This document shows positions 1-64,000 of a DNA stretch of 64,000 nt, piece after piece. The stretch comes from Candidatus Bathyarchaeota archaeon (GTDB lineage: Archaea; Thermoproteota; Bathyarchaeia; TCS64). The stretch spans positions 352,001-416,000 of the forward strand of contig CAVYVF010000023.1 of NCBI GenBank assembly GCA_963771885.1. The letters run 5' to 3'. How positions within the stretch are numbered: the first letter of the stretch is position 1; each line of letters begins with the position of its first letter. A program made the position numbers and the translations under genes. The notes under the pieces are model-generated. The model was given only the letters and a program-made list of their open reading frames with translations, was not told the DNA's origin and did not search any database.

Positions 1-471
1 GAGCTTCCAGTACTTCCCCTCGTAGCTGAAGACTTCTTTGTCGAACATGCCTCGGAGTATCTGGACGGCTTCCTTAAGGCGAGTAACGCGCTCGCCTGCC
101 TCGGGTATCCCCCTGCCTTTCTCCATGAGGTCATAGCCCTTGTACTCGGGGTCGTTCCAGCCAGCGCCGATGATGGTCTCGTATCGGCCCCCTGTCATGA
201 TGTCGAGTGTCGTGATCATCTTGGCGAGGACGGCAGGGTTGCGCATACTGTTGAAGAGGGTTATATGCCCGACCCTGATCTTCTTGGTCTGCATCGCTAT
301 CCCTGCAATCGTTGTCCACGCCTCGAGGGTGGGTTCCTTGCGGTCTCCACCAAGCCCCTCGAAGTGGTCGTTCAGGAAGACGCCGAATAGCCCGAGCTCC
401 TCCGCGTAGCGGGACACCTCGAGCATCGCCGGGTATGTGCCGGCTGGTCTTATGTATAGTCCGAAGTCCAT
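1..471 (-). CDS. LLM-class (luciferase-like) flavin/F420-dependent oxidoreductase, 5' part (runs off window)
   Basis: Not in the ORF track. My translation from ATG 471 gives MDFGLYIRP...AEELGLFGVFLNDHF...LEAWTTIAGIAMQTKKIRVG...RNPAVLAKMITTLDIMTGGR...GAGW, which are typical LLM motifs. Confidence 0.85.
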   Translation of the reverse strand, partial: MDFGLYIRPAGTYPAMLEVSRYAEELGLFGVFLNDHFEGLGGDRKEPTLEAWTTIAGIAMQTKKIRVGHITLFNSMRNPAVLAKMITTLDIMTGGRYETIIGAGWNDPEYKGYDLMEKGRGIPEAGERVTRLKEAVQILRGMFDKEVFSYEGKYWKL

Positions 472-796
472 GGGGGCATGAATCCAGTTCGCCGTATTTA
501 GGGATAACCAGTGGATAGGTGACACTGGTATACGGCTCCTCAATCTCCTTAAACGGCTGCGCCAAGCGTCACCCGACCAACTTTGTGCAGTCATGATGTT
601 TATGCAGCTAAAAAAGTAAAGCCGAGAAAGTCAGCGAAGATACGCAACCCCGTCGAGGACAAAGTGGTGGATGTGGAGTACATTAGCGCCTCCGCGAGAC
701 TTACCGAGGCTGTGGAGATTCTGCGTAAGTAGCTATTCCGCGCAGTCAGAGATAATGCTCCAAGCGGCGTGCGCGAGCAATTTCACTTCTATCATT

Positions 797-991
797 GGTG
801 AAATGGGAAAGATAGTCAAGTTTCCCATCACCTCGTTTCTCGGCATAATAATCTATTTACACTAGTCTAAAATTTGCGAAAGGGACATGGGAAACGGGGA
901 AACCAGGGGAAACATCACAGATCTGGGAAAAATGTATCTTTCGGAGGGAAAAATGGGAAACATACCTCTTAGGCGTGGGAAAAACGGGAAA
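797..991. repeat. GGGAAA direct-repeat cluster with an upstream imperfect hairpin
   Basis: GGGAAA starts at 805, 889, 897, 907, 925, 946, 955, 977 and 986. Inverted repeat GGTG(AA)ATGGGAAA 797-810 / TTTCCCATCACC 821-832. Confidence 0.7.
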
Positions 992-1129
992 AGGCAAACC
1001 GAGTTGTTCGCGCGATAAAATGTGGCGCGCGCAGCTCCTCCTACCTAAGCTGTGAAGATCTTGGGTATGTGGTCGCTCCTACGCCGTCAGGGATATAGCT
1101 CCTAGCGGAGTCTTTGAATCAGACAGACA

Positions 1130-2521
1130 TTGGCAAGAAAGCCGCACCCCTATATCCCAAACTCGGTCCCAGGCGTAAAGGCGGAGATGCTTCATGCCGT
1201 TGGAGCATCGAGCGCCGACGAACTCTACGCGGAGATGATACCAAACAGACTGCTCTTCAAGGGAAAGTTGGATCTACCCGAGGCTCTCCCAGCCGAGTAC
1301 GACCTGAAGAGACATGTCGCCGGGATGCTGTCTCGCGACAAGACAACGAGGGACACAGTCATATTCCTAGGTGGAGGCTGCTGGAACCACTTCGTGCCTC
1401 AGATTTGTGATGATATCGCTGGGAGAAGCGAGTTCCTCACCGCTTATACAGGGGGGTACTATAGCGACCTCGGGCGCTTCCAGGCAAACTGGGAGTTTCA
1501 GAGCCTCATCTGCGAGCTCGTAGGGATGGAGGTCAGCGGGATCCCCACATATGATTGGGGGAGTGCTGCGGGGAACGCGGTGAGAATGGCTTCACGCCTC
1601 ACGGGTAGGCGCGAGGTAATCGTACCCGCGCACATGAGCCCAGCGCGCCTCAGCATCGTCTCCAACTTCTGCAACCCAACTAGGATGCCTGATGCAATCA
1701 AGGTCATCAAGGTAGCATATGATAATACGACGGGAACACTCGACATCAATGACTTGAAGAAGAGGATCAGTGATAAGTCGGCGTGCATCTACTTCGAAAA
1801 CCCCGGCTACCTCGGCACCATTGAGGACCAGGGCGAGGAGATTTCTGAGATTGCTCACAGGGCTGGAGCGGAGGTTGTCGTAGGAGTTGATCCGATAAGC
1901 CTCGGTGTCCTGTCCCCACCGAGCGATTACGGAGCTGACATAGTCTGCGGTGAGGTTCAGCCGCTGGGCGTTCACATGAGCGCAGGCGGGGGACTTGCAG
2001 GCTTTATAGCAAGCAGGGACGAGGAGAGGTACGTGGCGGAGTACCCGCTGCGCCTAATCAGCGTCACCGGCACCACTGTGGAGGGGGAGCGCGGCTTCGG
2101 TCAGGCAAAGTACGAGCGCACAAGCTACATGGCGCGAGAGAAGGCGAAGGATTGGGTCGGTACCACCACCGCCCTTCACGGCATTATTGCGGCGGTTTAT
2201 ATGAGTCTACTCGGACCCGATGGGATGAGAGATGTCGGGGAGGCGATTCTACAGAAGAGCCATTACGCGGCGAGGAGACTCAGCGAAATAGCCGAGGTTA
2301 AGTTCCCTGGCTTCTTCAAAGAGTTCCCTCTGTGCTTCGATGCGTCGAAGAAGAAAGTCGGACAAGTGAATAAGGCCTTACTCAAGAGGGGAATCCTCGG
2401 GGGAAAAGATGTCTCCCGAGAGTTCCCAGAACTAGGACAGTCGGCGCTAACGTGCTTCACCGAGGTGCACTCAAAAGCGGACATAGATGGATTCGCCGAC
2501 GCGCTAGAGGCGATACTATGA
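1130..2521 (+). CDS. gcvPA: Glycine dehydrogenase (decarboxylating) subunit 1
   Basis: HPYIPN, FLGGG, SEFLTAYT, FENPGYLG and GADIVCGE motifs; paired with subunit 2. Confidence 0.92.
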   Translation: MARKPHPYIPNSVPGVKAEMLHAVGASSADELYAEMIPNRLLFKGKLDLPEALPAEYDLKRHVAGMLSRDKTTRDTVIFLGGGCWNHFVPQICDDIAGRSEFLTAYTGGYYSDLGRFQANWEFQSLICELVGMEVSGIPTYDWGSAAGNAVRMASRLTGRREVIVPAHMSPARLSIVSNFCNPTRMPDAIKVIKVAYDNTTGTLDINDLKKRISDKSACIYFENPGYLGTIEDQGEEISEIAHRAGAEVVVGVDPISLGVLSPPSDYGADIVCGEVQPLGVHMSAGGGLAGFIASRDEERYVAEYPLRLISVTGTTVEGERGFGQAKYERTSYMAREKAKDWVGTTTALHGIIAAVYMSLLGPDGMRDVGEAILQKSHYAARRLSEIAEVKFPGFFKEFPLCFDASKKKVGQVNKALLKRGILGGKDVSREFPELGQSALTCFTEVHSKADIDGFADALEAIL

Positions 2522-4062
2522 TGACTTGTCCGAAGGTTCGACCATATCACGCAACGGTCTGGAGCGAGCCCCTCATCCACGAACTCGGACGCGAGGGGGA
2601 GAGAGGCGTCATCCTCCCAGCCGTCGAGGCGGAGATAACGGAGAGCGTCGGTGAAGTCGAGTCGCTCATTCCCAAGAAGATGAGGCGGAGGGGGAAGCCG
2701 GAGCTCCCCGAGCTCAGCCAGCCCCAGGTCCTTCGCCACTGGCTACACCTGAGCCAGATGACGCTTGGCATGGAGGGGGACATCGACCTCGGCGTCGGCA
2801 CATGCACTATGAAGTACAGCCCCAAGGTGAACGAGGAGCTCGCCGCAATGATCTCGGGGATGCATCCCGACCAGCCCGAGGAGACGATGCAGGGGCTACT
2901 GGAGTTAGCGTGGCGCTTCGGCGACGTCTACCTCCGGGAGATCAGCGGGATGGAGGCGTTTACGTTCCAGCCTCCGGGCGGCTCGGCGGGTGCCTTCAAC
3001 AATGCCGCCATCATGAGGAAGTACCACGAGCTGAACGGTGAGTTGGGGCAGCGGGACGAGGTCATCACGACAATCTTCAGCCACCCGTGCGACGCTGCGT
3101 GCCCCGCGACGGCGGGCTTCAAGGTGGTTACTCTGTATCCGGACGAGGAAACGGGACACCCCAGCGTCGAGGCGCTTAAGGCGGCGGTCAGCAAGCACAC
3201 AGCGGGGATATTCGTCACCAACCCCGAGGACACGGGCATATTCAACCGCGACATTGACGAGTGGACGAGGATAGTCCACGAGGCAGGTGGACTCTGCGCC
3301 TACGACCAGGCGAACCTCAACGCGGTGATGGGCGTAACACGGGCGAGGGAAGCGGGCTTCGACATGAGCTTCTTCAACTTGCACAAAACGTTCAGCAGCC
3401 CACACGGTTCGTCTGGGCCGGGGTCGGGGGCGGTAGGCGTTACCAAGGAGTTGGAGGACCTGCTTCCCATCCCCGTAATCGTGAAGAAGAAGGAAAAGTT
3501 TCACCTCGACTATAATCGCCCGAAGAGCATCGGGCGTGTACGCGACTTTCTCGGTAACCTGCAGGTTGTCGTACGCGCCTACGCGTGGGCGGTGGCGATG
3601 GGCGCCGAGGGGCTCAGGGAAGCGGCTGAGGTCAGCATGATAAACAACCAGTACCTCAGCGAGAAGATGAGGGAGGTTCCTGGGGTCTCTAAGCCCTACG
3701 GTGGGATGCGACTCGACCAAGCGCGGTGGAGCCTCGAGAAGCTCAAGAAGGAGACGGGCTGCGGGATTGGCGACGTAAACAAGCGTGTCATCGACTATGG
3801 TGTACAGAGCTTCTTCACTAGCCATCATCCCTGGATAGTGCCCGAGCCATTCACCCCGGAGCCATGCGAGACCTACAGCAAAGCTGACATCGACTACTGG
3901 GTTACCGTGCTTAAGCGGGTCTGCGAGGAGGCTTACGAAGACCCGAAGATATTGAAGAATGCGCCGCACAACTCGTCGATACACACGATCGACGTGGCGC
4001 CGTTAGACGATCCGATGCGTTGGGCGATGAGCTGGAGGGCGTACAGGAGGAAAATGAAGTGA
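2518..4062 (+). CDS. gcvPB: Glycine dehydrogenase (decarboxylating) subunit 2
   Basis: GTCTMKYSP, TNPEDTG and PLP-lysine motif NLHKTFSSPHG; ATG overlaps the gcvPA stop. Confidence 0.92.
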   Translation: MMTCPKVRPYHATVWSEPLIHELGREGERGVILPAVEAEITESVGEVESLIPKKMRRRGKPELPELSQPQVLRHWLHLSQMTLGMEGDIDLGVGTCTMKYSPKVNEELAAMISGMHPDQPEETMQGLLELAWRFGDVYLREISGMEAFTFQPPGGSAGAFNNAAIMRKYHELNGELGQRDEVITTIFSHPCDAACPATAGFKVVTLYPDEETGHPSVEALKAAVSKHTAGIFVTNPEDTGIFNRDIDEWTRIVHEAGGLCAYDQANLNAVMGVTRAREAGFDMSFFNLHKTFSSPHGSSGPGSGAVGVTKELEDLLPIPVIVKKKEKFHLDYNRPKSIGRVRDFLGNLQVVVRAYAWAVAMGAEGLREAAEVSMINNQYLSEKMREVPGVSKPYGGMRLDQARWSLEKLKKETGCGIGDVNKRVIDYGVQSFFTSHHPWIVPEPFTPEPCETYSKADIDYWVTVLKRVCEEAYEDPKILKNAPHNSSIHTIDVAPLDDPMRWAMSWRAYRRKMK

Positions 4063-4865
4063 ATAGGCTTGAGGGCAAAGTTGTGGTTGTTACGGGTTCG
4101 GCGCAGGGCATAGGCGCCGGTATTGCGAGGGTGCTCGCCTCACACGGAGCGACCGTCTGCCTCGCCGACATACAGGAGAGCGTCGAGCAGACGGCGGAAA
4201 CTATCCGCATGGTTGGAGGTAAGGCGAGCGCATACAGGATCGACGTGACTAAGTCAGAGAGCGTCGAGGCGACCTTCGAGAAGATATCAACAGACCACGC
4301 ACGCATCGACGTACTCGTCAACAACGCGGGCATCTACCCCCGGCGCAGGCTGTTGGAGATGGACGAGGAGTTCCTTCACCGCCTCTTCGAGATAAATGTC
4401 TTCGGTATGTTCCGCTGCGCGAAGGCGGTGCTTCCCGGGATGATGGAGAGGCGCTACGGGAAAATCGTGAACATGAGCAGTGTAACGGGACCGATGGTGG
4501 GGACACCGGCGGGGGGTCAGACTGCATACGGCTCCTCGAAAGCGGCTGTGATAGGCTTTACGAAGGCCCTCGCCCTCGAGACGGCACAGTACATGATCAA
4601 CGTCAACTGCATACTCCCCGGCTACGTCTACAGCCCGAGCGCATTCGGTATAAGGGGAAGCGCGGGAGGTGAGGATGCTGAGGCGGCAATGCACGAGTTC
4701 GGGCGCAAGATACCCATGTGCAGGCAGGGAAACCCCGAGGACGTCGGAAACCTCGTCCTATTCCTCGCGAGCGACGAGGCGAGCTACCTCACCGGCTCTG
4801 AAGTAGTAATCGACGGGGGGAACATTCTACAGGAGGAGTACCTGGGACCCTACTCCCAAAAGTAG
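4059..4865 (+). CDS. Short-chain dehydrogenase/reductase (UcpA/FabG-like)
   Basis: TGSAQGIG, NNAG and YGSSK; GTG start overlaps the gcvPB stop. Confidence 0.9.
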   Translation: MNRLEGKVVVVTGSAQGIGAGIARVLASHGATVCLADIQESVEQTAETIRMVGGKASAYRIDVTKSESVEATFEKISTDHARIDVLVNNAGIYPRRRLLEMDEEFLHRLFEINVFGMFRCAKAVLPGMMERRYGKIVNMSSVTGPMVGTPAGGQTAYGSSKAAVIGFTKALALETAQYMINVNCILPGYVYSPSAFGIRGSAGGEDAEAAMHEFGRKIPMCRQGNPEDVGNLVLFLASDEASYLTGSEVVIDGGNILQEEYLGPYSQK

Positions 4866-5165
4866 GGTAGTTGCGAATACATGTCTCGTGGCTTGTATAG
4901 AGCCACCAGGAGCTTTTCCTCAACTACCCAGATTGCATCGTTTTCGACTTGTTTCATTTTTTGAAGCTTTTTAATAGTAGTTTATTGGTGGTTGGCGACG
5001 GAGGTTCGGTGGCGTAGCTGTCAATGCGTGGCGCGCAGCCGCTTCCTCTGGGATAGCGACGATAATTACTAGCTTTATTTACTGAGTTGGGGGGGGGCGA
5101 ACGCGTCATACTCCTATAGCCACACTATCACGTTTTATATCCTTCACGGGAAAGTTACACTCGGG

Positions 5166-6479
5166 TTGTCCCCGGATCCCATTCTGGCTCAGACCCTTTG
5201 CTGGTCGGGGCTTCTCTCTTTGCTTGGGTTAGCAGTAGTCTTGAGGCATAGGGCGTCAGGAATACCTGATTTCTCGATCACTGTGTACATCGGGTTGGGG
5301 GTGGTGATGTCTGCCGTCGCTGTGACTATCGGGCTAAACCTTTACGTCGGGCCGGTGTTCGCCTTCGCGGCAGGTTGCCTCCTGGGTCTCGGCCACTACC
5401 GTGGAGTTATTGGGATGATGGAGCGGAGGGGCGATGATGCGGTGAGGCGCTCCTTGGGGGCGATCGGCTTCCAGATCATTGGCAGCGCGCTCCTCGCCTG
5501 CATAGCTTATGGGTTCGACACGCGTCCGGGGGAACGCCTTTACATTTTCCACAGCTTGCAACAGTACGACTTCACGGTAATCGATACAAAGGGCATCTTC
5601 CTAGTCGTGCCACTCGTCTGCATAGCCGTATACTTCGTGATTCTGGCGCTGTCTCGGAGGACTATATTGGGGTCGCTGATCACCGCCTCGGGTGAGGCTC
5701 CCGAACTGGCGATGATTCAGGGTGTGAATCCGTGGAGGGTGAAACTCAACGTATGGGTTTTCTCGGGTGGTCTAGCGGCGCTCGCTGGCTCGCTATTCCC
5801 GCCGTTCTGGCATATAGATCCTGGATGGGAGGCCCCGTTCCTTTTACCGATCTTCGCCGTCGGCGTTCTAAGCGGCTTTGAGTACCTGCTCGTCGCTGTC
5901 ATCGCATCTTACATCGTCGGCATCACTGAGATAATGGGCACACTCTGGGGGCAGGTCAACTTCGGTACATGGGTTGGGGCGTTCAGGCCGCTCTTCTCTA
6001 TGGCGTTCATCTACTTCGGGATGCTGCTCATCCCCCGCGGCCTCGTCGAGGTGAAGGAATTATACACGGACATAAGGGGAGGCGTCAAGCCCATCAGGCG
6101 AAGGCTTTTCGTTGTCTACCTCATCGTACTGGCGCTCGTAGGGATGGCTATCGTATCCGACGTCGTCTACGTTAACTCCAAGGAGGCCTCGATGGTGGAT
6201 ACAACGGCGGGCTGGGTGAACGCCGCTAACAGGGTGGGTGTCGCCGGGGCGAGAATCTATCCGGATACTCAAGACCCCCGTCTACTTAACAGCCAATACT
6301 TCGAGAACGTCTACCCGCCGGATCAGGTGTACACGATCTACTCTATCCGAGAGTTCATGGAGATCATCAAGGTCAGGGAAGCAACCATCGTCTATATGCA
6401 TGATAACGCCCTCTACCTCATCGTCGACCAAACACTCGGCTACGTCTACTACCCAAGCTACGACAACTTCGGGCGCTAG
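5166..6479 (+). CDS. Branched-chain amino-acid ABC permease-like (LivH/LivM) membrane protein with C-terminal extension
   Basis: Multiple TM segments; ASGEAPELAMIQGVNP...SGGLAALAGSL resembles the LivH signature. Confidence 0.7.
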   Translation: MSPDPILAQTLCWSGLLSLLGLAVVLRHRASGIPDFSITVYIGLGVVMSAVAVTIGLNLYVGPVFAFAAGCLLGLGHYRGVIGMMERRGDDAVRRSLGAIGFQIIGSALLACIAYGFDTRPGERLYIFHSLQQYDFTVIDTKGIFLVVPLVCIAVYFVILALSRRTILGSLITASGEAPELAMIQGVNPWRVKLNVWVFSGGLAALAGSLFPPFWHIDPGWEAPFLLPIFAVGVLSGFEYLLVAVIASYIVGITEIMGTLWGQVNFGTWVGAFRPLFSMAFIYFGMLLIPRGLVEVKELYTDIRGGVKPIRRRLFVVYLIVLALVGMAIVSDVVYVNSKEASMVDTTAGWVNAANRVGVAGARIYPDTQDPRLLNSQYFENVYPPDQVYTIYSIREFMEIIKVREATIVYMHDNALYLIVDQTLGYVYYPSYDNFGR

Positions 6480-7591
6480 ATGGTCTTGATGCGGTAGACG
6501 ACGCGTCTGCCGTAGTCGGTGACGACCTTCGCGTAACCGGTGAGCTCGGTGTCGAGTGCCGGGTCGCCCGTGTCAACTAGGAGTGGCTTGCCGTGGAGAG
6601 TGGCGAGCTTCGCCGGCGTCGCCGCTATGACTATGTTCTTCAGACCTACGGCGCGTATGACGCGTGGGCTTATTTGCTGATTGCCTCGTCCGAAGACGAA
6701 TCCCTGGCCTCCGATGGCAGTAACTATAATCTTAGCTTTCTTCCCCGAGACCAGCTTGAGGAGCTGCTCCTCGTTCACGTCCGAGGCGACTATCCTGCGA
6801 TCTTTCACGACGTCGACGCCGAGGAGCGTCTTCACGAGTCCGAGGTGCTCGGCGACGCTGCTTACCGTAGAGCCAGGACCGAGGACATATAACGTCTCAG
6901 CGTCCATCTCGTCGGTGAGGTCCACCGCGATCGCCCTGAGGTTCTCCCCCTCGTCGACGGGGTTCGCCTCCTTACTCCCTTGAATGTACGCCTCATCCCG
7001 GGGTACGCGTAGGTAGCCGTAGAGGCGGGCGCTTAGCCGGTTGTCCCTGAAGGCGTCTTCATCGATGTCCATGACCTCTGCAAGCTGGACAGACCTCACC
7101 TCTTCGCGTAAGTACTTGGTTGCGAGGTCGCCAGCGGCGGCCGGCGAAACGGCGTAGACACCCGAGTGAATCTTGACACCTGTGGGTATACCGAGGGCTA
7201 CTACCCTGCCGTCCACTACCTCGCAGATGTCCCGCGCCGTGCCGTCGCCACCAGCGAATAGGAGAAGATCGACGCCAAGCCCCATCATCTCTGATGCAGC
7301 GGCCTTAGTGTCGGCAGAGGTCGTCTTGCCCGCTATTATCTTGCCTATGACCCTGGGTGCGAAGCCCGCCGTGCGCGCTTCGTCCTCCCCCATCTCCCTA
7401 GGGTAGGTGACAATTTCGACATCCTTCACGGTAGCGAGGTGCCTGAGTGCTTCCGTAGCCCTCCCCGGCGAGGTCTCAATGGCGCCCAGCTCCCTCGCCA
7501 TCCTCAGTGTCTCCGCGCCGTCACTACCCTTAAGCCCGACGCGTCCACCCATCCCCGCAACTGGGTTAACGATCAATCCGAGGCGCTTCAA
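6476..7591 (-). CDS. ATP-NAD kinase family protein
   Basis: GLIVNPVAGMGG, GGDGTARD, GIPTGVKIHSG and GRGNQQ. Confidence 0.85.
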   Translation of the reverse strand: MKRLGLIVNPVAGMGGRVGLKGSDGAETLRMARELGAIETSPGRATEALRHLATVKDVEIVTYPREMGEDEARTAGFAPRVIGKIIAGKTTSADTKAAASEMMGLGVDLLLFAGGDGTARDICEVVDGRVVALGIPTGVKIHSGVYAVSPAAAGDLATKYLREEVRSVQLAEVMDIDEDAFRDNRLSARLYGYLRVPRDEAYIQGSKEANPVDEGENLRAIAVDLTDEMDAETLYVLGPGSTVSSVAEHLGLVKTLLGVDVVKDRRIVASDVNEEQLLKLVSGKKAKIIVTAIGGQGFVFGRGNQQISPRVIRAVGLKNIVIAATPAKLATLHGKPLLVDTGDPALDTELTGYAKVVTDYGRRVVYRIKTI

Positions 7592-7727
7592 CTACCCCTC
7601 AAGGAACAGTGGAGGCGGGAATTTAAACTCCACCCGCCCCAATTATTGAGTATATAGAAACTATTTGGGTTGCACTTATACACCCAGAAATGTGACTCTT
7701 AACTGAAGATAGGAGGAATTAAAAACC

Positions 7728-9578
7728 ATGTCGCTATTCGGTTCGGCAGGTGGTTCAATGGTCACATGGCTAATTATAGCCATAGTGTTACTCGTATTGC
7801 TACTGATCTTCATCCTACCCGGCTTCGCCCTGGTCCGGGACAACGAGGTAGGCATACTAACAAAGAAGATGTCTGGAAAGAAGCTCCCGCAGGGTAAAAT
7901 TATCGCCTCGGAGGGCGAGATCGGTGTCCAGGCTGACACCCTGATGCCTGGGCTATACTGGCGATTCCCAATAATCTGGAAAATAAACAAGAGCCGGGTC
8001 ACCCAGATACCCCAGGGCAGCATTGGCATAATCGAGTCAATAGACGGCCAACCCCTACAGAAGGGCAGACTCCTCGCCGACGACGTCGAGTGCAACTCCT
8101 TCCAGGACGCGAGGGCATTCCTGAGGAATGGGGGTAGGAAGGGGCCGCAGGTAGCCATCCTCCTCCCCGGTACCTACCGCATCAACACGGCGGTCTTCAG
8201 GATAGAGCTCACCCCAGCCCTTCAAGTGCCGAAGGAGATGGTAGGCGTAGTAGTCGCAATGGATGGCACGCCGCTCCCATCCGGTTACATTGTCGCACCC
8301 GCGCCAAAAGGGGATCATAAGCACTTCCAGGACGGCCAGGCTTTCATCAGTGCTGAGGGATATAGGGGGCCACAGCTTGAGACCCTCCAGCCCGGTGAGT
8401 ACTACATTAACAAGCGTCTATTCGCAGTCACCCTCTATAGCGTCGCCGTCGTCCCGCCGGGCTACGTCGCTGTGGTGATCTCCAGTGTCGGCAAGGAGCT
8501 CGCCAGCTCCCCCATGGCGCCCAGTATAACTATCACGCCCGACCTCAGTCAGCCCCTACACGAGGCCGTTGAGTCCCTGCTCATCACCGACAGGAACGAG
8601 CGCGGTATATTCAGGGATCCCATCGCCCCGGGCACGTACAACCTCAACATGATCGCCTACAAGGCTGAGCTAGTACCAACCAGCGCCATCACCATCGACT
8701 GGGCCAGCTCGCAGGGACCCGCCGAGACGAAGATAATTGGCCACCAGAAGGAGGAGGTGGGCCAGAGCGCCAAGATAACCGAGTTCTTCAAGTTCAGCCA
8801 GCTCAAGGTCACATCGAAAGACGGCTTCCAGTTAGACGTCGACGTAAGGCTCATCATACGCATCCCACCACCGAACGCCCCATTCGTCATCGCCCGCTTC
8901 GGAACCGTGAGCAACCTCATCGAGCAGGTCGCCCACCCACTCATCGACAGCAGCTTCCGTAACGAAGCAGGCAAGAAAGCGGCGATGGAGTTCGTGCACA
9001 GCCGCACCGAACTCCAGCTGCAGGCCCTCGAGAAAGCGCGTGAGGAGTTCAGCAAGTACCACGTCGAGGTCCAGGGACTGCTCATCGCCTATATCAACGT
9101 CGACACGCAGCTCCTCGAGACCCAGACAAAAAAGGAGATCGCTGTACAGCAGCAGAAGCAGTACGAGCAGGAGGCGCTTGCTCAGGAGCAGCGCATCGCC
9201 GTTGCCGAAAAAACCGCTAGGGCTAACCAGCAGGAGAATGTCATCTCTGCCAAACTCAGCATCGAGATCGCTGCGGACCGCGCCGAAGCAGCGCGCCGCG
9301 AGGCCGAAGGCATACGCGATGCAACCAAGACCAAGGCCGACGGTACCGCCTACGAGAATGAGCAGGTAGGCGAAGGTCTAGCTGCCGCGTACAGGGCGCA
9401 AACCGAGGTGCTCGGGCAGCAGAACGTCGCCGCACTCAAGCTCTTCGAGGAGATAGCCAACGGCAAGATAGTGATAACCCCCGAGGTACAGGTCACTGGG
9501 GGTGGAGAGAACTCGGGCAACCTCGTAAACGCCTTACTAGCTACGATGCTCAAAAAGAGCAAGACGACTACCCAATAA
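7728..9578 (+). CDS. Large SPFH/band-7 (flotillin-like) membrane protein
   Basis: N-terminal TM, SPFH core (SKDGF...DV...IIRI) and C-terminal Glu/Ala/Gln coiled coil. Confidence 0.8.
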   Translation: MSLFGSAGGSMVTWLIIAIVLLVLLLIFILPGFALVRDNEVGILTKKMSGKKLPQGKIIASEGEIGVQADTLMPGLYWRFPIIWKINKSRVTQIPQGSIGIIESIDGQPLQKGRLLADDVECNSFQDARAFLRNGGRKGPQVAILLPGTYRINTAVFRIELTPALQVPKEMVGVVVAMDGTPLPSGYIVAPAPKGDHKHFQDGQAFISAEGYRGPQLETLQPGEYYINKRLFAVTLYSVAVVPPGYVAVVISSVGKELASSPMAPSITITPDLSQPLHEAVESLLITDRNERGIFRDPIAPGTYNLNMIAYKAELVPTSAITIDWASSQGPAETKIIGHQKEEVGQSAKITEFFKFSQLKVTSKDGFQLDVDVRLIIRIPPPNAPFVIARFGTVSNLIEQVAHPLIDSSFRNEAGKKAAMEFVHSRTELQLQALEKAREEFSKYHVEVQGLLIAYINVDTQLLETQTKKEIAVQQQKQYEQEALAQEQRIAVAEKTARANQQENVISAKLSIEIAADRAEAARREAEGIRDATKTKADGTAYENEQVGEGLAAAYRAQTEVLGQQNVAALKLFEEIANGKIVITPEVQVTGGGENSGNLVNALLATMLKKSKTTTQ

Positions 9579-9988
9579 TTTTTTTAACCCTTCTCGGGGG
9601 CTTACCCGTGAAAACGTTGACACCTGTTACTGGGCTCCCTGCGAGCCTCTTGAAGCTGTTTATCTGCCCCGTAAACGTCAGGGCGTCCGAGAACGGACCA
9701 TTTACCATGTTCCCGAACGGCTTATCACGTATACGGAGCCTGTTAAGTCCTCGTCGCTTATCGCCAGCGCGCACGCGAGGCGCTCACCCAGTTCACGAGT
9801 TCCCAGATGTATAAGACGAGTTCCCCAACACTCATCATGTCATCGGCGGGGCGAAAGGAGAAGTCATCTGGGCGTAGCCATTTAGTGGCTCAATAGAAGC
9901 GGAACCCGAGACCGTCGAGCATTCGCTGAAGCACAGATGTGCCCGAAATGTGATCAGGGTGTTCAGGAATTCTATAGTAATCGTCCAT
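9568..9988 (-). pseudogene. Degraded DinB-like hypothetical protein gene
   Basis: ATG 9988 MDDYYRIPEHP...RMLDGLGFRFY*ATKWL (TGA 9890-9892), then a frame change to ...PFGNMVNGPFSDALTFTGQINSFKRLAGSP. Confidence 0.65.
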
Positions 9989-10027
9989 CTTTCTCACGTT
10001 CGCGCCTTTCCCTAAAAATTTGAGTGG

Positions 10028-11281
10028 CTACTGCTTATTGCACCAGCGGAGTATACTGATGGCGTAAGTCTTCGCTGCCGCCTTGAGGCTGTCGATGCTC
10101 ACGGACTCGTTAGCGGTGTGCGCCTGCCGCAGTTCTCCTGGGCCGAAGATCATCGTTGGTGTATTTCCAAGGTTGACGAGTAGGCGCATATCGCTACTGT
10201 ACGTTTTCCCCTCGACCTTCGGCGTGGAGCCTGAGACGTCCCTGTACGCCGCCTTGACAGTCTCCATAATCGGGTGGTCGCTAGGTATCTTGGCGGGGTC
10301 GAAACGGTAGCCGTTCCAGTCGACCACTGGCTGGTGTGTCTTGAGCCAAGGGTCAGCGTCAGCCGCCCTCTTCACCGCGGACTCTACCTGCCTCTTGACC
10401 AGATCGCAGGTCTCGTCGGTGTGGACACCGACGCGTCCCTCGAAGTAGAGGTTCTCGGGGACGGTACCAGGCCACTCGCCGCCTACTATCTTGCCTATGC
10501 TGAGGGGGGAGGGTACGTCGAAGCTGGCGTATAGGGGGTCCTTGATGCGGGCATTCCTCTCTGCCTCGAGCCTCTTCAGTGCCTCGTAGAGGGGGAGGAA
10601 CTTGTCAATGGCACTTACGCCGTCTGTGCGGAGGCTGGCGTGCGCTGCTTTGCCCTGGACGGTGACGCGGAATGCCATGACGCCGGCGTGGGCTGGGACG
10701 GCACTGAGCTCGCTGGGTTCGGGGACTATCGCAGCGTCCGCCCTGTAGCCCCTGAGAACCGCGTCTAGTGCGCCTACGCCGCCGTCCTCCTCGCCGATGA
10801 CAGTCTCAAGCATCATCTTACCCTTAAGAGGCGTGCCCGAGTCTACGATTGCCTTCATAGCATATAGTGCGGCGACTATTCCTCCTTTCATGTCGGCGGA
10901 GCCTCGCCCGTAGACACGCCCTTCGGAGATAGTTCCCTTCCACGGCGGGTACCTCCACTTCGACTCGTCGCCGGGGGAGACTACATCTATGTGCCCATTG
11001 ACCATCAGGCTTGGTCCCTTTCCCTCGCCGTAGCTTGCGAGTACCCCGATGCCCTCCTTCCGGGGGATCGGCATGCTGAATGCGGGGTGGTGCTTGATCT
11101 TCTCGAAGTCGACGTCCCACGTCTCAACGGCAAGTCCCAACTCCCTCATGTTAGCGGCGATGTTCCTCTGAGCGGCCGTCTCCTGCCCTCCAACGCTAGG
11201 CACCGAAATCAGCTCGCAGAGATACTCAACGAGTCCGTCGACGTCGATTGAGTCCAGAACCCGCCTCTCAACTTCCCTCAT
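10028..11281 (-). CDS. M20 family ArgE/DapE-like deacylase
   Basis: NGHIDVV, GRGSADMKGG, GEEDGG and AHTANE metal ligands. Confidence 0.9.
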   Translation of the reverse strand: MREVERRVLDSIDVDGLVEYLCELISVPSVGGQETAAQRNIAANMRELGLAVETWDVDFEKIKHHPAFSMPIPRKEGIGVLASYGEGKGPSLMVNGHIDVVSPGDESKWRYPPWKGTISEGRVYGRGSADMKGGIVAALYAMKAIVDSGTPLKGKMMLETVIGEEDGGVGALDAVLRGYRADAAIVPEPSELSAVPAHAGVMAFRVTVQGKAAHASLRTDGVSAIDKFLPLYEALKRLEAERNARIKDPLYASFDVPSPLSIGKIVGGEWPGTVPENLYFEGRVGVHTDETCDLVKRQVESAVKRAADADPWLKTHQPVVDWNGYRFDPAKIPSDHPIMETVKAAYRDVSGSTPKVEGKTYSSDMRLLVNLGNTPTMIFGPGELRQAHTANESVSIDSLKAAAKTYAISILRWCNKQ

Positions 11282-11385
11282 AAGCTTCAGGAGTATGGGC
11301 GCCGCCTAAGCATTATAGCCTTACCCGACGTGCGCGAAGCGTTAAAACCGGCACGAAGACTCATTCATGGTATAGGTGCCACGAG

Positions 11386-12411
11386 ATGCGCACAGTTGTT
11401 AAGAGCAAACCCGCCCCCGGCGTTGAGTTCGCCGAGGTACCCAAACCAGAGATCGCCCCCGACGAGGTGCTAATAGAAGTAAAGGCAGCCGCCATTTGCG
11501 GCAGTGACCTCGGCATCTACGACTACACCCCCGCCTACTCGAAGATGAGGCTCCCCGTCGTTATGGGACATGAGTTCTCGGGCAGGGTCACCGAGGTGGG
11601 GAAGGAGGTAAAGGGTTACAAGGCGGGCGACAGGGTCCTCGCCGAATCCGTAAAGGCATGCGGAGTATGCATCTACTGCCGCTCGGGGTACGAGAACCTC
11701 TGCGACGCCTCTACCCTATTCGGCATACACGTCGACGGCGGAATGGCGGAGTACGTCGCCGTCCCCTGCAAGCTCCTGCACAGGCTCCCTGACGAGCTCG
11801 ACTATGACATCGGCGCCTTAATCGAGCCTCTGAGCAACGCCCTCCACTTCGTAAAGGACTGTACCCCCGTCAAGCTCGGCGATCAAGTCGTCGTCCAAGG
11901 TTGTGGCCCCATCGGCCTATTCAGTGCCCAGCTCTTCCGATTAGCAGGGGCTGAGGTCATCGTCACGGGCGTCAACGTAGATACGGAGCGGTTCAAGATT
12001 GCGGAGGGGCTCGGCTTAGAGACAGTGAACGTGGAAAAGGAGGATCTCGCTAAAATCGTGTTGGAGAAGACGGGTGGGCGTGGTGCCGACACAGCCTTCG
12101 TCGCCACCGGTGCGCCACCCGCTGTCGCACAGGCAGCCCAGATAGTAAAGAAGAGAGGCCAGATTACCGTCATAGGAATATTCGGGCGCCCCGTCGAGCT
12201 CCCCCTAACCCAGATGGTGCGGAGAGAGATCACCCTAAGCGGCGCATATGACGCGAAGCCAGAGAACTTTGACCAATCCATAGAGCTCGCGAAGAGCGGC
12301 GCCGTTAAGGTCGAGGATCTCATCACACACCGCTTCCCCCTCGAAAATGCAAATGAGGCGTTCGAGGCGGCAAAGAGCCGCGTCGGTTGCAAGGTCCTCT
12401 TCGTTCCCTAG
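11386..12411 (+). CDS. Zn-dependent medium-chain dehydrogenase (threonine/sorbitol dehydrogenase-like)
   Basis: ICGSD, GHEFSG, CGVCIYC..C and GCGPIG. Confidence 0.9.
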   Translation: MRTVVKSKPAPGVEFAEVPKPEIAPDEVLIEVKAAAICGSDLGIYDYTPAYSKMRLPVVMGHEFSGRVTEVGKEVKGYKAGDRVLAESVKACGVCIYCRSGYENLCDASTLFGIHVDGGMAEYVAVPCKLLHRLPDELDYDIGALIEPLSNALHFVKDCTPVKLGDQVVVQGCGPIGLFSAQLFRLAGAEVIVTGVNVDTERFKIAEGLGLETVNVEKEDLAKIVLEKTGGRGADTAFVATGAPPAVAQAAQIVKKRGQITVIGIFGRPVELPLTQMVRREITLSGAYDAKPENFDQSIELAKSGAVKVEDLITHRFPLENANEAFEAAKSRVGCKVLFVP

Positions 12412-12449
12412 ACCTAATTAGCGCCATTTTCAGCCTCGAATCGGTCACG

Positions 12450-12620
12450 TTGTTCAGGATCGAGAGGTCGATAGCCGCCTGAGGTGACGGATGGGCGTCG
12501 CGTCCTCATCGACCGGTTCAGACCCATAGGTGTCAGTAAGGAGAGGGCAAGGATAGACTAGTGGCTCAAGGAGACGGCGCTAGACAACCAAGCTGTCGCC
12601 TTTAAAGCACTCCTCCTAAC
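12450..12620 (+). pseudogene. DUF488/YeaO-family remnant
   Basis: Frame from 12481 reads EVTDGRRVLIDRFRPIGVSKERARID*WLKETA; compare family pattern DG.RVLVDRLWPRG.SKE.A.ID.WLK. Confidence 0.6.
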
Positions 12621-12753
12621 TTCCAAAAGTATATCACCTGCAGGGCAGAGATCCTCTTCCCATTCTTGACGAACCTACTCGCCAGTTGACTATATATCCT
12701 ATATTTTCTACGTCGCCAAACCCTATAGCCCAAGGAAAGCACGTCTATATTAG

Positions 12754-13011
12754 GTGAATGAAATGGACGCGGCGACTACTGCGGCGGTTGCGGCTGAGGC
12801 CCACGCTAGCGGCTACAGGCTCAAGTTTGACAGGGAGGATTTCCTCCAACTCGTCGACATAGCCAAGCCCCGTATCATCTATCGGCGAGGCAAAAACCAC
12901 CTATTCTCCTACGACGGCTTCGTCATGTATAGCCAGAAGTGCAGCGACGAGGACTTAAAGGCCAAGATAATCCACGCCATCGAGTTCAGCAACTACAGCT
13001 GGGAGACCTAG
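12754..13011 (+). CDS. Small hypothetical protein
   Basis: 85-aa ORF with host-like codon usage; preceded by a TATA-like sequence. Confidence 0.6.
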   Translation: MNEMDAATTAAVAAEAHASGYRLKFDREDFLQLVDIAKPRIIYRRGKNHLFSYDGFVMYSQKCSDEDLKAKIIHAIEFSNYSWET

Positions 13012-13150
13012 TACCCGTTCTGTCCCATCGGGGCGTGACCATCACCGCCCCGATGCGAGCATCAGCCGTTGGAAAACCTTTATAATATCAGACGTGATGT
13101 AGGCAGGGTGCATCAGGCAGCCTGAGCCGATGAAAGTGGTTGAATCACCG

Positions 13151-13588
13151 ATGAGTACAAGGACAGTCATAGACGCCGACGGCCTCATATTGGGTAGGAT
13201 GGCCAGCGTCATAGCCAAGAGGCTTCTAGCCGGCGAAACGATTGAGCTAGTGAATGCGCAGAACGTCGTCATCTCCGGTAACAAGGGCAAGCTGGTCGAG
13301 GAGTGGAAGGAGTTCGTCCACGTCGGAGGATTCGGCAAGGGCCCGGTCCATCACAGGAGGCCCCACGAGATCGTCCGCAGGACCGTACGCGGTATGCTCC
13401 CATACAGGATCCCGAAGGGCGAGGCCGCCTACAAGAGGCTGCACGTCCACCTCGGCATCCCCGATGAGTTCGCTAAGGCGGAGATGGAGAAGATGCCCGA
13501 GTACCACAGCAGTAAGCTCAACCACAGAGGAGTCACAGTCGGCGAGCTCGCGGAGAGCATCGGCTGGAACAAGATGGGAGTAGAGTAA
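13151..13588 (+). CDS. rpl13: 50S ribosomal protein uL13 (archaeal)
   Basis: IDADGLILGRMAS..AKRLL, GP.H.RRP..IVRRTVRGMLP. Confidence 0.96.
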   Translation: MSTRTVIDADGLILGRMASVIAKRLLAGETIELVNAQNVVISGNKGKLVEEWKEFVHVGGFGKGPVHHRRPHEIVRRTVRGMLPYRIPKGEAAYKRLHVHLGIPDEFAKAEMEKMPEYHSSKLNHRGVTVGELAESIGWNKMGVE

Positions 13589-13589
13589 G

Positions 13590-14018
13590 ATGTCCGCAGC
13601 ACCAGCAGCAGTCCCCAAGAAAAAGTCCACGATCACAACCGGCAAGCGCAAGACCGCGAAGGCACGCGTCGCTGTAACCGAGGGCAAGGGCAGGGTAAGG
13701 ATCAACAACATTCCCGTCCACCTACACCAGCCCATAATGGCACGCGAGATGGTTCTCGAACCATTCCTCATCGCGGGTGACATCGGGACCAAGCTCGATG
13801 TTGACATTCAGGTCCAGGGCGGCGGCCCCCTCAGTCAGGCGGAGGCGGCGCGCATGGGGCTAGCACAGGGGCTCGTTAAGTACACGAAGAGCAAGAGGCT
13901 CAAGAGCACATTCATCGAGCACGACCGCACGATGCTCAGCGGAGACGCGCGCAGGAAGGAGCCGAAGAAGTTCGGTGGACCAAGCGCACGCAGGCGTAAG
14001 CAGAAGAGCTACAGGTGA
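13590..14018 (+). CDS. rps9: 30S ribosomal protein uS9
   Basis: GKRKTAKAR and KEPKKFGGPSARRRKQKSYR. Confidence 0.97.
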   Translation: MSAAPAAVPKKKSTITTGKRKTAKARVAVTEGKGRVRINNIPVHLHQPIMAREMVLEPFLIAGDIGTKLDVDIQVQGGGPLSQAEAARMGLAQGLVKYTKSKRLKSTFIEHDRTMLSGDARRKEPKKFGGPSARRRKQKSYR

Positions 14019-14023
14019 CCTGA

Positions 14024-14326
14024 ATGCCCAGCTTTATTTCGCCTATGGTTTTCCGCCCCGAGACTGTTCGTGAGGGTCGAGGCTTTAGTCTCGCAGAGAT
14101 TCAGGCCGCTGGTTTGAACGCTGGCGAGGCGAAGATCCTCGGCGTCCCAGTGGACTTGCGCAGGAAGTCGAACCATGAGGAGAATGTCGAGATTCTCAAG
14201 GACTTCGCCGCACAGGCGAAGGAGAGCGGCGTAAAGATGCCGAAGCCGAAGCAAACCTCGAAGGGTCAGCGTGGCAGGGCGCAGCGCAGCGTCACCAAGG
14301 CCGGACACAAGAGTAGGGGCATCTAA
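14024..14326 (+). CDS. rpl13e: 50S ribosomal protein eL13
   Basis: [16 protein letters not shown]...[16 protein letters not shown]. Confidence 0.9.
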
Positions 14327-14350
14327 ACCCCCTTATCTTCTCGAAAGCAT

Positions 14351-14370
14351 CTACACCCTCTACGGTGTAG
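14351..14370. terminator. Hairpin between convergent genes
   Basis: CTACACC-ctctac-GGTGTAG, 7-bp perfect stem. Confidence 0.4.
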
Positions 14371-14404
14371 TGGGTTGAAAATGAAAAAATGAGCCTCTTC
14401 GGCT

Positions 14405-15559
14405 CTACTTGTTCTTTACTGCTTTCTCAATCCTGTCGAGGGCCTCGCCGAGGATGGACTCGCTTGTAGCGATGGTCATCCTCATGTGCATCTCGCCCTC
14501 TGGACCGAACTCTGTTCCTGTGCCGAGGCCGACTTTCGCCGTCTCCATCATGAGCTTCTCGAGTTCCTTGTGGGTCATCTTCACGTTGAATTTGGGGAAC
14601 ATTAGGTAGGTGCCCTGCAGCTCGGGTACGGTGCAGCCCATCTCGGTGAAGCGCTTCGTAGCGATTCCCCTGATCTTGTGGAGGTGGTTCATGATGTCCT
14701 TGACCCAGTACTCGCTGTGCCTATCGAGTGCAGCTTGGGCGGCGACGAGGCTGAGCGTTGTGGTGCCGCGGAGCACGCCCTTGGCGCGCTTCTTGAGGCT
14801 CTCCATCACATTCGGGGTGGCGGTCAGGTAGCCGCACTGGAGGCCGGGGAGGCCCCACGTCTTACTGATGCCCCAGCTCGTCACCGTGAGGTCAGCGACC
14901 TCGGGGCTGAGCGTTGCGAGGCTGACGTGCTGCCTGCCGTCGAAGACTATGTCGTCCCAGAGCTCGTCGACCATGATGTTGATCTTGTTGTCGACTGCGA
15001 TGTCGGCAATGCCCTTGAGCTCTTCCTTTGTCATGACACGGCCACTGGGGTTGTGGGGGTTGCAGACGAAGATGAGCTTCGTCTTATTCGTGACAGCTTT
15101 CTTGAGTCCTTCGATGTCGAACTTGTAGCCGTCCTCCTCATGGATCTTCCAGTAGCTGGGCTTCATCTGGCAGGTTTCAACGGCGGTGAAGAATGGGTAA
15201 TACATGGGGTCGGTGACTACGATCTCATCACCGGGCTTCGCTCCGCTGTTCTGGATGGAGAGCCACATCGCTGGGATGACGCCCTGCGTGACGTAGATGT
15301 CATCCTTGGTGAGCTTGAAGCCATTCTTCTTGTTGACCCTCTCCGCCATCGCGGCGCGGGCCTTGTCGTCGGTGTTGTAGAGCAGGTCCTCGTCCTGAAC
15401 CGCGTTGATGAGCGCCTTCTTGATCATGGGTGCAGTCGCGAAGTCGGGGTCCGCGAGCCACATGCCGATGACATCTGGGGGGTCGCGGTGCCACTTTATG
15501 CCGGGCGCCGCGAGCATGCCCTCGATGGTTGATGAGTTGAGTACATCCTCGTTGTACAT
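14405..15559 (-). CDS. PLP-dependent aminotransferase / C-S lyase (MalY/PatB-like)
   Basis: MWLADPDF, CNPHNPSGRV, DELWDD and SKTWGLPGL; start placed at MYNEDV. Confidence 0.88.
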   Translation of the reverse strand: MYNEDVLNSSTIEGMLAAPGIKWHRDPPDVIGMWLADPDFATAPMIKKALINAVQDEDLLYNTDDKARAAMAERVNKKNGFKLTKDDIYVTQGVIPAMWLSIQNSGAKPGDEIVVTDPMYYPFFTAVETCQMKPSYWKIHEEDGYKFDIEGLKKAVTNKTKLIFVCNPHNPSGRVMTKEELKGIADIAVDNKINIMVDELWDDIVFDGRQHVSLATLSPEVADLTVTSWGISKTWGLPGLQCGYLTATPNVMESLKKRAKGVLRGTTTLSLVAAQAALDRHSEYWVKDIMNHLHKIRGIATKRFTEMGCTVPELQGTYLMFPKFNVKMTHKELEKLMMETAKVGLGTGTEFGPEGEMHMRMTIATSESILGEALDRIEKAVKNK

Positions 15560-15691
15560 AATCCGTTCACTCTTAGCGATTGAAGTGTCCAGCGGATGGT
15601 AATAATCGTTTTGATGGGTTTTCAATCATCTTTGAAGGGCGGAAAACGATAACGATATAAGAGTAATGGCAAACGCTTACGGGAGAATGGT

Positions 15692-15970
15692 ATGAAGATT
15701 CTCCTCTACTTCGACTGGGCGGGCAGCAGAAAGGAGCTTAGGGAGCATGATAAGAGGATGCAGAAGGCCGCCAAGGAAGTCGGCGTCGAGTACATGGGTA
15801 TCCACGGCTCCATGAATCAGAAGTGGAACTACTGCTGGCTCTTCGACGCCCGCAGCTATGACCATTTCATGGAGATGACCGCCAAGATTCCGAGGCCACC
15901 TCAGATGACTCACTACGTTACAGAGCACCTCATTCCCGTAAAACTCCCAGTCGACGAGCCAAACATGTAG
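15692..15970 (+). CDS. Small hypothetical protein (possible dimeric alpha/beta barrel)
   Basis: 92-aa ORF with strong host codon bias, behind a TATA-like GATATAAG. Confidence 0.65.
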   Translation: MKILLYFDWAGSRKELREHDKRMQKAAKEVGVEYMGIHGSMNQKWNYCWLFDARSYDHFMEMTAKIPRPPQMTHYVTEHLIPVKLPVDEPNM

Positions 15971-15983
15971 GAGCCCCGCTTTC

Positions 15984-16898
15984 TCACGGGCTATTAGCAG
16001 TTACCCTTGCACCTACTTCATCGATCCCCACTACCACCGACTCTGAGCCGGGGAACCTTTTCTCGATCAGTGTCGCTGCTTCGAGGGCCCTGCTCCTCTC
16101 CATGATGGCGAAGGCGACCTCTCCGAACATCGCCATCGTGAACGTGTAGCCCTCAGCGTCCATCACGTCAAAGACGGCGCGGAGACGCGGCGTGACCAAT
16201 CCAACGTGCTCGGTGAAGGCGCGGCTCAGCCTCATGAACCTCTCCGCCTCCGGGTGCGAGGCGAGTTCGTCGACGGATTTGCCGCCGAGCTTGTTTATCT
16301 TTGCCCTTAAGGCGGGGTTGCTCAGCGCCTCCTTCGTCGGTATGGGACCGTAGTAGATGTAGACGACACGGAACCTCTTGGCGCCGGGGTAGCTTAACGC
16401 CTCGCCGATGCCGGGGGCGCCTGGTTTCGTAAGTATGCCGAATCCTCCCCTCTCCGCGGCGAAGACACTGCCGAGGCCCGTCTTGCACTCGATCTCCGCG
16501 ACGTGAGCAATCTGAGCCGCCTCGACCTTCGTGAGCCCCGCGTCTGCAGCCTCGTTTAGGGCAAGGGCAAGACTGAGAGCTCCCCCGCCGCTACTGCCAA
16601 AGCCGGCGACTGAGGGCGTCTCGACGACGTGTTCAACTGCGAGCTCCTGCGGCTTGATACGCCCCTTAAACTTGTTGAGGACGTACTCGGAGACGAACGC
16701 TTCTCTCGTCTGATTACCGTTGATCTTGACTTTCCAGTTAGTCGCCACGGCGGGTTTAACAGTGACCGTGGTGTAGACACCGAGATCGAGGCTGATGCCT
16801 GAGCCCCGTGCGCCTCTCTGGAGGAGGTCAGCGGCCTGGTCGCATATCTGGAATAAGCCGGTGAGGTGTCCGGGGGCGAATGCCGTGGCTCTTCCCAT
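15984..16898 (-). CDS. Archaeal pantoate kinase (GHMP kinase)
   Basis: AFAPGHLTGLF, GFGSSGGGAL, AHVAEI..KTGLG and AMFGE; start at MGRATAF. Confidence 0.88.
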   Translation of the reverse strand: MGRATAFAPGHLTGLFQICDQAADLLQRGARGSGISLDLGVYTTVTVKPAVATNWKVKINGNQTREAFVSEYVLNKFKGRIKPQELAVEHVVETPSVAGFGSSGGGALSLALALNEAADAGLTKVEAAQIAHVAEIECKTGLGSVFAAERGGFGILTKPGAPGIGEALSYPGAKRFRVVYIYYGPIPTKEALSNPALRAKINKLGGKSVDELASHPEAERFMRLSRAFTEHVGLVTPRLRAVFDVMDAEGYTFTMAMFGEVAFAIMERSRALEAATLIEKRFPGSESVVVGIDEVGARVTANSP

Positions 16899-16941
16899 AG
16901 CGAATCGCGTCAGGGGTGTTGCCCGGCCGGGATAAGCGTTG

Positions 16942-18162
16942 CTACTTGAGGGAGTGATAGTCGAAGGGCTTCTTCGGGTCGGCGACAGGCGCCTCGACGG
17001 TGAAGAGGTCCGTGTACTTGAGGCCGGAGCCAGTGTTGAAGAGGACGACGCGCTCGTCCCTGTCGACGTGGCCCTGCTCAACCATCTTCCTGAGCGCCGA
17101 AATTGTTGCCGCGCCTTCTGGGCACGCGAATATTCCCTCAAGGCGGCTGATAAGGCGAACATCCGCTATCAACTCCTCATCGCTGACCGCTATCGCCTCG
17201 CCTCCGCTCTCCCGAACAGCCTTTAGGATGAGGAAGTCGCCTAGTGCCTTGGGGACGCGCAGCCCAGCGGCGACTGTATTCGCTCCGGTGAAGAACTCGC
17301 TCTCCTCCTTTCCCTCCTTGTACGCCTTGACAATTGGGCTGCAGCCCTCCGCCTGTACGCTTATCATGCGTGGGCGCTCGCCGCCTATCCAGCCCATCTC
17401 CTCGAGCTCGTCGAAGACCTTCCACATGCCGATGATGCCCGTGCCGCCGCCGGTGGGGTAGATGATGACATCTGGGAGCTTCCAGTCGAGCTGCTCTGCG
17501 ACCTCGAGGCCCATCGTCTTCTTTCCCTCGACCCTGTAGGGCTCACCGAGGGTGGCGACGCTGAACCAACCCATCTCGGGTATGCCGTCTTTAACGAGCT
17601 TGCCAGCGTCGCTGATGAGCCCCTTTACTAGGACGACCTTTGCGCCGACTACGTCGGACTCGACAGCGTTGACCTTGGGGGCGTCTTCGGGCATGAAGAC
17701 ATAGACCTCGAGGCCTGCGCGTGCGCCGTATGTAGCCATGGCGCCCGCTGCGTTGCCGGCGGAGGGAAGGGCGACGCGCTTCACGCCGAGCTCCTTCGCT
17801 TTACTGATCGCCGATGATAGGCCTCTCGCCTTGAAGCTGCCCGTCGGGATAATTCCCTCGTCCTTGACGAGCAGGTTCTTCAGACCGAGCGACTCGCCGA
17901 GCTTGGGCGTCGGCGTGAGGGGGGTCCAACCCTCGCCAAGGGTGACGACGTTCTCCGCCCTTCTAACGGGGAGTATCTCCCTGTACCTCCACATCGAGGC
18001 GACCCTACCCACCAGCTCACGCTTCGTGATCGTCTCCTTCGCCGCCTCAAGGTCGTACCTAGGAAAGAGCGGTTTCCCACACTTACTGCAGACCGTCTGC
18101 ACGACATCCGCGTCGTGGTGGGTGCAGCACTTCGAGCACTCTAGGTGTGTCATCTTACTCAA
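16942..18162 (-). CDS. thrC: Threonine synthase
   Basis: TLGEGWTPL, PTGSFKARG, SAGNAA, EGKKT and PTGGGTG. Confidence 0.9.
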   Translation of the reverse strand: MSKMTHLECSKCCTHHDADVVQTVCSKCGKPLFPRYDLEAAKETITKRELVGRVASMWRYREILPVRRAENVVTLGEGWTPLTPTPKLGESLGLKNLLVKDEGIIPTGSFKARGLSSAISKAKELGVKRVALPSAGNAAGAMATYGARAGLEVYVFMPEDAPKVNAVESDVVGAKVVLVKGLISDAGKLVKDGIPEMGWFSVATLGEPYRVEGKKTMGLEVAEQLDWKLPDVIIYPTGGGTGIIGMWKVFDELEEMGWIGGERPRMISVQAEGCSPIVKAYKEGKEESEFFTGANTVAAGLRVPKALGDFLILKAVRESGGEAIAVSDEELIADVRLISRLEGIFACPEGAATISALRKMVEQGHVDRDERVVLFNTGSGLKYTDLFTVEAPVADPKKPFDYHSLK

Positions 18163-18483
18163 CGGGGCTCAACCTACGTGTTACAGACGGTCCGCGGGGG
18201 TGTTAAGCGTAGCGCAGCGGCGTTGTGTGTACCGTGAATATTTTCACAAACCTTTTATTCGGAGGTGCGGCTGTTCCCCCTACATACCGTTGGAGATTGG
18301 TGTTATGGGGTATCGCTTTATCATGGCCGCCGAGTGGAGGGTGGCGTAGATGGGGAATTGCTTTATTCGGTAGTTCAAGCCCAGCGAAGGACTCTCAAAT
18401 AGCGGTTTGGAAACGTTTCTCGACACAGGAACCATCCTCGACAGGGATGGGTTCCCGATACTATGCCTCGGAGGTGCAAGCGC

Positions 18484-20176
18484 TTGGTTGAGATGCCCGG
18501 TACTCGTGCCGTCGTAAGGTCACTCGAATTGGAGGGCGTCAAGCACCTCTTCGGGCTTCCAGGCGGCGTCGTAATCCCGCTTTGCGACGAGATGTTGAAG
18601 GCGGACTTCCGCTTCATACTCGCGCGCCATGAGCAGGGTGCGGCGCACATGGCGGACGGCTACGCGCGGGCCACTGGCGGCGTCGGCGTCTGCCTCGCGA
18701 CATCGGGGCCAGGCGCCACGAACCTCGTCACAGGCGTCGCGACTGCGAACATCGACTCAAGCGCAGTCGTCGCACTCACGGGGCAGGTCACACGCGCCAC
18801 GATTGGTACAGATGCCTTCCAGGAAGTCGACATCATCGGCTGCAGCGCCTCCGTCACCAAGTACAACATGCAGGTCAGGAAGGCGAGCGAGATTCCACGC
18901 GCCGTCAAGTCGGCTTTCCGCATCGCCTCGACGGGTCGCAGGGGCGCGGTGCTCCTCGACCTACCCAAGGACGTAACAACGGACGTCGAGGACATCGTCT
19001 TCCCCGAGAACGTTAAACTCAGGGGCTACCGCCCTAACCACCAACCCGACCCGCGTGAGGTCGAGTGGGCGTCGACGCTCCTCGCCAAGGCTCAGAGGCC
19101 GGTCGTCGTCGCGGGTGGAGGCGTGATCAACGCTGGGGCGACACGTGAACTGGTGGCTCTCAGCGAGTACCTAATGGCTCCGACGGCGACCACCCTCATG
19201 GGCAAGGGCGCGTTCCCCGCCGACCACCCGCTCAGCCTCGGGCTCTGCGGGATGCATGGAACTCAGGCGGCGAACAACCTCGTCCCCGAGGCGGACGTCC
19301 TCCTCATAGTGGGGGCACGCCTCAGCGACAGGACAACTGGCGCGGTGAAGAGCTTCGCCCCCAACGCCAAGGTCATACACCTCGACATCGACAAGAGCGA
19401 GATAGACAAGAACGTGGAGACGGTGACGCGCGTCGTCGGAGACGCTGCCCTCGGGCTCCGCGGGCTCCTCTACAACGTCAGCAAACTCCGCGCGCAGGGC
19501 GACGCGGGCGCACAGTGGAGCAAGAAGGTCTCCGAGTTCAGGTGCCAGGTCCAGCCAAACGGGAACGGGCACAAGTCCGGCTACCTGCGCGCCCCCGACG
19601 TAGTCAAGACCATCCGCAAGACGCTGCCCCGCGAGTCCGTCGTCACGACGGAGGTCGGGCAATGCCAGATGTGGGCGGCGCTACACTACGACGCATACGA
19701 CCCGCGCACGTTCTTCACAAGCGGTGGCCTCGGCACGATGGGCTGGGGCTTCCCCGCAGCAATCGGCGTCAAGGCTGCTCGCCCGGACGTACCCGTCCTC
19801 GACATCGCGGGCGACGGCAGCTTCGGCATGACCGAGAACAACATGGCAACCAGCATCGAGGAGGGGCTCCCCGTCATCGTCGTCGTGCTCAACAACCAGA
19901 TGCTCGGCATGGTCGCACAGTGGCAGCGCCTCTTCTTCGACCACCGCTACTCCGCGGTCAAGCTCAAGGGCAACCCCGACATGGTCAAGCTCGCTGAGGC
20001 GTACGGCGCCGAGGGAGTCAGGGTCGACACCCTCGAGGGGCTCGAGGCGGCGATACAGACGCGCTACGAAGAGCGACGTCTCAACCGTTATCGACGTCCC
20101 CATCGACCCGGAGGAGAACGTCTACCCAATAGTGCCGCCCGGCGCGGGGCTCAAAGACGCGCTACTGGAGGCATAA
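18484..20176 (+). CDS. ilvB: Acetolactate synthase large subunit (one +1 frameshift near 20055)
   Basis: RHEQGA, TSGPGATN and GDGSF..NN. Conserved C-terminus ...VIDVPIDPEENVYPIVPPG* lies in the +1 frame and ends at TAA 20176. RBS GGAGGTG precedes TTG 18484. Confidence 0.92.
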
Positions 20177-20179
20177 GAG

Positions 20180-20680
20180 ATGAGCGAGAGACACGTAGTC
20201 GCGTTCCTCGTCGAGAACAGGCCAGGGGTGCTATTCAACATAAGCAACCTGTTCCGGCGCAAGAACTTCAACATACACAGCATCACCGCCGGCACCGTCC
20301 TCGACGATGACACCGTGAGGATCACAATCGTCGTCCAGGCGGACGCCCACGGAGTCAACCAGGTAGTCGAGCAGCTCGACAAGATGGTCGACGTAGTTGA
20401 GGTCAAGCGACTCGACCCGCTCCGCACGGTCAACAGGGAACTGATGCTGGTCAAGCTCACTACAACTGACCCGATGGCACGGGAGGAGGCGCTCAAGTTG
20501 GTAAACGATTACCATGGGCTCATCCTGAACATCGAGCCGGACAACCTTATAGCCGAGGTCACTGGTGAGTCTGAGGATGTAGACGCCTTCCTCGAGGCAG
20601 TCAAGCCCATAGGGGTCGAGGAGGTCTCGAGGACAGGAGTGACAGCCGTCGAGAAGGGGCGGCTCAAGCTGGAGAAGTGA
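20180..20680 (+). CDS. ilvN: Acetolactate synthase small subunit
   Basis: ACT domain VENRPGVL..ISNLFRRKNFNI, RELMLVK and RTGVTA. Confidence 0.93.
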   Translation: MSERHVVAFLVENRPGVLFNISNLFRRKNFNIHSITAGTVLDDDTVRITIVVQADAHGVNQVVEQLDKMVDVVEVKRLDPLRTVNRELMLVKLTTTDPMAREEALKLVNDYHGLILNIEPDNLIAEVTGESEDVDAFLEAVKPIGVEEVSRTGVTAVEKGRLKLEK

Positions 20681-21676
20681 ATGAATATGGTGAAGGTATA
20701 TCACGAGAAGGACATAGACGACAAAGTTCTGAAGGGCAAGACCGTCGCCGTCATCGGCTATGGAAGCCAGGGCAGGGCTCAAGCCCTTAACATGAAGGAC
20801 AGCGGGGTCGACGTCGTGGTCGGCCTCCGCCCCGGAGGTAAGAGTTGGAAGAAGGCCGAGGCTGACGGCGTCAAGGTGACGACAGTCCTCGAAGCGGCGC
20901 AGGAGGGCGACATCGTGCTGATGCTCGTCCCCGATATGGCGCAGCCGACCGTTTGGAAGGAGGAGGTCGCCCTCGCGATGAAGAAGGGTAAGACCCTCCA
21001 GTTTGCCCACGGCTTCAACATCCTCTACGGCGCCATCAAGCCGCCGAAGGACGTCGACGTCATCATGGTCGCGCCGAAGAGCCCAGGCGCCGAGCTGCGC
21101 CGCCAATACGAGGCGGGCTTCGGAGTGCCGGCGCTTGTCAGCGTCCAGCAGGACGCCTCGGGCAAGGCGCTACAGACAGCGCTTGCCATCGCTAAGGCGC
21201 TGGGGAGCGGAAAGGCGGGCGTCCTCGAGACCTCGTTCAAGGATGAGACCGAGGAGGACCTATTCGGCGAGCAAGCTGTCCTCTGCGGAGGCGCCGACCA
21301 GCTGATCAGGCGCGGTTTCAAGGTGCTCGTGGACGCCGGCTATCCACCGGAGCTCGCGTACTTCGAGGTCTGCAACGAGCTCAAGCTCATCGTCGACCTG
21401 ATCTATACATCGGGTATCGGTGGCATGTACCGTGCAGTCTCCGACACGGCGAAGTGGGGCGGACTCACTGTCGGCCCGGTGATCGTCGATGACCGCGTCG
21501 AGGAGAACATGAGGAAAGTGCTCAAGGACGTCCAGAGCGGCAAGTTCGCGAAGGCGTGGATGCAGGAGTACAAGGACGGCTCCAAGCACTTCAAAGCCCT
21601 CATGGATGAGGTCGACGGGCTCGAGATCGAGAAGGTTGGCAAGCAGATCAGGAAGATGAGCGGGCTCGAGAAGTAG
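20681..21676 (+). CDS. ilvC: Ketol-acid reductoisomerase
   Basis: IGYGSQG, FAHGFNI, MVAPKSPG and DLFGEQAVLCGG. Confidence 0.96.
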   Translation: MNMVKVYHEKDIDDKVLKGKTVAVIGYGSQGRAQALNMKDSGVDVVVGLRPGGKSWKKAEADGVKVTTVLEAAQEGDIVLMLVPDMAQPTVWKEEVALAMKKGKTLQFAHGFNILYGAIKPPKDVDVIMVAPKSPGAELRRQYEAGFGVPALVSVQQDASGKALQTALAIAKALGSGKAGVLETSFKDETEEDLFGEQAVLCGGADQLIRRGFKVLVDAGYPPELAYFEVCNELKLIVDLIYTSGIGGMYRAVSDTAKWGGLTVGPVIVDDRVEENMRKVLKDVQSGKFAKAWMQEYKDGSKHFKALMDEVDGLEIEKVGKQIRKMSGLEK

Positions 21677-21985
21677 CATACTCTTCTTGAATCGTTTAAT
21701 TGTCTCAGAAATTTCCTTTTTCTGTACTACTACTAGTTACGCCGTACCCTGCTACTAGGTACAACGTTTTTTTCCCCTTTTTTGTCGCGGTGACTGGGGC
21801 GGGCTTGGTGTTAGCGGGGGAGGGGTTTTTGTTGCCATTCGTCGTGGGTGGTAATTTTTTCCCTGCTATACTTGATAAGGAAAAAACTATTTTTACTGTA
21901 ACTGGGAGCAGGGTTTTATACTCTTCGCAGGGCTGCTTATCCTTATTATTACCGTAAGTCTTAGGAGCATTTGTGGTAAGGGCAT

Positions 21986-22609
21986 TTGGATTTCTATGAA
22001 GCGATAGACCGGAGGCGGAGCGTAAGGGAGTTCCAGTCGAGGCCCGTTGAGGAGGAAAAGATTCGGAGGATCCTGGAGGCGGGGCTCAAGGCCCCCTCGA
22101 ACAACCACCTGAGGCAGTGGGAGTTCATCCTCGTCCGGGATCCCGAGCAGAGGGAGAGGGTCGCGGAGCTGGTCTCGAAGGGGAAGAACATTTCGAACGA
22201 GATGGAGCTCGAGAAAGCACTCCATAACTGGTCGGATGAGACGCAGAGGGAGATGTATCGCAAGGCTCTGCCGGTCCAGGTGGAGATGCTGGTGAGCCCG
22301 CCCGAGCTCCTCGTCATCTGTTACAGGCTGAGGAAGCCTCTGAAGGAATGCGAGATATTGTACGACCTCAACGACTTGGCTTCAGTATGGATGTGCATCG
22401 AGAACCTTTTGCTTGCGATGGCGGCGGAGGGGCTATACGGGGTCACCGCCGTGCCCCGCGAGACGGCTGTACTCAAGAGGGTGCTGGGCGTGCCAGAGGG
22501 TTATGAGGTGGCGGCAGCGATCCCGATAGGCTACCCCTTGGACTACTCCGTGAAGCAGAACGCCGTGTACCTCGAGAAGAAGCTGCACATCGATAGATGG
22601 GTTTCCTAG
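21986..22609 (+). CDS. Nitroreductase family protein
   Basis: RRSVREF, APSNNHLRQWEFILV and ENLLLA..AEGL. Confidence 0.88.
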   Translation: MDFYEAIDRRRSVREFQSRPVEEEKIRRILEAGLKAPSNNHLRQWEFILVRDPEQRERVAELVSKGKNISNEMELEKALHNWSDETQREMYRKALPVQVEMLVSPPELLVICYRLRKPLKECEILYDLNDLASVWMCIENLLLAMAAEGLYGVTAVPRETAVLKRVLGVPEGYEVAAAIPIGYPLDYSVKQNAVYLEKKLHIDRWVS

Positions 22610-22646
22610 GCATCGGTTATATCTGGATTGGCTTGTGTGTGTATCC

Positions 22647-23294
22647 ATGCCTGAAAGGGGTCTCCACGCGGAGCTGAAGGAGTGGCTGCGTGAGCCGGGG
22701 GACCTCGTTGAGGGCACTGTCTGGGGCTACCGGGCGGACATCATCCGGGGCGACCTGCTCATCGAGATCCAGACGGGAAACTTTCCCCAGATCAGGGCGA
22801 AGCTAACGAAGCTGCTCAAGGGGTACCGCGTCAGGCTCGTCCATCCCGTCCCGGAGAGACGCTGGATCATTCGGGACGTCGACGGCAGGAGGCAGCGCCG
22901 CGTCTCGCCGCGCGTCGGCCGCGTCGAGGAGGTCTTCAACGAGCTCGTCTACTGCCCCACCCTTCCCCTTGACCCAAACTTCTCCCTGGAGGTGTTGATG
23001 GTCCATGCCGAGGAGGCGCAGGCTGTCAGGTGGAGGGGAAAAAGGAGGACACGCTACACAGTCACCGAGAGGCACTTCGTCAAGGTCGTGGGCAGGGAGG
23101 TCTTTGAGAAGCCCGTAGATTACCTTCGGTTGATCCCCAACATGCACGGCGCCTTCACGGCGCGCCAGCTCAGCAAAGCGTCCAAACTCAGGATCACACT
23201 CGCCCGCCGCATGGTCTACTGTCTATCCAAGATGGGTGTTATAGAAGAGGTCGGTAGTGTCGCTAGGGCGAAGCTATATCGCGTGAAGCCTTAG
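22647..23294 (+). CDS. Predicted PD-(D/E)xK nuclease-fold protein with C-terminal HTH
   Basis: LHAELK, ADIIRGDLLIEIQT and a C-terminal wHTH-like FTARQLSK...ARRMVYCL.KMGVI. Confidence 0.6.
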   Translation: MPERGLHAELKEWLREPGDLVEGTVWGYRADIIRGDLLIEIQTGNFPQIRAKLTKLLKGYRVRLVHPVPERRWIIRDVDGRRQRRVSPRVGRVEEVFNELVYCPTLPLDPNFSLEVLMVHAEEAQAVRWRGKRRTRYTVTERHFVKVVGREVFEKPVDYLRLIPNMHGAFTARQLSKASKLRITLARRMVYCLSKMGVIEEVGSVARAKLYRVKP

Positions 23295-24547
23295 CGGGGT
23301 ATGTCTAGGTGGTCGATGGGTGCTTCGTATGGGCCGAGGCTGCTCTTCTGTTTGACTAGTATGGTCTTGTCTAACGTTTTCGGGTGTTTGCCGTCAAGCT
23401 CGTCGCGGAGCCAGTCGGCGATATAAGGGTATATCTCGATGCCGCCGATGCCCTCCCGGAGACTGATGCGGTGGAACTCGTTCTCGAGGACCCAGAGCTC
23501 CTTGGGGCACTTGAGCTCCTTGAAGAAGTCTTCGGCTGCCTCTAGGTGACAGAGGGGGTCATACTCGCCCATCGTAAGTAGGGTTGGGCACTTGATCCTC
23601 TCGGCGAAGCCCGCGGTGTCCATCTTCTCAGCCATCGCGTCGAAGTCGGCCTCGTCGGTCTGCCCCGCCATGTACATGAACATCTGCTTGAAGCGGGGCG
23701 ACGCTTCGCCGAAGATGGCTTTCTTGGGACCGACGACGGCGTATGTGGTCGCGAGGGCGCGGACGCGCTTGTCGACCGCCGCTACGCGTACTCCCCAGTG
23801 GCAGCCGAAGCTGATACCAACGATAACGATGTTGTCGGGGTCGACCTCGGGGCGGGAGACGAGCCAGTCGATAGCCGCTGATGCGGCGCGCTCGTAGTTG
23901 TCAGCGGTGACCCTGATCTTGCGGAGGTTGCTTATGCCCTGCCCAGGGCCGTCGATGCTGAGTACGTGGAAGCCCCTCCTGGCGAAGGAGTTGGCGAGGG
24001 GGTTGGGGATCGCCTCCTTAGTCATGTCCATGCCGGGGAGGAAGAGGATCGCCGGCGCCCTCCGCCTGTCCCTCAGGAGGTGCCACCTGCCCTGGATCTG
24101 GGCTCTCTCCCAGGGTATCTCCACCTTTTCGACGGGGTAGTCGGCGTACTGCGCTACCTTGTCGGCGCATTCTACGTGCTTCCCATGGAGGAAAATCTTC
24201 TCAGTGTTGTCGTCCTCGAAGATGCTGTGCTGCGCCTCGTGGTAGACTGCCTGTGCGCGACGGTACAGCTGGCGAGCCGTGTCGGTGTGCCCCGCCGCTT
24301 CCGCCGCCTTGGCGATGCCCTCGATGTGGCTCGCCTCCTTGTATAGGACACGCGGTATCATCCTGTACGACTTGACCTCGGGGGGTAGGTCCCTCTCGTC
24401 GTTGGCGAGGTTCTGCACCCTCCCTGAAGTCTTCACAATCCAGTCCAGCACCCACTGCTGGTCGTCCCTCTTGAGCTTAGGTCTAGTCAATTCTATCGGG
24501 GCATAAGCGCCTCGCCCCCGTGAAGAAACTTTCGACGCCTCCGACAT
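23291..24547 (-). CDS. Alpha/beta hydrolase (FrsA / pseudooxynicotine-hydrolase-like)
   Basis: PGMDMTKE, DGPGQG, nucleophile GISFG, GEYDPL and EFH. Confidence 0.85.
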   Translation of the reverse strand: MSEASKVSSRGRGAYAPIELTRPKLKRDDQQWVLDWIVKTSGRVQNLANDERDLPPEVKSYRMIPRVLYKEASHIEGIAKAAEAAGHTDTARQLYRRAQAVYHEAQHSIFEDDNTEKIFLHGKHVECADKVAQYADYPVEKVEIPWERAQIQGRWHLLRDRRRAPAILFLPGMDMTKEAIPNPLANSFARRGFHVLSIDGPGQGISNLRKIRVTADNYERAASAAIDWLVSRPEVDPDNIVIVGISFGCHWGVRVAAVDKRVRALATTYAVVGPKKAIFGEASPRFKQMFMYMAGQTDEADFDAMAEKMDTAGFAERIKCPTLLTMGEYDPLCHLEAAEDFFKELKCPKELWVLENEFHRISLREGIGGIEIYPYIADWLRDELDGKHPKTLDKTILVKQKSSLGPYEAPIDHLDIPR

Positions 24548-24778
24548 AGGCTTAAAACCCCTCGACTACAGCCCCCTCAGTTCGGCGAGGTATTTCGAGC
24601 CCATGACGGCGCTGCTCACCCCCCTCGGCTACGAGCAGGGGAGGGGGACAGGCATAGGCTTCAGGATAACCGAGGCCTAGTTGCCCCTTTTGCGACATTC
24701 TACACCTTTTCCACGACATCTATGCCGCTAAATTAATAATGGGCACGTCTCACCGGGAGAAGCATCGAAGGGTACTAT

Positions 24779-25756
24779 ATGGTCAGCAGATACACGGCAG
24801 CCATCGTCCAGTATATGCGCGTAAACCCCGAGGAGATCCCGGACATTAACGAGAGGAAGAAGGTCAACCTCGCCAAGGTCCTCGCCTGCTTCCAGAGTCT
24901 CGAGACGTGGGAGGAGACGATCCCGGTGAAGCTCACCGTCTTCCCCGAGAACATCCTCCGCCACGAGTACGACGAGGCGGATCCCAAGCAGGACCAGAAG
25001 GCGAGGGTCGCCTCGGCGATCGAGATGCCCGGGCCTGAGACGGACGCCATCGCGGGCATGGCGAAGAAGTGGAGCACCTACATCTCCGCGTCGCTGCATG
25101 AGCGGGACCCCGAGTTCCCCGACTACTACTTCAACACCGCATTCATCATGAACCCAAAGGGCAAGATAATCCTCAAATACAGAAAGGTCAACCCGTGGAT
25201 TCCCCTCGAGCTGACGACGAGCCCCCATGACGTGCTTGATGACTACAAGGCGCCCCTCTTCCCCGTGGCGAAGACGGAGCTCGGCAACCTAGCCTGCATG
25301 GTATGTTACGACCAGTTCTTCCCCGAGGTGGCGAGGCAACTTGCCTTCAACGGCGCCGAGGTCATCCTAAAACCCACCGTCTTTCCCCCATACCCGCAGG
25401 AGCTCATGTTCGAACCATACGACTGGTACACGGTCGTGAACAAGATGAGGAGTATTGAGAACATGGTCTATGGCGTCAACGCGAATGAGGCCAAGTACGG
25501 CAATAGCATGATAGTCGACTTCATGGGCAGGACCATCGCTGTCGCCGCGAAGGGGCGTCAGATGACGATAGGCGCAGTCATCGACGTCGATGAACTCCGC
25601 GATTACCGCAAGACGACGAAGCTCCACAACCCCCTCCAGCAGAGCCGAAGCGAGTGCTACACCTACCTCCAGAAGCCGATGTGGCCGAAGAACAAGCCCC
25701 TGCTCAGGAAGGTCGATTACCCGGCGTGGGCGCCGAAGCCCGATTTTTACAAGTAA
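24779..25756 (+). CDS. Nitrilase-related carbon-nitrogen hydrolase
   Basis: Catalytic triad FPE / YRK / VCYD. Confidence 0.88.
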   Translation: MVSRYTAAIVQYMRVNPEEIPDINERKKVNLAKVLACFQSLETWEETIPVKLTVFPENILRHEYDEADPKQDQKARVASAIEMPGPETDAIAGMAKKWSTYISASLHERDPEFPDYYFNTAFIMNPKGKIILKYRKVNPWIPLELTTSPHDVLDDYKAPLFPVAKTELGNLACMVCYDQFFPEVARQLAFNGAEVILKPTVFPPYPQELMFEPYDWYTVVNKMRSIENMVYGVNANEAKYGNSMIVDFMGRTIAVAAKGRQMTIGAVIDVDELRDYRKTTKLHNPLQQSRSECYTYLQKPMWPKNKPLLRKVDYPAWAPKPDFYK

Positions 25757-25795
25757 GGCGCAGGCTAGATAAGGCATAGAGCCGCCTTCATTCCT

Positions 25796-26515
25796 ATGAC
25801 AGACGTCCTCGCACGCGTCAAGTGGGGCGCACCCGCGCTTAGCCTCCTCGCCGATGCTAAGCGGCTCGCGCCGGGGAAGCCGGCGATCATCCACATCCGC
25901 CACACAGAGCGCCCCGGGGTTACGGGGCCGAACAGCAACATGCTCCTCTCGACGCCGAACGGTAAAGCGGCCGCCATCGAGTTCGGCGAGAACTTGCCCG
26001 CGGAGAGGAGTTACCGTCTCTACTATACAGCCGTCAGCCGCTCAAAGGAGTCGGCGCAATCCATAATCGAGGGGATCAGGAGCAGCAATGGGAAAGCGGA
26101 GATCGTTGGTGAGTTCCCATTCCGCACATCATTCGACCCGCAGGCCCTCGATGACTATATTGACCGCGTGATTAAGAAGTGCGGGGACGAGGACGCCGCC
26201 GTGGCGGAGATGATGAACAGGTGGCTCTCGGGCCTCGCGCCGCCGGACGTGTTCCGCCCCAGCGACGAGTTCGCCAGGCTTGTCGCAGACTACGCCATCG
26301 CTCGCCTCGACACCGCGACGCCGGACACAGTCGACGTATATGTGACCCACGACACGTGGGTTGGTTCATGCCTCTTCCACTGGTTCGGGATACCGATGCC
26401 TCTGGACGGCGTCAGGTTCCTTGACGGCTACCTGCTGCAGCCCCTCGACAGGGAGATGGCTGTGTGGTTCAGGGGCAAGGCGATGAGGATTGAGTACCCC
26501 CACTGGTGGGCTTAG
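25796..26515 (+). CDS. Histidine phosphatase family protein
   Basis: IRHTER and VTHD motifs. Confidence 0.75.
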   Translation: MTDVLARVKWGAPALSLLADAKRLAPGKPAIIHIRHTERPGVTGPNSNMLLSTPNGKAAAIEFGENLPAERSYRLYYTAVSRSKESAQSIIEGIRSSNGKAEIVGEFPFRTSFDPQALDDYIDRVIKKCGDEDAAVAEMMNRWLSGLAPPDVFRPSDEFARLVADYAIARLDTATPDTVDVYVTHDTWVGSCLFHWFGIPMPLDGVRFLDGYLLQPLDREMAVWFRGKAMRIEYPHWWA

Positions 26516-27219
26516 AGACCCTTCCTCAGCGCCTCGACGTCGGATGGCGGGTAGCCCGAGTAGAACTTGCTGAAGTAGCCGTAGGCGTCACGCCCCTCTC
26601 CGAGGTGTCTTTTCACCTTCCCCGCCCACTCGGCGGTCTCCGCCGCCTTGTCCACCTGCACCTCCCCCCTCTCGGCGACCACCGCCTTCCTATCTCCTTC
26701 CCAGCGGAAGTAGGCGAAGCCCGCCGTATCCACCTTGGGCGCCTCCGCCCTGTTTGTCGAGGCGAGGGCGACGCCGTGGTCGCGCAGCAGCTTGTACGTC
26801 TCCTCTGAGAACCAGCCCCGGTTCCTGAATTCGGCGGCGACCAGGCGCTTCCTCGGCAGGGCTTCGAGCAGGTCGTTGAGGGCTTTGTACTCGGGCTTGA
26901 GGAAGGGCGGGAACTGTAGGAGGAGTGGCCCCAGCTTGTTGCCCATCACCTCCATGTGGCGGAGGAAGACGTAGAGCCTCTCAGCGTCGTATCTGAGGCC
27001 GGGAACATGAGTCACGGTCTGGGGGAACTTGGCTGCGAACCTGAACTCCTCGGGTACCGAGTCTCTCCACGCCTCGATGGTGAAGACGCTTGGTATCCTG
27101 TAGAACGTGGCGTCTATCTCGACCGAGTTCATAGTCTTCGCGTACTCGGCGAGGTACCTCGTCGGCTTCGTGCCTTCGGGGTAGAGTTTGCCTACCCAGA
27201 ACCTGTAGCTCCACCCCAT
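26512..27219 (-). CDS. DUF72 (YecE-like) protein; true start uncertain
   Basis: GWSY..W.G..YP, SVEIDATFY, LLLQFPP and EFRN..W. Conserved N-terminus (AYLGT) lies upstream of the ATG. Confidence 0.88.
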   Translation of the reverse strand: MGWSYRFWVGKLYPEGTKPTRYLAEYAKTMNSVEIDATFYRIPSVFTIEAWRDSVPEEFRFAAKFPQTVTHVPGLRYDAERLYVFLRHMEVMGNKLGPLLLQFPPFLKPEYKALNDLLEALPRKRLVAAEFRNRGWFSEETYKLLRDHGVALASTNRAEAPKVDTAGFAYFRWEGDRKAVVAERGEVQVDKAAETAEWAGKVKRHLGEGRDAYGYFSKFYSGYPPSDVEALRKGL

Positions 27220-27233
27220 CGTGCCGAGGTAGG

Positions 27234-28625
27234 CTACTCCCGGCGCTTGAAGAGGAGCCAGTTCTTCTCACCAGCCTTAGTGAAGTGGACGAGCTCGTAG
27301 CCGCCCCTGAGACGCTCCCCGTGGATGACTATGGAGACCTTCTCCGGCGTCCACTCGACGGTCTCGTAGGTGCCCCTGTCCCAAATCTTGACGGTGCCCG
27401 CACCGTACTCACCCTTCGGGATCTCTCCCTCGAAGCCACCATAGTCTAGGGGGTGATCCTCCACAGCGACGGCGAGGCGCCTCTCCCCCGACTTCTCGGG
27501 CGGCCCCTTCGGCACCGCCCAGCTCTTCAGCGCACCGTCCCGCTCCAACCTGAAGTCCCAGTGCAGGTGGCTCGCGTGGTGCTCCTGGACGACATACATG
27601 TTTCCCTTCAGTTTCGTGCCTTCGCCGACGGGCTCGGGGCTCTTCGAGAAGTTCCTCTTAGAATTGTACTCTTCGAGGGTCAAGGGCTTCACCTGCGATA
27701 GTGTGCAGTCGCGGGGGGTTTTATCGGTTCTCAGTCTGATGAACCGGGGGGCACGCAGGCGGTCGTCGTCGGTTAGGTTCTGGTAACCGACCTCGGCGAC
27801 GACGCTTGGTTTGAGCCATGTGGAGTACGCGGGGATGTCTGGGGCGTCGACCTGTTTCTCCTGCGTCTCGTATGGGCGGAAGGCGGCGATCAACTCGCGG
27901 AGCTTCTTCTCAGTGAAACCCGTACCCACCCTGCCAACGAAGGTCAGCTTATCCCCTTCGTAGAGCCCGAGTAGCAGCGCCCCGAAGGAGTCCGCCCTGT
28001 TACCCGTCCCCCTCGTGTAACCAACGACGACGCAGTCCGCCGTCTTCACCCTCTTCACCTTTAGCCATTCCTTGCTCCTCTCCCCCGGGCGGTAGAGGCT
28101 GCGTAGCTTCTTAGCGACGACGCCTTCTAGCCCTTTCGCGGCGGCCGCCTCGTAGTAGGCCTCCCCCTTCTCCTCGACGTAGCTTGAGACGACGACATGC
28201 TCCCCGTCCCGGAGCGATTCTCTGAGTATCTTCTTACGCTCGTTCAGTGGCTTCGAGGTTAGGGGTTTTCCGTCCTTTTCGAGTATGTCGAAGACGACGT
28301 ATGTGCTCGGCGTCTCCCTTGCCTCCCTTTCTATGTCGCGGGGCTTGGACGCCTGCACCCGCTTAGCGACCGCTTGGAAATCAGGGCGCCCGCCCTTCAT
28401 GACGATAATCTCGCCGTCGACGACGACGTTCGACGCCAGCTTGGTGAGCTCGGCGAGTTCGGGAAACTTCATCGTGATGTCGTTGTCATTCCTACTAAGT
28501 ATCTGTAGTTTCTCGCCGATGTGGGCTATGGCGCGTATGCCGTCCCACTTTACCTCGAAGAGCCATCCACCCCGGCTAAAGGGGGCGTCGGCGGGCTCCG
28601 CGAGCATCGGCTGGTACTTCATCAC
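27234..28625 (-). CDS. ligD: NHEJ ATP-dependent DNA ligase fused to a C-terminal 3'-phosphoesterase (PE) domain
   Basis: PMLA, EVKWDGIR, DGEI, FDILE, EGVVAK, WLKVK and an OB fold, then LEEYNSKRNF..SPEP, VVQEHHASHLHWDFRLE, SWAVPKG, EDHPLDY and GAG.V.IWDRG. Confidence 0.93.
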   Translation of the reverse strand: MMKYQPMLAEPADAPFSRGGWLFEVKWDGIRAIAHIGEKLQILSRNDNDITMKFPELAELTKLASNVVVDGEIIVMKGGRPDFQAVAKRVQASKPRDIEREARETPSTYVVFDILEKDGKPLTSKPLNERKKILRESLRDGEHVVVSSYVEEKGEAYYEAAAAKGLEGVVAKKLRSLYRPGERSKEWLKVKRVKTADCVVVGYTRGTGNRADSFGALLLGLYEGDKLTFVGRVGTGFTEKKLRELIAAFRPYETQEKQVDAPDIPAYSTWLKPSVVAEVGYQNLTDDDRLRAPRFIRLRTDKTPRDCTLSQVKPLTLEEYNSKRNFSKSPEPVGEGTKLKGNMYVVQEHHASHLHWDFRLERDGALKSWAVPKGPPEKSGERRLAVAVEDHPLDYGGFEGEIPKGEYGAGTVKIWDRGTYETVEWTPEKVSIVIHGERLRGGYELVHFTKAGEKNWLLFKRRE

Positions 28626-29416
28626 TTCTTCATCTGCGCCAGTGTCTGCTCTAAGGCTACCATCAGTTCCTTGACCTCCTCCTTCTTCTCGGGTTTTTCG
28701 ACGTGGATAGTCTCGCCTTTGAGCTTCTTCTTGATCAGCTTCTCAACGTTCTCGCGGTAGGTGTCCTTGTACTCGGTTATGTCGAATTCGCCAGTAAGGT
28801 TATCAAGTATCTTGTAGGCGAGCTCCAGTTCCTTCTTGCTCGGCTGCTTCAGCTCCTTCAGGTCCTTGACCGTCATCGGCTCTATGACCTCGTTTGGGTA
28901 GCGTAGCGTCGTGAGTATGAGGGCGCCTTTGTAGCTGTGTATAAGGACGGGGTACTCCTTCGTACGCATTGTGTAGCGCCCCACCCCCGCCATGCCTTTC
29001 TTCTCCAAAGCTGAGTAGAGGAGCCCGTAGGCGTCCACGCTCTTGTCGGGGCCGAGGATGTAACTGCTAAGGAAGTAGAGGGGATCGACGCCCAAGTACT
29101 GGACGAACTTGTCAATCTTAATGCGGCGGTCGGACTCGGGGCGTATGGCGTCGAGCTCCTCCTTCGTGAAGGTGACGAACTCCCCCTTCTCAACCTCGTA
29201 GCCGCGTGCCACGTCCGACCATTCCACGACCTCGTTGTCGTAGGTGCAGACCCTCTGGTACCTCAGCGGACACCCGTCCTTCTTACGTAGGAAGTGGAAG
29301 CTGTAGCTCTTGTCCCTGATCATCGTGTATAGCTTCACGGGCACGTTCACGAGCCCGATGCTTATCATGCCACTCCAAAAGCTCCGTCCGGCTGGCGCCT
29401 GCTCCTCATCGCTCAA
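28622..29416 (-). CDS. ku: Ku DNA end-binding protein (core only)
   Basis: RSFWSGMISIGLVNVPVKLY, V.RGYE, TLRYPNEV, FD..EYKD.Y and LM.AL. Start placed at TTG 29416, about 30 nt after a TATA-like GTTAAA. Confidence 0.93.
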   Translation of the reverse strand: MSDEEQAPAGRSFWSGMISIGLVNVPVKLYTMIRDKSYSFHFLRKKDGCPLRYQRVCTYDNEVVEWSDVARGYEVEKGEFVTFTKEELDAIRPESDRRIKIDKFVQYLGVDPLYFLSSYILGPDKSVDAYGLLYSALEKKGMAGVGRYTMRTKEYPVLIHSYKGALILTTLRYPNEVIEPMTVKDLKELKQPSKKELELAYKILDNLTGEFDITEYKDTYRENVEKLIKKKLKGETIHVEKPEKKEEVKELMVALEQTLAQMKK

Positions 29417-29460
29417 TGGTAACCCCGGTTTGAACCTCGGAAGCCATGAGTTTAACCTTT

Positions 29461-29673
29461 TCACACAATGAAACTGAATAGGGTATTTGTCCGCCCCATC
29501 GCGAATGAGAAGATTACGAGCCCAGAGAGTATTATTGCGACTACATCCATCAGTGTCTGGTACCTCGCGTCTAACTTGCTGAACCACCGCCACCAGATGA
29601 ACCAGGAGAAGACAAACGCTAGCAACACGAAGATCGAAATGTCGCTAACGTCGATGAATATTGTGTCACTCAC
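29461..29673 (-). CDS. Small two-TM membrane protein
   Basis: 70 aa with two hydrophobic segments; BRE/TATA-like AAAACCGTTAAAG upstream. Confidence 0.5.
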   Translation of the reverse strand: MSDTIFIDVSDISIFVLLAFVFSWFIWWRWFSKLDARYQTLMDVVAIILSGLVIFSFAMGRTNTLFSFIV

Positions 29674-29921
29674 CGGGTGTCAAGCTGGTTCTTAGAACTC
29701 GCCGCTTTAACGGTTTTCTTTGCTTTGGGAAATTATTGGGTGTGTTATTTGGGATGGGTTATCAGCCGCCGTTCACTCGGACCTCTGAAGGCGTGGAAGC
29801 GTGAAGAAGCCGACGAAGGAGCAACTGAAGAAGGGATGCGTCATCTGCGTGAAGTTGATGACGGGTGACTATCACGGCGCGGTCATTGACCTTAGCCACG
29901 ATGCAGGCTTCTTTGACAAGC

Positions 29922-30791
29922 TCATGAGGATGCCTTGGATTCGCGGCTCTTCCACTTCTTAGAAGCCCAGAAGTCCTTCCAGTGGTCCTGCCTCTCCGGG
30001 ACGTTCTTCAGAGTGAATCTTATGGGATCGAGGTCGTCTAGCTCCTCCCACGTGATGGGTGTTGAAACAGTCGCCGATGGCGTTGCTCTAAGGCTGTAGG
30101 GGCACGCCATCGTCCGCCCCCTCCCGTTCTGCGGGTAGTCTATGTAGATCGTCCCCGGCTTCTTCTGCCCCTTTTCAGAGGAGACTATGCCCGTCTCCTT
30201 TGCGAGCTCCACTCCGACGCTGTGGGCGTATGCGCGGGTCGCCTCGTAGGTCTCGCTGCGGTCGAGGCGGGCGACGACGTGGAGCCCCCTCTTCCCCGAG
30301 GTCTTCACACACGCCTCGAAACCCCTATCCTTTAGCTTACCTCTGATGAGGCGTGCCACCTTGACCATCTCTGGGATGCCCGCGGGGGGCTGAGGGTCGA
30401 GGTCGAAGAGCACCATGTCGGGGTGATCAGGTTTATCGATCCTCGCTAGGGGGATGTGAAGCTCAAGTGCTGCGAGGTTCGCGAGCCAGATGAGTGTGTC
30501 GAGGTCGTCGCAGATAATGTAGTCGAGCTCCCTCCCCGCCGCCTCGGAATAGGTATGATGGAGGCGGACCCAGTCCGGCGTCCCCTGAGGCGCGTCCTTC
30601 CCGTAGAAGCCCTCCGTCTCGACTCCGTCGGGGTAACGCGTCACAACAAGCGCCCGCTCCTCGAGGAAGGGCAGCATCCTAGGCGCAACGATGATGTAGT
30701 ACTTCACGATGTCGAGCTTTCTCACCTCCGCGGCGGGGTAGAGGACCTTGTCTAAGTTAGAGAACTGGACCTTGGTGAGCTTCTCCATCAA
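29922..30791 (-). CDS. LigD-type primase-polymerase (stand-alone POL domain)
   Basis: SNLDKVLYP, RYPDG, FDLDP, KTSGKRGLHV, YIDYPQN and PYSLRA. Confidence 0.92.
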   Translation of the reverse strand: MMEKLTKVQFSNLDKVLYPAAEVRKLDIVKYYIIVAPRMLPFLEERALVVTRYPDGVETEGFYGKDAPQGTPDWVRLHHTYSEAAGRELDYIICDDLDTLIWLANLAALELHIPLARIDKPDHPDMVLFDLDPQPPAGIPEMVKVARLIRGKLKDRGFEACVKTSGKRGLHVVARLDRSETYEATRAYAHSVGVELAKETGIVSSEKGQKKPGTIYIDYPQNGRGRTMACPYSLRATPSATVSTPITWEELDDLDPIRFTLKNVPERQDHWKDFWASKKWKSRESKASS

Positions 30792-30822
30792 TAGGGCTAT
30801 TGGAACGGTGGCTGATAAGAAG

Positions 30823-31245
30823 CTAGGCTAGGGTTATCTCCGGCTCGAGTGTGACCTTCGCCTTTATTGACTGCCAGATTAGGCTGTACTTCTCCGCCAG
30901 CTCCAGGGCGCGCCTCACCTTCTCTTCGGTGCAGCCGCGTATAACGATCTTCGGCCTGAGGGTAACTGCGTCGAACGTAGATGTCCTGTCTAGGAACTCC
31001 TCGACGTGCCCCTCGGCCTCGCATGTGTAGCTTATGAGGTCAATCTTGAGCCTCTCGACACTCCAGATGAACATTAAGGCGTAGCATGTGTTCAGGGCAG
31101 CAACGAAAGCGTCCTCGGGAGTAAGCACCCCTACCACTCCCTTGATGTCGGCGGGCGCCGAGAAGGGGAGAACGGGGCCGTTACTCAGCGATACCTCGCC
31201 GCTGTGACCCCCCGTCCACCTGGCTGTGGTCCTGTAGGTCACCAA
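30823..31245 (-). CDS. OsmC/Ohr-like protein
   Basis: TPEDAFVAALNTC (peroxidatic Cys); AEKYS at the usual resolving-Cys position. Confidence 0.8.
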   Translation of the reverse strand: MVTYRTTARWTGGHSGEVSLSNGPVLPFSAPADIKGVVGVLTPEDAFVAALNTCYALMFIWSVERLKIDLISYTCEAEGHVEEFLDRTSTFDAVTLRPKIVIRGCTEEKVRRALELAEKYSLIWQSIKAKVTLEPEITLA

Positions 31246-31647
31246 CTACGCGGCCTCCTGAATCTCACCAATCTTCAGGGCGAGCAACTCGGCTATTCGA
31301 CGTGCCGCTTTCAATCCTTCGGAGTCGAGTGTCCTCCTCCCCTTCGGTAGCTCGGCCCCCCACTCATTGAGGAGCGCCTCGACGTCAACGCCCGCGGCGG
31401 GCTCCTTGCTGTATTTTGTTATCGCCTTGTAAGCGCAGTGCTTCCCGCAACCGTCCACCGCGATCGTCGGGTGATCCTTGGCGAAGCTGTGCTCCTGCTC
31501 CTCCCCTGCGAAAAAGAGGGGCAGGCAAATGGTCACGGTCTGATCTGATCCCTCAAGTGCTAGGCGCGTCGCGACCCTGCTTAACGTCCCCAGACCGCAG
31601 CACTCTCCACTGCAGGAGACGACGCCTATCTTCGGCTTTATCTTCAT
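31246..31647 (-). CDS. DGC-domain putative zinc-binding protein
   Basis: SCSG, TICL and IAVDGC..HCA. Confidence 0.85.
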   Translation of the reverse strand: MKIKPKIGVVSCSGECCGLGTLSRVATRLALEGSDQTVTICLPLFFAGEEQEHSFAKDHPTIAVDGCGKHCAYKAITKYSKEPAAGVDVEALLNEWGAELPKGRRTLDSEGLKAARRIAELLALKIGEIQEAA

Positions 31648-32048
31648 GGCTGTGCCTCCCAGAGCTCGTCGACCTTCACCGCTAACTTTTCGGCGAGTAT
31701 CTTGGAGAGCTTCTCACCGTCCTCGTCGAGTGTGGTGACTGTGCGTGGGCGTAAGCCGCGGTTCTCCCTAAGCAGGTCCATGACTCGGAAGTGGGCAGCG
31801 ATCCTGCCCCCACTATGCTCGACGTTGTTGCCGGAGCATTCGAGGGTGCATCCGTCTACGGCGATGCATGTGCTCCCTGCTACCTTGCGTCTCGCCTCCT
31901 CGTCGCCCATGACGAGCAGCGAGAGGCAGAGCGTATCCGCCTTCCCCGGGCGCAGTTCATCGCAGACACGGAAAACGGCGTCTCGGCTTATCGAGCCGAA
32001 GGACTTCCCTATGCCGCTGCAGGGGATGACGAGTATCGGCTTCTTCAA
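31644..32048 (-). CDS. DGC-domain putative zinc-binding protein
   Basis: PCSG, TLCL and IAVDGC..ECS. Confidence 0.85.
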   Translation of the reverse strand: MKKPILVIPCSGIGKSFGSISRDAVFRVCDELRPGKADTLCLSLLVMGDEEARRKVAGSTCIAVDGCTLECSGNNVEHSGGRIAAHFRVMDLLRENRGLRPRTVTTLDEDGEKLSKILAEKLAVKVDELWEAQP

Positions 32049-32049
32049 G

Positions 32050-32502
32050 TTACATCCCCTTTATCTTCCTAAGCTCCTCGACGACCTTGATCTTCATCGA
32101 CTCAAAGTAATCTTCCGCGGAGATGAGGACGCTCAATCCGGAAGCTGGTTTGATGACCGCCACCCAGCCCCCACCGTAGGGGTCACGGTTGATGACCTCG
32201 GGCTTTGACTCGATGGTGGGGTTGACTTCAACTATCTCTCCGTCGGTTGGGCTCAGTATGTCCTGCACCATCTTCACTGTCTCGTAGCTGCCGATGAAAC
32301 CCCCGTTAGTGATCTTGGTTCCGACTGGCCGAGCCTCCGCGAAGACAAGGTCGCCAGCTCTCCTCTGCGCGAAGTCGGTTAATCCAACCCTGATGCTTTC
32401 ATCGGCTTCGCGTTTCACCCAGACCTCATCCCGGGAGTATAGTAGGCCCTTCTTGGCCTTGAACACGAACTTGTCAGCAGTTGTCTCGTAGTATTCACTC
32501 AT
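32050..32502 (-). CDS. Glycine cleavage H-like lipoyl carrier protein
   Basis: VGLTDFAQ..AGD, lipoyl-Lys motif ETVK, SP..GEIVEVN and IN.DPYG.GW. Confidence 0.88.
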   Translation of the reverse strand: MSEYYETTADKFVFKAKKGLLYSRDEVWVKREADESIRVGLTDFAQRRAGDLVFAEARPVGTKITNGGFIGSYETVKMVQDILSPTDGEIVEVNPTIESKPEVINRDPYGGGWVAVIKPASGLSVLISAEDYFESMKIKVVEELRKIKGM

Positions 32503-33554
32503 CACTTCTTCTCCTCCACCTTCCCAATTCCTTTCCGGTTGCGGGGGAAGTAGCCGCATGTGTGCAGCCCGAAGCGCACTAGGCTGAGCATCAGCGGGAC
32601 CTCGAAGAGGGGTCCGATGACGGTTGCCAGTGCAGCGCCACTGCCGATGCCGTACAGCGTTGTTGCCACGGCTATGGCGACTTCGAAGTGGCTGCTCGAG
32701 CCGATGATTGTACAGTCAATGGCCGTGGGGTAGTCCCAGCGCATATACCAGGCGAGGGCGTAGGTCCATACTATCATAACGGCGTAGTGGATGAGGTTGG
32801 GTACGGCGATGAAGAGGACGAGCAGGGGATCGCTGAGTATTATATTGCCCTGGAGGCTGAAGAGGACGATGAGAGTGACGAGGAGGGCGAGGAAACTGAC
32901 CTTACCCGCCTTGGCGCGGAATACGTCGTCGAACCACTCCTTGCCCTTGGCTGGGATGAGTATCTTCCTCGTGAGTGCGCCAGCGGCTACGGGTACGAGT
33001 ATGAAGAATACGACACTCATGACGATGAGGTCCCAAGGTACAGGGATGCCACTGACGCCTAGGTAGAACGCCGCCATAGGTGCGTAGAGGAGTATCATGA
33101 GTACCGCGTTTACAGCCGTGTTAATGAGCCCCTGCGCCATATCTCCCTTGGCGAGGAGCATCCACCACATCACCATCGCTGTGCACGGCGACAAGCCAAG
33201 CAGTATGACGCCGGCTATGTAGTCGGGGTGCCCCGCGAGGAAGACGTTGGCGAGCAGCGTCATCAGCGCCGGCGCGATGACCCAGTTTGCGAAGACCGTG
33301 AACATTATCGGCTTCGGGTTTTTCGCCGCTTTCTTCACATCCATGAAATCGATACCGAGGATCGTCGGGTACATCATGAAGAAGAGGCAGATTCCGATGG
33401 GGATCGATATCTGGGCAAACTTTAGCGAGTCGAGGTACTGCCCGAAGCCGGGGGCGAACTTGCCTAGGAGTAGTCCGATCGCTATGCATATTCCGATCCA
33501 GACTGTTAGGTACTTTTCTATTATGCCGAGTTTCTTCTCCGACACGGCGATCAC
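32502..33554 (-). CDS. acr3: ACR3 arsenite efflux transporter
   Basis: EKYLTVW, MMYP, PCTAMV, SSHFEVAIAVA and GPLFEVP. Confidence 0.92.
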   Translation of the reverse strand: MIAVSEKKLGIIEKYLTVWIGICIAIGLLLGKFAPGFGQYLDSLKFAQISIPIGICLFFMMYPTILGIDFMDVKKAAKNPKPIMFTVFANWVIAPALMTLLANVFLAGHPDYIAGVILLGLSPCTAMVMWWMLLAKGDMAQGLINTAVNAVLMILLYAPMAAFYLGVSGIPVPWDLIVMSVVFFILVPVAAGALTRKILIPAKGKEWFDDVFRAKAGKVSFLALLVTLIVLFSLQGNIILSDPLLVLFIAVPNLIHYAVMIVWTYALAWYMRWDYPTAIDCTIIGSSSHFEVAIAVATTLYGIGSGAALATVIGPLFEVPLMLSLVRFGLHTCGYFPRNRKGIGKVEEKK

Positions 33555-33646
33555 TTTTCATCAACGTTACTACACCCTAACATATTAAGTTATGTGGATA
33601 TGTGGATGGATGTATGTTTAAACACCTCGCCTCCCAAGGGACGCCT

Positions 33647-34060
33647 ATGGTCAGCGTACTGTTCATATGCGTCCACAACGCGGGCAGGAGCCAGATAGCG
33701 GAGGCGATCTTCAACAGCCTCGCAGACGGGCGCCACCTCGCCAAGAGCGCTGGCAGCAAACCAGCAGACCAAGTTAACCCCGTCGCAGTCGAGGCTCTGA
33801 AGGAGATAGGTATAGACATCAGCGGCAGGAAGCCAAAGAAGCTGGACGCCGACCTCGCCCTCGGGGCGGACCTAGCTATCACAATGGGCTGCGGTGACGA
33901 GCCCTGTCCCGTAGTCACCGGCGAGTTAAGGGACTGGGACCTCGAGGACCCCCATGGGCAGCCCATCGAGAAAGTCAGGGAGATCAGGGACGAGATACGA
34001 CGGAGGGTCGAAGCTCTCGTCGAGGAACTCGATAAATGGTCTATACCCTCCCCGGATTAA
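33647..34060 (+). CDS. arsC: Arsenate reductase (LMW-PTP fold)
   Basis: CVHNAGRSQ, ITMGCGD..CP and WDLEDP. Confidence 0.9.
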   Translation: MVSVLFICVHNAGRSQIAEAIFNSLADGRHLAKSAGSKPADQVNPVAVEALKEIGIDISGRKPKKLDADLALGADLAITMGCGDEPCPVVTGELRDWDLEDPHGQPIEKVREIRDEIRRRVEALVEELDKWSIPSPD

Positions 34061-34156
34061 ATCCTCCTCAACCATCTCCCAATTAACACAGTATTACCAA
34101 CGCATGCCCCAGTTATGGCAGCTTTTATATCGCGCCAAACCTTTCCATCAAACGTT

Positions 34157-35488
34157 ATGGTCAAGAAAGCGATAATCATGGGCGCCGCGGGCCGCGACTT
34201 CCACAACTTCAACACCCACTTCCGGGACAACCCCGCCTACGAAGTTGTCGCCTTCACGGCTGCCCAGATAAGCGAACTCGACGCTACCGCAGGAATCGAG
34301 AAGAGGATCTATCCCCCGGAGCTCGCTGGGAAGAGGTACCCGAAGGGAATACCCATCTACCCAGAGTCCCAGCTCGAGAAGCTCGTCGAGGATCTCGACG
34401 CCGACGAGGTCTTCTTCAGCTACAGTGACGTGAGCCATCAGTTCCTCATGAACGAGGGAAGTAGAGCTCTCGCCTCGGGCGCTAGTTTCACCCTCCTCGG
34501 CCCTAAGGAAACCATGATCACTTCGCAGAAGCCGGTGATCAGCGTCTGCGCCAGCAGGACGGGGAGCGGCAAGAGCCCCACGAGCAGATGGCTCGTCGAC
34601 CGACTCAAGGCGCAGGGCAAGAAGGTCGTCGTCATCCGCCACCCGATGCCCTACGGTGACCTTGTAAAGCAGCGTGTCCAGCGCTTCGCCACCCTAGCGG
34701 ACCTCGACAAGCACGACTGCACGATCGAGGAGCGGGAGGACTACGAACCACACATTGAGAGAGGTGCTATCGTCTACGCGGGCGTAGACTACGAAGCAAT
34801 CATCCGGGAGGCGGAGAAGGAGACTGATATCGTAGTCTGGGACGGCGGCAACAACGACTACCCCTTCTACTGGCCAAAGGTACATATCTGCATCGTTGAT
34901 CCCCACAGGGCTGGCAACGAGTTGACCTACTACCCTGGCGAGGTTAACGTTCGCATGGCGAACGTCGTCGTGATAAGCAAAGTCAACACGGCGCCGCCGG
35001 GGAGCGTTGAGCTGGTTCGGAAAAACGTCCAATCAGTCAACCCTTGGGCGCAGGTTGTGGAGACCGATATGGTCATCACCGCTGACGACGAGGCTCGGCT
35101 CCTCGGCAGGCGCGTGCTTGTCGTGGAGGATGGTCCCACCGTCACCCATGGGGGAATGGGCTACGGCGCAGCAACGATAAAAGCGCGTGAGTTGGAGGCG
35201 ACCATCGTCGACCCACGCCCCTACGCTAAGGGTACCATCAAGAGCGTCTACGAGCAGTACCCCCACCTCAAGAACGTGCTCCCTGCAGTCGGCTACAGCC
35301 CCAACCAGGTGAGGGAACTCGAGAAAATTATCAACGATACGCCCTGTGATCTTGTCCTCCTTGGCACACCTACCGACCTCCGCAGGTACCTGAAGCTGAA
35401 CAAGCCCGCTATACGGGTTCGCTACGAACTAAGGGAGCGTAAGAAGGGCGAACTTGAAAAAGCTGTACTTGGCAGGATGGAGTCCTAG
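34157..35488 (+). CDS. P-loop NTPase of the cDPG-synthase-like / arginine synthetase (ArcE-like) family
   Basis: IMGAAGRDFHNFN, RTGSGKS, RHPMPYG, TIEEREDYE, WDGGNND and EDGPTVTHGGM. Confidence 0.75.
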   Translation: MVKKAIIMGAAGRDFHNFNTHFRDNPAYEVVAFTAAQISELDATAGIEKRIYPPELAGKRYPKGIPIYPESQLEKLVEDLDADEVFFSYSDVSHQFLMNEGSRALASGASFTLLGPKETMITSQKPVISVCASRTGSGKSPTSRWLVDRLKAQGKKVVVIRHPMPYGDLVKQRVQRFATLADLDKHDCTIEEREDYEPHIERGAIVYAGVDYEAIIREAEKETDIVVWDGGNNDYPFYWPKVHICIVDPHRAGNELTYYPGEVNVRMANVVVISKVNTAPPGSVELVRKNVQSVNPWAQVVETDMVITADDEARLLGRRVLVVEDGPTVTHGGMGYGAATIKARELEATIVDPRPYAKGTIKSVYEQYPHLKNVLPAVGYSPNQVRELEKIINDTPCDLVLLGTPTDLRRYLKLNKPAIRVRYELRERKKGELEKAVLGRMES

Positions 35489-35709
35489 AGGACGTCGCTG
35501 GCGTCGTAGACCTTGACGCGTTGGAGACGCTCTACCTCGGTCAGTTCCCTCGCGTGTTTGACGGCGTGTTTCTCGTCCTCGTCCGACCAATACTTGCGTT
35601 CATCAAGCTATCGCAGTCTCGAGCTGCCTTAGGTACACCACTGATACCAATAGAAAACCGAGAGCCCGAGCGCCGCTAATTTATAGCGTTAATCGAGTGA
35701 AAATATGGA

Positions 35710-36936
35710 TTAGTTCGGCTTCCACAAGCCCCTCGCCACGGCGGGGACGAAACCACGGACGGAGTCGGGGCTGAACTTCAGCGTCTTTCCCTCCTCCGCC
35801 GACTTATAGGCGTGCATCATAAGCCTGGTAACGAGCAGTCCGTCGTGCCACGTCTCCTCAGGCCGCTCACCCTCCGCGAAGCACTCGACCATATGCCTAC
35901 ACTCCGCAGCGTAGCCGTAGGCCGCCGCCTCATCTGGCACAATGGGCATGAGCCCCTGCTCGGCCGCCTGCTTCTCGACGAAGTCCTCGCCCTGTTTGGC
36001 TTGGATGTTCCTGCTCAGGAAGACGCTGAGTTCCTGCTGGAGGCTGTTCATGGCGACGCTATACTCGGGTCCGAAGACTTCCATGCTGAGGCGGAGCCCG
36101 GGGCCCGTGTAGCACCAGCTTACCTTCGCCTCGGAGAGCACCTGATCCTCTCCGTCCTGGTAGGTGATGTTGACGCTGGCGTAGTCCTCGGCGGGGGCGA
36201 CGGAGTAGTCGACGCCATACTGCTTCTTAAGCTGGCCCATGGCTGGCTCGTGCGTCCATTTGAGGCTCCGAATGTCCCCCTGAACTGAGACTGGCTTGAG
36301 GCTTCCTGGCCTCTCGGGGTCTGTGAGCAGGTATCGTGATGCCTCGATGCTGTGGCACGCCATGTCTAGGAGGACACCACCGCCGCTCCGACGCGGGTCC
36401 CAAAACCATGGCATGTGCGGTCCGCCGTGCTCCTCTGCTGCGCGCCCAAGGTAGGGCCTACCTGCCTTTCGGGCGCCGTGGCGCCAGAGCGCGTCGCGTC
36501 CCCTGACGACGCTTGGCGAAAAGACCTGGTTCTCGAGGTAGCCGTGGAGGAGCTCCGTCTTCTCGACGAGCTTGACCATCTCCTCGGCCTCGTCAGCGGT
36601 TCTGCCTAGTGGCTTTTCGCAGGCGACTCCGATGAGGTTGCCCTTGCCCTGCAGCGCCTCCTCGGCGATCACCTTTACAGTATCTAGGCGCGCGTAGTTG
36701 GGGTTCATCACCCAGACGGCGTTGACCGCCTTGTCAGCAAGCATCCTGTGCAGATCGGTGTAGATGTTCGGGTTTCCTATGCCGAGGCCGTTGCAGTACG
36801 CGGCAAGCTTTCTCGCCCCCTCGGGGTGTGGGTTGTATATCGCGGTGATGTCGGCGCCCCTGACCGATGTCCATCCTTGGGCCATGAACCTGGCGATGAA
36901 GCCCGAGCCGATGAATCCGACTCCCAGCTTGTCCAT
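35710..36936 (-). CDS. Gfo/Idh/MocA family oxidoreductase
   Basis: GFIGSGFIA, CEKPL and GGGVLLDMACH. Confidence 0.88.
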   Translation of the reverse strand: MDKLGVGFIGSGFIARFMAQGWTSVRGADITAIYNPHPEGARKLAAYCNGLGIGNPNIYTDLHRMLADKAVNAVWVMNPNYARLDTVKVIAEEALQGKGNLIGVACEKPLGRTADEAEEMVKLVEKTELLHGYLENQVFSPSVVRGRDALWRHGARKAGRPYLGRAAEEHGGPHMPWFWDPRRSGGGVLLDMACHSIEASRYLLTDPERPGSLKPVSVQGDIRSLKWTHEPAMGQLKKQYGVDYSVAPAEDYASVNITYQDGEDQVLSEAKVSWCYTGPGLRLSMEVFGPEYSVAMNSLQQELSVFLSRNIQAKQGEDFVEKQAAEQGLMPIVPDEAAAYGYAAECRHMVECFAEGERPEETWHDGLLVTRLMMHAYKSAEEGKTLKFSPDSVRGFVPAVARGLWKPN

Positions 36937-36967
36937 GCCTGAGAATCCGCCCGTGGCTCGGATAAGA

Positions 36968-37393
36968 CTACCCACTACGCTTGCCTACGCGAAGGAGCCT
37001 ACCATCCCTGACCCTGCCGAGGTCGAGGGCGTGCCCCGCGGAGAAGACGATGTGGTGCTCCTCAGTCGCCTCGACCACAATCGGCTTTCTGTCGATGAAG
37101 GCAGCGGCGTCTCCGTGTGTGAGAATTATCGAGTCGCTCCGGGAGCTGGCGAAGAGCTGCAGCCCCGCGACTGTAGGCACTGTTTCAGCGCCACGTGCAA
37201 CCAGTATGCCGACAGAGTCCGTCTTCAGCTTCCGTAACGGCAGCGTAATGACTTTAGGCGAGACCGCCCAGATTCCCTCCTCGCCCTCAAGCACCTCGCA
37301 TCCGGCTAATGCATCGACATCGAACCCATATCGCTCGACTAGGTGGGCCAGCAGCAGGCGCCTCTCTTCCCCAGCGATCAGCCTCAGCGACAT
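36968..37393 (-). CDS. Hypothetical protein, possible RsmF C-terminal/PUA-like partner
   Basis: Overlaps the stop of the upstream m5C methyltransferase; HLVERYG and terminal beta-rich segment. Confidence 0.55.
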   Translation of the reverse strand: MSLRLIAGEERRLLLAHLVERYGFDVDALAGCEVLEGEEGIWAVSPKVITLPLRKLKTDSVGILVARGAETVPTVAGLQLFASSRSDSIILTHGDAAAFIDRKPIVVEATEEHHIVFSAGHALDLGRVRDGRLLRVGKRSG

Positions 37394-38310
37394 CTCTGTA
37401 TCCTCGCTACGAAGAATCCCTGCGTCTTATGGTGGTGAGGGTAGAGGCGGACGCATCTCGACACTCTATCGTCATATCTTATGCCTCTCCACTCCGTTTC
37501 CCCCTCGGTATGCCTGAGGGGATTGATTGAGATCTCTTTTACGTCAGCGTCCCTATGCCTTCTCAACAGAGAATCTACGACCCCCTCGTTCTCCTCCGGC
37601 GACAACGTGCAAGTCGAGTAGATCAACATACCCCCGGGGGCGAGAAGACCGAAGCAGCTCTCGATGAGCTTTTCCTGTAGTCGGCTGCACCTCTGCACCC
37701 TGGAGGGCTTCCAGAGAGCGAGCGCCTCGGCATCATCTCCTATGCGTCCCTCGCAGCTACACGGCGCATCGAGCAGCACCTTATCGAATATCTGTCCCAC
37801 GTCGGGGTGTACACTCATGTCGAGCGTCGTCACCGCTGCATTCAGGACGCCCATGCGGCTTAGATTGAACCGGAGGACACGCGTCCTGTGCACGTCCACC
37901 TCATTCGCGGCAACGGCGCCACCGTTTTCCATGAGAGCGGATATGTGCGTCGTCTTCCCTCCGGGGGCTGCTGCAGCGTCCAACACAACACTCTCAGGGC
38001 TCGGGTCGAGTACCTCGGGTGGAAGGAGAGAGGCGGCGTCCTCGAGGTAGAATAGGCCTTGGAAGTGGGCGACTGAGTCGCCGAGACCATGCCCACGTTC
38101 ACTTATCCAGAAACCAGTCGGGCACCAGGGCACGGGGTCGAGTGCGAGTCCCGCTTCCCCTGCGAGCCCCTTCACCTCCCCCACAGTCGCTTTGAGCGTG
38201 TTCACCCGTAGGCAGGGCCGCGGCGGTGAGGCCAGAGCATCTTTGTATTCGCTGTACTCGTCGCCAAGAATTTCGGCGAGGCGACCGGCGAGGGTGGGAG
38301 GGAGCGTCAA
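37384..38310 (-). CDS. RsmB/NOP2 family RNA m5C methyltransferase
   Basis: RVNTLK, LDAAAAPGGKT, DAPCS and YSTCT...EENE. Confidence 0.92.
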   Translation of the reverse strand: MTLPPTLAGRLAEILGDEYSEYKDALASPPRPCLRVNTLKATVGEVKGLAGEAGLALDPVPWCPTGFWISERGHGLGDSVAHFQGLFYLEDAASLLPPEVLDPSPESVVLDAAAAPGGKTTHISALMENGGAVAANEVDVHRTRVLRFNLSRMGVLNAAVTTLDMSVHPDVGQIFDKVLLDAPCSCEGRIGDDAEALALWKPSRVQRCSRLQEKLIESCFGLLAPGGMLIYSTCTLSPEENEGVVDSLLRRHRDADVKEISINPLRHTEGETEWRGIRYDDRVSRCVRLYPHHHKTQGFFVARIQRCR

Positions 38311-38351
38311 GCTGTCCTAAGAATGGATTAATGTGCTTAAAGGTGCCTCGG

Positions 38352-38612
38352 CTAGCGGACCATCCGTTTAAGCTCCTTCGAATTTATCGCGACCCTGTAG
38401 GCGTCTCGCATCTGCATCTGCTTGTAATCCTCGTAACTCATGTGGGTGTTAGGGTAGAGCTGCTTGTACCTCTTGTAGGGGAGCCTTATATCCCCCTCAT
38501 GCTGCTGGATGAGCCGGTCCCTGGGGCGCGCAGAGATGGCTAGGGCTACGAACTCTAGCACGAGGATTGGTATGGCGATCCAGAGCAGGGTCGCTGTGAT
38601 GTCCCCGCTCAC
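38352..38612 (-). CDS. Small membrane-anchored hypothetical protein
   Basis: N-terminal TM; translationally coupled to the SPFH gene. Confidence 0.6.
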   Translation of the reverse strand: MSGDITATLLWIAIPILVLEFVALAISARPRDRLIQQHEGDIRLPYKRYKQLYPNTHMSYEDYKQMQMRDAYRVAINSKELKRMVR

Positions 38613-39520
38613 TGCTTCGCCGCCTCCCCACTGGTCTTCTTGAGGGGGAGGACCGGCGTCCCCTCGAGGCCGAGGACGTTGAGCACATCTGAGTTCGACG
38701 GAACGACGATCTTCGTCTGGTTGGCGAATGTGTCCCTGATGACGTCGAGCTTCTTGTTGATCTGGGCGTTCTCCTTGAAGTACTCGTTGGCGGCCTCGGA
38801 GACGAGCTTTATCGCCTTGGCGTCCGCCTCGGCGACGAGGAGTATGCTCTGGCTCCTGCCCTCCGCGACGAGGATCGTCGCCTCCTTGTCCTGCTCGGCG
38901 GCCTCCTTACGGCCCGTAGCCTGCAGCCTCGCCTGGCGGCGCTCCTGCTCGGCTGTCTTCTGTTTGTGCATCGCCTCCTGTATGTCCTTGGGCGGGTCGA
39001 TGCGCTGCACCTCGATCCTGTTCACCTTGGTGCCCCACTTGTCCGTTGCCTCATCGAGGATCTGCCTCAGATCCGTGTTGATCTTCTCACGGCTCGTCAG
39101 GCAGGTGTCGAGCGTCATCTCGCCGACGACGTTCCTCAGCGTCGTCTGGGCGAGCTTGACTATCGCCATCTCGAAGTCCTCGATCTCGTATATGGCGCGC
39201 TTCGGGTCCATTATCTGGTAGTAGACTACAGCATCAACGTTGACGACGACGTTGTCCTCTGTGATGATCTCCTGGGGGGGCACGTCGATGACTTGTTCCC
39301 TCATGTTTACGCGGTATAACCTCTGCATGATCGGCACGATGGTCCTGAGGCCGGGGCCTACGGTCTTGCTGTATGCGCCCCAACTCTCAACGAGACCCCT
39401 CTCGTACTGACCGACCACCTTTATGCCCGCAACGGCGAAGGTGATTACACCTAGGACAACGACTAGCGCTATCACCGCTACCTGTATCTCGAACACAGTT
39501 AACCCCAAATTAACAATCAT
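38609..39520 (-). CDS. SPFH/stomatin-like (QmcA-type) protein
   Basis: TM, then GPGL, VPPQEIITEDNV, TTLRNVVG and AEQERR. Confidence 0.9.
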   Translation of the reverse strand: MIVNLGLTVFEIQVAVIALVVVLGVITFAVAGIKVVGQYERGLVESWGAYSKTVGPGLRTIVPIMQRLYRVNMREQVIDVPPQEIITEDNVVVNVDAVVYYQIMDPKRAIYEIEDFEMAIVKLAQTTLRNVVGEMTLDTCLTSREKINTDLRQILDEATDKWGTKVNRIEVQRIDPPKDIQEAMHKQKTAEQERRQARLQATGRKEAAEQDKEATILVAEGRSQSILLVAEADAKAIKLVSEAANEYFKENAQINKKLDVIRDTFANQTKIVVPSNSDVLNVLGLEGTPVLPLKKTSGEAAKQ

Positions 39521-39984
39521 TCTTCATCTCCCCCTTCTACCTGCTCCACGATGAGGCTAACCCCCTCGACCCTAAGGACTCTGACGGCGGAGCCCTTGGG
39601 TATCAGGTCGTCCCCTTCGGCGCGTGCGAACCACTTCTCTCCAAAGAGCTTGATCAGCCCGCCCTCCACAGGCTTGATGTCGGTCTGCGCCAGCGTCTCA
39701 CGCCCGATGAGCGAGTCGACGTTCGTCGGGGTGAAGTTGGCCTTCGCGTCCCGGACGTGGGGATTACCCACCATCTCGACAATCTGGTACTTCGACCCCT
39801 TGATCAGGTTAATGCGCCTAACGAGTTCGCCGAAGTCGTCGGTTTTAATTCTGAGCGTGAATCCCTCGTCGCATCTGACGAGGCTGTAGCTCGCCTCGTG
39901 CTGCTGGCTGAACTTGTCGAGGACTTGGTAGAGCTTGAACTCGTCGGCCTCTACCTTGAGCGCGACCATCGTGGACATATCCAA
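39517..39984 (-). CDS. NfeD-like OB-fold protein
   Basis: SLIGRE...GLIKLFGEKWFAR...IPKGSAVRVLRVEGVSLIVE. Confidence 0.75.
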   Translation of the reverse strand: MDMSTMVALKVEADEFKLYQVLDKFSQQHEASYSLVRCDEGFTLRIKTDDFGELVRRINLIKGSKYQIVEMVGNPHVRDAKANFTPTNVDSLIGRETLAQTDIKPVEGGLIKLFGEKWFARAEGDDLIPKGSAVRVLRVEGVSLIVEQVEGGDEE

Positions 39985-40093
39985 ATGATCCTTTGTAAAG
40001 GGATGTATATAGGGTTATCGAGGGTTATCTATTATCATTTATTGTGGTCTATGTGGGCTCAGTACTTTATAGGGGGACAGCGAGTATCCCCCA

Positions 40094-40552
40094 ATGGTCA
40101 GGAGCATCGTAATCGAGTTCCCATCCGTGCACTCTTCCGTGTGCGCCGACCTATGGGAGGAAGTGGAGCCAGAGCTCTGTGAGACCCTTTGGGGAAACCT
40201 CGCGGAGCCCATTAAGATGGTGTGCAGACACCCGGTTAGCAGCGGACAGGAGTTCAGTGCCGAAGCGCGCCCTCCGAGGCACCCCGTCAAGTCAGGCCTC
40301 GGCGTCGGGCGGAAGAGGTATCTTTACACGACGGTGCCTCTCGGCGGCGTCGTCTACGCCGTCACCGGCGGCTTCGGCGGCCTCAGCCTCTACTACGGGC
40401 CATGCACAGAACCCCTCCAGATCAGGGGAAGCGTCGTTGCACAGGTAATCCCCGAAGACCTCCCAAAGGCTGCGAAGGCGGGCAAGGCGGTCTGGGACGC
40501 TCAAGCGCTGGAGCACAAACCGATGACGATAGTCGTGAGGAGGGCACAGTAA
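40094..40552 (+). CDS. Cyclophilin-like fold protein (DUF3830-like)
   Basis: LWEEVEPELCETLW..L, HP.SSGQE and YYGPCTEP. Confidence 0.55.
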   Translation: MVRSIVIEFPSVHSSVCADLWEEVEPELCETLWGNLAEPIKMVCRHPVSSGQEFSAEARPPRHPVKSGLGVGRKRYLYTTVPLGGVVYAVTGGFGGLSLYYGPCTEPLQIRGSVVAQVIPEDLPKAAKAGKAVWDAQALEHKPMTIVVRRAQ

Positions 40553-41109
40553 TGAGGGACTGGCGAACGGTCAAGGACGAGATTGAGAAGGACCTAGACC
40601 GCATCTTCTGGGACGAGCCCGTCGAGGTGGAGATGTGCCGTCTCGGAGTCTTCCCGAGCGGGGCGGAGGTACACGGTCAAGTGCTTGGCAACCTCCTCTT
40701 CCTCGTAGGGGACACCTCAGCGATGGGGTGGAAATGCGCTCAGCCGACCATCAACGCGGCGCTGAGGGACCCGAGGTTCACGGTGGAGCAGGTAGAGGCG
40801 ATCTGGCTCGCGGCGACGATGCCGATAGCCAAGCTGGTCGGCGACGTCGACCCGCCGAGGTGCCCCGCGCCATGGCTCAACCTTCCCAAAGTCCTAAGGT
40901 TCGCCAAGGAGATCGAGGAGTCCTTCTCTAGCATCAAGACCAAAGAGGAGCTCGAGGACTTGCTCTGGAGTTGGTTCAACTACATCAACACACTGAACCG
41001 GTGGTTCACCGTGGCGTTCCCGTTCGAGATGGGAGCGCTCTTACCCCTGAGGAGCGGCGCGAATATTGAGCACCTCCGCGAGCTCAACGAGAAGGGTCTA
41101 CGCGATTAG
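40552..41109 (+). CDS. Cucumopine-synthase C-terminal-like helical protein
   Basis: IFWDEPVEV and Y.N.LNRW...FPF..G; ATG overlaps the upstream TAA. Confidence 0.55.
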   Translation: MRDWRTVKDEIEKDLDRIFWDEPVEVEMCRLGVFPSGAEVHGQVLGNLLFLVGDTSAMGWKCAQPTINAALRDPRFTVEQVEAIWLAATMPIAKLVGDVDPPRCPAPWLNLPKVLRFAKEIEESFSSIKTKEELEDLLWSWFNYINTLNRWFTVAFPFEMGALLPLRSGANIEHLRELNEKGLRD

Positions 41110-41149
41110 TTACATATTGCGGTTTTTTCCCGCCTGGTTCGGCGCAAGT

Positions 41150-41653
41150 CTAGAGGCCGTGGATTATGTGCAGGATGATGCTCATCAGGAGCGTCATCGC
41201 AGCGGCTGGATGGAGGAACTTGTAGTATCTGATCCATACGGGCTTGACTGCGAAGAATGTTGTGAGCCCCGTCGCCACGAGGATAAGCACGGCAACGTAC
41301 TGCACGACGCCGGTGCCGAGGTCGGGGTAACTCGTCGGGGAGCGGGATATCTGGTGTGCGAGGTGGGTAGAGACTAGAAGGAAGCCTAGTAGGTTCCCGA
41401 AGGCGTGTAGTCTAAGGGTGTTTGCCGTGGTAGCGTGGCGCGCCCTCTTGGCGTAGACGTACCACGCGGTAACGGCAAATATGATGATTGAGCCGATCCA
41501 CCCCGTCCAGTGCTGTGGGGAGTTGACGACGCCGAGTATGTCGATGGGTGTGAAGGGCAGCCTTACCAGGTGCAGGAGTACCGCCGTCATCACGATGGCG
41601 GTCGCCGCGACAATGGCTAGAGCTAACCATAACGTTGTCCTCCTGCTGACCAT
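41150..41653 (-). CDS. His-containing membrane protein (cytochrome b-like helices)
   Basis: Five TM segments with HWTGWIG, LRLH, STH, FLHP and ILHIIH. Confidence 0.6.
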   Translation of the reverse strand: MVSRRTTLWLALAIVAATAIVMTAVLLHLVRLPFTPIDILGVVNSPQHWTGWIGSIIIFAVTAWYVYAKRARHATTANTLRLHAFGNLLGFLLVSTHLAHQISRSPTSYPDLGTGVVQYVAVLILVATGLTTFFAVKPVWIRYYKFLHPAAAMTLLMSIILHIIHGL

Positions 41654-41757
41654 ACTTGATCCATGAAAACCGGGGTATTTATTACATCTTACATGGGGGA
41701 GTGTCGCGTCAAGACGAGTTGGCCTTGAGGCGTGCTCCCCTCATAACGAGAAAAATT

Positions 41758-42660
41758 TTACTTCAGCTTCAGGTCGGCGAGTATCTGGAAGAGGCGTATT
41801 CGTCCCTCGTCGGTGAGTGGGACCTTTGGGCTCCTGCTGGTCGCCGTCTCGATAACGCCGCGGTACTTGAGAGTCTCCTTCTCGATCTCGGCGGTAGCGC
41901 CGGGGCTGGCGTGGAAGAGGTCGACCCAGGGCTTGTACTTGACGTAAGCCTTCTCAGCCGCCTTCGCATTGCCCTTCTTGGCGGGCGTCCATATCTCCCT
42001 GATGAGGTCTGTGAGGCACCCGCTCGGGATCGTGCCGTCAGCGCCGAGGGCCGCCTCCTGGAGGATGAGTTTGGCTGCCATGCCGCCGAAGACGGAGACC
42101 CGCTTGGGCATGAGGCGGTTGATATCGCGTAGCTTGTCGAGTGTCCCTGGCCCCTCGAGCTTGATACTGACGAGGTTGCTGTATTCGTCGGCGAGGTCGA
42201 GGTAGGTTGTGGGGCAGATGTGTATCCCCGTCGCGTCCTCGGCGTCCTGGAGCATGACGGGTAGGTTTGTGGAGCCGCAGATGGCACCTATGTGGCTCTT
42301 GACTATCGCCTTGCTCGGCGTGTGGCTGAAGTAGGGCACCATGGCGATGACGCCGTCGGCGCCCCTGTCATCCGCGTGCTTCGCGAGGCGTATCGCTAGC
42401 TCGGTGCCGCTGTGGCTCACCCCGTAGAGTACCGGCACCCTCCCGTCCGCTGCTTCAATCGTTGCGTCGAGGATATCCATCCGCTCCTCCTCGCTGAACT
42501 TGAAGAACTCCCCCGCGATTATCCCCGGGCAGACCCCATCCGCCCCCCACTCGATGTTCGCCTCGACCTGGGCGCGCATGCCAGCCACGTCGAGGTCGCC
42601 CTTCGCATCCGTCACTGTGCAGAGGGCTGGATAAACCCCGGCCCAATCAGGCTTGACCAT
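41758..42660 (-). CDS. DapA/dihydrodipicolinate synthase family aldolase
   Basis: GVYPAL, GEF..FS.EER, GADG....PY and IKLE. Confidence 0.88.
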   Translation of the reverse strand: MVKPDWAGVYPALCTVTDAKGDLDVAGMRAQVEANIEWGADGVCPGIIAGEFFKFSEEERMDILDATIEAADGRVPVLYGVSHSGTELAIRLAKHADDRGADGVIAMVPYFSHTPSKAIVKSHIGAICGSTNLPVMLQDAEDATGIHICPTTYLDLADEYSNLVSIKLEGPGTLDKLRDINRLMPKRVSVFGGMAAKLILQEAALGADGTIPSGCLTDLIREIWTPAKKGNAKAAEKAYVKYKPWVDLFHASPGATAEIEKETLKYRGVIETATSRSPKVPLTDEGRIRLFQILADLKLK

Positions 42661-42746
42661 GTTCCACTATGGGGAATCTATCCCCTTAACCGTTGCCACG
42701 GCAAGTGTTTTCTTAACAGTCGACGGAAGTCTCACCAGTGGTTCAG

Positions 42747-45200
42747 ATGGCGAGGCTACCCTACTCCAAAAAGACCCTGAGAGCGACGGGATCCCAGTAC
42801 AGCTACGGCCCCGAGGCGACTCAGGCGGCGTTCCTCCTCGGTGGCATTGGCACGGGCAACGTGAGCGTCGGTGCGCGCGGCGATCTGCGCGACTGGGAGA
42901 TATTCAACAGGTCGGCGAAGGGGCAGAGGATGCCCTACGGCTTCTTCAGCATAGCCGTCAAGCAGGGTGACGAGGTCGACGCACGCGTCCTCGAGTCGCG
43001 TCTGCAACCACCGTTCGCTGAGAGTCACGGCTTCCACCCGAGCACAACCGCGGGGCTTCCCCGATTCGCCCATAGCGAGATGCGTGGCGAGTATCCCCTC
43101 TGCTGGGTCGACATCTGGGATGAGGAGCTCCCCATCGAGGTGACGCTCGAGGCATATACGCCGCTTATCCCCCATGAGCCTGACGACTCAGGCATCCCCG
43201 TTGCTGCCCTTACATATACCGTCAGGAACGTCGGCACGACGTCAATCGATGTCACGATAGTAGGCAGTCTCACCAACGCCGTCGGCCATACAGGGGTCGA
43301 CCAGTTCGGCGCAATAAAAACCCAGGGCTTCGGAGGCAACTCGAACGAGTTGCGTGTAGAGCAGGAGCTAATCGGCGTCTACCTCCACTCGCAGAAACAC
43401 CCGGCCGACGACATCCTCCACGGCAGTCTTGCTCTCGCCACGACTAACAAGAGGACGACGGTTAAGCCCCATTGGCTGAGAAGCGGCTGGTGGGACGCTC
43501 TGCGTGAGTTCTGGGATGACATGCAGGACGGGACGCTAACCTCCCACGGCTACACGACGCCCAGCGAGGAGGGAAAGACAGATGTAGCCAGTGTCGGCGC
43601 CACCGAGGCTATCAAACCCGGTGAGGAGAAGACGTTCCGATTCATACTCGCGTGGCACTTCCCCAACAGGGTCCGCCACTGGGACCAGCGCCTCTGCGCC
43701 TGCGGCGGCGACTGCGAGCAGGAGGTAATCCGAAACCGCTACGCGTTGCGCTTCGATAACGCGTGGGAGGTCGCCCGCTACATGGTTGAAACGTGGGACC
43801 ACCTCGACGGGATGACCCACACATTCCACGACGCCCTATTCCAAAGCACGCTACCTGCACACGTCCTCGACGCCGCCTCCGCAAACATAATTGCGCTCCG
43901 CAGCAACACTTGCTTCTGGCTCGAGGACGGCACATTCCTCGCCTACGAGGGGTGCTTCGACGACGCCGGCTGTTGCAGTGGTAGTTGCACGCACGTTTGG
44001 AACTACGAGCAGACCCTCGCCTACCTCTTCCCCACTCTTGAGCGGAACATGAGAGAAGTCGAGTTCCGGAGTGAGACCCACCCGGACGGTGAGATGAACT
44101 TCCGTGTAAGGAACGCATTCCCGGGCACGATCAACTCTGACACTAAAGAGGCGGCGAGCGACGGGCAGCTCGGCAGCATAACGCGCGTCTATCGTGAGTG
44201 GAAGCTATCGGGGGACACGGACTGGATGACTGGGCTCTGGCCCCAAGTCAAGCTATCGATGGAATACAGCATCAGGACGTGGGACCCTGACAAAGACGGC
44301 GTCACAGACGGGCGCCAGCACAACACCTACGACATCCAGTTCTACGGCCCTAATCCACTCACCGGCGTCATCTACCTCGCCGCCCTGCGTGCCTCCGCGA
44401 AAATGGCGGAGGCAGCGGGTGATTACGACGCCGCCGAGCGCTATGCCAGCTTACTCGCTAAGGGTGGTAGGAAGCTCGATAAAGTACTCTGGAACGGCGA
44501 GTACTACGAGCAGCGCCTCCCCGACGTGGACGCCTACAAGTACCAGCACGGCGTCGGGTGCCTAGCCGACCAACTCCTCGGGCAGCTGAACGCCCACCTA
44601 GCTGGCCTCGGCTACGTGCTCCCCCCGAGGAAGGTAAAGAAGGCGATCAGCGCCGTCTTCAGGCACAACCTGCTCACGGACTTCACTCACCACGACAACT
44701 GCCAGCGTACATACGCCCTCAACGACGAGGTTGGGCTCTTGCTATGCACGTGGCCTAATGGGGGCAGACCTAAGATTCCCTTCCCATACAGTCACGAGGT
44801 ATGGACGGGTATAGAGTACCAAGTCGCCGCCCACCTTATCTGGGAGGGGCTGGTCGACGAGGGGCTCGCAGTCGTTAAGGCGGTGCGGGACAGGCACGAC
44901 GGCATCAAGCGAAGCCCGTGGAACGAGTTCGAATGTGGCCACCACTACGCCCGAGCCATGTCAAGTTGGGGCCTTATTATCGCTCTTAGCGGCTATAGCT
45001 GCGACATGGTTGAGAAGAAGATCAGCTTCAGCCCTCGCATCAACGGAGACGACTTCCGCTGCTTCTGGAGCACCGGCACCGCCTGGGGTGTATATACACA
45101 GAAGTGGGACGCCGAGGGAAAGCTCAGGCAGTGCATCGAGGTCATCCACGGCTCCCTCAAGGGCGTCAGGGTGAACGACAACCCCCAGCAACCCATATAA
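42747..45200 (+). CDS. GH116 glycoside hydrolase
   Basis: LGGIGTG, CTHVWNY, QHNTYD, EVWTGIEY and ECGHHYARAMSSW. Confidence 0.9.
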   Translation: MARLPYSKKTLRATGSQYSYGPEATQAAFLLGGIGTGNVSVGARGDLRDWEIFNRSAKGQRMPYGFFSIAVKQGDEVDARVLESRLQPPFAESHGFHPSTTAGLPRFAHSEMRGEYPLCWVDIWDEELPIEVTLEAYTPLIPHEPDDSGIPVAALTYTVRNVGTTSIDVTIVGSLTNAVGHTGVDQFGAIKTQGFGGNSNELRVEQELIGVYLHSQKHPADDILHGSLALATTNKRTTVKPHWLRSGWWDALREFWDDMQDGTLTSHGYTTPSEEGKTDVASVGATEAIKPGEEKTFRFILAWHFPNRVRHWDQRLCACGGDCEQEVIRNRYALRFDNAWEVARYMVETWDHLDGMTHTFHDALFQSTLPAHVLDAASANIIALRSNTCFWLEDGTFLAYEGCFDDAGCCSGSCTHVWNYEQTLAYLFPTLERNMREVEFRSETHPDGEMNFRVRNAFPGTINSDTKEAASDGQLGSITRVYREWKLSGDTDWMTGLWPQVKLSMEYSIRTWDPDKDGVTDGRQHNTYDIQFYGPNPLTGVIYLAALRASAKMAEAAGDYDAAERYASLLAKGGRKLDKVLWNGEYYEQRLPDVDAYKYQHGVGCLADQLLGQLNAHLAGLGYVLPPRKVKKAISAVFRHNLLTDFTHHDNCQRTYALNDEVGLLLCTWPNGGRPKIPFPYSHEVWTGIEYQVAAHLIWEGLVDEGLAVVKAVRDRHDGIKRSPWNEFECGHHYARAMSSWGLIIALSGYSCDMVEKKISFSPRINGDDFRCFWSTGTAWGVYTQKWDAEGKLRQCIEVIHGSLKGVRVNDNPQQPI

Positions 45201-45227
45201 CCCTGAACGCCCCAACCACGGGGAACA

Positions 45228-45875
45228 ATGTCTTGGGACGCCGAGTACAACAAGTACAGGCAGATCTGGGGTGAGAGACCAAGCGAGCTTACCCTTGAGG
45301 CGGCAAAAAGGCTTATCTACTCAAAGGGGAAGCCGCTGCGAGTCCTCGACATCGGCTGCGGCTACGGACGCGACTCGGTGTTTATAACGAAGAGCCTCGG
45401 CTTTAGGGTCCTCGGCATCGATATCTCCGAGAAGGCCGTCGAGATGGCTAAGGAGAACGCCCTAAAGGCGCAGGCAGGCAAGGCCGAGTTCAAGATCTCC
45501 GACTTCCGCGACCTTAACAGTTACTTCGACGTCATTATAGTCTCTAATCTCTACCACCTGCTGCCTCCCGAGGGGCGCAGAGACCTTGCGTACCACGTGG
45601 CGCGTCTACTGGGCCCGGAGGGCAGATTGTATCTGAACGCCATCTCGGTCAATGACGGCGAGCACTTCGGCGTTGGGACACCGGTGGAGAGCGAGGAGAA
45701 CTCGTGGGTCGATAAAGGCAGGTACATACACCTCAGTGCTGAGGAGGAGTTACGCGGGGCCTTCCACGCATTAAAGGTCAAGGAGCTTTACGAGCATGAG
45801 TACGAGGAGCCCCACCCGGGGGCACGTACTCACTACCACAAGGCATGGATTCTGGTAGCTGAGAAGTTAATTTGA
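45228..45875 (+). CDS. Class I SAM-dependent methyltransferase
   Basis: VLDIGCGYGRD and GIDIS. Confidence 0.88.
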   Translation: MSWDAEYNKYRQIWGERPSELTLEAAKRLIYSKGKPLRVLDIGCGYGRDSVFITKSLGFRVLGIDISEKAVEMAKENALKAQAGKAEFKISDFRDLNSYFDVIIVSNLYHLLPPEGRRDLAYHVARLLGPEGRLYLNAISVNDGEHFGVGTPVESEENSWVDKGRYIHLSAEEELRGAFHALKVKELYEHEYEEPHPGARTHYHKAWILVAEKLI

Positions 45876-45882
45876 GAAGGGT

Positions 45883-45958
45883 TGGTGCGGTCGCCGGGAT
45901 TCGGACCCGGGTTTCCTGCGTGGCAGGCAGGTATCCTACCAGGCTAGACTACAACCGC
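45883..45958 (-). tRNA. tRNA-Gly(GCC), CCA encoded, no intron
   Basis: GCGGTTG acceptor pairing with CGACCGC-A-CCA; anticodon arm CCTGC-CTGCCAC-GCAGG; T arm CCGGG-TCCGAAT-CCCGG. Confidence 0.95.
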
Positions 45959-46008
45959 GCGCATCCAGAAATGTCAAGGGGCTCCTATTAATCTCTTACC
46001 CCGAGAGC

Positions 46009-46530
46009 TCAGCCCTCGCGTTTCCTGAGGATCATCTCGGCCGCGACCTCGGCGGCGATTCCGCAGACCTTGAGGCAACCCTCGTCGCCGTGGCCGCCCG
46101 AGTTGATGAAGTCGGTTCTTTGGGCGGCGTCGGCTAGGTTCCAACTCCTCCCATAGAGCGCTTGCTGTATGTCCCGGCAGAGCGTCGAGGGGAGTGGCTT
46201 CTCGAGCGCCCACTCCTTCTCGAGGCGGTGCATGAACTCGTTGCTCAGGGCGTAGCCGTCGGCGACCGTACCCTGTAGCTTTGGCAGGTCTTCGAGCTTC
46301 TCCCTTCCCTCCTCGAGGCCGAGGGCCATGAGTGCGCCGACGAGTGCTCCACAAGACTCGCCTCTCCTCGCCATGCCGCCGGCGAAGGCAGTCGCGGCTT
46401 TCAGGCTCTGGGCGTCTCCGATGTTCAAGCCTTCCTGTAAAGCGGCTATTACTGCCTGGCTGCAGCCGCTCATGTTCTCGTTGGCGTGTGCCTTGGCGCG
46501 TATAGCCTTGACCTTATTGTAATCAACCAT
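46009..46530 (-). CDS. C-GCAxxG-C-C family putative redox protein
   Basis: GCSQAV, FAGG...GESCGALVG, CRDI and C..VC. Confidence 0.85.
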   Translation of the reverse strand: MVDYNKVKAIRAKAHANENMSGCSQAVIAALQEGLNIGDAQSLKAATAFAGGMARRGESCGALVGALMALGLEEGREKLEDLPKLQGTVADGYALSNEFMHRLEKEWALEKPLPSTLCRDIQQALYGRSWNLADAAQRTDFINSGGHGDEGCLKVCGIAAEVAAEMILRKREG

Positions 46531-46572
46531 TAATGAGACGTGGTCCAGCCCCGATTTAAACCCTGAGCCGAG

Positions 46573-47091
46573 CTACATAACCCGTGGGAGGAGCCTCTCC
46601 GCAGCTACCTCGGCTGCGATCTTGCACACCTTGGGGCATCCCTCGTCGCCATGGCCCCCACAGGCGTAGAACGCCTCCCTCTGCGCCGTGTCGCGGAGGT
46701 CGTAGCTCCTCCCATAGATGCCCCTCTGGATGTCCCAGCAGATCGTAGACTTCAGCGGCTCCTTGAGGTTGAACTCCTTCTCGACTCGGCGCTGGAACTC
46801 GGTGGCCACCGTGTCGGCCTCGGCGCAGGCGGCGGCGTAGACCGTAGTGTCGGGCATTCTACTCCTACCCTCCACGAGCCCTACAGCCATCAACGCGCCT
46901 AACAACGCGCCGCAGGTCTCACCCCGCCTGGCGACTCCGCCGCTGAGAACCGTCGCTGCCTTGAACGAGTTTTGATCACCGATCATGAGCCCCTCCTGGA
47001 GCGCGAGGAGCACGGACTGACTGCAGCCGCTGTACTTGTCGTAGAAGAGGGCGCGCCTGCCGATCTCCTTCACGAGAACATCATCTACCAT
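46573..47091 (-). CDS. C-GCAxxG-C-C family putative redox protein (tandem paralog)
   Basis: GCSQSV, GETCGALLG, CWDI and CPKVC. Confidence 0.85.
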   Translation of the reverse strand: MVDDVLVKEIGRRALFYDKYSGCSQSVLLALQEGLMIGDQNSFKAATVLSGGVARRGETCGALLGALMAVGLVEGRSRMPDTTVYAAACAEADTVATEFQRRVEKEFNLKEPLKSTICWDIQRGIYGRSYDLRDTAQREAFYACGGHGDEGCPKVCKIAAEVAAERLLPRVM

Positions 47092-47179
47092 GATAACAAG
47101 TCGCCTCGTAGCCGATTTAAGACGTGACCCTAGTCGACATCAACATTTATACGGGGGCAAACCAGCATCCAGCAACGAA

Positions 47180-47518
47180 ATGATAGGTCTACACCTCATG
47201 CTCGACGGCATAATGCGTGTGCCGGTTACGCGTGATACCGTAGACGCCATCCTAAGCGAGCTTCCCGGCAATATCGGTATGAAGATACTTGCGGGCCCCA
47301 TCGTCGTGGCGGGCCATGACTGTAACCCCGGGTGGACAGGTTTCGTCGTCATCGACAAGAGCCACATAGCTATCCACACCTTCACCGATGGCAATAGGAT
47401 AAGCATCGACGTCTACAGCTGCCAGCCGTTCGACACCGACGAAGTGGAGCGCTACCTCAACAAAAAGATCGGTATTACGCACGTGAACAAGAGCGTAGTC
47501 AACCGCTCCGAGGCTTAG
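47180..47518 (+). CDS. Pyruvoyl-dependent decarboxylase (AdoMetDC/SpeD family)
   Basis: GLHLMLD, GWTG....KSHIAIHT and IDVYSC. Confidence 0.8.
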   Translation: MIGLHLMLDGIMRVPVTRDTVDAILSELPGNIGMKILAGPIVVAGHDCNPGWTGFVVIDKSHIAIHTFTDGNRISIDVYSCQPFDTDEVERYLNKKIGITHVNKSVVNRSEA

Positions 47519-47897
47519 ACCGACTTTTAGCGAAGGCGTACGCCTCGTCCAACCACCTCCGGACGTCGCCATCCAGGTCAGCCTCCTTCTCAATGATAAG
47601 GTGGTGAGTCCAGAAGCCAGCTCGGGGCTCGACCGACTGCTTTATCCTCGGGTGCTCGACCCGATGCGGGAGGTCGAAAGTGAGAGTAATGGTGGCCTCG
47701 GGCCTCCTTACCCACATCTGGGGGAGCCAGATCCATACGAACTTTCTCCCGGCGCTGAATGAGACCTGCGTTTTCATCACCTCCATCTTGACGGGTCCGA
47801 GCGTTTCGATGTATTCTCTCACGTGATGGAAGAGGCGCAGGGATTCGTGTCGGCCCTCGAAGAAGCCCTCAATCGTCCAGATCCCGGGTGCCTTCAC
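47499..47897 (-). CDS. DUF5655-like hypothetical protein
   Basis: KTQVSF...RKF, WTHH and WLDEAY. Confidence 0.65.
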   Translation of the reverse strand: MKAPGIWTIEGFFEGRHESLRLFHHVREYIETLGPVKMEVMKTQVSFSAGRKFVWIWLPQMWVRRPEATITLTFDLPHRVEHPRIKQSVEPRAGFWTHHLIIEKEADLDGDVRRWLDEAYAFAKSRSKPRSG

Positions 47898-47939
47898 GGT
47901 GAAGCCATGGAGTCACTACAATTTAGTTGTTTATCACGC

Positions 47940-49667
47940 CTAGTTGAGCTCGAAAGTCTCCTCTAGCTGCCTCGTGGCGCGTAACGCCGCACGCCCCGCG
48001 ACTATGAAGAAGACAACTATCACCACCAGCACGACGAGGCCGCTGCCGAGGTCGCCGAAGACGCTGCTGAATGTCCTCGCGATGAGGGGGAAGCTCACGA
48101 GGAGCACCGTCGTCGCCACTAGGGCGAGGGTCGTGAAGTAGAGAAAGCTCTCGATCCTGTCGTTTGCGCTTCTGTGGCGCTTGCCGAGCCTCGATGCGAC
48201 GCCTTGCACGAGCTTCGTATAGACGCGGCGCATTCTGACGCTCACGATGAGGACGATGATGACGGTGAAGCTGGCTATAGTAAGGTCAACACCGTTTCTG
48301 ATGAAGGGTGTGGAAATTAGGGGAGTCACGTAGGTTATGGCGAGGTTCCCGACACCGACAACGAGTAGTATGATCGCCACGCGTCTCGCTAGCTCCCAGA
48401 ATGCGGAGCGTATCTCCTCGAAGACAGCTGTCTCCTTCCCAAATGCCTCCCCAACGATCCTGAAGATGTTCTCTAATCTTGTCCTGAGCTGCCTCGGGAA
48501 AACTCCGGCGAGTCGCTCGGGGAGCGTCTTCTCGAACATTATTAGACCGCTGGACATGACCGCGGAGCCGGCGAGGGCTATGACGCTGATGAGGTAGAGC
48601 TCCTCGCTTCCGAAGCCGAGGTCGACGGCGTTGCGCGCCATGATAACACCGAACTCGCTTATTGCCAGCATGTAGAGTCCGAGTCGGAGCCCCTGCTCTA
48701 GCTTAACCCCCATTATCCAACTGCTTAGACTGAAGCCGACGAACTTCACGAGGACGACGAATAGTGAGACTAATATGGCGACGGTTATCAGGCCGGCGTC
48801 GTTGACAAGTGGGAGGCTCGCTCCGATGCTTGAGAAGAAGATCAGGCTACTCAGATCGCGGAGGCTCCTCATCTTCTCCTCGACCGCTTCCTGTACGCCG
48901 AGGTTGCTGACGACTAAACCGGCGATGAATGCGCCGAAGGCGGTGCTGAGTCCTGAGAGGACGCCGACGTAAGCATATGTCAAGACGACTGCGAGACTGA
49001 GGGCGAGAAATATCTCGCTCTCTTTGCCCGCCGCCCAGCGCAGGGGTCCCCTCAGTAGGCGTAGTCCAAGATAGACCATGAAGATCACACTCAAGAGGAT
49101 ACCGAGAAGGAGTTGGACGATGCCGCTGACGCTAGGCCTCCCCGCAGCGGCGAGTATAGGGAAGATGCTCAGCCCGACGATGGCGATGATGTCCTCGAAG
49201 GCGCCTACGCCCAGTATAATGCTCCTCGTCCCCGGGTCTTCTATCCCCCTCTCCTCAAGCATCTTGAATGTGATCGCGGTGCTCGTGTTCATCGCCATAA
49301 AGACTAGGACGAGTGTCTCACCCCAGCTTAGGTCGAGGACCGTGGCGAAGAATATGGTGAGGAGCGAGACGACTACAACCTCAACGGCAACTATGCCTCC
49401 GGACTTGAGGCCGCCCCGGCTCAGGAAGTCAAGCTTCACAACGAGTCCGATCTCGAATGCTATCAGTATAACCCCCAACTCGGCGAGGAAAGTCAACAAC
49501 GGACTCTCAGTGTCGACGAGGTGGAGGAGAGGCCCGACTATCATGCCTCCTAGGATGTAGCCAGCGATTGCGGAGAAGCCGAGACGCCTAGCAAGAATGC
49601 CGCAGACGGCAGCCGCCACCAGCGGCACAACCAACAGTAAAATCGCGTCTTCGGCCAAATCCATCAC
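47940..49667 (-). CDS. CPA2 cation:proton antiporter
   Basis: GYILGG, AELGV...FEIGL, FEDI, GAFIAG and SEFG; 13 or more TM segments. Confidence 0.88.
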   Translation of the reverse strand: MMDLAEDAILLLVVPLVAAAVCGILARRLGFSAIAGYILGGMIVGPLLHLVDTESPLLTFLAELGVILIAFEIGLVVKLDFLSRGGLKSGGIVAVEVVVVSLLTIFFATVLDLSWGETLVLVFMAMNTSTAITFKMLEERGIEDPGTRSIILGVGAFEDIIAIVGLSIFPILAAAGRPSVSGIVQLLLGILLSVIFMVYLGLRLLRGPLRWAAGKESEIFLALSLAVVLTYAYVGVLSGLSTAFGAFIAGLVVSNLGVQEAVEEKMRSLRDLSSLIFFSSIGASLPLVNDAGLITVAILVSLFVVLVKFVGFSLSSWIMGVKLEQGLRLGLYMLAISEFGVIMARNAVDLGFGSEELYLISVIALAGSAVMSSGLIMFEKTLPERLAGVFPRQLRTRLENIFRIVGEAFGKETAVFEEIRSAFWELARRVAIILLVVGVGNLAITYVTPLISTPFIRNGVDLTIASFTVIIVLIVSVRMRRVYTKLVQGVASRLGKRHRSANDRIESFLYFTTLALVATTVLLVSFPLIARTFSSVFGDLGSGLVVLVVIVVFFIVAGRAALRATRQLEETFELN

Positions 49668-49770
49668 CTACGCCATTCAGCGCCTCCCATAGCTAACCCC
49701 GTGCAACCAAAAACGTTGTGGGGCGAGTCAAGGTTTATCTCGATTGTTTCCCCAGCCAAACACGACCAGA

Positions 49771-50274
49771 ATGAGCAAAAAGGACACGAAGATGGCAGAG
49801 AAGTTCAGGCAGCTCGCGGTCGTCGAGGACGACTACGCAGTCAAGCTCGAGGGCGAGGTACGCGGCTACGGAAACGAGGTTCTCCGCGACATCGTCGGCT
49901 CAGTCGCCGTCGACAGTAAAAAGCACGCGGGCCTCTTCAAGGCATGCGCCGCGATAAGCGCCGGCGAGAGCCTCAGCTTGACTGAAGACGAGTACAACGA
50001 GCTCGTCGACAGCTTCGAGAAGCACACAGTCGTCGAGGGCAACATGATCAAGCAGGTCGACGACATTCTCGCCAAGACGAAGGATGACCGCATTAAAATG
50101 ATGCTCAACCACATAAAGAGCGATGAGATCAGGCATCACCTCCTCCTCAAGGCGCTGACCAAGATGGTCGTGAAGAGGGAGATCGTCCTCGAGAAGGAAG
50201 TCTGGAACCAGCTCTTCCGCGACGTGCTGACGCACGGCCACGCTCCACCGGACCAGTGGGAAGAGCCCGAGTGA
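49771..50274 (+). CDS. Ferritin-like di-iron domain protein
   Basis: DSKKH and DEIRHH carboxylate/His helices. Confidence 0.7.
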   Translation: MSKKDTKMAEKFRQLAVVEDDYAVKLEGEVRGYGNEVLRDIVGSVAVDSKKHAGLFKACAAISAGESLSLTEDEYNELVDSFEKHTVVEGNMIKQVDDILAKTKDDRIKMMLNHIKSDEIRHHLLLKALTKMVVKREIVLEKEVWNQLFRDVLTHGHAPPDQWEEPE

Positions 50275-50448
50275 CATAAACCAACGCGTAAATTGGACAC
50301 CTAAGGGGTAAAAAGAGGCGAAATATCCCCCCTTTTCCCACAAGGGGATTTTTTAATGGCAAAAACTCATTTCGCCAAGTTCTGAGGGTTAAATTTAAAT
50401 AAATTCCTCCGATGACATACTCGTGCCCGGAAAAGCTCACGGTGAAGT

Positions 50449-51838
50449 ATGCAGCTGAAGAGTGAGGATTATCTACGCGTTGACGCGGATTTCGACGAGA
50501 ATGGATTAGAGATCAGGCTGGACGATAGAACGTATAGGGTCGACTACCCTGAAGCGGTCTGGAAACCACTTCCAGACGATGCGAAGAAGCTAATCGTCGA
50601 CCATGTTGCCTTCATGTCGACGAACTATCTGCCCATCGTCCTCGGGAAGAAGGGAATAATCTACGGTACCAGGCAGCCGATGCTCGAGAGCCTCGCCTTC
50701 GAGAGCATGATCTACGACATACCGAGCAGCGCCCTTCTCGACGGGAGGTCTGCGACAGACACACTGCGCAGCTACTATAACGCAGACTTCCGTTTTGAGG
50801 GTGGCGAGACGGTCGTCTGGAGTGGAGGATACCGGCCGAGGAACCGCGCGATAATCAGCTTCACGAGCGGCAAGGAAAGCCTTCTCACACTCGCAGTCTG
50901 CCGGGAGCTCGGTATCGAGCCCGTCCTCGTCAACGTCGTCGAGCCAAGCAACATCTACGAGGAAAAGCACCGGCGCGGGCTCCTCCGTGGGATGGCAGAT
51001 GAGTTCGGCTACGAGTGGTACATGATACACCACGAGCCCGGCGTCTTCCACGACGGTAAAAGGATGGGCTACAAGCCGAGCAGCCTCGGCTGGGGAACCC
51101 AACTCCTCTATTACTTGCTCCTTTACCTGCCCTTCATGATCAAGTTTGATGCACGTTACATCTTCTTCGGGAACGAGAACAGCTGCGATAAGGAGGCGCC
51201 TCCTACGGAGGGGTTCCGCACAAACTACTGCTTCGACCAGAGCAGCCGGTGGACCATGCAGATGGATAACGCGGCGCGACTCCTAACGAGGGACTCGGCG
51301 CGCGTAGGCAGCTTAGTGGGACCCCTCAACGAGATAGCGGTCACGAAGGTGCTCCACGACGGCTACCCCGAGCTTGCGAAGTACCAGATGAGCTGCTTCT
51401 GCGAGGACCCGCCCGCCGAGGAACATAGGTGGTGCTGTAGCTGCAGCAAGTGCGCACGCACCTACGCTTTCATCAGAGGACTAGGGGTACGACCCAGCGA
51501 CCGTGGGATTCTGGAGGGACATGTTCACGGAGGAGCACACCGACCTCTTCCCGGCCCTCGGCGGAACTAAGACCTTCGGCTTCGACAAGTCTGGTTTGGG
51601 CCGGGAGGAGCAGGAGCTCTCACTTTACATGGCGGCCCAGAGGGAGCCCGACAACCCCTTCCTGCAGAGGTATATGAAGACGAGTATGTACAACGGCGTC
51701 GCAGGGGAGGGCGGGGCAGGCAACGAGAGGTTCCGCCGCGACTACGAGTTATACATGACTCCGCAGCACTACAAGGCTATGCCACCTGAGCTGCGAGAGA
51801 AGGTATACGCGATCTACAACAGGGTTCTGCGCGGCTAG
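50449..51838 (+). CDS. PP-loop (AANH) ATPase with Cys cluster, MurL/QueC-like; +1 frameshift at the G run 51484-51487
   Basis: SFTSGKES, GNE.S and SC...WCCSCSKC. Removing one G gives the continuous GLGYDPATVGFWRDMF. Confidence 0.65.
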
Positions 51839-51859
51839 TCGGATGCCCACCAATACTTA

Positions 51860-51878
51860 TATCCCCTCCCCCTGGATA
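51860..51878. promoter_or_regulatory. Putative CsoR operator
   Basis: TATCC-cctccccct-GGATA, an inverted repeat around a C tract overlapping TATA-like TTATAT, just before csoR. Confidence 0.65.
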
Positions 51879-51880
51879 GG

Positions 51881-52156
51881 ATGACTATGTCGTCCGTCCA
51901 CAGACAGAGGAAAAACGCAAGGGACCGCCTCATGAGGGCAGAGGGCCACCTCAGGGGCATCATAAAGATGATCGACGAGGACAAGGAGTGCCCCGACGTG
52001 CTCCTCCAGATCGCCGCTGTCAAGGCGGCTCTCGACAAGGCGGGGCTCGTCATACTCGAGGACCACATAGAGCACTGCCTCGTCGAGGCCGTCAAATCGG
52101 GGGATGTTAAGCCCCAGCTCGACGAGCTCAAAGCGGCGTTGGGGAAGCTCCTTTAG
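51881..52156 (+). CDS. csoR: CsoR-family metal-sensing repressor
   Basis: RL.RAEGHL.GI..M, C.DVL.QI.A and H..HC. Confidence 0.9.
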   Translation: MTMSSVHRQRKNARDRLMRAEGHLRGIIKMIDEDKECPDVLLQIAAVKAALDKAGLVILEDHIEHCLVEAVKSGDVKPQLDELKAALGKLL

Positions 52157-54004
52157 GTGCCTGCTTTGGTTGACAAGGTCAAGGCGGGGGTGCTCGTAGC
52201 CTCAGTCGGGCTCGGCATCGTCAGCTGGGTGTCGCAGACCTTCGGACTGCTACCCCCTCAGATATGCAATATACTCTCACTCGTAGGTGCCATCCTCGGC
52301 GTTCTCTTCATCGGGCACAGTGCCATCAGAACACTGCTTGGCGGCGTATTTGGGATAGACTTGCTGGCGACGGTCGCGATCATCGCATCGATAGTCCTCG
52401 GGGAGAACCTCGCCGCTATTGTTGTCGTACTCATGCTCGGCGGCGGCGAGATTCTCGAGGAATATATCAGCGGGCGCGCCAACAAGGCGATAGAGGAGCT
52501 TGTTGACGCCTTTCCGAAGAACACAATAGTCGTTCGCAATGGTGCCGAGGTTGAGGTACCCGTCTCCGAGGTTAAGCCGGGGGACGTGGTAGCTGTTAAG
52601 CCTGGGGGCATTATCCCGGTCGACGGCGTCGTCTCCTCGGGGCGCGCCACAGTCAACCAGAGCAGTGTCACAGGTGAGCCCCTCCCAGTCGAGAAGGCGG
52701 AGGGAGACGACGTGCTCAGCGGCTCGATCGTTGAGCTGGGCGCCGTCTACATCCGGACACGCGTAGTTGGAGACGACAGCACCTACGGCAGGATCATCGC
52801 GATGGTGAAGGAGGCGGAGGAGAACCAGGCCCCCATCGTTCGGTTGGCCGACCGCTTCGCTGGCTACTACATACCGATCATCCTCCTACTCGGCCTCGCC
52901 GTCTACTGGATGACTGGCGATCCGCTGAGGATGGCGGCTGTCTTCATCATCAGCTGCCCATGCGCATTGACGCTAGCGACGCCTATGGCGGTCGCGGCGA
53001 GCATTGGGAACAGCGCCCGCAAGGGGATACTCATCAGGAACGGAGAGAGTCTGCAGAAGCTCGCTTCAGTGGACACCGTGGTGCTTGATAAGACGGGGAC
53101 GCTCACCCTCGGTCGTCCCGAGGTGTCTGATGTGAAGGGTTTCAACGGCACGACGGGAGCAGAGGTACTCGCCCTCGCCGCGGGAGCGGAGCGCCACTCC
53201 GAGCACCCAGTCGCACACGCCATCCTTAAGAGAGCCGAGAAGGAGGGCATAAGCCCAACCGACTGCTCCGAAGTAGAGACGCTCCCCGGCCTCGGCATCT
53301 GCGTCATCCACGAGTCGACGCGCGTCGCCGTTGGCAGCGAGAAGCTCCTCCGTCAGGAGGGCGTGGAGGTCACTGAGGAGGCGAACGCCTACCTCGCGGC
53401 GCAGAAGACGAATCAGTCTACGATATTCGTGGCCATGAACGGAACACTCGTCGGTGCAATCACAATCTCTGACACCATCCGCGAGAATGTGAAAGAGGTC
53501 ATCGCGGACGCCAGGAGAAGCGGCGCCAAAAAGGTCGTCATCCTCACGGGTGACAAGAAGGACGTGGCCGAGGACGTCGCAGCGCGTGCCGGCGTCGACG
53601 AGGTAGTGGCCGACCTGCTCCCCGCCGAGAAGGTGGCGCACATCAAGCGCCTCAAGAAAGAGGGCGGTGTCCTCATGGTCGGCGACGGCATCAACGACGC
53701 CCCCGCCCTCGCGACTGCGGACGTCGGCGCCGCCATGGGGCTAACTGGCACCGACATAGCCATTGAGACGGCTGGCATCACCCTTGCAAACAACCGCTTA
53801 GAGGGCGTCCCTAGGCTCCTCAGGATTGGCCGCGAGACGATGAAGAACGTGAAGCTGAATATCGCCTTCGCCCTCACGGTGAACGCGATAGGCATCGCCC
53901 TCTCCGCGATGGGTCTAGTCACCCCGCTGACGGCGAGCATCATACACGAGAGCAATGCGTTGCTTGTGATGTTGAACAGCCTGAGGCTCCTGAGGGTAGA
54001 TTAG
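52157..54004 (+). CDS. P1B-type heavy-metal ATPase
   Basis: TGEP, CPC, DKTGT, SEHP and GDGINDAP; no N-terminal HMA domain. Confidence 0.93.
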   Translation: MPALVDKVKAGVLVASVGLGIVSWVSQTFGLLPPQICNILSLVGAILGVLFIGHSAIRTLLGGVFGIDLLATVAIIASIVLGENLAAIVVVLMLGGGEILEEYISGRANKAIEELVDAFPKNTIVVRNGAEVEVPVSEVKPGDVVAVKPGGIIPVDGVVSSGRATVNQSSVTGEPLPVEKAEGDDVLSGSIVELGAVYIRTRVVGDDSTYGRIIAMVKEAEENQAPIVRLADRFAGYYIPIILLLGLAVYWMTGDPLRMAAVFIISCPCALTLATPMAVAASIGNSARKGILIRNGESLQKLASVDTVVLDKTGTLTLGRPEVSDVKGFNGTTGAEVLALAAGAERHSEHPVAHAILKRAEKEGISPTDCSEVETLPGLGICVIHESTRVAVGSEKLLRQEGVEVTEEANAYLAAQKTNQSTIFVAMNGTLVGAITISDTIRENVKEVIADARRSGAKKVVILTGDKKDVAEDVAARAGVDEVVADLLPAEKVAHIKRLKKEGGVLMVGDGINDAPALATADVGAAMGLTGTDIAIETAGITLANNRLEGVPRLLRIGRETMKNVKLNIAFALTVNAIGIALSAMGLVTPLTASIIHESNALLVMLNSLRLLRVD

Positions 54005-54103
54005 TTAGTTTTCGTCCCTTTTTGCTCCATCTAGGGCTAGTAGATTGAGCCTATATGTTATTAAATTTAGCTAAAAGACTCGATTTAAAAATGTTTTTAA
54101 ATA

Positions 54104-54298
54104 ATGGTCGTTTCGAAAACAATGGACATGTCTGACGACGATAAGAAGTATAAGTATCACACCGTCAACCTCCCCGAGAACCTTGCCTCAAAGATCGAGG
54201 AGGTCATCTCGAGTGGTAAGCACGGCTACACTAGCGTCCCAGACTTCGTCAAAAGTGCGGTCCGGAGGTATCTCCGAGACCTAGGTTATCTGGTTTGA
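54104..54298 (+). CDS. Ribbon-helix-helix (CopG-like) protein
   Basis: HTVNLPENLASKI...GYTSVPDFVKSAVRRYL. Confidence 0.8.
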   Translation: MVVSKTMDMSDDDKKYKYHTVNLPENLASKIEEVISSGKHGYTSVPDFVKSAVRRYLRDLGYLV

Positions 54299-54420
54299 AT
54301 TTGCGCGCACACGCTCGTTGCCGACATCCCCCAATCTCGAAATTCTCCTGATGGGAGTTTTAACCGCAACATTCAGACTCAAAGCATTAAAACAGCCTCA
54401 CCTCTGCACTCGTGATCGGT

Positions 54421-55470
54421 ATGATGGGCGAGGATGAGATGTGGCACGCCGTCGAGGCGCGCGACTCGTCGGCGGACGGAAAATTCGTTACAGCGGTACG
54501 TACAACCGGTATCTACTGCCGACCCTCGTGTCCAAGCAGGCATCCAAAAAGAGAGAACGTCGAATTCTACCCAACCGCCGACGCTGCGGAGGTCGCTGGC
54601 TATCGCCCATGCAAGCGCTGTAAGCCACAGGATGTAGATGCGCCGCAGGTCGCCTGGGTCAAGAATATATGCGACTACATACGTCGCCACCCCGAGGCGA
54701 AGATCACACTCGACAATCTCGCCGCCGAGGCGGGTGTCTCCGCCTACCACCTGCAGCGTATCTTCAAGCGCGTTATGGGTGTGAGCCCACGACAGTACCA
54801 AGAAGCGTGTCGAATAGAGCGCCTTAAGGGGCAGCTCCGAGAGGGTGAGTCAGTCACCAAGGCTATTTACGGCGCTGGCTACGGTTCGACTAGCTGGCTC
54901 TACAGGGACTCACATACAAAGCTAGGGATGACCCCGGGGGCATACCGGCGCAAGGGTGAGGGCATGGCGATAAAGTACAGGATACTCGACAGCCCCCTAG
55001 GGAAACTCATCGTCGCCCGCACGGCACACGGCGTCTGCTACGTTGGACTCTGGGACGAAGAGGCGACACTCGAGGCGTCTCTGCGCACCGAGTATCCCCG
55101 GGCGGAACTGACCCGCGACGCAGACGGGAATGATCCCTGGACACAGGGAATACTCGCCTACCTCGAGGGAAGGGCGGCGGAGCTAGGAGGCATACCCGTC
55201 GACGCGCACGGAACCGAGTTCCAGCGGAAAGTCTGGAGGGAGCTTCAGGCGATCCCCCGTGGTAAGACGCGCTCATACGGCGAGGTGGCCAGCAGAATAG
55301 GCCGCCCAAAGGCAGTCCGCGCCGTAGGCAGGGCATGCGCAACTAACCCCGTCTCCCTGCTCATCCCCTGCCACCGAGTCCTCGGAGGCGCTGGCGACCT
55401 CCACGGCTACCATTGGGGACTCGAGCGAAAGAAGAAACTCCTTGAGGCCGAGAACGCACTAGGGGTGTAG
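54421..55470 (+). CDS. ada: Bifunctional Ada: Zn-binding sensor + AraC HTH + O6-methylguanine methyltransferase
   Basis: TTGIYCRPSC, YRPCKRC, HLQRIFK..MGVSP, GTEFQ and PCHRV. Confidence 0.93.
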   Translation: MMGEDEMWHAVEARDSSADGKFVTAVRTTGIYCRPSCPSRHPKRENVEFYPTADAAEVAGYRPCKRCKPQDVDAPQVAWVKNICDYIRRHPEAKITLDNLAAEAGVSAYHLQRIFKRVMGVSPRQYQEACRIERLKGQLREGESVTKAIYGAGYGSTSWLYRDSHTKLGMTPGAYRRKGEGMAIKYRILDSPLGKLIVARTAHGVCYVGLWDEEATLEASLRTEYPRAELTRDADGNDPWTQGILAYLEGRAAELGGIPVDAHGTEFQRKVWRELQAIPRGKTRSYGEVASRIGRPKAVRAVGRACATNPVSLLIPCHRVLGGAGDLHGYHWGLERKKKLLEAENALGV

Positions 55471-55868
55471 CCGGAGCCCTTTGATGACGGTATCTATCTG
55501 CCTCTTGGTGCTCCTGATCGCCATGCCGACGAGGTTGAGGTCTTTCCTCCTTCACTGAGGCGACGGCGGCGCGGTTGTCCGCGTCGTTGTAGGTTTTGAA
55601 GAGCTCCTCAGTATAAATAGTAAACCTTCATGTTCCTTTTCTTGGCACGCTCGTAGACTTCTTTTATCTGATCTCGGTTTGCGGCGAAGACGAGAATGGG
55701 CTGTACACTCATGGGGAGATACTTGTTGCCGCTTGCGTCGACGTAGGGTTCGCCCACGATCTTCTCAGTGCCGGCTATCCCACTTACAGTGAAGGCGGTT
55801 ACGTTTAGCTTCTGCCAGATGGCGAGATCCTCCCTAACGATTACGACTATCTTCGTGTCAAAATCCAT
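55459..55868 (-). CDS. DUF2000 family protein, two +1 frameshifts (55622-55624, 55543-55545)
   Basis: DL..WQKLNVTAF and YVDASG. Corrected tail reads IYTEELFKTYNDADNRAAV...DLNLVGMAI...KGLRLHP*. Confidence 0.75.
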
Positions 55869-55899
55869 GCCCTGATCTAGTTCGGCTCTGAGAAAAGCA

Positions 55900-56520
55900 T
55901 TAGGGGACGCCGCCGAGGTACTCGAACCACGCGATTCGGGCTGCTACGGACCGCCAGGGGCGCCACAGCTCGCCGATCTCCTCGAACTCCTCGGCCGACG
56001 GAGGACGGGGGAGCCCCTTGATGCGGGTTACTGCGGAGATGAGTGCGAGATCGCCCCTAGGCCAAACGTCGAGGCGGCGCAGCGCCATGAGGAGATATAT
56101 GTCAGCGCTCCAGCGCCCGATGCCCTTCAAATCCATAAGCCTGAGCCTGGCCTCGTCGTCGCCGAGTCCATTCAGTTCATCGAACCTGAACGAACCGTCA
56201 AGTACTCTCTCCGAGAGGAGCCGTACGTAGTGGATCTTTTGGCGGCTGAAGCCTATTCTCTTCAGCTCCATGTCGCTGAGGGTGAGGAACACCTCTGGAA
56301 CCGGTTCACCTATCCTCTCGGCAAGACGGCCGTATGCGGCTCGGGCGGATGAGAGGGAGACTTGCTGTTCCAAGATAATGCGTGTGAGTGTGGAGAACCC
56401 GGGTGGACGCGCCCAGAGAGGCGGAGGGCCGTGGCGCGCCACGACAGCGGCAAGGTCAGAATCTCGTTCGGTGAGAGCCCTTACCGCGCTGTGCAGAGTT
56501 TCCTCGTCGAGCAGCCCCAT
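55900..56520 (-). CDS. AlkA-family DNA-3-methyladenine glycosylase (HhH-GPD)
   Basis: ILEQQVS..SA, LKGIGRWSA, DVWP.GD and WRPWRS. Confidence 0.9.
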   Translation of the reverse strand: MGLLDEETLHSAVRALTERDSDLAAVVARHGPPPLWARPPGFSTLTRIILEQQVSLSSARAAYGRLAERIGEPVPEVFLTLSDMELKRIGFSRQKIHYVRLLSERVLDGSFRFDELNGLGDDEARLRLMDLKGIGRWSADIYLLMALRRLDVWPRGDLALISAVTRIKGLPRPPSAEEFEEIGELWRPWRSVAARIAWFEYLGGVP

Positions 56521-56579
56521 ACAAAGTCAAACAGCACGGCACCTGGAGGCTGATAATCCTTGCCAGAAAAATTTGGGCC

Positions 56580-56876
56580 CTATTCCTTTACGTTTGTTAT
56601 TTCGGCGTCCTCATGTAGTGCAGACGGGAACTTGGCGAGGTATTGAACCCAATCTTGGAGCTGCGTCTCCGGGTGCGCAGCAACGAATGCCTCGTGCTTC
56701 TTGCAGTGCCGGCCTACAAACTTAGGGTCGGCCTTTATGACCATGTGCATTCTCAACGCTCCGGGGCCCTGATCGGTCTGGAAGCCACACCCCTCAACAG
56801 GGCACGTAAACAGGCTTATGCTCCCCCTCTGCTTGTCGAGGAGGTAATATCTCTTGTACCTTTCATCTATTTCCAA
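56580..56876 (-). CDS. Small C2H2-type zinc-finger protein
   Basis: FTCPVEGCGF...ALRMH...HCKKH; RBS GGGAGGAG before the TTG start. Confidence 0.7.
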   Translation of the reverse strand: MEIDERYKRYYLLDKQRGSISLFTCPVEGCGFQTDQGPGALRMHMVIKADPKFVGRHCKKHEAFVAAHPETQLQDWVQYLAKFPSALHEDAEITNVKE

Positions 56877-56892
56877 CGATTACTCCTCCCGA

Positions 56893-57064
56893 CTGTGGCC
56901 CCGGCGGCCCTCGCCATCTGGGGTGTTTGAAGAATGTGTCCGCCGCTTTACGCGGTCAGGTTCGGCCTCTGCCCGGGCCGCCGGGTGGGCGATGGGGGAT
57001 CCGCCCAACTCTGGATTCTAAATGGCTTAGTTGTATGATCTCCGCGGCTCACCGGGCCGCTCAG
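56893..57064. ncRNA. Unclassified structured RNA (cis-leader or small ncRNA)
   Basis: Terminal stem GTGGCCCCGGCGGCC / GGCTCACCGGGCCGC encloses hairpins CCGC-tttac-GCGG, CCCGG-gccg-CCGGG, TGGGCG-N10-CGCCCA and CAACT..AGTTG. Confidence 0.6.
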
Positions 57065-57248
57065 AGCCATGTTAGTCTTGCATAAAGGGTGTAATAAGCT
57101 TACTGCACGCCGACGCTAACGGTTCAACACATATCCCTATTTAACAGAGCTTTTTCATACCTTCGGCATTTAACTGGAAAACAGCCCCAGATCGGTAGTC
57201 AACCTTTAAGTAGACTCTTTCCCAACGACGAAATGAGGGAATCCACCA

Positions 57249-57464
57249 ATGAAGTACACGATAGAGGTAGACAGGAACAATTGCATTGCATGCAGTGTCT
57301 GCTATGGTACTGACCCAACACACTTCGAGAGCGACGCCTCCGGCAAATCCCGGGTCATAGGAGGAACTACAAACGGCACATCCGTCGGCGCCTTCGAGGA
57401 CCTTAAAGAGGACGCCCAGAGAGCCTCGGACTCCTGTCCGGTCACAGCCATTACTATAAAGTAG
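57249..57464 (+). CDS. Mono-cluster ferredoxin
   Basis: CIACSVC...CPVTAI. Confidence 0.9.
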   Translation: MKYTIEVDRNNCIACSVCYGTDPTHFESDASGKSRVIGGTTNGTSVGAFEDLKEDAQRASDSCPVTAITIK

Positions 57465-57651
57465 CCCGTAGCAGACTTATGCCAAACGCAACCTCTGATC
57501 CGCTTCATTATGCTTAACCAACATCTCCTAGAAAGTGCAGATTTGGGAAGCGGGTATACAGGTCCCTCGAAGTTCATCGACTCAAATCACTAGGCTGAGA
57601 ACGCCCCACAATCATTAAAGCGTCCGTAGGCGATCTGAGACGCGACCCGCT

Positions 57652-58629
57652 GTGGAAGTAATATGCGCAGGAAGCTGGATGGTCGATATTGTTGCCCCCC
57701 ACCTACCCGCGATAACGCCTCCGGGCGGACTCATCTATGCCCCGCATGGAATATCAGTAAACATAGGCGGACACGCCGCCAATGTATCAATAGATCTCAC
57801 TCAGCTTGGACAGAGCGGGGTAGCATCGACGGGATGCGTCGGCTCCGACATGCTTGGCGACTATATACGCGAGACGCTGAGGAAGGCGGGCGTTGACCCT
57901 CGCCCGCAGATCCTGAATGATATACAGACCGCGAAGAATATTGCTCTCACCGTCGAGGGGGAGGACAGGCGATTCATCGCCGAACTTGCCGCGAACACTC
58001 TTCTCAGCCACGAACATGTTATGGGGCAGCTCAAGGACCGCCCACGGATTCTCTACCTAGGGACCGTCGGCGGGCTTAGGCACATCGACGCGAACCTCGC
58101 CAAGTTGCTCGACGCCGCACACAGCGTCGGTGCGTTGACGCTCGTTGATGTCATTCAGCCGACGAAACCCGACTGGAGCCACCTCATCCCCGCACTCCCA
58201 TACATCGATGTCCTCCACCTCAATACTCTCGAAGCGCGTCTCGCCACTGGCATCAGTAACTCCCTCAGCGCTGCTGAGACTCTGCACAAACAAGGAGTAA
58301 AAACAGTCATAATCACCGGGGGCTCTCAAGGGCTTACCGCAATCCACGGGGAGGAGAAGATTAGGATGCCCGCCTTTGCAGTCGAGGAAGTCGATTCGAC
58401 AGGCGCTGGCGACGCTCTATGTGCCGGCTTAATCCACAGCCTGTTAAACCTACGCGAACCTTCGGATGTGACGCACAGTGAATTCAAGGATGCACTCCTC
58501 GAGGGACAAGCCGCAGGTGCCGCCTGCGTCACAGCCCCAGGGGCGACTACGGCGGTGACAGCGAACAACGTGAAACGGCTGATACGCGAGCAAGGCGCAG
58601 GGATTCTCTCCTCTACCTCAAGTCTATAA
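57652..58629 (+). CDS. PfkB family carbohydrate kinase
   Basis: GGHAANV, VGSD.LG, N..EA and DSTGAGD. Confidence 0.9.
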   Translation: MEVICAGSWMVDIVAPHLPAITPPGGLIYAPHGISVNIGGHAANVSIDLTQLGQSGVASTGCVGSDMLGDYIRETLRKAGVDPRPQILNDIQTAKNIALTVEGEDRRFIAELAANTLLSHEHVMGQLKDRPRILYLGTVGGLRHIDANLAKLLDAAHSVGALTLVDVIQPTKPDWSHLIPALPYIDVLHLNTLEARLATGISNSLSAAETLHKQGVKTVIITGGSQGLTAIHGEEKIRMPAFAVEEVDSTGAGDALCAGLIHSLLNLREPSDVTHSEFKDALLEGQAAGAACVTAPGATTAVTANNVKRLIREQGAGILSSTSSL

Positions 58630-58653
58630 GAGTGGGCGGCGGAGAGCCATACC

Positions 58654-59334
58654 ATGGAGATGCGGCGAAGGATACCCACGGGCTCTCAGGGTCTCGACGC
58701 CCAACTCCTCGGCGGCATCCCTCTGGGAGAGCTCACACTCGTCTATGGTGAGCCGGGCTCTGGGAAGACCACCCTCGCCCTCTGTGCCGCCGCTCAACTC
58801 CTCCGCCTCGACCACGCCGCAAGAGTTGTCTACCTCGATTCCGACGCCAAGTTCGCACCATCGCGCCTAATTCAGATCGCAGGCTCGGAAGAGCACCTCA
58901 GGCGTCTATCTTACACTCGCCCAACAACCTTCGAGGAGCAGGCCGAGGCACTCGACCGCCTCCCCGAGCAGCTCCAACATGGTGACCTCGCCGTTGTCGA
59001 CTCAGTTACGGGGCTCTACCGCGTCGAGACAGGGGACACCCAGAAGACCTTCACTGAGAACAAGGAGCTCAATAGGCAGCTTGGGGCGTTAAAGGAGGTC
59101 GCCGTTTCGACGCGTGCCGCAGTCATCCTAACTGGGCAGGTGAGAAGCGTCCTCGACTCTCCCTTCCCTGCCGTCGAACCTGTCGCCCAGCGCCTACTTC
59201 GCTACTGGAGCGACAAAGTGATAAAGGTGGAGAACACAGCGACGCCGGGGGTAAAGCAGGCGACCGTTGAGAAGCCCCCCGAGATGCGCGGCGCCACTCG
59301 GTTCAGGATAACACAGGGCGGTTTGGAGGACTAG
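58654..59334 (+). CDS. radB: RadB-like RecA-family ATPase
   Basis: TGS..LD..L.GG, YGEPGSGKT, VVDSVT.LYR and LRYWS; no RadA N-terminal domain. Confidence 0.8.
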   Translation: MEMRRRIPTGSQGLDAQLLGGIPLGELTLVYGEPGSGKTTLALCAAAQLLRLDHAARVVYLDSDAKFAPSRLIQIAGSEEHLRRLSYTRPTTFEEQAEALDRLPEQLQHGDLAVVDSVTGLYRVETGDTQKTFTENKELNRQLGALKEVAVSTRAAVILTGQVRSVLDSPFPAVEPVAQRLLRYWSDKVIKVENTATPGVKQATVEKPPEMRGATRFRITQGGLED

Positions 59335-59336
59335 GC

Positions 59337-59819
59337 TTGGACGTGGTTGAATGGTTCCTGGGCACGGTGTGGCTCTTCCTCCCCGCGTACTTCGCCAACG
59401 CTGCCCCCGTCCTCCTCCATGGCGGAGGAGTCCTCGACGGCGGAAAGAATTGGAGCGACGGGAAAAGAATCCTCGGCGACCACAAGACGGTCTACGGGAC
59501 ACTTGTCGGTATAGCAGTCGGCAGCGTCTTCGGCATCATCCAGGGGAACGCTGTTCAGGGGGTTCTCTTCTCAATAGGCGCCATACTTGGCGACCTACTA
59601 TTCGCGTTCATAAAGAGGCGCCTCGGCATCCCTCCAGGTAAGCCCCTCCCCCTTTGGGACCAAGTTGGCTTCATAATCCTAGCTATAGCTCTCGGAAGCC
59701 TAGTCGAGCCACGTCCAACGTGGCAACAGGACGTCGCTATGATCCTCACCACGATCCCCGTCCACTACGTCTCAAACCTGTTTGCATGGGGCCTAAGCTG
59801 GAAAAAGGAGCCATGGTAA
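59337..59819 (+). CDS. carS: CDP-archaeol synthase
   Basis: PAYFANA.PV, DGKRILGDHKT, GDL..AFIKRRLG, WDQ and K.EPW. Confidence 0.9.
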   Translation: MDVVEWFLGTVWLFLPAYFANAAPVLLHGGGVLDGGKNWSDGKRILGDHKTVYGTLVGIAVGSVFGIIQGNAVQGVLFSIGAILGDLLFAFIKRRLGIPPGKPLPLWDQVGFIILAIALGSLVEPRPTWQQDVAMILTTIPVHYVSNLFAWGLSWKKEPW

Positions 59820-59838
59820 CTCTAACCGTTCTAGGCTG

Positions 59839-59854
59839 TAGAACAATTGTTCTA
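59839..59854. promoter_or_regulatory. Perfect 16-bp palindrome, putative operator
   Basis: TAGAACAATTGTTCTA, with extra half sites GTTCTA at 59828 and TAGAAC at 59896. Confidence 0.55.
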
Positions 59855-59968
59855 AACCCTGATTTTAATAAGTTCAAATCACCCGCTACAGGGTATAGAA
59901 CCTCGTTCGGCAAAGGTTTTAGACCGGTAGGAGTATTAATCGAATCAGAAGCTTGACGGAGGCTCAAA

Positions 59969-60535
59969 GTGTCTAAGAGGAAGATGCTCGCAGCGGAGGA
60001 GGACCTCGCGAACAGGGTCGCCCAGCTAGCAGAAAAGAAGGGCCTCACCGTCTACCAGACAGTCAACGACATCCTCGAGCAAGCGTTACGCGCCGAAGGT
60101 CAAGGCGTCAACCTCAAGGAGGCACTAGATCGCCGAGGCGACATGGAGCGCGCCCGAGACATGGGCCTCACATTCACAGTCGAGCACCTATACTACCAAG
60201 TCGTCGATGCCGCCTATAGGGAGGACAAGGAGAAGATCCATGACCTCTGGCGTGACATGGGCTTCTGGTACGGAAAATACTTCAAGGGCAAGAGTAGTGA
60301 CCCCGTGAAGGAACTCACGGACGCCCTCGGTTTCCTAACCCACGGAAGCCAGTTCACGGCCGAGAAGGGAAAGGGCGACGAGCTCATTGTCAGCTGCATT
60401 AACGAGCGCTACACACGGGGTTATACTGAAGTTTTTGCCACATTCATTGAGGCGGCTTTCAGCGTCCTCGGCTATAAGAAGCTCGAGAACGAGGCGAGCC
60501 GTGGTATAATTAGGATGAGGTTGGTGAAGGCGTGA
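59969..60535 (+). CDS. RHH-like N-terminus + V4R-like ligand-binding domain protein
   Basis: KRKMLAAEEDL.NRV..LA.KKG.TVY...NDIL.QAL, then MGFWYGKY. Confidence 0.6.
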   Translation: MSKRKMLAAEEDLANRVAQLAEKKGLTVYQTVNDILEQALRAEGQGVNLKEALDRRGDMERARDMGLTFTVEHLYYQVVDAAYREDKEKIHDLWRDMGFWYGKYFKGKSSDPVKELTDALGFLTHGSQFTAEKGKGDELIVSCINERYTRGYTEVFATFIEAAFSVLGYKKLENEASRGIIRMRLVKA

Positions 60536-61122
60536 CGAAGAGGCAGCCCGACGATACGAAGCTGCTTATGCTCCCAAGTGATCTCGTTGATCGCCTCAAA
60601 GAAGTCTCTAATAAGAGAGGCACAAGTCTTTCCGGCTACGCTATGGAGGTCTTCGAGGAGGCTCTCAAGGCTGATAAAATGGGGGCTTCTCTCGGTGATG
60701 CTGTGGATGCGTTTAGAATGAAGGAGATACACCGAGGTGCGGGCGCTGTCATCGTTCCCCGGCGCGGTCTCGGCCAGATTATTAAGAGCCTTGGCGATGA
60801 GCATACCGAAGACATTGTGAAGTTATGGGACGAGGCCGGGCGCTGGTATGGTAAGTATCTACTTGGCAAACTCAGTTCTGATGACATACTTGCTTTTTTC
60901 CGTCAGGACCTCCTAACGAGTTGGAACCTCGACGAGGTCGAGTTCACGGATGGGGATCACCCGGCGCTTCGCTTCACCGGCTTCATGATGTCCGAAGAGT
61001 TCACGGGAATGCTCTTGAGCTACGTTCACGGAGTTATGGATTCCCTTGGCTACAAGGAGATTGAGAGAGATAGCCTTCGAGGAATGGCGACGATCAGGTA
61101 TCTCCGACTTAAAAACGCTTAA
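60532..61122 (+). CDS. Paralogous RHH-like + V4R-like domain protein
   Basis: KLLMLPSDLVDRL..VS.KRG.SL..Y, then AGRWYGKY and LGYK. Confidence 0.6.
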   Translation: MTKRQPDDTKLLMLPSDLVDRLKEVSNKRGTSLSGYAMEVFEEALKADKMGASLGDAVDAFRMKEIHRGAGAVIVPRRGLGQIIKSLGDEHTEDIVKLWDEAGRWYGKYLLGKLSSDDILAFFRQDLLTSWNLDEVEFTDGDHPALRFTGFMMSEEFTGMLLSYVHGVMDSLGYKEIERDSLRGMATIRYLRLKNA

Positions 61123-61304
61123 TTTTAACAAGTTTATGTCAAATAAATTATTTGTAAATTAAATTTTTAACATTTTTAATTTTTAATACTTATCACACAT
61201 TTTTAACATTATTCACTAGTTTGATGAATCTACACATGTAAGAAAAATTGATGGTAAAAAGAGCCCGTTTTCTTGTTCTTTTTTTTTGAGACAATCCCTT
61301 TCTT

Positions 61305-61363
61305 TGTATACATTGTCCCAAGTCTGTATACAGCAGCGGGTGGCTGTAGACATACGCTTATTA
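61305..61363 (+). promoter_or_regulatory. Three phased TGTAKACA boxes plus TATA upstream of the S-layer-like gene
   Basis: TGTATACA at 61305, TGTATACA at 61325, TGTAGACA at 61345 and TTATTA at 61358. Confidence 0.65.
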
Positions 61364-61459
61364 GGATACTAAGGCTCGTCTTCTCAATCGTCCGTGTGGA
61401 GTAGGTTTGAGACTCCTCTTACCCTCCACGAGACGATGAACAAGGAGAAAAATGGAAAA

Positions 61460-63873
61460 ATGAATGGTAAAAAAACACTACCATTGATAGTAATTGCTTC
61501 TCTAATGCTGTCAATTCTACCTTCAATGATGTTCGCTAGCGCTGCCCTCAGTGCTCCAATTCTATCCTCTGGCTCTGGTTTAAAGGGACAGACAATAGAG
61601 GTCACTGGTGGTACAGTTCCTGCAGGCACAGTAGTGTATCTCTACTGGGATGACTCCACCATTCCATGGAATGGTGTAAAGGGGCTTCTAAACAGCACAA
61701 CGGCTGCTGCTGCCGGTACCTATGAGGTCTGGTTTGATGTCCCTGAGGCAACTGGTGGTAACCACTACCTCTGGATAAAGACTACAACTGGCGGAATAGC
61801 CGATGTTGTTTCAATTGTCTTCGTAGTCAACTCAAGTTTGGAGGTCAGTCCCAGCAGGGGTCAACCTCTCGACACAGTGACTGTATCTCTATCTGGCTTT
61901 GGAAATGCTGCTAAAGTCCAAGTTCTATTCAATGGAGTTCTAGTCGTAACTCCCACCACTAAACTCTATCGGTTCCGCGAGTACAACTTTCAAGGTACCT
62001 GATCTAGCCGATGGTACTTACTCCATCACTAACAACGGAACAGCTCCAGCTGTAGACTTTCATAATTGGCCCAACGATCACAGTGACCCCAACCTCCGGC
62101 CCAGTTGGAACAGTTGTTTCAATCACGGGAAGAGGATTTACTCCAATGGCCAATGGTGTCGTTCAGGGTAACCTATTTGTCGATGATGGCATTAGATCCT
62201 GCTTGCTGGATTACCACTACTGTTCCAATGACTGTTGATGCAACTGGCAGAATAAGATTCAATGCTGTAATTGCACAAACAAGCGATGATGGCGACTTCG
62301 TACTTGTCCTTGATTCTGCTGCTGGTTACGCTCAGGTCGACTTCGAGGTTACGGCCCTTGCAAAGACTACTGTAACTCCCGGCTTTGGTGCACAGGCATC
62401 TACACTCACGGTCTCAGGTGTAAACTTCCCCAAGATCGCAGGTGAGGATGTAACCTTACAACTTACTGATGGCCTTACAACGTTACACTTGGTACTGTTA
62501 CTACTTTGGCTGATGGTACCTGGAGTAAGAATGTCAAGGTACCTGCCGTTGCTGATGGAAAGTATGACGTAGTGGCAAATGCTGCTGGTTACAACATCGC
62601 GGATATTGCAGCCTTCAAGGTAGGCACGATGAACATTATCCTCGGTGAAGATGAAGGTCCTACGGGTCTTCTCGTCTGGTTAACCGCCAACGGCTTTGAA
62701 CCAAACGAAGCCTGGAACGCAACCATCGGCGATGAAGAGATCGGCAGCGGAACCGTATCCGCAACTGGTACAATCAGCGCTACATGGAGAGTTCCACAGT
62801 TAGCGGTCGGTACATACACAATAACTGTATGGGATATATTCAACGAGATCGCATTAACCACAACCTTCACGGTAACAAAGACCACGACAGTGACCCTTAG
62901 CGTAGCAAGCGCTCCAGTGGACTTCAAGGTTGGAATCGCTGGATATGGATTCTCAGACGATCTCACTAACACACTCACCTTCGTAATTTACAACAAGACC
63001 AGCACAGGTGCACTAGACTTCTGGTGGACCCCAACAACCATCACTGACGCTACTCTAGAAGATGGCGTGATCCACGAGGACGCCGCCTGGGTAGTCGATG
63101 ATGTACTCAGCAAGGGCAACTACTGGATGAACGTCACTGACATAGATGACTACGCCGTAACGGTACCCTTCACAGTTGGCGATGTACACGCAGTTGCACA
63201 GACTCGCAAAGCTTCATTCGCGCTCGGCGAAACTATCTCCTTCCTACTTGAGCACAGCTTCGGTAACCAGGATCCAATCTGGGGCAGTGTCCTCAAGATC
63301 TACAACCCCAGTGGGGTTCTAGTCTTTGACGGAGACATGCTCACAACCTGGACCAAGACTGGTCTCTGGTACACGGCTCCATACTCCAGCCAGACCGCTG
63401 GTGGTAACCCAATGATCATCCCACAGGATGCAGCAATTGGCACTTGGAGTTGGAAGTGGGTAGACGCCGACGATGAAACCGCCGCAACTGGCACTTTCGC
63501 AGTGACTGAGATCGCAGCTGGATCAGTTGACGAGAAGATCGCTGCTCTCACAACCCAGATCGCAGCAGTCACTACAAACGTGAACAACCTACAGACCACA
63601 GTCGCCAGCGTAGCGACGACCGCGACGGCAGCCTCGAACGCCGCCACGGCAGCCTCGACGGCAGCAAGCGCAGCCGCCACGGCAGCCACGGCAGCCTCCG
63701 CGGCAGCCACCGCAGCAGGCGCAAAGGCTGACGCAGCCAAGACTGCAGCAGAGAGCGCAGCGGCCGCAGCAAACGGCCTCACGACGCTAGTCTATGCAGC
63801 CATCGGTGCAAGCCTCATAGCCGCGCTCGCCGCAATCGTCGCGCTGATGCAGATCAGCCGCAAGATCGCGTAA
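61460..63873 (+). CDS. S-layer/cell-surface glycoprotein-like with Ig-like beta repeats, Ala/Thr stalk and C-terminal TM anchor (about four frameshifts)
   Basis: Signal peptide, Thr/Val/Gly-rich repeats, N-x-S/T sequons, Ala/Thr coiled coil and LVYAAIGASLIAALAAIVALMQISRKIA. Three track ORFs join via shifts near 61961, 62058, 62194 and 62475-62490. Confidence 0.8.
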
Positions 63874-64000
63874 GACAAAACCAATCCTTTTTTATTTTTT
63901 TTCATTTCTGGCACCCAGCGGAAGCTGGGGTTGCCTACCACATTTTTTAAACCCGTAGACATAGGTGGACTGCATGCTCGCCCCCGCCGCGATCAGCGCC

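Follow-up and report, generated by a model that had tools for sequence, protein, structure and literature searches.

In the window, the 64,000-nucleotide stretch of Candidatus Bathyarchaeota archaeon DNA analyzed here, an arsenite efflux gene heads an operon that continues with a putative GcvH-like lipoyl carrier (H), two PF08859 (DGC) proteins, and an atypical OsmC-fold protein. The carrier and the DGC pair form a fixed core (H + DGC1 + DGC2) that recurs beside ars genes, and we found no description of this cassette in the literature. From sequence comparisons, we tentatively propose that the cassette could be a lipoyl-dithiol relay serving the DGC proteins in the handling of trivalent arsenic, which would make it an accessory arm of the ArsR/Acr3 regulon of anaerobes. 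Dihydrolipoyl groups are a textbook target of trivalent arsenic, and our literature search found no report of an ars gene product using or repairing such groups. Binding of arsenite to lipoic acid has been reported (PMC10138600).

The five genes are packed on the minus strand, divergent from arsC, and both coordinates and domain matches agree with this arrangement as first annotated. The first gene, acr3 (32502..33554), is the sole acr3 in the genome; its product scores 342 bits against TIGR00832, above the cut-off of 283. It overlaps the H-like gene (32050..32502) by 1 nt (TGATG), which is followed after a 1-nt gap by DGC1 (31644..32048; PF08859, E 1e-14), by DGC2 (31246..31647; PF08859, E 1e-15), which overlaps DGC1 by 4 nt (ATGA), and, with a 0-nt gap, by the OsmC-like gene (30823..31245; PF02566, E 7e-13). 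Because the same gene order recurs in many genera, the arrangement is not a product of chance. A domain profile search found no ArsD or ArsA homology for the five genes. On the plus strand, arsC (33647..34060, with a probable start taken from homolog alignment) encodes an LMW-PTP-fold arsenate reductase (PF01451) with a CVHNAGR loop, a distal Cys pair, and DP, which falls below the cut-offs of the best NCBIfam arsenate reductase models. Arsenite exporter and arsenate reductase genes share one cluster, as in ars operons; we regard arsC as accessory rather than core.

No arsR adjoins the operon; a different contig (C22:356128-356613) carries one of the type linked to cassettes. An imperfect palindrome between acr3 and arsC (ACATA-N6-TATGT, 33580..33595, no strand assigned) is a weak, possible operator or promoter element, and a similar site occurs in a close relative (L037). 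The operator motif derived from 46 sites upstream of arsR or acr3 in relatives (34/60 genes) was built with a fixed ATTTAAA core, possibly a TATA box. With this motif, the genome's arsM promoter ranked first in three of five scans (8 and 12 with the arms only) and the window palindrome 317 to 607; the palindrome was not counted as support. Scans for sigma-70 promoters and terminators stayed at chance level. In RNA runs, 5 to 10% of words were present, as contigs only at a depth of 2 to 6, with no piece over the OsmC-like gene.

The H + DGC-pair core was found in 35 of 251 Bathyarchaeia genomes (~14%), and the cassette is also present in Anaerolineae-type bacteria. An acr3 gene lies within 8 kb in 27 of the 35 cassette genomes, against 1 of 42 for control H genes, counts that overstate independence because the genomes are related. 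Our collection comprised 119 loci (39 genome and 80 metagenome). Among those that were well flanked, H was present in 23/23 and 25/26 of the two sets; the corresponding counts for an ars effector gene were 22/23 and 26/26 (48/49). The exceptions were L066, which has only an ArsR-family gene, and L124, which has Lpd and DGCs and no H before the contig end. These counts bear out the linkage of the GcvH-DGC-OsmC block to ars genes elsewhere, which the first-pass annotation had put forward as a check on its reading. Over the 39 genome loci, neighbors included ArsR (n = 28), Acr3 (n = 27), ArsC (n = 16), and ArsM (n = 8); the core tracks ArsR/Acr3 more than ArsC/ArsM, the pattern expected of a function on the As(III) side. 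Because it was not found in 81 of 112 acr3 genomes, the cassette is optional.

The H-like protein (PF01597, E 1e-32) has the H fold, an N-terminal ADKF extension, and a C-terminal helix, with its predicted lipoyl lysine in an E-x-x-K hairpin. This residue (Lys77, within GSYETVK) is intact, as first reported, and is retained in 106 of 107 aligned rows. The protein scores 103 against the equivalog model TIGR00527 (below 115.85) and 121.7 against the broader NF002270 (above 117). Its gene does lie about 28 kb from gcvP (gcvPA/PB at 1130-4059), with gcvT and lpd both absent beside it. The genome's housekeeping gcvH adjoins gcvT elsewhere, and a tree placed cassette H proteins (n = 47) on a branch separate from gcvT-linked H proteins (n = 30; SH-aLRT 97). 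A HEW motif, absent from the window protein, was found in 0/47 cassette and 29/30 control H proteins. Because a gcvT-linked gcvH exists elsewhere and the cassette proteins form a separate branch without HEW, the cassette H-like gene is, judged by phylogeny and gene context, not the housekeeping gcvH; the possibility raised at the outset, that it is the genome's only gcvH and groups with canonical H proteins, did not hold. We take the HEW motif to map to Glu-14 of the methylamine cavity, and its absence would fit a loss of that cavity, which has a published description in H protein (10.1101/2021.03.28.437365). The cassette H proteins are acidic (median pI, 4.8); the window protein contains no Cys, and neither do 26 of the 47. 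A profile search of genome contigs that used the H alignment proved too narrow, retrieving 15 loci (12 from Bathyarchaeia plus three Natronorubrum H genes).

Both DGC proteins carry the four conserved Cys and the DGC motif of PF08859: C10, C41, C67, and C71 in DGC1 (with C61 additionally conserved in 34/38) and C12, C41, C67, and C71 in DGC2. Their earlier description as four-Cys proteins thus holds for the family-conserved residues and fails for the full sequences, which have six Cys each. Pfam offers Zn binding for PF08859, as a guess. No solved structure related to DGC was found, and the structure model of DGC1 is flavodoxin-like alpha/beta. Cys placement and strand-helix order look like those of MvhD and the HdrA N-terminal domain (HdrA-N); in HHalign comparisons with these, the Cys were in register, and the alignments were not significant (P 0.01 to 0.11). 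Three fold searches returned generic alpha/beta matches only (best 3pu6, Z 8.7, rmsd 3.0, 115 aligned); MvhD and HdrA-N were absent from the lists, and the wide search likewise failed to retrieve HdrA when queried with a genuine homolog. Natural fusions join DGC to Thioredoxin_3 (P0168 and P0229) or glutaredoxin (P0282). In other DGC subfamilies, H was within 1.5 kb in 0/30, and single DGC genes of other Thermoproteota adjoin an HdrA-N-like gene and an ATPase, presumably Mrp-like as judged from a motif, with no ars genes within 1.5 kb. A plasmid search with DGC2 gave no match.

Some cassettes bring their own lipoyl enzymes. Locus L148 reads arsE-arsF-arsG-lpd-HdrA-N-like-ferredoxin-DGC::H fusion-DGC-DGC-lplA, L124 carries lpd, and L165 carries lplA; the lpd and lplA of these three loci exceed NCBIfam cut-offs. 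Leaving out a flag at L070, Lpd occurs in two full copies and one partial copy among the 80 metagenome loci, and LplA-like genes adjoin five of the 80, with a tandem pair in L156. Putative lipoyl redox use by the cassette is supported, since some loci co-encode Lpd and LplA and a DGC-H fusion exists. The window genome itself encodes Lpd and three LplA-like proteins, along with an E2 lipoyl target; lipA was not found in this 92%-complete genome.

In the proposed relay, a lipoate-protein ligase would lipoylate Lys77 and dihydrolipoamide dehydrogenase would keep the lipoyl arm reduced, both enzymes being co-encoded in some bacterial-type loci and presumably provided in trans in the window genome. 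The dihydrolipoyl dithiol would exchange with the four-Cys sites of DGC1 and DGC2, in the role that thioredoxin or glutaredoxin may have in the DGC fusions. The most likely job of the arm would be to act as a decoy that spares the cell's lipoyl enzymes by trapping trivalent arsenic; the DGC pair and the OsmC-fold protein, with C54 and C75, would remove the arsenic by thiol exchange, after which it would exit via Acr3 and the arm would be regenerated. In other lineages, an HdrA-N-like protein and ferredoxin would replace the OsmC-like protein and probably keep the thiols reduced. More doubtfully, a dedicated protein-bound lipoic acid may serve as the bait for trivalent arsenic and as its shuttle, a kind of arsenic defense that would be new; DGC proteins with MvhD/HdrA-N-like Cys or Fe-S sites would then unload it and may also strip arsenic from poisoned lipoyl enzymes.

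Ferredoxins, Fe-S domain proteins, ArsE-type and small thioredoxins, ArsFG, and CcdA recur in the loci and would point to electron flow as much as to capture. Together with Lpd, with the DGC-thioredoxin fusions, and with the stand-alone HdrA-N-like protein (HHalign to the HdrA N-terminal domain, 95%, E 2e-8; top seven Foldseek matches all HdrA, E 4e-5), they favor a relay from NADH through Lpd, or from ferredoxin through the HdrA-N-like protein, to lipoyl-H and DGC, which would supply ArsC, ArsM, or ArsEF or reduce pentavalent arsenicals directly. We nevertheless consider this relay somewhat unlikely: ArsC and ArsM are near only 16 and 8 of the 39 genome loci, ArsC near cassettes varies in orientation and subgroup, and the genome already has thioredoxins and a reductase-like neighbor. 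The first-pass statement that thioredoxin is not encoded here is correct for the operon only, as the genome has five PF00085 matches, two with E<=3e-26; the deduction that the lipoyl protein feeds ArsC for want of thioredoxin is weakened by these matches and by the rarity of ArsC relative to ArsR and Acr3.

The OsmC-like protein scores below every NCBIfam OsmC/Ohr cut-off and has eight solved relatives (best Ta0195, E 5e-19). Its first catalytic Cys is present (C54, conserved in 89/89 aligned rows), and Ser121 aligns to the second, resolving Cys of solved OsmC-family proteins. At the latter position, the 89 rows show 81 Ser, one Gly, five gaps, and two Cys, the two Cys belonging to separate ordinary OsmC genes that are not of the cassette type. 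Newly conserved are C75 (86/89) and H14. H and OsmC-fold genes share an operon in 26/39 genome and 59/80 metagenome loci, which, along with conserved C54 and C75 and published precedents (10.64898/2026.10.01.755906, PMC5384416), favors a role in thiol or peroxide repair when arsenic stresses the cell, in which C54 would be resolved by either C75 or the lipoyl arm. Such repair is nonetheless improbable: the resolving Cys, which as an Ohr/OsmC hallmark lies ~60 residues downstream, is absent from every cassette-type row, Ohr mutants with a single Cys no longer show lipoamide-coupled activity (PMC5384416), type-B cassettes have no OsmC, and the DGC pair and ars linkage are left unexplained. The initial idea of a classical lipoyl-dependent OsmC peroxidase loses ground for the same missing Cys and because OsmC falls outside the invariant core. 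An HdrA-N-like protein and ferredoxin often occupy the place of the OsmC-like protein, and OsmC and HdrA-N-like proteins both at E<1e-10 occur together in 0/119 loci. Strict exclusivity was rejected, as the HdrA-N-like protein accompanies an ordinary two-Cys OsmC in L164 and a 63-aa OsmC fragment in L068.

It is highly improbable that the H-like protein is a stress-induced, DGC-shielded GcvH paralog storing lipoate for arsenic-poisoned E2 or GcvH. The S. aureus GcvH-L precedent (PMC12440151), the LplA-like genes, and the missing lipA, by which lipoate may be scavenged, agree with a reserve; storage, however, needs neither co-encoded Lpd nor ferredoxin, LipL models score far below cut-off, and no SirTM or macrodomain was found among the recurring neighbor clusters scanned, a scan that took in only some singletons. 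A general metal, sulfur, or Fe-S module hitchhiking in ArsR-headed islands (acting, e.g., on sulfane sulfur or thioarsenicals) would suit the DsrE, TusA, P-type ATPase, and XdhC present in some loci and the ars-free single DGC genes of other Thermoproteota, but it is very unlikely given the ars effector genes at 48 of 49 well-flanked loci, the translational coupling to acr3 in the window operon, and the lack of LbpA's two Cys in most cassette H proteins.

If true, the lipoyl-dithiol relay would make a means of defense out of lipoic acid, the classic target of arsenic, give a first function to PF08859, a recurring unknown of anaerobe ars operons, and provide a role for an OsmC subfamily without the Cys pair. 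The four-gene soluble module makes the lipoyl-arsenic idea testable in vitro, and the cassette is relevant to how arsenic cycles in anoxic sediments.

Among known systems, ArsD-ArsA is an As(III) metallochaperone relay to an efflux system. The cassette would resemble it, as a works-like model only, in handing As(III) to efflux by thiol exchange; unlike in ArsD-ArsA, a cofactor and not protein Cys would supply the dithiol that captures As(III). In Pseudodesulfovibrio mercurii, the cluster arsR-arsP-arsE-DGC (10.1101/2022.10.17.512643) likewise places a PF08859 gene in an ArsR-headed cluster beside a small dithiol protein, but its DGC is different, single, and without a lipoyl carrier, whereas the cassette has a paralog pair always with H. 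The S. aureus stress-defense operon GcvH-L/LplA2/SirTM (PMC12440151) shares with the cassette a dedicated GcvH paralog, sometimes with its own ligase; it differs in that the cassette partners are DGC and OsmC-like or HdrA-N-like proteins in an arsenic context. In sHdr-LbpA sulfur oxidation (PMC6067878), LbpA, which has two conserved Cys near its termini (10.64898/2026.10.01.755906), is encoded in the shdr gene cluster and works with TusA/DsrE. Type-B cassettes similarly place a GcvH-like carrier next to a ligase and a protein of Hdr origin; in contrast, they have the HdrA N-terminal domain only, with no hdrB/C among recurring cassette neighbors, and an acidic carrier in which LbpA's two Cys are not conserved. 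Finally, an H-protein/L-protein/OsmC peroxide system is described in Trichomonas vaginalis, and in Hyphomicrobium the GcvH-like Hden_1299 is the proposed donor to the OsmC protein Hden_1301 (10.64898/2026.10.01.755906, PMC5384416); in the former source, the two "dgc" strings are part of HdGcvH and do not denote DGC. Like these systems, the cassette combines a stand-alone H paralog with an OsmC-fold protein, with Lpd the likely reductant. Unlike them, its OsmC-like protein has no resolving Cys and is replaceable, its invariant partners are two DGC proteins, and its setting is ars clusters.

The core of an H-like gene (encoding a GcvH-like lipoyl carrier with Lys77), DGC1, and DGC2 is a real, conserved, and ars-linked module. 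In the window, this cassette lies behind acr3 and before an OsmC-like gene, and the layout of these five genes, all on the minus strand and divergent from arsC, is as the first-pass annotation described. Each of the five overlaps or abuts the next (TGATG, 1 nt, ATGA, and 0 nt), and translation of the H-like gene is thus coupled to that of acr3. An archaeal NHEJ set (primase-polymerase, Ku, and ligase with phosphoesterase; window 27234-30791) follows directly downstream on the same strand and is likewise placed at L037, from a close relative, and at L081.

DGC1 matches occurred in 43/251 Bathyarchaeia genomes; 35 genomes with strong matches (40 loci, our own included) were kept, and 8 with weak matches (E ~1e-4) were dropped. 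Neighborhoods were mapped for 39 loci from 34 genomes other than G000, the window's genome, using profiles built on the mapped loci, with representatives verified by Pfam. H was found in 34 of the 39, the remaining 5 running into a contig edge, alongside ArsR (28), acr3 (27), OsmC-like (26), ArsC (16), ArsM (8), and HdrA-N-like (8) neighbors. Two layouts recurred: type A, [arsR][acr3]-H-DGC1-DGC2-OsmC-like, and type B, [acr3][arsR] with an HdrA-N-like gene, a ferredoxin, three or four DGC genes, and H. At L045 (G219:C32), the slot between arsC and H holds a P-type ATPase instead of acr3.

Across the class, acr3 occurs in 112/251 genomes. It is present in 31/35 cassette genomes and lies within 8 kb of the cassette in 27/35, bearing out the proposed ars linkage of the block elsewhere; as a control, acr3 was that close to the best canonical-type H match in 1/42 (drawn from the H matches of 93/109 genomes). 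Co-occurrence counts are given without P values, as kin genomes and loci are not independent. No cassette turned up in 81/112 genomes with acr3, so it is optional. Metagenomes yielded at least 585 relatives of DGC2, of which the 80 best were kept. This set, which favors close kin and includes near-duplicates, had H in 68 loci and an ars effector gene in 47, rising to 25/26 and 26/26 at the well-flanked loci among them. Some metagenome cassettes are bacterial, with Anaerolineae members in one DGC1 cluster, and Atlas look-alike clusters, mainly Chloroflexota and Bacillota, provide a lead. Since single DGC genes of other subfamilies had H within 1.5 kb in 0/30 cases, the H-DGC pairing is subfamily-specific.

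The window H is not the sole gcvH of its genome (2.46 Mb, 92% complete): two further H proteins are encoded, at C23:997497 and at C2:423510, the latter adjoining gcvT, and gcvPA/PB lie ~28 kb from the H-like gene, as noted at first pass. In the proposed tree against true GcvH (quick, SH-aLRT only; 82 rows, 5 ungrouped), 47 cassette H proteins split from 30 canonical-type ones (one from outside Bathyarchaeia; 26/30 beside gcvT) with a support of 97. The lipoyl Lys is retained in 106/107 H rows, and an HEW motif occurs in 29/30 proteins of the canonical type and in 0/47 from cassettes. We take its Glu to be Glu-14 of the methylamine cavity. The residues of that cavity include Glu-14 (10.1101/2021.03.28.437365). 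This pattern is consistent with a carrier that has lost its role in glycine cleavage and has kept its arm. Further divergent H-like genes lie in or near cassette islands (L064:14310-14723, L061:877-1242, and L136:2696-3133), one without the lipoyl Lys.

DGC1 and DGC2 (PF08859) each have four conserved Cys. Fold searches with the DGC1 model (pLDDT 95.6) gave no clear relative among solved structures, and kinship to MvhD/HdrA-N is suggestive only. The type B partner is a stand-alone homologue of the HdrA N-terminal domain; this protein (L061:8693-9061 and L218-L237) matches no Pfam family and has five invariant Cys, and in other Thermoproteota its gene also adjoins single DGC genes and an ATPase that, from its motif, is presumably Mrp-like. 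Bacterial-type DGC2 (L151:4986-5729 and L136:4986-5696) bears a ~100-residue C-terminal extension opening with a CxCG-like motif, without a Pfam match. Small Cys-pair proteins downstream of several cassettes (L164:469-834 and L038:9264-9623) lack Pfam/NCBIfam matches; we take their N-terminal pattern to resemble ArsD.

Some bacterial-type loci add lipoyl redox partners: L148 reads arsE-arsF-arsG-lpd-HdrA-N-like-ferredoxin-DGC::H fusion-DGC-DGC-lplA, L124 reads arsR-arsP-like-lpd-DGC-DGC, and L165 ends in lplA. Their Lpd, LplA, ArsE, ArsF, and ArsG pass NCBIfam cut-offs, and the fusion exceeds both Pfam cut-offs. Such loci are a minority among the best 80 metagenome loci (Lpd full-length in 2 and partial in 1; LplA in 5). 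Of 19 proteins scanned from the best 150 of 455 DGC2-profile matches, two were fusions of DGC with Thioredoxin_3, one was a fusion with glutaredoxin, and six were tandem DGC-DGC proteins. DGC domains have thus been joined repeatedly to dithiol carriers (H, Thioredoxin_3, and glutaredoxin).

G000 encodes Lpd (above cut-off), three LplA-like genes, and a 2-oxoacid dehydrogenase E2; lipA was not found in this 92%-complete genome, nor were second copies of DGC1, DGC2, the OsmC-like gene, acr3, or arsC. Contig C22 carries an ArsR of the cassette-neighbor type and arsM in two pieces. Frameshifts splitting arsM (C22:286598-287393), E2 (C2:269579-270842), and several hdr/mvh genes (C23:988274-995503) are probably assembly errors. 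Upstream of arsM, an AT-rich palindrome (C22:287417; L244) is, in three of five scans, the best genome match to a motif built from the arsR/acr3 promoters of relatives, and may be an archaeal ArsR operator that overlaps the TATA box. At L005 (C23:988274-999077), hdrA-mvhD-hdrC-hdrB-mvhG-mvhA-maturation protease is followed directly by the H-like gene at C23:997497 and a lipoate ligase; this lipoyl protein may be a disulfide substrate of the adjoining Hdr in a non-methanogen. Beside a 2-oxoacid dehydrogenase cluster, L242:729-1477 holds two genes that we assign from motifs as rubredoxin-like/ferredoxin:thioredoxin reductase-like and thioredoxin-like.

Gene content and order, ars linkage, the separate H branch, and the residues are established, and the module very probably takes part in the arsenic response in some way. 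There is good support for predicted lipoylation of the H-like protein and Lpd-driven reduction of its arm, and moderate support for the DGC proteins as putative thiol-exchange partners of that arm. We tentatively favor a job in which the arm would capture trivalent arsenic and hand it to Acr3, with lipoyl enzymes protected or repaired. This reading is ranked first because the core tracks ArsR/Acr3, not ArsC/ArsM, and because dihydrolipoyl is a natural high-affinity ligand for trivalent arsenic. Such binding is described in the literature (PMC10138600 and PMC6453569).

That the carrier instead supplies electrons is rather unlikely; the first-pass argument from a missing thioredoxin fails at genome level, as G000 has 5 thioredoxin-family matches. 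Thiol or peroxide repair is less probable still. The OsmC-like protein retains C54 in 89/89 rows, has Ser at the resolving position in 81/89 (the 2 rows with Cys are separate ordinary OsmC genes), and has newly conserved C75 (86/89) and H14 (81/89). A Cys pair is a hallmark of the Ohr/OsmC family, whose single-Cys mutants lose lipoamide-coupled activity (PMC5384416); thus, this protein should not be classed as a classical peroxidase, although it may still use lipoyl by a different route. A lipoate reserve, as described for GcvH-L under stress (PMC12440151), has only a slim chance of being the role here, as does any non-arsenic role. The module could be a new kind of arsenic defense, which we regard as doubtful.

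A literature search, mostly of open-access main texts, returned no paper on the H plus DGC-pair gene set and no description of the combination as a pathway, in line with the initial impression; neighborhood tables in supplements could mention the block. The text of PMC10332631 mentions neither DGC nor arsenic. In the same search, PF08859 appears in one paper, as a gene of unknown function in an arsR-arsP-arsE operon (10.1101/2022.10.17.512643). The H-OsmC pairing has a precedent (10.64898/2026.10.01.755906); the module as a whole is apparently undescribed and novel among dedicated lipoyl-carrier modules.

Follow-up and report, generated by a model that had tools for sequence, protein, structure and literature searches.

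The window is the whole stretch of 64,000 nucleotides that was analysed (G000:C23:352001-416000), and its named relatives are MAGs of Bathyarchaeia. The part of it flagged in the first-pass annotation comprises a minus-strand open reading frame (ORF) of 98 aa at 56876-56580 together with the intergenic block that precedes it; the flanking genes are that of an HhH-GPD glycosylase on the downstream side and that of a ferredoxin, divergently oriented, on the upstream side. Inspection of the sequence bore out what had been described there, i.e., a GC-rich intergenic block, a TATA-like CTTATTA, an RBS-like GGGAGGAG and an ORF with FTCPVEGC...LRMH; an anti-SD matching GGGAGGAG is present at the 16S 3' end of the same genome. 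The features of the locus are collected in Table 1.

Table 1. Features at the structured RNA and zinc-finger gene locus (window coordinates)
Feature	Position	Strand	Remarks
Promoter block, conserved	57091..57120	-	GTTA word ~47 nt upstream of RNA, then BRE/TATA-like box CTTATTA 57098-57092; putative function
Structured RNA, 172 nt, single-copy in genome	56897..57068	-	20 distinct homologues aligned; one match in G000
Closing stem P1, 5' arm	57054..57068	-	P1a 57068-57062, P1b 57060-57054
Hairpin P3, variable loop	56987..57006	-	57006-57002 with 56991-56987; 96.9% of cells paired
Conserved core: hairpin P4 and pseudoknot partner	56964..56985	-	56985-56982 with 56975-56972; P4 loop 56979-56976 can pair with 56967-56964
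Hairpin P5	56943..56955	-	94.2% of cells paired; 3/4 pairs with double changes, mostly group A vs B
Closing stem P1, 3' arm	56897..56910	-	Pairs with 57068-57054
Shine-Dalgarno-like sequence GGGAGGAG	56883..56890	-	Outside RNA fold; from sequence
98-aa C2H2-like protein	56580..56876	-	C25, C30, H44, H61; Bathyarchaeia-limited family; predicted zinc binding
Oligo-T tract, probable terminator of unit	56567..56571	-	After ORF stop codon

Relatives of the 98-aa protein were detected in 14 of 61 related genomes with a single query and in 42 of the 71 genomes of the family with a profile, and protein scans yielded 69 metagenome loci and 26 genome loci, a few of which are unrelated weak matches. An HMM made from five upstream regions picked up the element with high scores in 19 of 111 loci, a set that includes several duplicates, and in each case it preceded the gene. 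The covariance model R1 was built from 14 close homologues (group A) and run on 85 further loci (366,806 bases), where it gave 6 matches at 5 distinct loci, all directly upstream of the zinc-finger gene and down to 35% protein identity. Four of the five are diverged copies before a longer protein of 130 aa (group B); the fifth, L080, precedes a 35% identical protein. Since every match fell exactly upstream of the gene, position serves as an independent control of the model. Taken together, 20/20 homologues lie upstream of a zinc-finger gene in the same orientation, with 12-22 nt to the start codon in 19/20, and the RNA was not found apart from the zinc-finger gene in the genomes and metagenome loci searched.

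The range of the RNA is narrow, i.e., one Bathyarchaeia genus among the genomes searched, plus metagenome contigs. In whole genomes R1 matched 7 of 71, all from the genus of the window (its own genome and 6/17 others; 0/53 in other genera); one of these matches (G017) is located at the end of a contig, where the first codons of the protein still come after it. Within the genus the distribution is patchy, with the RNA in 7/18 genomes and none found in 11/18. A refined model (R2) gave two matches in 150 genomes of the class, both already known, and a core pattern run on 401 genomes of the phylum, a sample without other family members, matched one of them, the window's own genome. In 10 selected genomes, of which 7 have a zinc finger without the RNA, R2 yielded two weak partial matches; both fall inside ORFs and were rejected. 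Viral contigs held no protein relative, no match to the strict pattern and 10 matches to the loose pattern, none fitting R2, and phage records gave no match; these range-search negatives cover the sets searched, and strict filters lose weak matches.

Three groups of loci deserve a remark of their own. L090 (genome G012, ~2864-3237) and the corresponding locus in L006 and L028 have kept the ferredoxin neighbour and lost the promoter, the RNA and ~20 codons from the start of the gene; the truncated gene looks like the result of a recent cassette loss, as far as the sequence goes. L080 (2960-3213) holds the most diverged RNA-bearing gene, with no ordinary start codon after the SD-like sequence. 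The group-B promoters (L027, L029, L030, L091) carry TTAGCTAA-like palindromes further upstream.

Across the 20 homologues the RNA is 168-177 nt long. A single covariance-model match in G000 led us to reject paralogous copies in the genome. The closing stem brings the two ends together: P1a (7 bp) is paired in 95% of cells, with a double change in 4/7 pairs, and continues as P1b to ~14 GC-rich bp, P1b being supported by folding and not by a pair count. The mean pairing probability of P1 is at least 0.7 in 17/20 homologues, and when the core is held fixed in folding the first 35 nt form 10-26 long-range pairs in 20/20 rows. Inside the closing stem come a variable region, then P3, P4, the probable pseudoknot and P5, which in a few rows is not formed in the same register. 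The core holds 12 of the 35 columns that are conserved in at least 19/20 rows. Three of the four pairs between the P4 loop and 56967-56964 are invariant, and the fourth shows one double change and three non-pairs; we therefore call this pairing a probable H-type pseudoknot. Over the 24 pairs counted, 95.1% of 465 cells are paired and 12/24 pairs show double changes (20 homologues); 0/500 shuffles reach the observed values and slid structures pair 30-55%, figures to be read with the provisos that the alignment was fitted to the covariance model, that relatedness inflates the shuffle test and that many double changes amount to the single A/B split or to misaligned rows (L030, L027). In 16/18 rows the nucleotide identity to the window over the RNA equals or exceeds that over the adjoining part of the ORF, a comparison in which this part of the ORF is shifted in register for group B and values near 50% are about background.

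The fold kept by the homologues differs from the one proposed at first. The closing stem then drawn, 56895-56909 with 57046-57060, belongs to the minimum-energy fold of the plus strand, and the homologues keep a minus-strand stem instead (57068-57054 with 56910-56897), so that the RNA starts 4 nt outside the stretch as originally delimited. Folding of 56885-57065 against shuffles gave z -1.53 for the plus strand (12/200 shuffles equal) and z -0.08 for the minus strand; since folding of the single sequence is not beyond chance, the case rests on the relatives. The first-pass annotation had left the orientation undecided, with promoter geometry favouring the minus strand and G-U pairs leaning slightly to the plus strand. 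In the close homologues the promoter keeps its distance from the minus-strand RNA, the homologue alignment has 27 G-U cells versus 16 A-C cells on the minus strand, and the minus strand folds better against shuffles in 16/20 homologues, though not in the window itself. Transcription of the RNA from the minus strand is thus read from the sequences as most likely. The broader proposal of an undescribed structured RNA linked to the zinc-finger gene gains support from conservation, pair variation and the fixed linkage.

The promoter block is conserved along with the RNA. A TTAT lies 28-30 nt before the first GG of the RNA in 15/15 group-A homologues, and a manual count placed the GTTA word at the same position in 15/20 homologues. 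No second copy of the block was found in the genome (matrix score 44.9, next best 16.7), and a regulon with a common promoter word was rejected on that genome matrix scan. A T-run follows the stop codon of the zinc-finger gene in 12/12 RNA-bearing loci displayed as well as in the window, and no T-tract was found directly after the RNA in the homologue loci, which argues for one transcription unit. The genes flanking this unit of promoter, RNA, gene and terminator vary from locus to locus, and promoter, RNA and gene therefore travel together.

The RNA was compared with the known classes. That it bears no SRP, RNase P or tRNA signature, as noted at the outset, agrees with the Rfam check that had been proposed: no Rfam model matches at the element, and the sole match at gathering score in the window (Rfam 15) is a tRNA-Gly(GCC) at 45883-45958 on the minus strand. 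At E<=10, the region 56500-57300 gave two chance-level matches far below the cut-off, and 10 homologue loci gave three matches, none on the element. RNase P RNA, SRP RNA and 5S rRNA were all found over cut-off elsewhere on C23, and identity with any of the three was rejected. The RNase P gene occupies C23:455651-455945 and the SRP gene C23:4201-4512. A C/D or H/ACA guide RNA was likewise rejected, there being no conserved K-turn and boxes (a K-turn-like motif occurs only in the window and three close rows, and just group A and L080 have an ACA behind the stem) and no rRNA complement beyond chance length (at most 9 nt against the rRNA operon, versus a mean of 9.7 in shuffles). A complementarity search also disposed of an antisense function against rRNA, 5S, RNase P, SRP or the RNA's own mRNA. 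A BHB-excised or circular RNA was rejected as well: no BHB stands at a common place in the 20 homologues, the scan giving only chance flanks of 2-3 bp and none in five sense rows, and no joints were seen in the four metatranscriptome runs described below. A literature search turned up no description of this RNA, and the supplementary motif lists of large comparative screens might hold one. Judged by its sequence, the RNA represents a new family without Rfam match.

Riboswitches called for a separate comparison, as the position of the RNA is typical of them (5' of a gene in the same orientation in 20/20 homologues, at a short distance from the start codon in 19/20). Pairing between the P3 loop and the SD exceeded the non-cognate mean in 10/20 rows, which is the chance level, and a P3-loop/SD pseudoknot was rejected accordingly. 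In the rows inspected the SD lies outside the fold. With the SD outside the fold, chance-level loop/SD pairing and no T-tract, no expression platform (terminator or SD-occluding helix) was found in the homologues; archaeal factor-dependent termination would leave no trace of this kind. The 5' arm of P1b can form an alternative local hairpin in 6/20 rows, including the window (probability at least 0.3).

The protein encoded after the RNA shows the conserved spacing C-x4-C-x13-H-x16-H in the protein alignment, and the classical C2H2 spacing is C-x2-4-C-x12-H-x3-5-H. Its initial description as a Zif268/TFIIIA-like finger is accordingly right in a loose sense, the finger being C2H2-like, and wrong as to spacing, the last His standing 16 residues on. 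Among 26 members of the protein family, none matched Pfam zf-C2H2; there was one weak C2H2_ASCIZ match (E=0.089), and Pfam and NCBIfam held no family at a meaningful score for the 98-aa protein. The AlphaFold model (pLDDT 83) predicts strands followed by a helix at 38-49, and a fold search gave no clear match, with zinc-finger chains only at Z 2.5-2.9 or E>6. These Pfam, NCBIfam and fold searches led us to reject a known fold or family. A PDB sequence search returned one weak match, a chain of transcription factor IIIA (E=0.023). The nearest Atlas clusters are unnamed, and distant matches in the representative library are mostly long proteins that align over several short segments surrounding the Cys motif.

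A tree of 66 distinct rows out of 82 extracted (the truncated G012 copies and L029 were left out) placed the RNA-bearing proteins in one clade (98/99) on a long branch, comprising 18 rows with the RNA and one without upstream DNA, whose contig starts inside the gene; L080 has a long branch and is unplaced. A C-terminal tail is present in 14/15 distinct RNA-bearing proteins and generally lacking in RNA-less ones, and the group-B proteins (L027, L029, L030, L091) have a charged N-terminal extension of ~30 aa. A more basic protein in the RNA-bearing lineages was rejected, the median net charge being -2 in both groups. Orthologues without the RNA occur in 35 genomes of four other genera (30/32 genomes in one of them); in the RNA-less loci inspected, a TATA-like word stands just before the RBS and leaves no room for the RNA. 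Presence of the protein without the RNA in 35 genomes implies an RNA-independent role or another ligand. In the genus with 30/32 (L012-L014 and related loci) the RNA-less gene follows two genes that we take to encode ribosomal proteins, a context that suggests a conserved housekeeping role. At L008 and L010 (~130-230 nt upstream of the gene), and at L092 and L094, the RNA-less gene has an apparent tRNA gene with an intron as its neighbour on the other strand, and the ORFs downstream of the RNA-less gene are presumably RNase P protein genes.

Contigs from 4/4 metatranscriptome runs compared (X1, X5, X7 and X13, from four studies and among 24 runs listed) cover the RNA element; such contigs show neither strand, ends nor level, and DNA present in RNA libraries can stand behind contig cover. 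Five contigs of run X7 lie over the element and are 99% or more alike, and one contig of X1 (56860-57054) links the 3' arm with the first part of the ORF. In two studies contigs end at 57054, where P1b has its inner edge, and one stops at 56911; the stops at the P1b edge give a weak hint of a processing site. Contig depth was 474/371 (X7), 24 (X1), 21 (X13) and 18 (X5) in the element bins, and 0 (X7), 3.6 (X1), 0 (X13) and 9-13 (X5) in the ORF bins; neighbour genes had none except a chance piece of 35 nt. This pattern would fit an abundant free RNA, a reading that we discounted because genes cannot be ranked by the depth of contigs and a lack of cover is no proof of anything. With a query of 801 nt, no run among the 20 with matches contained half of its words, the top share of 0.23 being about the share of the RNA in the query. 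No contig joints were found in the four runs. Loose contig ends in runs X5 and X7 over window positions 56911-57054 show further variants of the RNA, a source of more homologues.

We propose, with a probability of about 45%, that the element is a stable RNA which is co-transcribed with the zinc-finger protein, released from the front of the transcript, and forms a trans-acting ribonucleoprotein. Transcription would start at or just before the first GG of the RNA, and the two RNA ends would pair in the 14-bp GC-rich stem to give a self-contained, nuclease-resistant domain that could persist alone after the downstream mRNA has been trimmed or transcription has stopped. The pseudoknot core would be the functional surface of the RNA, and the small zinc finger, made from read-through transcript, would bind the RNA to form the particle acting in trans. 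An already existing zinc-finger gene may have acquired the RNA at its front in this lineage, with the protein changing afterwards. We favour a stable RNA since the element opens at the predicted start site, is closed off by the pairing of its ends, holds a steady length and has no expression platform that we could find, and since the protein has also changed in the RNA-bearing lineage. The R1 matches in the new loci, all upstream of the zinc-finger gene, may be counted on its side, as may the joint loss of promoter, RNA and ~20 codons in G012; the contig cover in 4/4 runs supports it too, and the OLE-OapA complex offers a possible precedent, having been traced from gene adjacency (PMC11332333). 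Against a stable RNA count its constant presence beside the gene at fixed orientation and distance with no terminator of its own, a protein that is not basic and exists without the RNA in 35 genomes, and its patchy occurrence (no RNA in 11/18 genomes of the genus). For raiA RNA, variable distance and orientation to the neighbour were used as an argument against cis action (PMC10861870); turned around, that argument makes the present element, with its fixed linkage, look cis-acting.

A cis-acting leader, i.e., a riboswitch or attenuator in which the P3-P4-pseudoknot core would be the binding site for a metabolite or a metal ion and would govern read-through or translation, is a tentative contender that comes close behind the stable RNA. 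It would account for an element that in every case stands immediately 5' of one gene, with orientation and short distance fixed, for the compact near-invariant core resembling an aptamer pocket, for a P1b 5' arm able to enter the long-range stem or a local hairpin in 6/20 rows including the window, and for a T-tract that comes only after the ORF. The SD, however, is outside the fold, loop/SD pairing shows no co-variation, 14/20 rows have the alternative hairpin weakly or not at all, and the zinc-finger gene gives no metabolic clue; natural archaeal riboswitches are also rare, the fluoride riboswitch being the only one shown experimentally as of 2021 (PMC8241225). In a more specific form, which we consider unlikely, the pseudoknot core would be a ligand pocket (for zinc or a metabolite) of an archaea-native riboswitch class controlling a C2H2-like regulator, possibly read out together with the protein, that arose in one Bathyarchaeia lineage before the older gene. 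In ribosomal-protein leaders the protein binds its own leader and represses its own synthesis. Autoregulation of that sort, with the zinc finger binding its own 5' leader and shutting off its own synthesis, is suggested by the strict linkage and by the RNA-bearing proteins forming a changed clade with an extra tail; it is improbable in our estimate, as an RNA of 172 nt that has four helices and a pseudoknot, preceded by a conserved promoter, is elaborate for such a job, RNA-less orthologues manage without a leader, and the SD is not occluded.

Two further explanations carry little weight. The contig ends at 57054 in two studies and at 56911 in one give a weak hint of transcript cleavage, by a ribozyme or at a processing signal, as a means of setting mRNA stability, and a compact pseudoknot core with invariant unpaired bases would suit it; we regard it as very improbable, since no Rfam ribozyme model matches, the X1 contig runs uncut through the 3' arm, no joints were seen, and a strong helix could halt reverse transcription at the same place. 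Still less credible is an element that does not act as RNA at all, i.e., a DNA control region, the end of a mobile element or an N-terminal coding extension. Its single copy, the retained pair variation that tolerates G-U, stops in all three sense frames of the window's copy, length differences that are not multiples of three, the absence of any nuclease or recombinase gene within the unit and a promoter upstream of the element all speak against this, in spite of the weak single-sequence folding and the changing neighbours of the cassette.

Several known systems resemble the present one in part. Like OLE with OapA (PMC11332333), it is an orphan structured RNA beside the gene of a possible protein partner, binding here being a prediction. 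OLE is ~600 nt long, bacterial, widespread and partnered by a membrane protein, unlike the RNA here, which is 172 nt, archaeal, found in one genus, next to a soluble zinc finger and without Rfam match. With the raiA motif RNA / ModT (PMC10861870, PMC11706538) it shares the character of a single-copy structured RNA that has riboswitch-like features and no expression platform. The raiA RNA differs in distance and orientation from neighbour to neighbour and has been shown to be abundant and trans-acting; the present RNA is fixed before one gene, matches no Rfam family and is known from sequence and contigs. TFIIIA/5S offers a resemblance on the protein side, in a C2H2-like finger start (CPxxGC...LRxH) beside a multi-helix RNA and the weak PDB match (E=0.023). 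TFIIIA binds 5S rRNA. Unlike that pair, the protein here has one finger only, in which 16 residues separate the two His, and the RNA is not 5S, whose gene lies elsewhere. Some riboswitches have H-type pseudoknot aptamers. Such riboswitches and the archaeal fluoride riboswitch (PMC8241225) are matched in the location 5' of one gene and in the compact conserved pseudoknot core; unlike known riboswitches, our RNA has no Rfam class match, no terminator or SD-occluding helix that we could find, and no ligand clue from the gene.

Few structured RNAs have been described in archaea outside the housekeeping and guide classes. The present family comes with a candidate partner and a built-in control, namely orthologues with and without the RNA, and so allows direct tests of RNA recognition by an archaeal C2H2-like finger and of the way in which new RNA-protein pairs arise; were the core to prove a ligand pocket, it would represent a riboswitch class native to archaea. 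The system has a narrow known reach, a single genus among the genomes searched and some metagenome contigs, with an uncultured host lineage of soil and sediment and no functional clue from neighbour genes.

Two minor observations concern other genes of the window. The DUF2000 gene at 55608-55868 (minus strand) spans just 80/133 model positions, possibly through truncation or a frameshift. Another gene, at 61394-63873 (plus strand), probably encodes a surface-layer protein; it appears as three consecutive ORFs (61394-62002, 62105-62572 and 62506-63873) and is possibly frameshifted.
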